DNA of 20,000 nt. Origin: an uncultured virus (IMG/VR IMGVR_UViG_3300025738_000003) (lineage: Duplodnaviria > Heunggongvirae > Uroviricota > Caudoviricetes). Each line of letters begins with the position of its first letter. Within the stretch, counting starts at the first letter, position 1. The position numbers and the translations under genes are program-made. Positions 1 to 20,000 of this stretch are shown in pieces. The DNA is taken from IMG/VR virus record IMGVR_UViG_3300025738_000003; one strand, written 5' to 3'. The notes beneath the pieces were generated by a model. The model did no database searches, was not told the DNA's origin, and saw only the letters and a program-made list of their open reading frames with translations.

Positions 1-1
1 T

Positions 2-97
2 CATTCGATTCATAGTATCGAACCGATAACTTATATAGATGATTATGGTTTTGAACAAAGCTATATCCCGTCTAAACTTCATTGTGTTTTTGCGTAG
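2..97 (+). CDS. 3' end of a truncated CDS, possibly a phage tail-region protein
   Basis: Open frame from base 2 to TAG 95-97 (HSIHSIEPITYIDDYGFEQSYIPSKLHCVFA*). Its stop overlaps the AGGA RBS of the next gene. The product is guessed from context only. Confidence 0.5.
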   Translation, partial: HSIHSIEPITYIDDYGFEQSYIPSKLHCVFA

Positions 98-108
98 GAA
101 TATTAATC

Positions 109-474
109 ATGGGTATTTGGTCTAGTTTATTTGGTAAAGACAATGTTATTCAAGCGGGCATTGATGGCCTTGACAAAATAGTGCACACCGACGAAGAAAA
201 GTCAGACGCTAAACAAGCGTTTTTAAAGTTATACGAACCGTTTAAAATTGCACAACGTTTGTTGGCTGTTATTTATGGCGTGCCTTATGCGCTCGCGTGG
301 TTTGTTACCTTTATGGTGTCATTTTTTACGGACGTATCAAAACAAGAGGCGTTATTGCAGGGCGATATAAGCCGCATTGTTTTTGCTATTGTTAGTTTTT
401 ACTTTGGTGGTGGTGCTGCTGAGGGTGTTGTTAGAATGTTAGCTAATAGAGGTAAGAACAGTGAAAGAAAGTAA
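109..474 (+). CDS. putative holin of the 3-TM (GTA_holin_3TM-like) family
   Basis: ATG 109 with AGGA at 96-99. It has the D-K-x-x-x-T-D-E-E-K motif, AQR followed by hydrophobic helices, and the SFYFG motif typical of this family. Confidence 0.7.
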   Translation: MGIWSSLFGKDNVIQAGIDGLDKIVHTDEEKSDAKQAFLKLYEPFKIAQRLLAVIYGVPYALAWFVTFMVSFFTDVSKQEALLQGDISRIVFAIVSFYFGGGAAEGVVRMLANRGKNSERK

Positions 475-691
475 ACGTCATTATTTAATGCGGGTCTTAA
501 TCGCCTTTGACCAGTTTTTTAATGTACTGGTTTTTAATGGACGGCCCGATCATACTATTTCTGGTCGTGTTGGTTATTTTGCTATTAAGGGTGAAAAATG
601 GGCGTTGTATTGGGAAAAAATAATTAACACTTTGTTTTTCTGGCAAGCTGATCATTGTAGAAAATCAATTGAATGGGATGAAATGAAGTAA
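461..691 (+). CDS. conserved phage hypothetical protein (DQxxN...G.PDxTISGRxG...DHC family)
   Basis: GTG start overlapping the holin gene. The motifs FDQFFN, PDHTISGRVG and WQADHC are seen in small proteins of phage tail and lysis regions. Confidence 0.7.
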   Translation: MKESKRHYLMRVLIAFDQFFNVLVFNGRPDHTISGRVGYFAIKGEKWALYWEKIINTLFFWQADHCRKSIEWDEMK

Positions 692-711
692 GTACAAGGT
701 GAGTATAAGTT

Positions 712-751
712 AAGCAAGGCTATGATTAATCATAGATCCTTGCTTTTTTTT
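712..751 (+). terminator. intrinsic terminator
   Basis: AAGCAAGG-CTATGATTAATCATAG-AT-CCTTGCTT followed by a T run, 20 bp after the stop at 691. Confidence 0.8.
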
Positions 752-815
752 GCTGTAGCATAACCGATCATCAATATATCGTTCAGGCTATTTAAATAAT
801 AAAATAGTGGAAATA

Positions 816-844
816 ATCACATATTGTGATACATTGTGTATCAC
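816..844. promoter_or_regulatory. operator-like palindromes upstream of the repA leader
   Basis: ATCACATATTGTGAT (816-830) overlaps GTGATACATTGTGTATCAC (826-844). The core CACATATTGTG is identical to the site at 12463-12473 in the cI-cro intergenic region. Confidence 0.65.
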
Positions 845-909
845 TTGCCATCGTTGGTGGCTAAAGGTAAGTATTAAGAAGAAAATTTAAACAATCACCG
901 AAATTCAGA

Positions 910-976
910 CATAAAAAAACCGCTTTTGGCGAGCGGTTGATTTACTAGGTTTAAAATCACAAACCCCATAACAAGG
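910..976 (-). ncRNA. CopA/Inc-like antisense RNA for copy-number control (ends approximate)
   Basis: Minus-strand promoter TTGCAA (1010-1005), 17 bp, TAAAAT (987-982). Hairpin AACCGCT-TTTGGCG-AGCGGTT (918-938) is followed by a U-tract on the minus strand. The target loop contains TTGGCG, as in IncFII CopT. Confidence 0.75.
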
Positions 977-1033
977 ACTTGATTTTAAGCTGACGGGTTT
1001 CTTTTTGCAAGAAAAAAATAAAAAGAGCTTAAA

Positions 1034-1840
1034 ATGAGAGTAAAAAATTCAACTCCGGCGTTTACTCGTCCGAATCATCAAAAGAATTTACCGTCTTTTT
1101 TAGTGGCATGTAACACCATGCTAACCAAGTGCCCTGCGTCGGCGTGGGACGGTTGGCAACTTATTCGCCGTGTTCATGGCAAATCATTAATGAATACTCA
1201 CCGCGCGAGTGCGATCAATTCCCTTTTCATTGCTATTGCTAATCATGTTGATTTAAAGAGCAGCGTGGTTTTTTCTAATGTTTATGATCTGGCCCATGCT
1301 ACGGGCTTGGCTACGGTAAGTGCGGCGGGTAATGTTTCAATAACGCGTTGTAGTCGTGCCATAATCGAAATGGAAAAAGCGGGCTTTCTTGAAACTGAAT
1401 TGGTTTGGGATCGCGTCTTGGGTTGTCATATACCAAAATTTATTAATGTCACTGATTTGTTTTGGGAGATAGCACACCCCGAGGGCACAAAGGGTTATCA
1501 TGCAGCGCGTGAAAGCCAAATTTCTTACCAAAGGCAAGGTTTAGCAGAGCCAGAGGAATGGTTGACCGTGAGCCAAGCCAAAGAGCGCCGCCGTAGAATG
1601 CACATTAAAACCGCTTTTAAGTTAAGACGCGCTAAACATGAAAAATCAAAGCAGCGAACAGCGGCCAAGAAGCTAACCAATGACAACATTGTTGTTTCTC
1701 GCGGTAAGATAGGCAAAGAAATACTAGACGAACTTGGCTCTTTACACGGCCTAGACCCTAAAGCGTTTCAGGTGATGATCAGCCAACGTTACGCACTGTA
1801 TAACAAAATAGCAGCAGACCCCGCACCCACAAGGCACTAA
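1034..1840 (+). CDS. repA: plasmid replication initiator, IncFII RepA family
   Basis: N-terminal VKNSTPAF; HRASAI...LAHATGLATVSAAGNVSITRCSRAI...GFL...WDR...IPKFI.VTDLFW closely follows IncFII RepA. The antisense hairpin upstream and the DnaA box downstream fit the same architecture. Confidence 0.9.
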   Translation: MRVKNSTPAFTRPNHQKNLPSFLVACNTMLTKCPASAWDGWQLIRRVHGKSLMNTHRASAINSLFIAIANHVDLKSSVVFSNVYDLAHATGLATVSAAGNVSITRCSRAIIEMEKAGFLETELVWDRVLGCHIPKFINVTDLFWEIAHPEGTKGYHAARESQISYQRQGLAEPEEWLTVSQAKERRRRMHIKTAFKLRRAKHEKSKQRTAAKKLTNDNIVVSRGKIGKEILDELGSLHGLDPKAFQVMISQRYALYNKIAADPAPTRH

Positions 1841-1854
1841 GCCAACTTATTAAA

Positions 1855-1880
1855 TAAAACCCTGCCTTGGCGGGGTTTTA
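1855..1880 (+). terminator. terminator hairpin after repA
   Basis: TAAAACCCTGCC-TT-GGCGGGGTTTTA. Confidence 0.7.
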
Positions 1881-1990
1881 GTCGTTCCCTCGAATAAATA
1901 ACCATGTAATATGGGCCTTACTCACTTCTCATTATGCCGTTTTCACCCCTGTTTTTAATCATTCTGCGCTAGATAAATCACATCCTTTAG

Positions 1991-2085
1991 TTATACACAA
2001 TATAATGCAATTGCTTTATCTAATATAACGCCCACGTATAGATATATAATGCAAAGTCACTATAACTACTTATATATAAATAAAC
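1991..2085. other. putative replication origin (DnaA box plus AT-rich repeats)
   Basis: TTATACACA at 1991-1999, about 150 bp after the repA stop. TATAATGCAA occurs at 2001-2010 and 2045-2054, with TATAAC variants and an AT-rich tract. This matches the repA-CIS-oriR order of IncFII replicons. Confidence 0.6.
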
Positions 2086-2399
2086 CTTATGGCTACGCCT
2101 AAAGTGAATAAATGCACGCCCTTGGTTTTTTTGCTAAAGAAACAGCAAAAGGGCGTAATTGTCGTTTGGTTCACTGCCTGGTGATAACTGACCGCTGCGT
2201 CACCTACATTTTCAATGAGATAATACCACTTGAGTAATCGTTGATGTTGAAGCTTATTAAGAGCGTCGCTTCGCTCAGTTTGGCAAGGGATAGACAAGTT
2301 TTGTGCCTATTTGTTTAATAGGCCTGTTTATTCTATTATGCGTGCTTATTACTTCATTACGGCTCACTAACAACACACCCCATAAAAGGAATTTAACGC

Positions 2400-2612
2400 A
2401 TGGCTAAAGATTTAGAACGAACGCTAAAGAAATGTAAAAAGTGCAAAAGAAAAACTGAGCACTTACGAAATACAGACAAAACAGGTTTATTGTCCCTGTT
2501 AATCCATATAGCGTTAATTTTTATTACGGCTGGTATTTGGCTTATTCTTATTGTTATTTACAAGATCCTTAACGCTAAGGTGGGCGGCTGGCAGTGTAGC
2601 GAGTGTGGTTAA
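2400..2612 (+). CDS. small membrane-anchored zinc-ribbon protein (CxxC-hydrophobic hairpin-CxxC)
   Basis: AAGGA RBS. CKKC near the N-terminus, a long hydrophobic segment, and WQCSECG at the C-terminus. It has its own terminator. Confidence 0.75.
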   Translation: MAKDLERTLKKCKKCKRKTEHLRNTDKTGLLSLLIHIALIFITAGIWLILIVIYKILNAKVGGWQCSECG

Positions 2613-2643
2613 ATGGGTTTTTCCCTACAGTTTAATAGCTATT

Positions 2644-2673
2644 AAGCCTGTATTTTTATACGGGCTTTTTTTT
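2644..2673 (+). terminator. intrinsic terminator
   Basis: AAGCCTGTAT-TTTT-ATACGGGCTT followed by a T run. Confidence 0.8.
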
Positions 2674-2880
2674 GACCTAAAATAACCGTTTTGGTGATTT
2701 AGTGCTTAATATTGCTTTAATACTGAGCATATAGAATAAACAATATTCAACGGCAGTAAACGGCAGTAAAAGACAGTTGTTATTATTTGTTAAATTAACG
2801 TAAATTTAGCGTCTATTTTGGTGTTGATATTTGTAAGGCAGTGTAATGGCGATGTGTATTTGTTTAGCGTAGATTCGCCC

Positions 2881-2994
2881 GTATCACAAACGACCGTTAT
2901 TTGACCACCACGTAAACACGGTGTTAATTAATGCTTTCGTGTTTCAAAACTATGTGTCACTATTGATGTCTCAAAACAACGGCTTTATGACACA
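2881..2994. other. putative res site of the serine resolvase
   Basis: Related half-sites in imperfect dyads directly upstream of the gene: GTATCACAAACGACCGTTATTTGACCA (2881-2907), GTGTTTCAAAAC (2939-2950) and TGTCTCAAAACAACGGCTTTATGACACA (2967-2994). Confidence 0.6.
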
Positions 2995-3000
2995 CAGACA

Positions 3001-3552
3001 ATGAAATTTGGTTACGCAAGGGTTAGCACTAAACAACAAGAATTAGCCTTACAAGTAGACGCGCTTAAAGCGGCTGGCTGTGATGAAATAATCACCGAAG
3101 TTGAAACAGGCGCGAACAATGATCGCCCCGCACGATTGGCCATGATAGATAAGCTTAGAAAAGGCGATATTGTGACGGTGTGGCGTTTAGATAGGTTTGG
3201 CCGTTCTATGCCTGATTTAATAGAAAAGGTTGAACAGTTAAGCGCCCAAGGTGTTGAGTTTATCTCGTTACAAGAAAATATAGATACTACCTCAGCCACG
3301 GGCCGGTTAATTTTTCATATTTTTGCGGGCCTCGCAGAATTTGAACGTAATTTGATTTCAGAAAGAACAAGAGCCGGATTAGCAGCAGCACGAAAACGCG
3401 GTAAATTGGGTGGAAGAAAAAGAATTATGAATGATATTCAGGTCAAAACAGCTAGACGATTAATATCAGGGGAAAACCCCGTAAATCGTGAAGAAGTGGC
3501 CAAAATGCTTGGCGTTAGCCGGTCAACACTTTACCGAGAATTAAAAGAATAA
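3001..3552 (+). CDS. serine recombinase (resolvase/invertase family)
   Basis: GYARVST catalytic Ser motif, VWRLDRFGRS, AEFERNLISERTRAGLAAAR.RG..GGR, and a C-terminal HTH (VAKMLGVSRSTLYR). Confidence 0.95.
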   Translation: MKFGYARVSTKQQELALQVDALKAAGCDEIITEVETGANNDRPARLAMIDKLRKGDIVTVWRLDRFGRSMPDLIEKVEQLSAQGVEFISLQENIDTTSATGRLIFHIFAGLAEFERNLISERTRAGLAAARKRGKLGGRKRIMNDIQVKTARRLISGENPVNREEVAKMLGVSRSTLYRELKE

Positions 3553-3582
3553 AAACCTTACTTTTTATATTGATTTTAATCA

Positions 3583-3629
3583 AAATAATCACGAATCGTG
3601 TTTAAAAAATAGTAAGCGTGTCGTATTAT
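3583..3629 (+). promoter_or_regulatory. operator plus candidate sigma70 promoter of the 3660-4798 operon
   Basis: CACGAATCGTG (3590-3600) directly abuts TTTAAA (3601-3606), 17 bp, TATTAT (3624-3629). AAATAATCAC (3583-3592) is identical to 811-820. Confidence 0.55.
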
Positions 3630-3659
3630 AGAGACTGGTTTTTTATTGGGAAATGAATA

Positions 3660-3857
3660 ATGGAAGTCACGAATTCAGGCGTTAAAGCAATAGTTAATAT
3701 TGGTCCGGAAGATAATAAATTACAAAAAATCGAGCCGCAACAAGATAAAGCGACTGCGGCACTCAGCACAGACAAGATAACATTGTCTGATGATTTAATT
3801 ATGACTATGGGTACTGGTGGCGGCACTACTAAGCCACCACCAACAACAGAAAACTAA
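3660..3857 (+). CDS. small, probably disordered protein (65 aa) with DKITLS and C-terminal GTGGGTTKPPP motifs
   Basis: Clean ORF whose stop is followed by the AAGGA RBS of the next gene. Polar, low-complexity composition and no Sec signal peptide. Confidence 0.75.
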   Translation: MEVTNSGVKAIVNIGPEDNKLQKIEPQQDKATAALSTDKITLSDDLIMTMGTGGGTTKPPPTTEN

Positions 3858-3867
3858 AGGACATTAC

Positions 3868-4470
3868 ATGGATGTATTATCGTTCTTGATATTTATTGAT
3901 GGGTACGTGGGGAGCTTAAATCATGTACTTATCAATAATCTACTTGCGTTGATCTTGGTTGTTTTGGCTTATGACAATAAAGAAGATAGTAATTTTTTGT
4001 TTGTTATTTCTATGATGTTAATACCAAAGCTAGTTGATATTTTGGTATTGAATGATTTTTTATTGTCTGACTTTGTGCCGAATTATTTATTTTTCTTATT
4101 TTATTCTGTTTATGACGCACTCGTTCTTTGGTTGATTCTATATAGAACCAAAGTGATTCGTCTTTTTTTGATTATAAAAATAAAAGTGTGCCACCTTTTA
4201 AATATAAATAGTGATGCTGAAACTTTTACCTATGTCCGTCATGTTAACGAATATAAAATAACAGTTATCTTTGCAGTAAGCATTCTTATTAACTTAATTG
4301 TAGCTGTCGAATACCCGCTAAGATGGTATATAAGTGATGAAATATTATATTTTTACTATTTGTATGCACCATTAAAATTTGGATTGAATATAGCGTTAGT
4401 TTATTGGGGTTCAAAAATGAATCCCGAAAAACAAAATACCTCAAGGAGTACACCAGGTGAATGTAAGTAA
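3868..4470 (+). CDS. polytopic inner-membrane protein (200 aa, about 5-6 TM), function unknown
   Basis: ATG 3868 with AAGGA at 3857-3861 is preferred over the 3817 start. Several hydrophobic segments and a polar motif (RHVNEY...INL...EYPLR). Confidence 0.8.
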   Translation: MDVLSFLIFIDGYVGSLNHVLINNLLALILVVLAYDNKEDSNFLFVISMMLIPKLVDILVLNDFLLSDFVPNYLFFLFYSVYDALVLWLILYRTKVIRLFLIIKIKVCHLLNINSDAETFTYVRHVNEYKITVIFAVSILINLIVAVEYPLRWYISDEILYFYYLYAPLKFGLNIALVYWGSKMNPEKQNTSRSTPGECK

Positions 4471-4798
4471 CTTTATTGTTGAATTATTTGAACTGTCAGG
4501 ATTGAGTGAGCATGATTTCTGTCAAAAACTCGATATTGATGCCGAACAGTTGGCTGAAATAAAAGCGGGTAAAGCTCCAAGCGGCTCAGCTTGTAAAATG
4601 TTGTTAAAGGCTGTTTCAGTCGCTTTATTTTCCAAAAAGACAAACTGTGACCTTGATGAAGTTCACGACGAATTGACAAAGGCTCGGGCTATCATTGTGA
4701 CGGTTGGGGAAAGCTCGCATTTAGCCGAACATCATCAGGATTCACTATCGGCGGCTGCTGAAATGATTGATAACTCAAGGCAAAGAATATCCTCATAA
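4457..4798 (+). CDS. Xre-like helix-turn-helix protein with a C-terminal helical domain
   Basis: GTG start overlaps the end of the membrane gene. SGLSEHDFCQKLDIDAEQLAEIKAGKAPS fits the HTH_3 pattern. Confidence 0.7.
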   Translation: MNVSNFIVELFELSGLSEHDFCQKLDIDAEQLAEIKAGKAPSGSACKMLLKAVSVALFSKKTNCDLDEVHDELTKARAIIVTVGESSHLAEHHQDSLSAAAEMIDNSRQRISS

Positions 4799-4815
4799 CA
4801 TTAAATACCAGACAA

Positions 4816-4856
4816 TAAAAAGCCGCTCTTATATAATCAATAAGAGCGGCTTTTTA
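4816..4856. terminator. bidirectional terminator
   Basis: TAAAAAGCCGCTCTTAT / ATAAGAGCGGCTTTTTA, a perfect 17-bp inverted repeat between convergent genes. Confidence 0.9.
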
Positions 4857-4872
4857 ATGGTTTATAACTTAC

Positions 4873-4998
4873 CTATTTAATGTTGAACTGGTTCAAGAAA
4901 GGGTAGTAAACGGCTAGGCTTTCACGGATGAATAAAGGCAGTAATATTAATTGTGTTAGTGGCATAGCTCGTAATATGGTAAATTGTTCAATAGACAT
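4873..4998 (-). CDS. small hydrophobic peptide (41 aa), not in the ORF track
   Basis: MSIEQFTILRAMPLTQLILLPLFIRESLAVYYPFLNQFNIK*. GAGGA RBS about 6 nt upstream; ends just before the bidirectional terminator. Confidence 0.6.
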   Translation of the reverse strand: MSIEQFTILRAMPLTQLILLPLFIRESLAVYYPFLNQFNIK

Positions 4999-5111
4999 TG
5001 TTTATCCTCACAGGTTTTAATAATGTTGCCTTAGTTAGTGCTAAGGCGGTTGATGGGCTGTTAGTGCAGCCCATTAATTTATTTAAATTGATTTAATTCA
5101 ATTAAATCGAT

Positions 5112-5387
5112 TTAAACTAATCTTTCATGGTTGAGCAAGTCTGTATTGTTTTTCAGGAAGTTTTTTAAATATGTACCCAGCGGAAGTCCTCCCGCTTTTG
5201 CTGTAAAGTTTTCAAGCTCTTGTGGTGTAAGTGTTAACGTTACTCTTTCAGATGCTTTCTCTTCTGGAGCCAAAGCTTTTTTACCTGGCTTTGCTCGTTC
5301 AGTGGTTGAGGCGTGTTGTTCTGCTGCTTTCAAAATTGACGGCTTAGCCACCTTTATTACACTATTCTTTTTTTTGTCATTACTCAT
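5112..5387 (-). CDS. partition adaptor / centromere-binding protein (ParG-like ribbon-helix-helix)
   Basis: ATG at 5387 overlaps the parA stop. A flexible N-terminus is followed by RVTLTLTPQELENFTAKAGGLPLGTYLKNFL, an RHH pattern. Confidence 0.7.
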   Translation of the reverse strand: MSNDKKKNSVIKVAKPSILKAAEQHASTTERAKPGKKALAPEEKASERVTLTLTPQELENFTAKAGGLPLGTYLKNFLKNNTDLLNHERLV

Positions 5388-6042
5388 GATTGCTGATCTC
5401 CTGATAAATATTATTAAGTTGTTCGGCCTCGATGCCATACCTATGTTTCAATAAATTACTTGATTGGGTTAATTCAATGAGTGATTTCTCTTCATCGTCT
5501 ACCAAATCAAAGCCGTTAGAAAACTTCAATGGTAAAATAGGTAAGCTAAAATCAATGTTAGCCTCTACTTGTTTTTTGATATTTATATAGTCTTCTGATG
5601 TGGTCCAGTCGTATGGCCCTATACTCAAATTACCCTCTTTCTTTTTGCCTACCACTTTGCTTTTAGTTAACTTAGTCGCTACGACAATTATATTTTTAGT
5701 GAACTGTGCAACCTCTAAAATAGTCTGAATACCACCTTGTAAACATCTTAGGTGATTGTAGATAGGGACTATAACAACGTTAGATTGCTTTATAGCTGAC
5801 GTAATACTCAATGACTTGTTGGAGATAGCCCCTGATAAATCAAAGACAATATCAGTGTCTTTGCTTAGCAATGGGAACTCTTCACTTTGCCCAACGACTA
5901 GTTGCTGTTCTTCTTCGAATAAATCACTGTAAACATTAATCGATTCATTAGTACCAATACAGTAACCGTGATCTAGCGCTATATTAGTGGATAGCGGTGT
6001 TTTCCCTGCTGACCCTTTGATGTTGTATACCGTAATTTTCAT
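5380..6042 (-). CDS. parA: ParA-family partition ATPase (type Ib)
   Basis: KITVYNIKGSAGKT deviant Walker A, IVFDL Walker B, and AIKQSNVVIVP. No N-terminal HTH. Confidence 0.85.
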   Translation of the reverse strand: MKITVYNIKGSAGKTPLSTNIALDHGYCIGTNESINVYSDLFEEEQQLVVGQSEEFPLLSKDTDIVFDLSGAISNKSLSITSAIKQSNVVIVPIYNHLRCLQGGIQTILEVAQFTKNIIVVATKLTKSKVVGKKKEGNLSIGPYDWTTSEDYINIKKQVEANIDFSLPILPLKFSNGFDLVDDEEKSLIELTQSSNLLKHRYGIEAEQLNNIYQEISNHE

Positions 6043-6060
6043 GCTTCATTCCTTAACACG

Positions 6061-6175
6061 TTTGATTTGAATTGATTAAAACATATTAAATCGATTTAAT
6101 CAAATTAAACCGATTAATTCAATTTAATTCAATTTAATTCAATTTAATTCAATTGTATCGATTTAATTGAATTAT
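6061..6175. repeat. parS/operator-like AT-rich repeat array
   Basis: Tandem AATTTAATTC x3 (6121-6150) with degenerate copies, and palindrome ATTAAATCGATTTAAT (6085-6100), directly upstream of parA. Related repeats occur at 5081-5116. Confidence 0.75.
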
Positions 6176-6299
6176 GTTGATTGGTTAAGCTATTTAGCCT
6201 GTATCAACATAATGCTTTACCCACCAATAAAAATGAATTAATATATTAATTAATAAGTAAATGATTTATTAATTAATTAATGTATTAAAGGGGTTTGAA

Positions 6300-7256
6300 A
6301 TGGAAGTTAAAAAAACAGCAGGGCGCACAGGTATAGATAAAGCGGTTTATATCAATCAAATTCAAACATGGTTAAATGGTGATTTCCGCTTATCTGACAT
6401 TACCGCAACAAAGTTACAAAAAGCTGTTGGCGGTCAATATAAAAAAGCGGTGGATTATTTAGAAGACTTTAAGCAAGGTTATGAAACTAAAGAGCTTGCC
6501 GACTTGCCACAACCACCCGAAGCATTCACCAACCTATTACATGCGGCAGGGCAAGACGCTTGGCGTGTATTGTGGGAAGAAAAAAACAAAGCTGTTGCTG
6601 ATGCTATCGCCGCTTTTGATATTGAACGTACAGCGTTAAACGTTCGCGCTGATGAATATTTAAGTGTGATTGATCAGCATGAACAAGAGATTGACGAGCT
6701 AAAAGCACAACTGTCGGATAGTGATAAAAGTATCAATGAGGTTAACCAAGAAAAAACCACGCTTAATGATGCGTTAACCAATGAACGCATTGCCTTAGCG
6801 CAAACAAGCGAACGCGCTGATCAGTTAGATGCACGTTTAACAGAAGCAAACGGCCAGTTAAACGTTTTTATTGATAAAAACGCGCAACTTGAAAGAGAGA
6901 AAAACCAAAGTAAACAAGACATTGACACGATAACAGAACAAAGAAACGTGTTAACAACGAAAGCCACCAACTTTGAGGATCGCGCCGCTGAATTGCAAGC
7001 CTCACTAACTAACGAAAGCGATAATACTAAGGTGTTAACCAACAAGCTTAATGAGAACGCCGCCGCTAACACTGAGTTAACCACGGAACTAGCCACCAAA
7101 ACAGCATTGTACGATCAGTTATTAACGCAATTAACCAAAGAGCAGGCCCAAGCAGAAAAAGCCAATGAACAAAGCGTAAAATCGTTAAGTGATGTAAATA
7201 AGCGATTAGATAATTTACAACACGAGTTGGTTAAAATTGCGGGAAAGGCTAAGTAA
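6300..7256 (+). CDS. kfrA: KfrA-like plasmid DNA-binding coiled-coil protein
   Basis: N-terminal ITATKLQKAVGGQYKKAVDYLEDF...LPQPPEAF...AW..LW is KfrA_N-like and is followed by about 230 aa of heptad coiled coil. It is divergent from the par operon. Confidence 0.75.
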   Translation: MEVKKTAGRTGIDKAVYINQIQTWLNGDFRLSDITATKLQKAVGGQYKKAVDYLEDFKQGYETKELADLPQPPEAFTNLLHAAGQDAWRVLWEEKNKAVADAIAAFDIERTALNVRADEYLSVIDQHEQEIDELKAQLSDSDKSINEVNQEKTTLNDALTNERIALAQTSERADQLDARLTEANGQLNVFIDKNAQLEREKNQSKQDIDTITEQRNVLTTKATNFEDRAAELQASLTNESDNTKVLTNKLNENAAANTELTTELATKTALYDQLLTQLTKEQAQAEKANEQSVKSLSDVNKRLDNLQHELVKIAGKAK

Positions 7257-7286
7257 CTGAATACCCCAAAGTGTTGCATTTAGGTG

Positions 7287-7316
7287 ATGCGGTCTAGCTA
7301 TAGGCCGCATTCTTTC
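7287..7316 (+). terminator. terminator hairpin after the kfrA-like gene
   Basis: ATGCGGTCTA-GCTA-TAGGCCGCAT-TCTTTC. Confidence 0.6.
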
Positions 7317-7426
7317 GTTATGGTGATCGGGAATATGCTTTGATATGTGCAACAGTTCTGTGCAGTTCTGTTGCATTTGTGAAAACGGACTAAATTTAAA
7401 GCCCGTATATTAAGTATAGTTGTTTG

Positions 7427-7600
7427 CTATTTTAATTCTTTATCCGCTAAACTTTTTAGCCATGCCCCAAGCTTTAACCCCTGCTTTTTGGCTTCTGCCT
7501 CATAGAGTATTTTCATATCTGGTTCAACCCTAAATTCACATCTAGCGCTTGCCTTGACTTGTTTCATAGGTCGCCCAACCTTTTTTTTATCATCTTTCAT
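7427..7600 (-). CDS. small ribbon-helix-helix repressor (57 aa)
   Basis: MKDDKKKVGRP...RCEFRVEPDMKILYEAEAKKQGLKLGAWLKSLA. ATG 7600 is preferred. It is divergent from operator-rich promoters. Confidence 0.75.
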   Translation of the reverse strand: MKDDKKKVGRPMKQVKASARCEFRVEPDMKILYEAEAKKQGLKLGAWLKSLADKELK

Positions 7601-7612
7601 GCTGCGAATATT

Positions 7613-7705
7613 AGTACGTACAATAAACAAATGCAATATTTAATTAATGTCCGTACTTTTATTGACTTTATAAAACAATAATGTATTATTGTACGTACAT
7701 TAATT
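7613..7705 (+). promoter_or_regulatory. promoter-operator unit, copy 1
   Basis: TTGACT (7662-7667), 16 bp, TATTAT (7684-7689), flanked by AGTACGTACA (7613), TGTCCGTACT (7648) and TGTACGTACA (7690). Confidence 0.8.
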
Positions 7706-7730
7706 ATCTGAACAGTTCTAAGGCAATCAA

Positions 7731-7895
7731 ATGGAAACTTTAAATTTAGGAAACAACGAGTCACTAGTTAGAGGCGTATTCAATAATAACGATGGCACTT
7801 TTACAGTATTAACTTTTACTCGGTCTTGGACTTACAAAACAGAAAAAGCCGCTAACAAAAAATGGTCTGCCTTAGTATCAGCCGACTTGGTTTAG
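7731..7895 (+). CDS. DUF1391 (YdaF-like) prophage protein, 54 aa, not in the ORF track
   Basis: METLNLGNNESLVRGVFNNNDGTFTVLTFTRSWTYKTEKAANKKW matches the DLGNNESLVxGVFxNxDGTFTA...KTFKTE signature of DUF1391. Confidence 0.85.
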   Translation: METLNLGNNESLVRGVFNNNDGTFTVLTFTRSWTYKTEKAANKKWSALVSADLV

Positions 7896-7898
7896 TCG

Positions 7899-7985
7899 AT
7901 TACGTACAATAAAAATAATTACTTTATTGTACGTACTTTTATTGACATCTATAAATATAGGTGTATTATTGTACGTACATTAATT
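7899..7985 (+). promoter_or_regulatory. promoter-operator unit, copy 2
   Basis: TTGACA (7942-7947), 16 bp, TATTAT (7964-7969), with TACGTACA (7901), TGTACGTACT (7928) and TGTACGTACA (7970). It lies exactly 280 bp from copy 1. Confidence 0.8.
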
Positions 7986-8012
7986 GTTTAGACACTTTCC
8001 AAGGTATACAAA

Positions 8013-8225
8013 ATGAATTCATCAATAAACATCACAATAAAAGACTTTAGCTGCACTGATTATGACGTTAAACGTGATTCAAAATTGGTTGGGACTTTAG
8101 TCAAAAACAATAAATATTCAAGCTTACTTAAATTCGTACCGCTTGAAGATTCAGGGCTTATGCACTTGGATGGCAAAGTATTCATGGATGTTTTAACGGC
8201 TAATTTAACTATTGCAAAGGCGTAA
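8013..8225 (+). CDS. hypothetical protein
   Basis: AAGG RBS; first gene after promoter copy 2; its stop overlaps the next ATG (TAATG). Confidence 0.7.
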   Translation: MNSSINITIKDFSCTDYDVKRDSKLVGTLVKNNKYSSLLKFVPLEDSGLMHLDGKVFMDVLTANLTIAKA

Positions 8226-8836
8226 TGAAATTGAAGATATTAAATTTATATGCGGGTCTTGGTGGAAATAGAAAGTTATGGGAGGGGCACGAAGTCACAG
8301 CCGTTGAAATGGATGAAAAAATTGCCGCTGTTTATAAACGATTAAACCCTAATGATGAAGTGATTATTGCTGATGCTCACGAATACTTATTACAACATTA
8401 TCAAGAGTTTGATTTTATTTGGGCCTCGCCTCCATGCCAAAGCCATTCCCGTATGATCAGGTCTGGCAGAAATAGAAAGCCCCGCTTTGCTGATATGAAA
8501 TTGTATGAAGAAATTCTATTTTTAGAACATAACTTTGATGGTCAATGGGTGGTTGAAAATGTCAAACCTTACTACCAGCCATTGATTGAATATCAAAATA
8601 TTGGCCGTCATGTTTTTTGGTCTAACTTCGATATTCCGCACATGGATGAACCAAAATTTAAAAACTTTATTAATGCGCAAAACCTAAAAGCGAAACAAGC
8701 CTTAATGGAGTGGTTAGATATTCACTACGAAGAAAACATTTACTACGGTAACAACCATTGCCCCACGCAGGTTTTGCGTAACTGTGTACACCCTACCGTG
8801 GGAAAACACATCATTGAAGCGGCAATTGCTGCATAA
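8225..8836 (+). CDS. orphan C5-cytosine DNA methyltransferase (compact, phage type)
   Basis: Motif I LNLYAGLGG, motif IV WASPPCQSHS, motif VI VVENV and motif X-like LRNCVHP. No adjacent endonuclease. Confidence 0.9.
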   Translation: MKLKILNLYAGLGGNRKLWEGHEVTAVEMDEKIAAVYKRLNPNDEVIIADAHEYLLQHYQEFDFIWASPPCQSHSRMIRSGRNRKPRFADMKLYEEILFLEHNFDGQWVVENVKPYYQPLIEYQNIGRHVFWSNFDIPHMDEPKFKNFINAQNLKAKQALMEWLDIHYEENIYYGNNHCPTQVLRNCVHPTVGKHIIEAAIAA

Positions 8837-8867
8837 ACTGAACAGAATAGCCCGTAGGGATAAACAA

Positions 8868-9149
8868 ATGATTGTCATATTTAAAAACGAACAGGGTACT
8901 TTTTCGGTAAGACCTGCATTTATAGGCTTTATCAAAAACGATATTATTCGAAGAACTTTAACCTCGTTATTCTTCCCACTAATACTATTTTTAACCATCG
9001 TTATTAATATTATTCAAGCGGCTTTTGTTTCCATTATTTTATTTGCTAGGTCTGTTTATTATCCATTATCAAAGATAAAACCAATGTGGAAAACAGATAT
9101 TTGGCATAGGCCAAGAACGAAAAACGACAATAAAAAAACATTAAACTAA
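8868..9149 (+). CDS. hypothetical membrane protein (93 aa)
   Basis: ATG 8868 with AGGGA RBS is preferred over 8784. Long hydrophobic segment LFFPLILFLTIVINIIQAAFVSIILF. Confidence 0.65.
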   Translation: MIVIFKNEQGTFSVRPAFIGFIKNDIIRRTLTSLFFPLILFLTIVINIIQAAFVSIILFARSVYYPLSKIKPMWKTDIWHRPRTKNDNKKTLN

Positions 9150-9176
9150 ACAGAATTAAGCGGAGTTAGATCGGAT

Positions 9177-9422
9177 ATGGAAAAAATAACATTAAAAATA
9201 GGTCGTCATGAGTACGATATTAGTAGTGACGATACATTTATGGATAACAGCCATTGCGTTCAATTAACTTCACAAAGTAAAGAGAACATAGATATTGGTG
9301 GTGGTCGTTGTAACCCTGTGCTTTCTCAACGTGCAGTTAAACAAATAGCAAGTTTTGAGCGAATGCAATTACAGCATGGCTACGGCTCAAATGTTCAAAT
9401 ATTTAGCTTGAACATCAATTAA
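9177..9422 (+). CDS. hypothetical protein
   Basis: GGAG/GGA RBS; co-oriented member of the small-gene array. Confidence 0.7.
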   Translation: MEKITLKIGRHEYDISSDDTFMDNSHCVQLTSQSKENIDIGGGRCNPVLSQRAVKQIASFERMQLQHGYGSNVQIFSLNIN

Positions 9423-9456
9423 CTTAAACAGAATTAAGCGTACAGATAGGAATGTT

Positions 9457-9690
9457 ATGAATAAATACGATGAAACTTTACCAGTATTAAATAAAGATCA
9501 AGTCTTTGTTTGCGAGGATGGCTGTGGTGACTGTGAAGCTGTTGAGTTTGATTATTGCTATAGCCGGTCTGAAAACCTAGCAACTGGCAAAGTGGTTGAA
9601 CTGACACATAGAGCTTATAAATCTAGCTGCTGTGGAGCCAAAATTAATGTTTGGGATGAATCAATAGAAGATATTGTTCAACAAAAGTAG
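9457..9690 (+). CDS. hypothetical acidic Cys-rich protein
   Basis: AGGA RBS; CEDGCGDC and SSCCGA motifs, possibly metal-binding. Confidence 0.7.
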   Translation: MNKYDETLPVLNKDQVFVCEDGCGDCEAVEFDYCYSRSENLATGKVVELTHRAYKSSCCGAKINVWDESIEDIVQQK

Positions 9691-9745
9691 GCTTTTATAT
9701 AAAGCTAAATGTGCAACACAATTACCCCTACCGGAGCAATAAACA

Positions 9746-9937
9746 ATGAGTATCGAAGAATTTAACAAGTATCAGCATCATGCAAACATGTGGGTGATGT
9801 ACCAAGGGAAAAGAAAATACGTTATTTCTGTTAGCTTTACAGAGGCGCTTTTTGGTCTTTGTGATGATAAAGAAGAAACCCCACCTGACGAATGGTCATG
9901 GGTTCGTTGTGAAAACGTAGAAGTGATTTATGAGTGA
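9746..9937 (+). CDS. hypothetical phage-type protein
   Basis: GGAG RBS; ends with WVRCENVEV. Confidence 0.7.
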   Translation: MSIEEFNKYQHHANMWVMYQGKRKYVISVSFTEALFGLCDDKEETPPDEWSWVRCENVEVIYE

Positions 9938-10073
9938 TAAGCAAATGCAAGAAATTATGGTTTTACAGAAAATACGTGAAGCGGTGGGGGATAATGGCAA
10001 GTTAATGCAAGACGAACTTGTTGAATATATCGCAGATTTAAAGCGTAAAGCTGATTTGTTCGATAACCTTTAA
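9930..10073 (+). CDS. small hypothetical phage-type protein (47 aa), not in the ORF track
   Basis: MSDKQMQEIMVLQKIREAVGDNGKLMQDELVEYIADLKRKADLFDNL*. Its start overlaps the upstream stop (ATGAGTGA) and it ends before the terminator. Confidence 0.7.
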   Translation: MSDKQMQEIMVLQKIREAVGDNGKLMQDELVEYIADLKRKADLFDNL

Positions 10074-10100
10074 TTTTTGCAACAGAATAACCAATAGGAA

Positions 10101-10130
10101 ACAAAAAAAGGGCTTAGGCCCTTTTTTGTT
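10101..10130. terminator. bidirectional terminator
   Basis: AAAAAAGGGC-TTAG-GCCCTTTTTT between convergent operons. Confidence 0.9.
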
Positions 10131-10184
10131 GTTCGTGTTTTATCTAATTACTATAGTGTGACGCGTCACGTTTATAGTGTGCGG

Positions 10185-11003
10185 TTATCCGTTGTAATTT
10201 ATTGCTACCCGATCATCGTCTTTTACTTCACCTTGTTGTAATTGATTTACTTTATACAGCCAATTATGAGCAAAGTCTTTAGCCTCGATTGATGGTCTTA
10301 AACCATCTTTGGGTAATGGGCTAAGAGTGCTTTCGCCACTTTGCGGATCAAAGGTAATAAAAGCACCGCTACCGCTTTGGTGTAAGTATAATAAGTTAGT
10401 GCCTTGAAAGCTTGAGCCGTCAGGGCGTAACATATCGTTTTTTTGCGGCCAGATAACCAAATGATGATCGCCGTTATGATATAAGCCTTGTGCTTTGTTG
10501 TTGTCTAACGCGATACGTTGCATTTCTACCACTTTTTTGCACGCGGCTTTGTCTTCGTTGGCTTGGTTTAGTTCGTGCTTGGTTTTGCTTAGCTCGCCAT
10601 TTAAACGGGTAATGGTTTTGGTTTTCTCGGCTGATTTTTCTTTAACGCGAATCACCTGGTCTTTTAAATTCTTCTGACTGTTTAAGGCGGTTATTTCTTG
10701 TTGTGCTGTGGTGAGTTGTTCACGAACACGGGCTAATTCATTTTTTTGCGCAATAGCGTTGGCCGATAACTTGTCGGCATCGGCTAACCCTTTATTGGCT
10801 GTTATGAGATCGGCGTCTTGTTGGGCAATTGTTATTTTAAGTTGGGAATTTTCATCAGTCAGTACATTAATTTCAAGTTTTGTTTCGGCAAGTTCAGTGG
10901 CGCAAATCTCGCTTTGTTCTTGCTCTTTATTGTAGTTATTAATAAAAGAGGTCAGTAAATCACTTGAATGTAATTCTTTTAAATCAGTCATTGTTTTATC
11001 CAA
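10185..11003 (-). CDS. coiled-coil prophage protein with a globular C-terminal domain
   Basis: About 170 aa of heptad repeats, then LYHNGDHHLVIWPQ...LLYLHQSG. The start is either 11003 (TTG) or 10991 (ATG). Confidence 0.8.
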   Translation of the reverse strand: MDKTMTDLKELHSSDLLTSFINNYNKEQEQSEICATELAETKLEINVLTDENSQLKITIAQQDADLITANKGLADADKLSANAIAQKNELARVREQLTTAQQEITALNSQKNLKDQVIRVKEKSAEKTKTITRLNGELSKTKHELNQANEDKAACKKVVEMQRIALDNNKAQGLYHNGDHHLVIWPQKNDMLRPDGSSFQGTNLLYLHQSGSGAFITFDPQSGESTLSPLPKDGLRPSIEAKDFAHNWLYKVNQLQQGEVKDDDRVAINYNG

Positions 11004-11032
11004 AGTAAATAAAATGTATTTATAAAGTATGT

Positions 11033-11662
11033 CTAAAGGGTTTCTAATTGCTGCGCTAAGGCGGCATGGCCCATTTTTATTAGTACGTCTTTTCTAATGC
11101 TTTTGTGAATAGTTGCGCCTGTGTGCATTGGGTCAAAAATAATCAATGACATAGGTTTGTTAAGTTCGTTTTTCTCTTCAAGTCCTGTTTTTGCATTAAC
11201 AAATTTAATACCGCCACTGACCCATTTTTTAACCGTGGTGCCTTTGCGTGGGCCGATTTTGTAGGTGTGGTTTTTGTAATATCCGACAATGTCCCAAATT
11301 TCTGAGGCTTGGCTATGTGGCCACCATTCTGCGCGGTTTTCATGGGGCACAAATAAGGTATTTAAAACGCCTTTGTCGCGTTGTTCTATAGCCTTATGTG
11401 TCCAAGGTAAAATATTGCTATACGGCGGGTTAACCCATACAGCGGGTTTTATTTCGTCAGCGAGCAATAAAGACCAATCTTTTTTTAAGCTGTTTTGTTT
11501 GGGGGTTATAAAGCGTTTACATAAAGCCGAAACAGGCAGCGCGGCACCGTCTAAGTTGTAATTAAAGCGGTGATTAAATGCTTCAAATAACCATTTAGGC
11601 GTCTGGGTAAAGTCTCGAAACGCCTTATTGCTTTTACTTGCGTGATTGTTGATGTTAGCCAT
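11033..11662 (-). CDS. dam: phage N6-adenine DNA methyltransferase (Dam family)
   Basis: QTPKWLF, LDGAA and VWVNPPYS motifs; AGGA RBS. Confidence 0.9.
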   Translation of the reverse strand: MANINNHASKSNKAFRDFTQTPKWLFEAFNHRFNYNLDGAALPVSALCKRFITPKQNSLKKDWSLLLADEIKPAVWVNPPYSNILPWTHKAIEQRDKGVLNTLFVPHENRAEWWPHSQASEIWDIVGYYKNHTYKIGPRKGTTVKKWVSGGIKFVNAKTGLEEKNELNKPMSLIIFDPMHTGATIHKSIRKDVLIKMGHAALAQQLETL

Positions 11663-11726
11663 AATTCCTACCTGTTAAATGGTGTCTTTTCGTGTTTTAT
11701 GATCACGTATCGTGACTCTATAGGGC

Positions 11727-11760
11727 AAATAAAAGGCGTACTAATGCACGCCTTTTGTTT
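11727..11760 (-). terminator. terminator after the repressor gene
   Basis: AAAAGGCGT(ACTAATGC)ACGCCTTTT hairpin with T-tracts on both strands. Confidence 0.75.
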
Positions 11761-11763
11761 GCC

Positions 11764-12348
11764 CTATAACCAGCGATTTATATTAACCACACTGCCTATT
11801 ATGTCGAGGTCGTCGACACTTTCTACTTTTTGATCGGGATAGTTTTCTTTGTCTGTACAATAAACAGTAAAACCGCCTGATAGCTCGGGACGTATCCATT
11901 TTATCCACAAACCGCCATTGCCTTTTATTACGTACAGCCCTAATTTATCAACGGTGTTGATAGCGCTATTTATTAATACTTCATCGCCTTTGTCTATTTT
12001 GGGCGAACAGCTATTATCCATTGCAACATGAGTCAGGATATTATCTCGATTAATGCCGCGTTCGGCTAATCGGTCTATTTGGCTGACTTGGTTATTTGTT
12101 GAGTTTTTTAAAAAGTCCCATGCTAAGAGTTCACGGGTGGTGCCAAGTATTTTGGCCATGCTTTCGTAAAAGTGGTGGCTTGGCTCTCTTATGCCTAGTT
12201 CCCAATTATTCCATTGGCTACGGCTAAAAGGTTGCCCCTCAAGCTCTGACAATTTCTTGCTGGTTTCTACCATATTCAACCCGAGTTTTTTACGGCGTTG
12301 CATTATGTATAGACCTAATTTTCCTGTCCATTCACTTTTTTGACTCAT
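11764..12348 (-). CDS. cI: cI-like phage repressor (Xre HTH plus S24 peptidase-like domain)
   Basis: HTH RRKKLGLN...SRSQWNNWELGIREPS. S24 motifs DNSCSPKIDKGDEVLI, GLYVI, WIKWI and IIGSVV. ATG 12348 has an AGGTG RBS; an alternative GTG is at 12357. Confidence 0.9.
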   Translation of the reverse strand: MSQKSEWTGKLGLYIMQRRKKLGLNMVETSKKLSELEGQPFSRSQWNNWELGIREPSHHFYESMAKILGTTRELLAWDFLKNSTNNQVSQIDRLAERGINRDNILTHVAMDNSCSPKIDKGDEVLINSAINTVDKLGLYVIKGNGGLWIKWIRPELSGGFTVYCTDKENYPDQKVESVDDLDIIGSVVNINRWL

Positions 12349-12399
12349 CCGAAACACCTGTGTTTATTAAGCAGTACGTGACTATTGTTTTTAGTTTAC

Positions 12400-12475
12400 C
12401 ACACAATGCAGATATTGCTAATGTAAATACCTTGATACAATCACGGTGTGTGTTATATTTAACACATATTGTGGT
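12400..12475. promoter_or_regulatory. cI-cro switch region with pR-like promoter and operators
   Basis: TTGATA (12432-12437), 16 bp, then TATATT (12454-12459) with an extended -10 TG. Operators CACGGTGTGTG (12442-12452) and CACATATTGTG (12463-12473), plus a degenerate CACACAATGCA (12400-12410). Confidence 0.75.
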
Positions 12476-12490
12476 ATAAGGTGTTTGATA

Positions 12491-12718
12491 GTGACTTTAC
12501 AAGAGTGGGTACAAAAAACATACGGTGATCGAGGCGCTACCAAAGCGGCTGAGTTCCTTGGTTATCCCTATAAAACGGTGATGGCTTGGATTCATTTAAT
12601 ACGTTTTCCGCGTCCTAAAGCGCAAGAGGTCATTAAATTAAAAAGTAATGGTCAGATTGATATGGAGGCGTGGCGAACTAATTATTTAGCGGCAGAAATT
12701 AAGCGTAAAAAATCATGA
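12491..12718 (+). CDS. cro: Cro-like repressor (75 aa)
   Basis: GTG 12491 with AAGGTG RBS. TLQEWV...GATKAAEFLGYPYKTVMAW...RFPRP...IKLKSNGQI is a Cro/YdaS-type HTH, divergent from cI. Confidence 0.8.
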   Translation: MTLQEWVQKTYGDRGATKAAEFLGYPYKTVMAWIHLIRFPRPKAQEVIKLKSNGQIDMEAWRTNYLAAEIKRKKS

Positions 12719-13116
12719 TTGTTGTCGTGCTGGGCGGCAGTGAAATTTTGCGTGATGATGTGATCAGCCAATTGATGCAAAGCAAGATCTCCTTGATCAG
12801 ACATTTTAATATTACCGGTTTAGTTAACTGTAAAGACGTTGGGCTTTCGCGCTTAAAAACCGAGTTTGAACGACCAAAGAAAGTGACTAACTTAGTGACT
12901 ATCGTCAGTGGTATTTCTACCAATGACGAGCTAGTTTATTTACGCAGTAAAGACGCGATTATTTGTCATTGTTACGGCGAGTTAACCGATCTTTATAATC
13001 AGGTTGCTTGTGAAAAGGGTGATAAATATATTTTACCTGATCCGCTAAAGTTTACCGCACCCGAACATGTTTATTCACCCGATGAAGTGTTAAGCGAATG
13101 CTACATTAAGGGCTAA
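12715..13116 (+). CDS. prophage hypothetical protein (degenerate nucleotide-kinase-like N-terminus)
   Basis: ATGA overlap with cro; MIVVVLGGS start and GISTNDELVYLRSKDAIICH. Confidence 0.7.
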   Translation: MIVVVLGGSEILRDDVISQLMQSKISLIRHFNITGLVNCKDVGLSRLKTEFERPKKVTNLVTIVSGISTNDELVYLRSKDAIICHCYGELTDLYNQVACEKGDKYILPDPLKFTAPEHVYSPDEVLSECYIKG

Positions 13117-13118
13117 AC

Positions 13119-13379
13119 GTGACGACTCATTTAAGCCATTCAACCAACAAACACGCCTTTGATGTAGTGCAATGTCAGCGCATTACCTCGATGTGGGCCA
13201 ATGACTTAGCACGCGGCACCATTACCCGCGATAAAGTCACTCGTTTGATCAGTGAATACCCAGACGAACAACAACCAACGTTTAAACATTGGCTTAATAC
13301 CTACCGTGAAGCAGTGCGTAAACGAGCGCAAGCCAACGCGGTAAAGCCTCGCCATGTTCCCCGCTGGGTGAAGCGCTAA
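13119..13379 (+). CDS. prophage hypothetical protein
   Basis: GTG start with AAGGG RBS; coupled to the next gene (TAATG). Confidence 0.7.
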   Translation: MTTHLSHSTNKHAFDVVQCQRITSMWANDLARGTITRDKVTRLISEYPDEQQPTFKHWLNTYREAVRKRAQANAVKPRHVPRWVKR

Positions 13380-13801
13380 TGAAGCTTTCTAACAAGAGCC
13401 TTGATGTTTTATTGCATGATTGGGCTGATTGGGTGCACAGGGGCGGTAATTCTGGCGGCTTTCAATCTGTTCTACATAAAATGATGGTCACAGGCGGTGT
13501 TACCTCAAGCGGTGGTGGCGGTTATTCTGCTGAAATTCACACCATCGAGGCTGACATTGAATCAGCGTTATTGTCTCTTGTTCGCCAAAAACCCGAAGAA
13601 CTCAATTTAATGCGCGTTAATGTGCTGCGCTATGAGTTTGGCGCTAAAACATTAGGCTGGCCAAGCGATGCAACACAATGTGATAAAGCCCACCGTATTG
13701 GTATTAGCTTGCGAACCTATAAGCGGCACATTAAATACTGCAAAGAATATCTATTTACTCACTTACAACTTAAACATAAGGGCACTCGCCATGAAACTTG
13801 A
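13379..13801 (+). CDS. Q-like late antiterminator
   Basis: LDVLLHDWADWV N-terminus, Gly-rich linker, IEADIESAL, VLRYEF, and a C-terminal HTH (KAHRIGISLRTYKRHI). A pR'/tR'-like arrangement lies downstream. Confidence 0.7.
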   Translation: MKLSNKSLDVLLHDWADWVHRGGNSGGFQSVLHKMMVTGGVTSSGGGGYSAEIHTIEADIESALLSLVRQKPEELNLMRVNVLRYEFGAKTLGWPSDATQCDKAHRIGISLRTYKRHIKYCKEYLFTHLQLKHKGTRHET

Positions 13802-13967
13802 TAGCAACGCTAAAAAACTACTTGATTGCAATAAACGTACTCGCGGCAATACCATGCCTGTTTATACCAAGGCTCGCAACATTGCCCGTATAGCGATTGA
13901 GAACAGACGCGATTTAAAACAATTAACCCAAAGTTTTGAATTAACCTTATCCACAGGAATTGTGTAA
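13791..13967 (+). CDS. small basic hypothetical protein (58 aa)
   Basis: ATG 13791 with AAGGG RBS overlaps the end of the Q-like gene; preferred over the 13668 start. Confidence 0.6.
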   Translation: MKLDSNAKKLLDCNKRTRGNTMPVYTKARNIARIAIENRRDLKQLTQSFELTLSTGIV

Positions 13968-13983
13968 AACAGGTGCATAAGTT

Positions 13984-15165
13984 ATGAATGCTATCACCGT
14001 TAAGCTGTCAGACGCTGAGCTAAAGCGACAAATTGAAACCGAGGTAAAGGAATTAAACGATCCTAGATTACCACTTAGGGTGCGTTTTCATAAATCCCGA
14101 GAAAAGGCCACTATCTTTTTAGTGGAATACGTTAAGGGCCAAGGTAAATGGCATAGGGTTGGCTATTGGCCGCAATTAACGATTAAAGCCCTAATTAACA
14201 CTAAGTATTGGGCTGAGCTTCAACAAAAGTATTTGTTATCAGGTCAGGTTGAGTTTGATGCCTTTTATTTGGCGGCTGACGTACTGGTTTGGTACAGAGA
14301 ACGGGCGTTAAGTCAGGTTAATTTATCTAAAGATAGAAAAGCTAATATTAAGTCGGTGATCAATAAACACTTAATCCCCATGATAGGCCATTACCAGGTA
14401 AAAGAGTTTTCCCCCGAAATCATAGAAGAGGCTTTTATCTGGCCGTTACAAAGTCGCTATAAATTATCGACAGTACAACAATATTTCAAAGTATTAAAAC
14501 GTATTTTCAAACAAGCAAAATTAAGTAAAAAGCTATGTAATAACCCATTGGCCGACATTAAGTTAAGTGACTCGATCACCGGAAAAATAGAAATAAAAGC
14601 CTGTCAAATAGCAACACATGATCTAGATGCTCTATTTAAAACCATGAAGATAATACCCTTTGAACCCAGCTTTTTAGTATTAACTATGTTGTGTTTTGGT
14701 ACGCGTATAGGCGAAACACGACAAATGAAAATAAGCCATTTAGAACATGATCAGCAGCAATGGCATTTACCCGCAAAAATAACCAAAACCAATGAGCCAT
14801 TAGTTACCCCAATAAGCGATTGGTATTTAACTTTACTTAACGAATATAGAAAAAAGCAAACGTTGATAAATGGCTATAGCGGTGTCTATTTATTTCCTAA
14901 TACTAAGGGCGATTGTATTAATGAAAACACCGCCAATGATTATGTTCAATACTTATCTAATAGAGAATGGACGGCTCACGATTTACGCAAATTAGCGCGT
15001 ACTACTTGGGCAACATTACACGTTGATTATTTTGTTGGTGAGCAGTTGTTAAACCATAAAATGAAAGACTTAGACGCCGCTTATATTCACAGCACATTAG
15101 ATGAATTGAAACGAAAAGCCATTAACGATTGGCATTTTTTTTTGGCGCAAAAAAAGCCGAAATAA
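13984..15165 (+). CDS. tyrosine recombinase (phage integrase family)
   Basis: Catalytic set GTRIGE, TKT, HDLRK, LLNH and AAYIH is intact, with an N-terminal arm-binding-like region. Confidence 0.9.
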   Translation: MNAITVKLSDAELKRQIETEVKELNDPRLPLRVRFHKSREKATIFLVEYVKGQGKWHRVGYWPQLTIKALINTKYWAELQQKYLLSGQVEFDAFYLAADVLVWYRERALSQVNLSKDRKANIKSVINKHLIPMIGHYQVKEFSPEIIEEAFIWPLQSRYKLSTVQQYFKVLKRIFKQAKLSKKLCNNPLADIKLSDSITGKIEIKACQIATHDLDALFKTMKIIPFEPSFLVLTMLCFGTRIGETRQMKISHLEHDQQQWHLPAKITKTNEPLVTPISDWYLTLLNEYRKKQTLINGYSGVYLFPNTKGDCINENTANDYVQYLSNREWTAHDLRKLARTTWATLHVDYFVGEQLLNHKMKDLDAAYIHSTLDELKRKAINDWHFFLAQKKPK

Positions 15166-15283
15166 AACCTTGATGATACCAAGATCAAGCAAGGATACGT
15201 TAAAAGGTTAAACCGTAGCACTAACAAGCCTTACACAAGCAAAGCAACCTATAAATAATCTTTACCATACAGGAACATATTAT

Positions 15284-15571
15284 ATGACTAAGCAAGCAGT
15301 AATTGACTACCTAAAGTCACTCGATGAAACAACATTAAGCAGTGAAGAATTTGCCGAAAAGCTTCTTGATAAGTTTGATATGACCACTCGGTTGCAGTGT
15401 GATCATGAGTGGGCGGCACGTTGGGCACATCATGATTGTACCAAGTGTGGGGCTGTCAAATTTGGCAACTCTAAAAATGACCGTAGTGACTACGGTGTTG
15501 CGGCTGGTAAGACATTTAAGAACATGGCCACCGCAAAGTTTTATCAACAAAACGGTCGCTTACCAGAATAG
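15284..15571 (+). CDS. hypothetical protein with CxHxW...CxxCG motif
   Basis: AGGA RBS; CDHEW and HDCTKCG. Confidence 0.7.
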   Translation: MTKQAVIDYLKSLDETTLSSEEFAEKLLDKFDMTTRLQCDHEWAARWAHHDCTKCGAVKFGNSKNDRSDYGVAAGKTFKNMATAKFYQQNGRLPE

Positions 15572-15582
15572 GGGGTATAGCT

Positions 15583-15930
15583 ATGGCTAAAGCACGAACG
15601 GATGCCCAAAGGCAAAAGAAGAGTCGAGACAAAAAAAAGGATTTAGGCGAGCGAGAAATTAGGCTTAAAGTATCATCGGCAGAATATGCCATGATTGAAA
15701 AACTATGTAAGTTGCGAGCCGGTTGCCGCGAACCTTACACACCAGGTGATTACTTGGTGACATTATTTAGAAAGGTGTTACCGCTCGATGATGAAAAATA
15801 TCATACTCAAGCCAAAGCCCTTGGCATGTGTGATTATTGTAATGAGGTAATGCCCGCTGGTTGTGGGGGTGCTTTTAAAGGCCAAAAGGAATGTTATCAC
15901 ACCAAGCAATACAGAGAGTTAGAGTTGTGA
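15583..15930 (+). CDS. putative DNA-binding protein (basic N-terminal helix, RHH-like core, C-terminal Cys4)
   Basis: TDAQRQKKSRDKKK, EIRLKVSSAEYAMIEKLC and CDYC...CGG...EC. Confidence 0.75.
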   Translation: MAKARTDAQRQKKSRDKKKDLGEREIRLKVSSAEYAMIEKLCKLRAGCREPYTPGDYLVTLFRKVLPLDDEKYHTQAKALGMCDYCNEVMPAGCGGAFKGQKECYHTKQYRELEL

Positions 15931-15973
15931 CGCGTCACAAAGCAAGCCGTTTATCAGGGTGATAAAAAACAAA

Positions 15974-16047
15974 TAAACACATTTCGTGGTTAAATGTCAC
16001 GAAATGTGTTTACAGGCGTGGCCTAAAAATATACCATCTTCTATAAC
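15974..16047 (+). promoter_or_regulatory. late (pR'-like) promoter with paired operators
   Basis: Perfect 15-bp inverted repeat TAAACACATTTCGTG / CACGAAATGTGTTTA (15974-16012). TTTACA (16009-16014), 17 bp, TACCAT (16032-16037), with a second -10-like TATAAC at 16042-16047. Confidence 0.7.
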
Positions 16048-16091
16048 GTGTACTTCTTGCGTTGATTTGACTACAACAATTGCTCCCTTAT

Positions 16092-16123
16092 AGCCGCTTC
16101 TTTCATGAGTCGCGGTTTTTTTT
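16092..16123 (+). terminator. tR'-like leader terminator upstream of the lysis genes
   Basis: AGCCGC...GCGGTT followed by a T run, between the late promoter and the endolysin start. Confidence 0.7.
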
Positions 16124-16138
16124 CGTCTGGAATTTACT

Positions 16139-16621
16139 ATGACCTTTCATTACGGCGTTACCTCGGTTTCAAGTCTTAAAGTTATTTGTAAGCGCGTGGT
16201 TGCTGTGCTTGGTGGTGGTGACGATGCCGTTAATTTATTAATTGAAACCTGTTGCGCTGAAACGTTGGCGGGTCTTTATCCTGATAATACACCTGAGCGT
16301 TTAGGGGTTGGCGTGACGCAAATAGACCAAATCGCCTTAGATGATATTCACCAAGAGGGTGAACAACGTCATTTTGATTTGATCGCGCAAGAGTTTGGTT
16401 ATGACATTAAAAAAACCCGCCTCTCCTATTTAGCGTTTAACCCTGAGTTAGCCGTTATTATTGCCCGTTTAGTTTATAAGCGTAAACCGCAAGCCATACC
16501 CGAAACATTATGTGGTCGCGCTGACTACTGGAAAGAGTTTTATAACACGGCGGCGGGCAAAGGCAGTTGTTTACATTACTTTGATAACGTGGCCGAAGTA
16601 TTAGGCGAGGAATGGCGCTAA
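16139..16621 (+). CDS. putative endolysin (lysozyme-like fold)
   Basis: LLIETCCAET (candidate catalytic Glu), GVGVTQID, AVIIARLVY...IP and RADYWKEFYNTAAGKG, as in marine phage lysozyme-like proteins. First gene of the late operon. Confidence 0.75.
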   Translation: MTFHYGVTSVSSLKVICKRVVAVLGGGDDAVNLLIETCCAETLAGLYPDNTPERLGVGVTQIDQIALDDIHQEGEQRHFDLIAQEFGYDIKKTRLSYLAFNPELAVIIARLVYKRKPQAIPETLCGRADYWKEFYNTAAGKGSCLHYFDNVAEVLGEEWR

Positions 16622-16863
16622 TGAATAACAACAACTCGCCAGAGCAATGGCACATGAAAAAAGAAATCAACCTTGCTCATGTGATCGTCACTGTGTCGAT
16701 GGTCATTACCATGATGTGGTTTTTTGCTGATCTCGATAAACGCATTGACGGCAACACCAAAGACATTACTCATATTCAAGAGCAGCGCACCGAAGATGTA
16801 CAGCGCACAGTAAAACAGCTCGATAAAATAAACACCAAATTAGATAAGTTACTGATTCGCTAG
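16612..16863 (+). CDS. single-TM coiled-coil lysis-cassette protein (holin/antiholin-like)
   Basis: WHMKKEINLAHVIVTVSMVITMMWFF TM segment, then a coiled coil ending LDKINTKLDKLL. Two in-frame ATGs (16612 and 16621). Confidence 0.65.
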   Translation: MALMNNNNSPEQWHMKKEINLAHVIVTVSMVITMMWFFADLDKRIDGNTKDITHIQEQRTEDVQRTVKQLDKINTKLDKLLIR

Positions 16864-16878
16864 TCAAGGTTAATAAAC

Positions 16879-17043
16879 ATGATTCATTCCAGCATTTGCG
16901 GCCCTATTCATGGTCCTGTCCATAGTTCTATCTTAGGGCATTTTCCGTTGTTTTCACAAAAATTTCCAAACAGCTTTATTCAAGGGTGGAATGAACCCAT
17001 CAACATGAACGGCATCATTTATTTAAACCAAATTTTAGGATAG
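16879..17043 (+). CDS. small hypothetical protein (54 aa), not in the ORF track
   Basis: MIHSSICGPIHGPVHSSILGHF...NQILG*. AAGGT RBS; fills the gap, and its 3' end carries the AGGA RBS of the next gene. Confidence 0.6.
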   Translation: MIHSSICGPIHGPVHSSILGHFPLFSQKFPNSFIQGWNEPINMNGIIYLNQILG

Positions 17044-17050
17044 CAATAAC

Positions 17051-18811
17051 ATGACAATTCCACATTTAATAAAAGGCGTTTCAAACGTTGATGATTTATT
17101 TGATCGTGTAAACGCTCTTATTACCGCACAAACTGGGGTTGAACTGCCTGTTGTAGCAGCTCCTTTTGATATATGGATGGTGGCGGGTCAATCACTTTCA
17201 ATCGGCACATTAAACCCTGCATTTAACGTGAAGCCACCGCAGCCGCAAATACCCAGTAACTTTAAAATGTTTAATCAAGTTGGCTCAACTGGCGTACAAG
17301 ATAGAGCACTAATCCCAAGTGACATTAATGAGTTAGTAGCGTATCAAGAGCAAGGCGAATCGGGCATGGCTAGCTATTACACGCTAGGGACTACATTTTT
17401 AGCTGGAACTACAACCAAGGAAACCGCATGGATTCCTGCGGGTAAAGGCGGTGGGTCTATAGAAAATATCGGTAAAGACGGTTCATATGCGTGCTATGCG
17501 AACCAGCAAGCTATGCTAGCAAGGCTAAAGGTATTGCAAAGCAGTGCAACCGTTAAAGGGATTATTTTCATTCATGGTGGTGCTAATTATCAGGACACCA
17601 AGCAAGAATACTACGATAAAATGGTAGCGTTTTTAGCTGACCAAATAAGTGCTATACAAGCTGAATATCCCAACCAAACCCCTCCTTTGTACATATATCA
17701 ACACGGTGGCGAGCGAATTACCGATCAGGTACAACAAGCTCAGTTACAAATGGCTAAAGATGGGTTGGCTGTTTGTGTTGGTGCAACATACTGGCTCAAC
17801 AGACAGCACCCCAATACGTCTGAGGGGCTTAACGGGTCAACAAACTTTGAAAGAATACACCTGAACCCACTTGGTTATCAGTATTTGGGTGATATGTTCA
17901 AAAGAGCCGTCAAACTTGGTACGTCATTCAAGCCATTGCATGTAGAAAGTTATGAATGGGTAACAACAAAGCAATTAAAGTTACATGTACATAACCCTGA
18001 GATTGGCTCGACGCTTGTTATTGATACTACTCAGCCATTTTTACCAGCCTTTGCGGGCAGTGGCATAGAGGTCGAACGGCCTAATGGTGAGCTTTTCCCT
18101 GCAACCAACGTTACTGTCAATGAGAACACAATCACTGTTGATTTTGCTGGTGACGTGCTGATAGGTGACAGGATTCGGTTAGGTTTTACGCCAGAAGATA
18201 TGAAATATGACGGTGAATTTGCACCTAACCCAGCTATAGGTTCATACCCTTCTGCAATGATAGGCACAAACATAAGGGGCAGCAAGTCATTACCAGCAAG
18301 CCTTGGTAATGATGATTACTATGATTGGCTTGCGGTTGATTCGATAGATACCGAGGCGCTGCCATCTTCACCTGTAGTTGCTCGCGGTAATAATTGTTGG
18401 AAAACTGGGGCAACACAAGGTATAGCGGGATGGGGTTCTTCTCGCACTTTCCTTGGTGGGGTTATGACTGTCGTTACTGATGGTATTTCGGAGGAATTCC
18501 CGATATCACGAAGCCTACAAAATGCAGGGACAAATAAAGAGCACAGTACATGGAATATAAAAGCCGCTCGTACTTTTGAGTTTACCGCTAATGCCGCTAT
18601 TGATACTGATATAGCGTATTACCAAGTATTTATCGGAGGTGCTGGGACAAACATAGCACAATCAGACATAGTGGATGGCAAAGTAACGCTACAACTAACC
18701 GCAACAATTGATTTTGATATCCGTGTAGCATTGAAAGAACGAACTGGTGAGGATATCACAGCATTTACTGGCCACTTGAGTGATATAGAAATTAGAGAGG
18801 TGTTTAGCTAA
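17051..18811 (+). CDS. SGNH hydrolase, sialate O-acetylesterase (SASA)-like, with C-terminal beta-rich domains
   Basis: Block I WMVAGQSLSIG, block II GKGGGSI, block III FIHGGAN and block V ERIHLNPLGY. No signal peptide. Confidence 0.75.
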   Translation: MTIPHLIKGVSNVDDLFDRVNALITAQTGVELPVVAAPFDIWMVAGQSLSIGTLNPAFNVKPPQPQIPSNFKMFNQVGSTGVQDRALIPSDINELVAYQEQGESGMASYYTLGTTFLAGTTTKETAWIPAGKGGGSIENIGKDGSYACYANQQAMLARLKVLQSSATVKGIIFIHGGANYQDTKQEYYDKMVAFLADQISAIQAEYPNQTPPLYIYQHGGERITDQVQQAQLQMAKDGLAVCVGATYWLNRQHPNTSEGLNGSTNFERIHLNPLGYQYLGDMFKRAVKLGTSFKPLHVESYEWVTTKQLKLHVHNPEIGSTLVIDTTQPFLPAFAGSGIEVERPNGELFPATNVTVNENTITVDFAGDVLIGDRIRLGFTPEDMKYDGEFAPNPAIGSYPSAMIGTNIRGSKSLPASLGNDDYYDWLAVDSIDTEALPSSPVVARGNNCWKTGATQGIAGWGSSRTFLGGVMTVVTDGISEEFPISRSLQNAGTNKEHSTWNIKAARTFEFTANAAIDTDIAYYQVFIGGAGTNIAQSDIVDGKVTLQLTATIDFDIRVALKERTGEDITAFTGHLSDIEIREVFS

Positions 18812-18825
18812 ATATTTATGAGTAA

Positions 18826-18859
18826 AGAGGAAACCTTAACAAGTTTCCTCTGCTTCTTT
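18826..18859 (+). terminator. terminator hairpin closing the late operon
   Basis: AGAGGAAAC-CTTAACAA-GTTTCCTCT-GCTTCTTT between convergent genes. Confidence 0.65.
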
Positions 18860-18876
18860 TCCGTATTTATTAAGGG

Positions 18877-19062
18877 TTAACTTCCATCTTGGAAATGTTT
18901 TATTTTATCTAAAATATGTTGCGGTGCTTCACGTTTAATCTTCCCGTTCTTAAATGTGATTTTCAATTGCTTCATTTCATTAGATGTAAGGACATAAGAA
19001 AGCAATTCGTAACATGCTTTAATTGCCTGGTCTTTCAATCGTTCGTTCATATATGTGTTCAT
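18877..19062 (-). CDS. small hypothetical protein
   Basis: AAGGAG RBS; downstream of the short recombinase. Confidence 0.65.
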   Translation of the reverse strand: MNTYMNERLKDQAIKACYELLSYVLTSNEMKQLKITFKNGKIKREAPQHILDKIKHFQDGS

Positions 19063-19127
19063 TTATTTCTCCTTTAATTGTTTTGGGGTCATTGTGGTTA
19101 ACGGAGCGAGAACGTTTGTAGTACCAG

Positions 19128-19793
19128 CTAAAGCCATTCAACGGCTAACATTTCTTTAATTATATTTTGGTCAATAACAACGTATTGAATCGTAGTTTCA
19201 ACGCTATCATGGCCTAAAATACGCGCCATTTGATCAAGTGTTGTTCCACTGGTAACCGCATTAGTTACCAGGGACTTTCTACCAGAATGACTACTAGCCG
19301 AATTATAACCAGACTTTTTATAAATCTTTCTTATGATCGCTTCAAGCGCATCACAAGCCAGATAAATTTTTATAGTTTTATCCGTCATTTTTCGCGGTTG
19401 CGGCTGTATTGAATAAGCACGACCTCGATTGTTAAAAATCAATTTACTGTTAGGGCTCAGCCCTTGATATTTGTTGTCACCAGATAAACCCCAACGCCGT
19501 GATATTCGATAATCAATCCACTCTTGAATAATTAGCCGACTGACTTTATTGGTTAGCCAAATGGTACGGGGCTTTAAGCTCTTGCAAATTTTAGAGGGTA
19601 AATGAATTTCTTCACGTATAAGGCCGCTTGGATAAATAACATTCTCTACTTCAAGTAATGATATTTCGGTTACGCGCATAGCTGCATGACTAAGAACTAT
19701 CACACAACGTTTCATTTCTTTGTCTTGCATGATTAAACAAGTTTTAAGAACGCGCTTAATTTCGTGGGGTTTTAATGAATTGGCTTTGCTCAT
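19128..19793 (-). CDS. short tyrosine recombinase (catalytic domain only)
   Basis: AMRVTEI, ICKS, SSHSGRKS and ILGH...TTIQY. 221 aa with a GGAG RBS and no N-terminal binding domains. Confidence 0.9.
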   Translation of the reverse strand: MSKANSLKPHEIKRVLKTCLIMQDKEMKRCVIVLSHAAMRVTEISLLEVENVIYPSGLIREEIHLPSKICKSLKPRTIWLTNKVSRLIIQEWIDYRISRRWGLSGDNKYQGLSPNSKLIFNNRGRAYSIQPQPRKMTDKTIKIYLACDALEAIIRKIYKKSGYNSASSHSGRKSLVTNAVTSGTTLDQMARILGHDSVETTIQYVVIDQNIIKEMLAVEWL

Positions 19794-20000
19794 TGTCGCT
19801 TATCTCCATGTAATTAGGGGAAAAGCAGACAATGGCTATTAGTCACTGCCTAGCTACTTTAAAGCTAGTGTTTACGGACTTCAACGGAAAATTACTAATT
19901 AGGCAATATTGTCTCTTAGTGCTTTATAGTTAGGCCATTCCATTACTCTTAACTGTCACATCTGATTTTTGTGCATTAGCCTTTTCATATGACATAACGT

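What the first reader, a model, noticed from the sequence alone, without database searches (positions are those of the whole stretch)
3583..4856. Candidate peptide-receptor-regulator signalling operon on a phage-plasmid
Seen: a closed three-gene unit with its own promoter/operator and terminator. It encodes a 65-aa polar peptide ending MGTGGGTTKPPPTTEN, a 200-aa polytopic membrane protein of no family I recognise, and an overlapping Xre-HTH gene. The peptide has no Sec signal but contains DKITLS within a disordered N-terminal region, reminiscent of the D-x-V-x-L-S motif of FlgM, a flagellar type III export substrate. The unit carries the same operator as the cI/cro switch. Inference: the peptide is an exported signal, the membrane protein its receptor or immunity partner, and the HTH protein the output (possibly an antirepressor or regulator). 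This would be an arbitrium-like communication system in a Gram-negative element. Toxin-immunity or superinfection exclusion are alternatives.
Basis: partly seen in the sequence, partly recalled or inferred. Interest (0 to 1): 0.85.

Follow-up and report, generated by a model that had tools for sequence, protein, structure and literature searches.

The report
Conserved peptide–membrane protein operon, phage-plasmid
A marine phage-plasmid carries a real, self-contained three-gene operon (a small glycine/proline-motif peptide, a five-helix membrane protein and a small acidic helix-turn-helix-like protein) of no known family, and its peptide tail and membrane protein change type together, as expected of a matched pair, but what the operon does is still unknown.

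Summary
Window 3583-4856 is a closed operon with a promoter, one copy of the element's CACR-N3-YGTG operator, three ORFs and a terminator. The host element is a complete siphovirus that also has RepA and ParA.

All six related elements with DNA in hand keep the same gene order: peptide, then membrane protein, then gene 3. None of the three proteins matches Pfam, PHROGs, NCBIfam, PADLOC, PDB or sequenced phages and plasmids. The one exception is a sub-threshold Xre HTH match in gene 3.

New findings:
- The peptide has a leader, an invariant T-G-G-G and a short Pro-rich tail. The motif occurs one to three times per peptide, and the tails fall into a few types.
- Tail type follows the clade of the membrane protein's N-terminal 120 residues, not the backbone.
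- Window and L009 share 97% resolvase identity but only 39% membrane-protein identity. The membrane data reject their sisterhood (p-AU 3e-5).

The operon therefore holds a hypervariable, probably cognate, peptide/membrane-protein pair.

Bacteriocin-immunity and exclusion or toxin-antitoxin readings are not excluded. The FlgM/flagellar export idea found no support. Gene 3 is acidic and an unlikely classical DNA binder.

The parts
3590..3600 (.). Operator palindrome CACGAATCGTG. It is one of seven CACR-N3-YGTG sites in the window and abuts the -35 hexamer. Its centre is about -41 from the inferred transcription start.
   Evidence: 7 sites against 0.8 expected; all intergenic; conserved in L005, L007 and L009. 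The position relative to the transcription start is my inference.
3601..3629 (+). Sigma-70-like promoter: TTTAAA, 17-nt spacer, TATTAT.
   Evidence: GTGTCGTATTAT is invariant in 4 of 4 aligned upstream regions. No experimental transcription start is known.
3660..3857 (+). Gene for a 65-aa acidic precursor-like peptide: leader residues 1-51, invariant T52-G53-G54-G55, tail TTKPPPTTEN.
   Evidence: 12 family members. Shine-Dalgarno-like GGA/GGAGG/AAGGAG upstream, and synonymous third-base changes inside the invariant motif; the antisense ORF is not kept in L007.
3810..3842 (+). Codons for the GTGGGTTKPPP motif (residues 51-61). The motif is present once here and 2-3 times in some relatives.
3868..4470 (+). 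Gene for a 200-aa inner-membrane protein with 5 TM helices plus an N-terminal helix and a basic amphipathic helix (93-110). D83, R93, E128 and E148 are invariant. N42, D57, N142, Y163, Y166 and K170 are nearly invariant.
   Evidence: AF2 model with pLDDT 88 and pTM 0.80; loop charges give N-out/C-in by the positive-inside rule, which is an inference.
4457..4798 (+). Gene 3: a 113-aa acidic protein with an N-terminal degenerate Xre-type HTH (about residues 9-52) and a conserved C-terminal segment (LTxAxAIIVTVGESEHLAxHxQ...). It is translationally coupled to the membrane gene.
   Evidence: The gene junction is -14 to +4 nt in all 6 elements.
4816..4856 (.). Intrinsic terminator with a 17-bp stem. 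It has an A-run before and a T-run after, so it may act in both directions.

Best explanation
This is a self-contained accessory operon of a marine phage-plasmid, wired into the element's immunity regulon through one CACR-N3-YGTG operator. It encodes a cognate peptide/membrane-protein specificity pair plus a small cytoplasmic adaptor.

My leading reading is a peptide-based kin-recognition or communication module.
1. The 65-aa peptide is a precursor with a leader, an invariant T-G-G-G and a short Pro-rich tail that comes in a few discrete types (TTKPPP, G/AQKPPP, V/IQQP, AKRPP).
2. The tail is released at or near TGGG and leaves the cell.
3. The matching 5-TM protein recognises it through its type-specific N-terminal 120 residues and a conserved intramembrane polar cluster (D57, D83, N142, E148, Y163, Y166, K170).
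4. This changes how the membrane protein's basic cytoplasmic loop (residues 92-125) holds the translationally coupled, acidic gene-3 protein.
5. Gene 3 then acts on the cI/Cro switch, more likely by protein-protein contact than as a classical DNA binder.

Shown: the operon, its conservation, strict co-occurrence, the leader/TGGG/tail architecture with motif repeats, the hypervariable centre, the congruence of tail type with membrane clade, and the shared operator.

Inferred and untested: cleavage, export, binding, membrane tethering of gene 3, and any effect on lysis or lysogeny.
For: (1) Co-occurrence. The order peptide, membrane protein, gene 3 holds in 6 of 6 distinct elements with DNA: window, L005, L006/L008, L007, L009 and L011. 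The most distant has only 36% membrane-protein identity. Two more sets share a contig length in the protein database, 4150 and 6437; this is inferred, not proven, co-location. In Shewanella psychrophila the membrane and gene-3 homologues carry consecutive locus tags, Sps_04675 and Sps_04676.

(2) Precursor-like peptide. All 12 family members carry [GS]TGGG-x-x-[KQR]-P-[PDS]-like motifs in 1-3 copies. In one member the ORF ends exactly after TTQPPP. Synonymous codon changes occur inside the invariant motif.

(3) Leader and tail are uncoupled. The closest leaders (84% and 80% identity) have different tails (33% and 42%), while distant leaders (33%) share a tail (80%).

(4) Tail type follows the clade of the membrane N-terminal part. 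TTx goes with E1, E2, E3 and E7 (N-part identity 50-61%). xQx goes with E4, E5 and E8 (49-62%). Identity between the groups is 30-42%.

(5) Hypervariable centre. For window against L009, resolvase DNA is 90-98% identical, the leader 67-82%, the tail and membrane gene 40-63%, and gene 3 70-82%. Against L007, ParA is 93% and ParB 83% identical, but the membrane protein is 42% and the peptide 32%. The membrane data reject E1+E5 as a clade (p-AU 2.9e-5), although their resolvases are 97% identical.

(6) The operator motif is shared with the cI/cro region and is conserved upstream of the peptide gene in relatives.

(7) The membrane protein has conserved charged and polar residues inside its TM helices and a confident model. 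Gene 3 and the peptide are acidic, and the cytoplasmic loop of the membrane protein is basic.
Against: - The peptide has no signal peptide or TM segment. No exporter, protease or modifying enzyme is encoded in the 38-kb element.
- The membrane protein has no recognisable signalling domain and no informative structural neighbour. The best Foldseek matches have E 0.78 (PDB) and 0.07 (viral). The best VIA Z of 9.7 is on generic helical bundles, inside the range the tool calls uninformative for helical proteins.
- Tail and membrane N-part are adjacent on the DNA. One recombination block with a breakpoint in the conserved TGGG codons would give the same congruence without any functional coupling.
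- The groups in the AU test were named after I had seen the identity table. The gene-3 data do not reject the membrane topology (p 0.21).
- E7 and E8 have similar tails (78%) but dissimilar membrane N-parts (38%) unless only the first two tail residues count.
- It is unknown which protein binds the operator, and whether the site represses or activates. Its centre near -41 would also suit a class-II activator.
- There are no expression data.
Confidence: 0.3

Rival explanations
1. Bacteriocin/RiPP-like peptide with a cognate immunity or export protein. The peptide would be a precursor of a short Pro-rich antimicrobial or competition peptide, with the TGGG region acting like a (double-)glycine cleavage site. 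The 5-TM protein would be the type-matched immunity or export factor, and gene 3 a regulator.
For: The peptide has a leader/hinge/variable-core architecture with 1-3 core copies. The peptide tail and membrane protein diverge together in an otherwise conserved backbone, as in bacteriocin-immunity cassettes. The module sits in the accessory region of a plasmid-like replicon. A distant membrane homologue in Pseudoalteromonas piscicida sits next to a VgrG-like toxin ORF, preceded by a Gly-motif ORF and an Xre HTH gene.
Against: There is no C39-peptidase ABC exporter or modifying enzyme in the element. The spacing of hydrophobic residues before GG does not fit the classical double-glycine leader; this rests on my reading of the sequence against a recalled consensus. 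The tails are 6-17 residues, hydrophilic and without Cys. The P. piscicida upstream ORF is not significantly similar to the peptide family (hhalign E 0.12).
Confidence: 0.2
2. Intracellular conflict module: toxin-antitoxin/addiction, abortive infection or superinfection exclusion. The 5-TM protein would be a membrane effector. The translationally coupled acidic HTH-like gene 3 would be its antitoxin or regulator (toxin-first order as in HigBA and MqsRA, recalled). The disordered peptide would be a third, labile modulator. Hypervariability would reflect an arms race with competing phages or plasmids.
For: The membrane gene and gene 3 are tightly coupled, with junctions of -14 to +4 nt in 6 of 6 elements. 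Gene 3 is small and acidic, with an N-terminal HTH-like domain and a conserved C-terminal segment. The module lies between the resolvase and parAB, where plasmid stability genes usually sit. It is the fastest-diverging part of the element. The membrane/gene-3 pair also occurs in a bacterial chromosome.
Against: Neither protein matches any PADLOC, Pfam or NCBIfam defence or toxin-antitoxin family. A 200-aa protein with an invariant intramembrane polar network is unlike the known small membrane toxins (recalled knowledge). This reading does not explain the invariant, repeated TGGGxxKPP motif or the discrete tail types.
Confidence: 0.25
3. Sensor plus small-ORF antirepressor module, of the kind described in plasmid-like vibriophages. 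The 65-aa protein would act inside the cell to inactivate the cI-like repressor, or another regulator. The membrane protein and gene 3 would set when this happens.
For: Plasmid-like phages carry TF-smORF modules near repA or par, whose 52-57-aa products inactivate cI and have no homologues or domains (PMC10432266, passages read). Here a small ORF sits near repA and par and carries the switch operator.
Against: In those modules the smORF is divergently transcribed from a bona fide transcription factor. Here all three genes are co-oriented, the putative TF is a sub-threshold acidic HTH, and a membrane protein lies between them. The repeated TGGG..PP motif and its linkage with the membrane protein are not explained.
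Confidence: 0.1
4. Regulatory leader peptide. Translation of the Gly-Gly-Gly...Pro-Pro-Pro ORF would stall ribosomes just upstream of the membrane gene and tune its translation. EF-P dependence of polyproline stalling is recalled knowledge.
For: PPP or PDP lies 3-10 codons before the stop, and the stop lies 10-41 nt before the membrane gene start. One ORF ends in PPP-stop. GGN and CCN codons can pair into a hairpin.
Against: The hairpin is not consistently stable: z-scores were -1.3, +1.2, -3.1 and 0.0 in 4 loci. The motif also occurs near the N-terminus in 2-3-copy peptides. The conserved leader and the discrete tail types linked to the membrane clade are unnecessary for a stalling device.
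Confidence: 0.05

Closest known systems
Arbitrium (AimP-AimR-AimX) of Bacillus phages
   Same: Both are phage-encoded. Both have a short precursor whose conserved motif and variable residues lie at or near the C-terminus, discrete peptide types among related phages, and a link to the lysis-lysogeny control region. The arbitrium features are recalled, plus the abstract start of bioRxiv 10.1101/2025.11.23.689978 in the listing.
   Different: No AimR-like TPR receptor was found by Pfam. The peptide has no Sec signal. The partner is a 5-TM protein of unknown family. The host is a Gram-negative of the Alteromonadales type. No homology exists.
agr and com pherotype cassettes (AgrD with AgrB/AgrC; ComC with ComD)
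   Same: Both have a contiguous hypervariable block that covers the peptide core and the adjoining part of a polytopic membrane partner, flanked by conserved sequence. This gives specificity groups. The agr/com features are recalled; the pattern here comes.
   Different: There is no histidine kinase or response regulator. No AgrB family match appeared in the Pfam scan. The peptide has no Cys for a thiolactone, and no ABC/C39 exporter is present.
TF-smORF induction modules of plasmid-like phages (Silpe et al. 2023, PMC10432266)
   Same: Both are accessory regulatory modules in plasmid-like temperate phages of marine gammaproteobacteria, near repA or par, with a domain-less ORF of about 55-65 aa and an XRE-type partner (passages read).
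   Different: Those modules are two divergently transcribed genes without a membrane protein. Their smORFs have no conserved motif. Here there are three co-oriented genes and a conserved repeated motif.
Class II bacteriocin/microcin precursor plus immunity protein
   Same: Both have a leader ending in glycines, a variable core, an adjacent small membrane protein that varies with the core, and plasmid carriage (bacteriocin features recalled).
   Different: The leader spacing does not fit the double-glycine consensus. The core is tiny, hydrophilic and Pro-rich. There is no dedicated exporter. The membrane protein is larger and has an invariant polar network.
Toxin-first type II toxin-antitoxin pairs with Xre-HTH antitoxins (HigBA, MqsRA)
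   Same: Both have tightly coupled genes, with the second encoding a small acidic HTH protein, in a plasmid stability region (toxin-antitoxin features recalled).
   Different: The first gene here is a polytopic membrane protein, not an RNase. A third, motif-bearing peptide gene is always present. No family match was found.
Lambda CII / CIII
   Same: Gene 3 has about the size and layout of CII (N-terminal HTH, C-terminal helix), and a distant relative is labelled 'Bacteriophage CII protein' by UniRef. A small peptide gene accompanies it.
   Different: hhalign against lambda CII gave E 0.51, and the peptide against CIII gave E 0.95. Gene 3 is acidic.

Membership tests
Arbitrium / RRNPP peptide signalling | Cytoplasmic TPR-type receptor (AimR/RRNPP) encoded next to the peptide gene | tested here: not met
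   No TPR or AimR family was found in any window ORF by Pfam or PHROGs. The neighbours are a 5-TM protein and a 113-aa protein.
Arbitrium / RRNPP peptide signalling | Precursor with an N-terminal Sec signal peptide; mature peptide taken from the C-terminus | tested here: not met
   The peptide is hydrophilic throughout, with no hydrophobic N-terminal stretch (sequences). A C-terminal conserved motif is present.
agr-type system | AgrB-family membrane peptidase, Cys-containing AgrD, and a histidine kinase with its response regulator | tested here: not met
   No AgrB, HisKA or HATPase family appeared in the Pfam scan. None of the 12 peptides has a Cys.
Double-glycine-leader peptides (bacteriocins, competence pheromones) | Leader consensus ending in GG, and a C39-peptidase ABC exporter | tested here: inconclusive
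   A TGGG run follows an LSDD-type segment, but the spacing is off by 1-2 residues against the recalled consensus. No ABC/C39 gene is in the element. A host exporter could not be examined.
FlgM (anti-sigma-28, flagellar type III export substrate) | Match to the FlgM family profile | tested here: not met
   0 of 5 peptides hit FlgM in Pfam at E up to 10. HMMER filters drop most hits above E 0.1. Export itself cannot be tested here.
Xre-type HTH (Pfam HTH_3) | Score at or above the Pfam gathering threshold | tested here: inconclusive
   The score is 20.2 bits against a cut-off of 23, and 2 of 5 members match. hhalign of the 20-sequence profile to a canonical Xre HTH gave E 8e-5, probability 61%. 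ESM feature neighbours are all HTH clusters, but at 0.81-0.83.
Lambda CII family | Sequence or profile similarity to CII | tested here: not met
   hhalign of A3 against lambda CII gave E 0.51, probability 0.1%. Phage_CII was not among the Pfam hits.
Known anti-phage defence / toxin-antitoxin families | Match to a PADLOC, Pfam or NCBIfam model | tested here: not met
   There were 0 PADLOC families at E up to 1 for the three proteins. NCBIfam gave nothing for the peptide and membrane protein, and only a far-sub-threshold FtcD hit (E 0.024) for gene 3.
TF-smORF modules (Silpe et al. 2023) | A transcription factor activating a divergently transcribed small ORF that inactivates cI | tested here: not met
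   The arrangement differs: the genes are co-oriented and a membrane gene lies between them. The functional criterion cannot be tested with these tools.

The most novel reading that the evidence does not exclude
A peptide-based, pherotype-diversified communication or kin-discrimination system of Gram-negative phage-plasmids. It would be built from three families with no known relatives: a leader-TGGG-tail precursor, a 5-TM non-kinase receptor whose N-terminal half co-switches with the tail, and a membrane-tethered acidic HTH-like output protein acting on the cI/Cro switch.
Probability: 0.25. Interest if true: 0.9.

Novelty: new variant of a known kind. Interest (0 to 1): 0.62.

Why it matters
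Peptide communication that steers phage lysis-lysogeny decisions is, to my knowledge, established only for Gram-positive phages (arbitrium). The plasmid-like phages of Gram-negative bacteria studied so far listen to host small-molecule autoinducers or use TF-smORF modules. A phage-plasmid-encoded peptide with a matched membrane partner, diversified into types, would open that question in marine Gram-negative hosts.

Even if the module proves to be an immunity, exclusion or addiction device, it still matters. It defines three uncharacterised protein families. It contains a clear hypervariable 'specificity' centre. It also gives an experimentally tractable prediction: tail type should match membrane-protein type.

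Tried and rejected
- **FlgM resemblance:** no Pfam hit to FlgM for 5 of 5 peptides at E up to 10.
- **Lambda CII/CIII homology:** hhalign E 0.51 and 0.95.
- **DNA and protein searches of sequenced plasmids and phages:** no match for the unit, the membrane protein or gene 3. RepA finds only distant relatives at 27-35% identity.
- **Pattern scans of genome contigs:** two scans found nothing. The cluster look-up nevertheless shows distant homologues in Shewanella and Pseudoalteromonas isolates, so those scans were simply too strict.
- **Wide alignment A5:** Sub-alignments A6 and A9 found only the L011 contig. The P0018 query found nothing in viral contigs, and gene 3 in viral contigs found only the window's own element.
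- **Structure:** the first AF2 model from 8 sequences was poor (pLDDT 61.8). The 23-sequence model was good but found no informative neighbour in PDB Foldseek, VIA wide or BFVD. ESM Atlas scores stayed under 0.9. The PDB sequence search with the gene-3 profile found only a coiled-coil artefact.
No peptide/membrane/gene-3 binding prediction exists.
- **Sequencing runs:** no RNA holder is listed, and one DNA run holds a small share of words, which I did not lay.
- **RNA-hairpin explanation of GGG...PPP:** folding was not consistently better than shuffles.
- **Rfam and tRNA scans:** nothing.
- **Earlier findings of this scan:** nothing.
- **Literature:** two full-text searches (listings and abstract starts only) showed no similar module. 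Passages of PMC10432266 were read. Its supplements were not opened.
- **Antisense ORF (3626-3826, minus strand):** rejected as the coding frame. It is not kept in L007 and lacks a conserved start. It shares wobble positions with the plus frame, so the synonymous-change argument alone does not exclude it.
Full report
**What is in the sequence**

Window 3583-4856 holds three co-oriented ORFs.
- The first is a 65-aa peptide gene (3660-3857) ending MGTGGGTTKPPPTTEN.
- The second is a 200-aa hydrophobic protein gene (3868-4470). The ATG at 3868 is the real start, because all homologues begin MDVL.
- The third is a 113-aa gene (4457-4798, GTG start preceded by AAGGAG) that overlaps the second by 14 nt.

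A sigma-70-like promoter (TTTAAA, 17 nt, TATTAT; 3601-3629) precedes the unit, and a 17-bp-stem terminator (4816-4856) follows it. Promoter-like sites as such are not enriched in the region. This -10 element and the adjoining palindrome are, however, conserved in three related loci.

**Context**

The window encodes an IncFII-type RepA, a serine resolvase directly upstream of the unit, and a ParA-like ATPase with a small partner gene convergent on it. It also encodes a cI-like HTH/S24 repressor, two tyrosine recombinases, methyltransferases and a tail-fibre-like protein.

The nearest held record, G001, is 38,249 bp with 123-bp terminal repeats and a CheckV completeness of 100%. It contains the unit at 100% identity. 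Its other half is a full siphovirus module with terminase, portal, protease, capsid, tape measure and tail genes. 'Phage-plasmid' is therefore a fair description. An identical copy also lies on a 106,816-bp metagenome contig that I could not inspect.

**The operator**

No k-mer of 9 or more links the unit's promoter to the cI/cro intergenic region. The palindrome CACR-N3-YGTG, however, occurs 7 times in the window against 0.8 expected, and 0 of 200 shuffles reach 7. All copies lie between genes:
- upstream of repA (818);
- at the unit (3590);
- between dam and cI (11704);
- twice between cI and the Cro-like gene (12442, 12463);
- twice upstream of the ORF at 16139 (15978, 15998).

At the cro-side promoter the sites fall in the spacer and at the start region, which suggests repression. 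At the unit, the single site abuts the -35 hexamer, with its centre about -41 from the inferred start. That position could mean repression or class-II-type activation. Which protein binds is unknown. The cI-like repressor is the obvious candidate (inference).

**Conservation**

The membrane protein has only 7 relatives by word-seeded search. A full profile search of 1.84 billion cluster representatives found 21.

I obtained DNA for six distinct elements: the window, L005, L006/L008, L007, L009 and the distant L011. L011 has 36% membrane-protein identity and lies on a second viral record of 44 kb, estimated 96% complete. In 6 of 6 the order is small peptide, membrane protein, gene 3, with membrane/gene-3 junctions of -14 to +4 nt. 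The flanks vary: a serine resolvase, a tyrosine recombinase, or no recombinase upstream, and par genes downstream.

Protein-database members with equal contig lengths suggest two further complete sets. In Shewanella psychrophila the membrane and gene-3 homologues have consecutive locus tags. More distant membrane homologues occur in Pseudoalteromonas species and Shewanella sp. Scap07.

In a Pseudoalteromonas piscicida replicon, the order is a canonical Xre HTH gene, then a 105-aa ORF with two GSGGV motifs, then the membrane homologue, then a VgrG-like ORF. That upstream ORF is not significantly similar to the peptide family.

**The peptide**

Twelve family members were found. All begin M-(E/K)-(V/I). 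All carry [GS]TGGG-x-x-[KQR]-P-[PDS]-like motifs. Seven have one copy near the C-terminus, and five have two or three copies. One ORF stops directly after TTQPPP.

The motif is kept through synonymous third-base changes, and the start codon has a Shine-Dalgarno-like sequence in every locus, AAGGAG in L011. The antisense ORF shares wobble positions, so that argument alone does not exclude it. It is broken in L007, though, and has no conserved start. No Pfam family, FlgM included, matches even at E 10. The peptide is acidic (pI 4.6), has no hydrophobic segment and has no Cys.

**The membrane protein**

Hydropathy analysis and an AlphaFold2 model built from 23 sequences (pLDDT 88, pTM 0.80) give seven helices: 3-15, 19-36, 41-65, 72-91, 93-110, 126-154 and 161-182. 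Loop charges are 6 K/R in residues 92-125, 4 in the C-tail and none in the presumed outer loops. This suggests five TM helices with the N-terminus out and the C-terminus in, plus a basic amphipathic cytoplasmic helix (inference).

D83, R93, E128 and E148 are invariant across the family. N42, D57, N142, Y163, Y166 and K170 are nearly so. This buried polar network would suit a binding site, a channel or a catalytic site.

Fold searches gave nothing specific. The best Foldseek matches had E 0.78 (PDB) and 0.07 (viral). The best VIA Z of 9.7 fell on generic helical bundles, within the range the tool itself flags as uninformative for helical proteins. ESM Atlas scores were below 0.9.

**Gene 3**

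Twenty relatives were found. HTH_3 scores below threshold (20.2 bits against 23) and matches 2 of 5 members. A 20-sequence profile aligns its residues 3-40 to a canonical Xre HTH (E 8e-5, probability 61%). The ESM feature neighbours are HTH clusters at 0.81-0.83.

The protein is acidic (pI 5.1, net charge -7), and the segment aligned to the recognition helix reads DAEQLAEIKAG. I therefore doubt that it binds DNA in the classical way (inference). The C-terminal 45 residues are the best conserved part. They match nothing in the PDB by sequence apart from a coiled-coil artefact. One relative is labelled 'Bacteriophage CII protein' by UniRef, but profile comparison with lambda CII is not significant.

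**The new observation: a hypervariable, co-switching centre**

Within the peptide, leader and tail evolve independently. The two most similar leader pairs (84% and 80%) have dissimilar tails (33% and 42%). Very different leaders (33%) carry nearly the same tail (80%).

Across eight elements, tail type follows the clade of the membrane protein's N-terminal 120 residues.

| Tail type | Elements | Identity of membrane N-part within the group |
|---|---|---|
| TT[KQ] | E1, E2, E3, E7 | 50-61% |
| [IVG]Q[QK] | E4, E5, E8 | 49-62% |
| AKR | E6 | stands alone |

Identity between the TT[KQ] and [IVG]Q[QK] groups is 30-42%.

Leader and gene 3 group differently: E1 with E5, and E4 with E8.

At the DNA level, window against L009 runs as follows.

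| Region | DNA identity |
|---|---|
| Resolvase | 90-98% |
| Promoter | 83% |
| Peptide leader | 67-82% |
| Tail and membrane gene | 40-63% |
| Gene 3 | 70-82% |

Against L007, ParA is 93% and ParB 83% identical, while the membrane protein is 42% and the peptide 32%.

A maximum-likelihood analysis of the membrane proteins rejects E1+E5 as a clade (p-AU 2.9e-5), although their resolvases are 97% identical. The gene-3 data prefer E1 with E4, E5 and E8 but do not reject the membrane topology (p 0.21).

Caveats:
- The groups were named after I had seen the identity tables.
- Tail and membrane N-part are adjacent, so a single recombination block gives the same picture.

**Interpretation**

The data show a real operon whose centre, the peptide tail plus the membrane protein, is the fastest-changing and apparently exchanged part of otherwise conserved elements. 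This is the signature of specificity determinants: signal and receptor, toxin and immunity, or exclusion and target.

The leader/TGGG/variable-tail design, the repeated motif and the few discrete tail types make me favour a processed peptide with a matched membrane partner. With the switch operator and the coupled small HTH-like protein, a communication or kin-recognition module is the single most likely reading (about 0.3). It is closely followed by an intracellular conflict module (toxin-antitoxin, abortive infection or exclusion; about 0.25) and a bacteriocin-immunity pair (about 0.2). Smaller shares go to a smORF-type antirepressor (about 0.1) and a stalling leader peptide (about 0.05).

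Export, cleavage, binding and output are all untested. No exporter or protease is encoded in the element, and the FlgM analogy has no support.

**Comparison with known systems**

The logic resembles arbitrium and, in its contiguous hypervariable block, the agr and com pherotype cassettes. It also sits where plasmid-like phages keep TF-smORF sensory modules (PMC10432266, passages read). It is a member of none of these. Every family-defining feature that I could test was absent or sub-threshold (see the membership table).

Two full-text literature searches, read as listings only, showed no similar module.

**Verdict**

In my reading this is a new variant of the peptide-plus-cognate-membrane-partner theme, built from uncharacterised families. 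Interest is 0.62.

Noticed in passing
window 4873-4998 (minus strand); L007 3693-3818 (minus strand): A conserved 41-aa hydrophobic ORF (MSIEQFTILRAMPLTQLILLPLF...) with a GAGGAT Shine-Dalgarno lies between the unit's terminator and the par genes. It is 68% identical between the window and L007. It may be a small membrane protein or a type-I-toxin-like gene.
   Followed up: partly
window 818-828, 11704-11714, 12442-12452, 12463-12473, 15978-15988, 15998-16008: These are the six other copies of the CACR-N3-YGTG palindrome, all intergenic. They lie upstream of repA, between dam and cI, in the cI/cro region, and as a pair upstream of the ORF at 16139. Together they look like the element's immunity regulon.
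   Followed up: partly
window 2400-2612: A 70-aa protein with CxxC...CxxC zinc-ribbon ends around one TM helix (weak LITAF-like hit). It is conserved upstream of the module in L005, L007, L008 and L009. In L008 it sits directly before the peptide gene, with no resolvase between them.
   Followed up: no
window 12446-12718: The Cro-like ORF probably starts at GTG 12491 (Shine-Dalgarno AAGGTG), not at GTG 12446. The PHROG match begins at residue 16, and two operator copies lie upstream of 12491.
   Followed up: partly
window 8225-8836 and 8784-9149: The C5 cytosine methyltransferase match covers only the first ~80 profile positions of a 203-aa ORF, which overlaps a second 121-aa ORF. The gene may be split or frameshifted. 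L005 has a 256-aa relative at the equivalent place.
   Followed up: no
window 13984-15165 and 19128-19793 (minus strand): There are two tyrosine recombinase genes in an element that also has RepA and ParA. The element may therefore both integrate and replicate as a plasmid. An identical copy of the module lies on a 106,816-bp metagenome contig (L004) that I could not inspect; it could be a concatemer or an integrated copy.
   Followed up: no
window 6300-7256: A 318-aa coiled-coil protein lies divergent from parA. Its weak SMC/Rad50/LmuB/JetC hits are probably due to coiled-coil composition only.
   Followed up: no
L016 4400-9476 (Pseudoalteromonas piscicida NZ_CP074588.1): A distant membrane homologue is preceded by a canonical Xre HTH gene and a 105-aa ORF with two GSGGV motifs. 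It is followed by a 1202-aa VgrG-like ORF with a nuclease-like C-terminus. None of these is annotated in the PLSDB table.
   Followed up: partly
window 3813-3842: The GGN codons of TGGG and the CCN codons of PPP can pair into a small mRNA hairpin. The fold is not consistently more stable than shuffles across four loci.
   Followed up: yes
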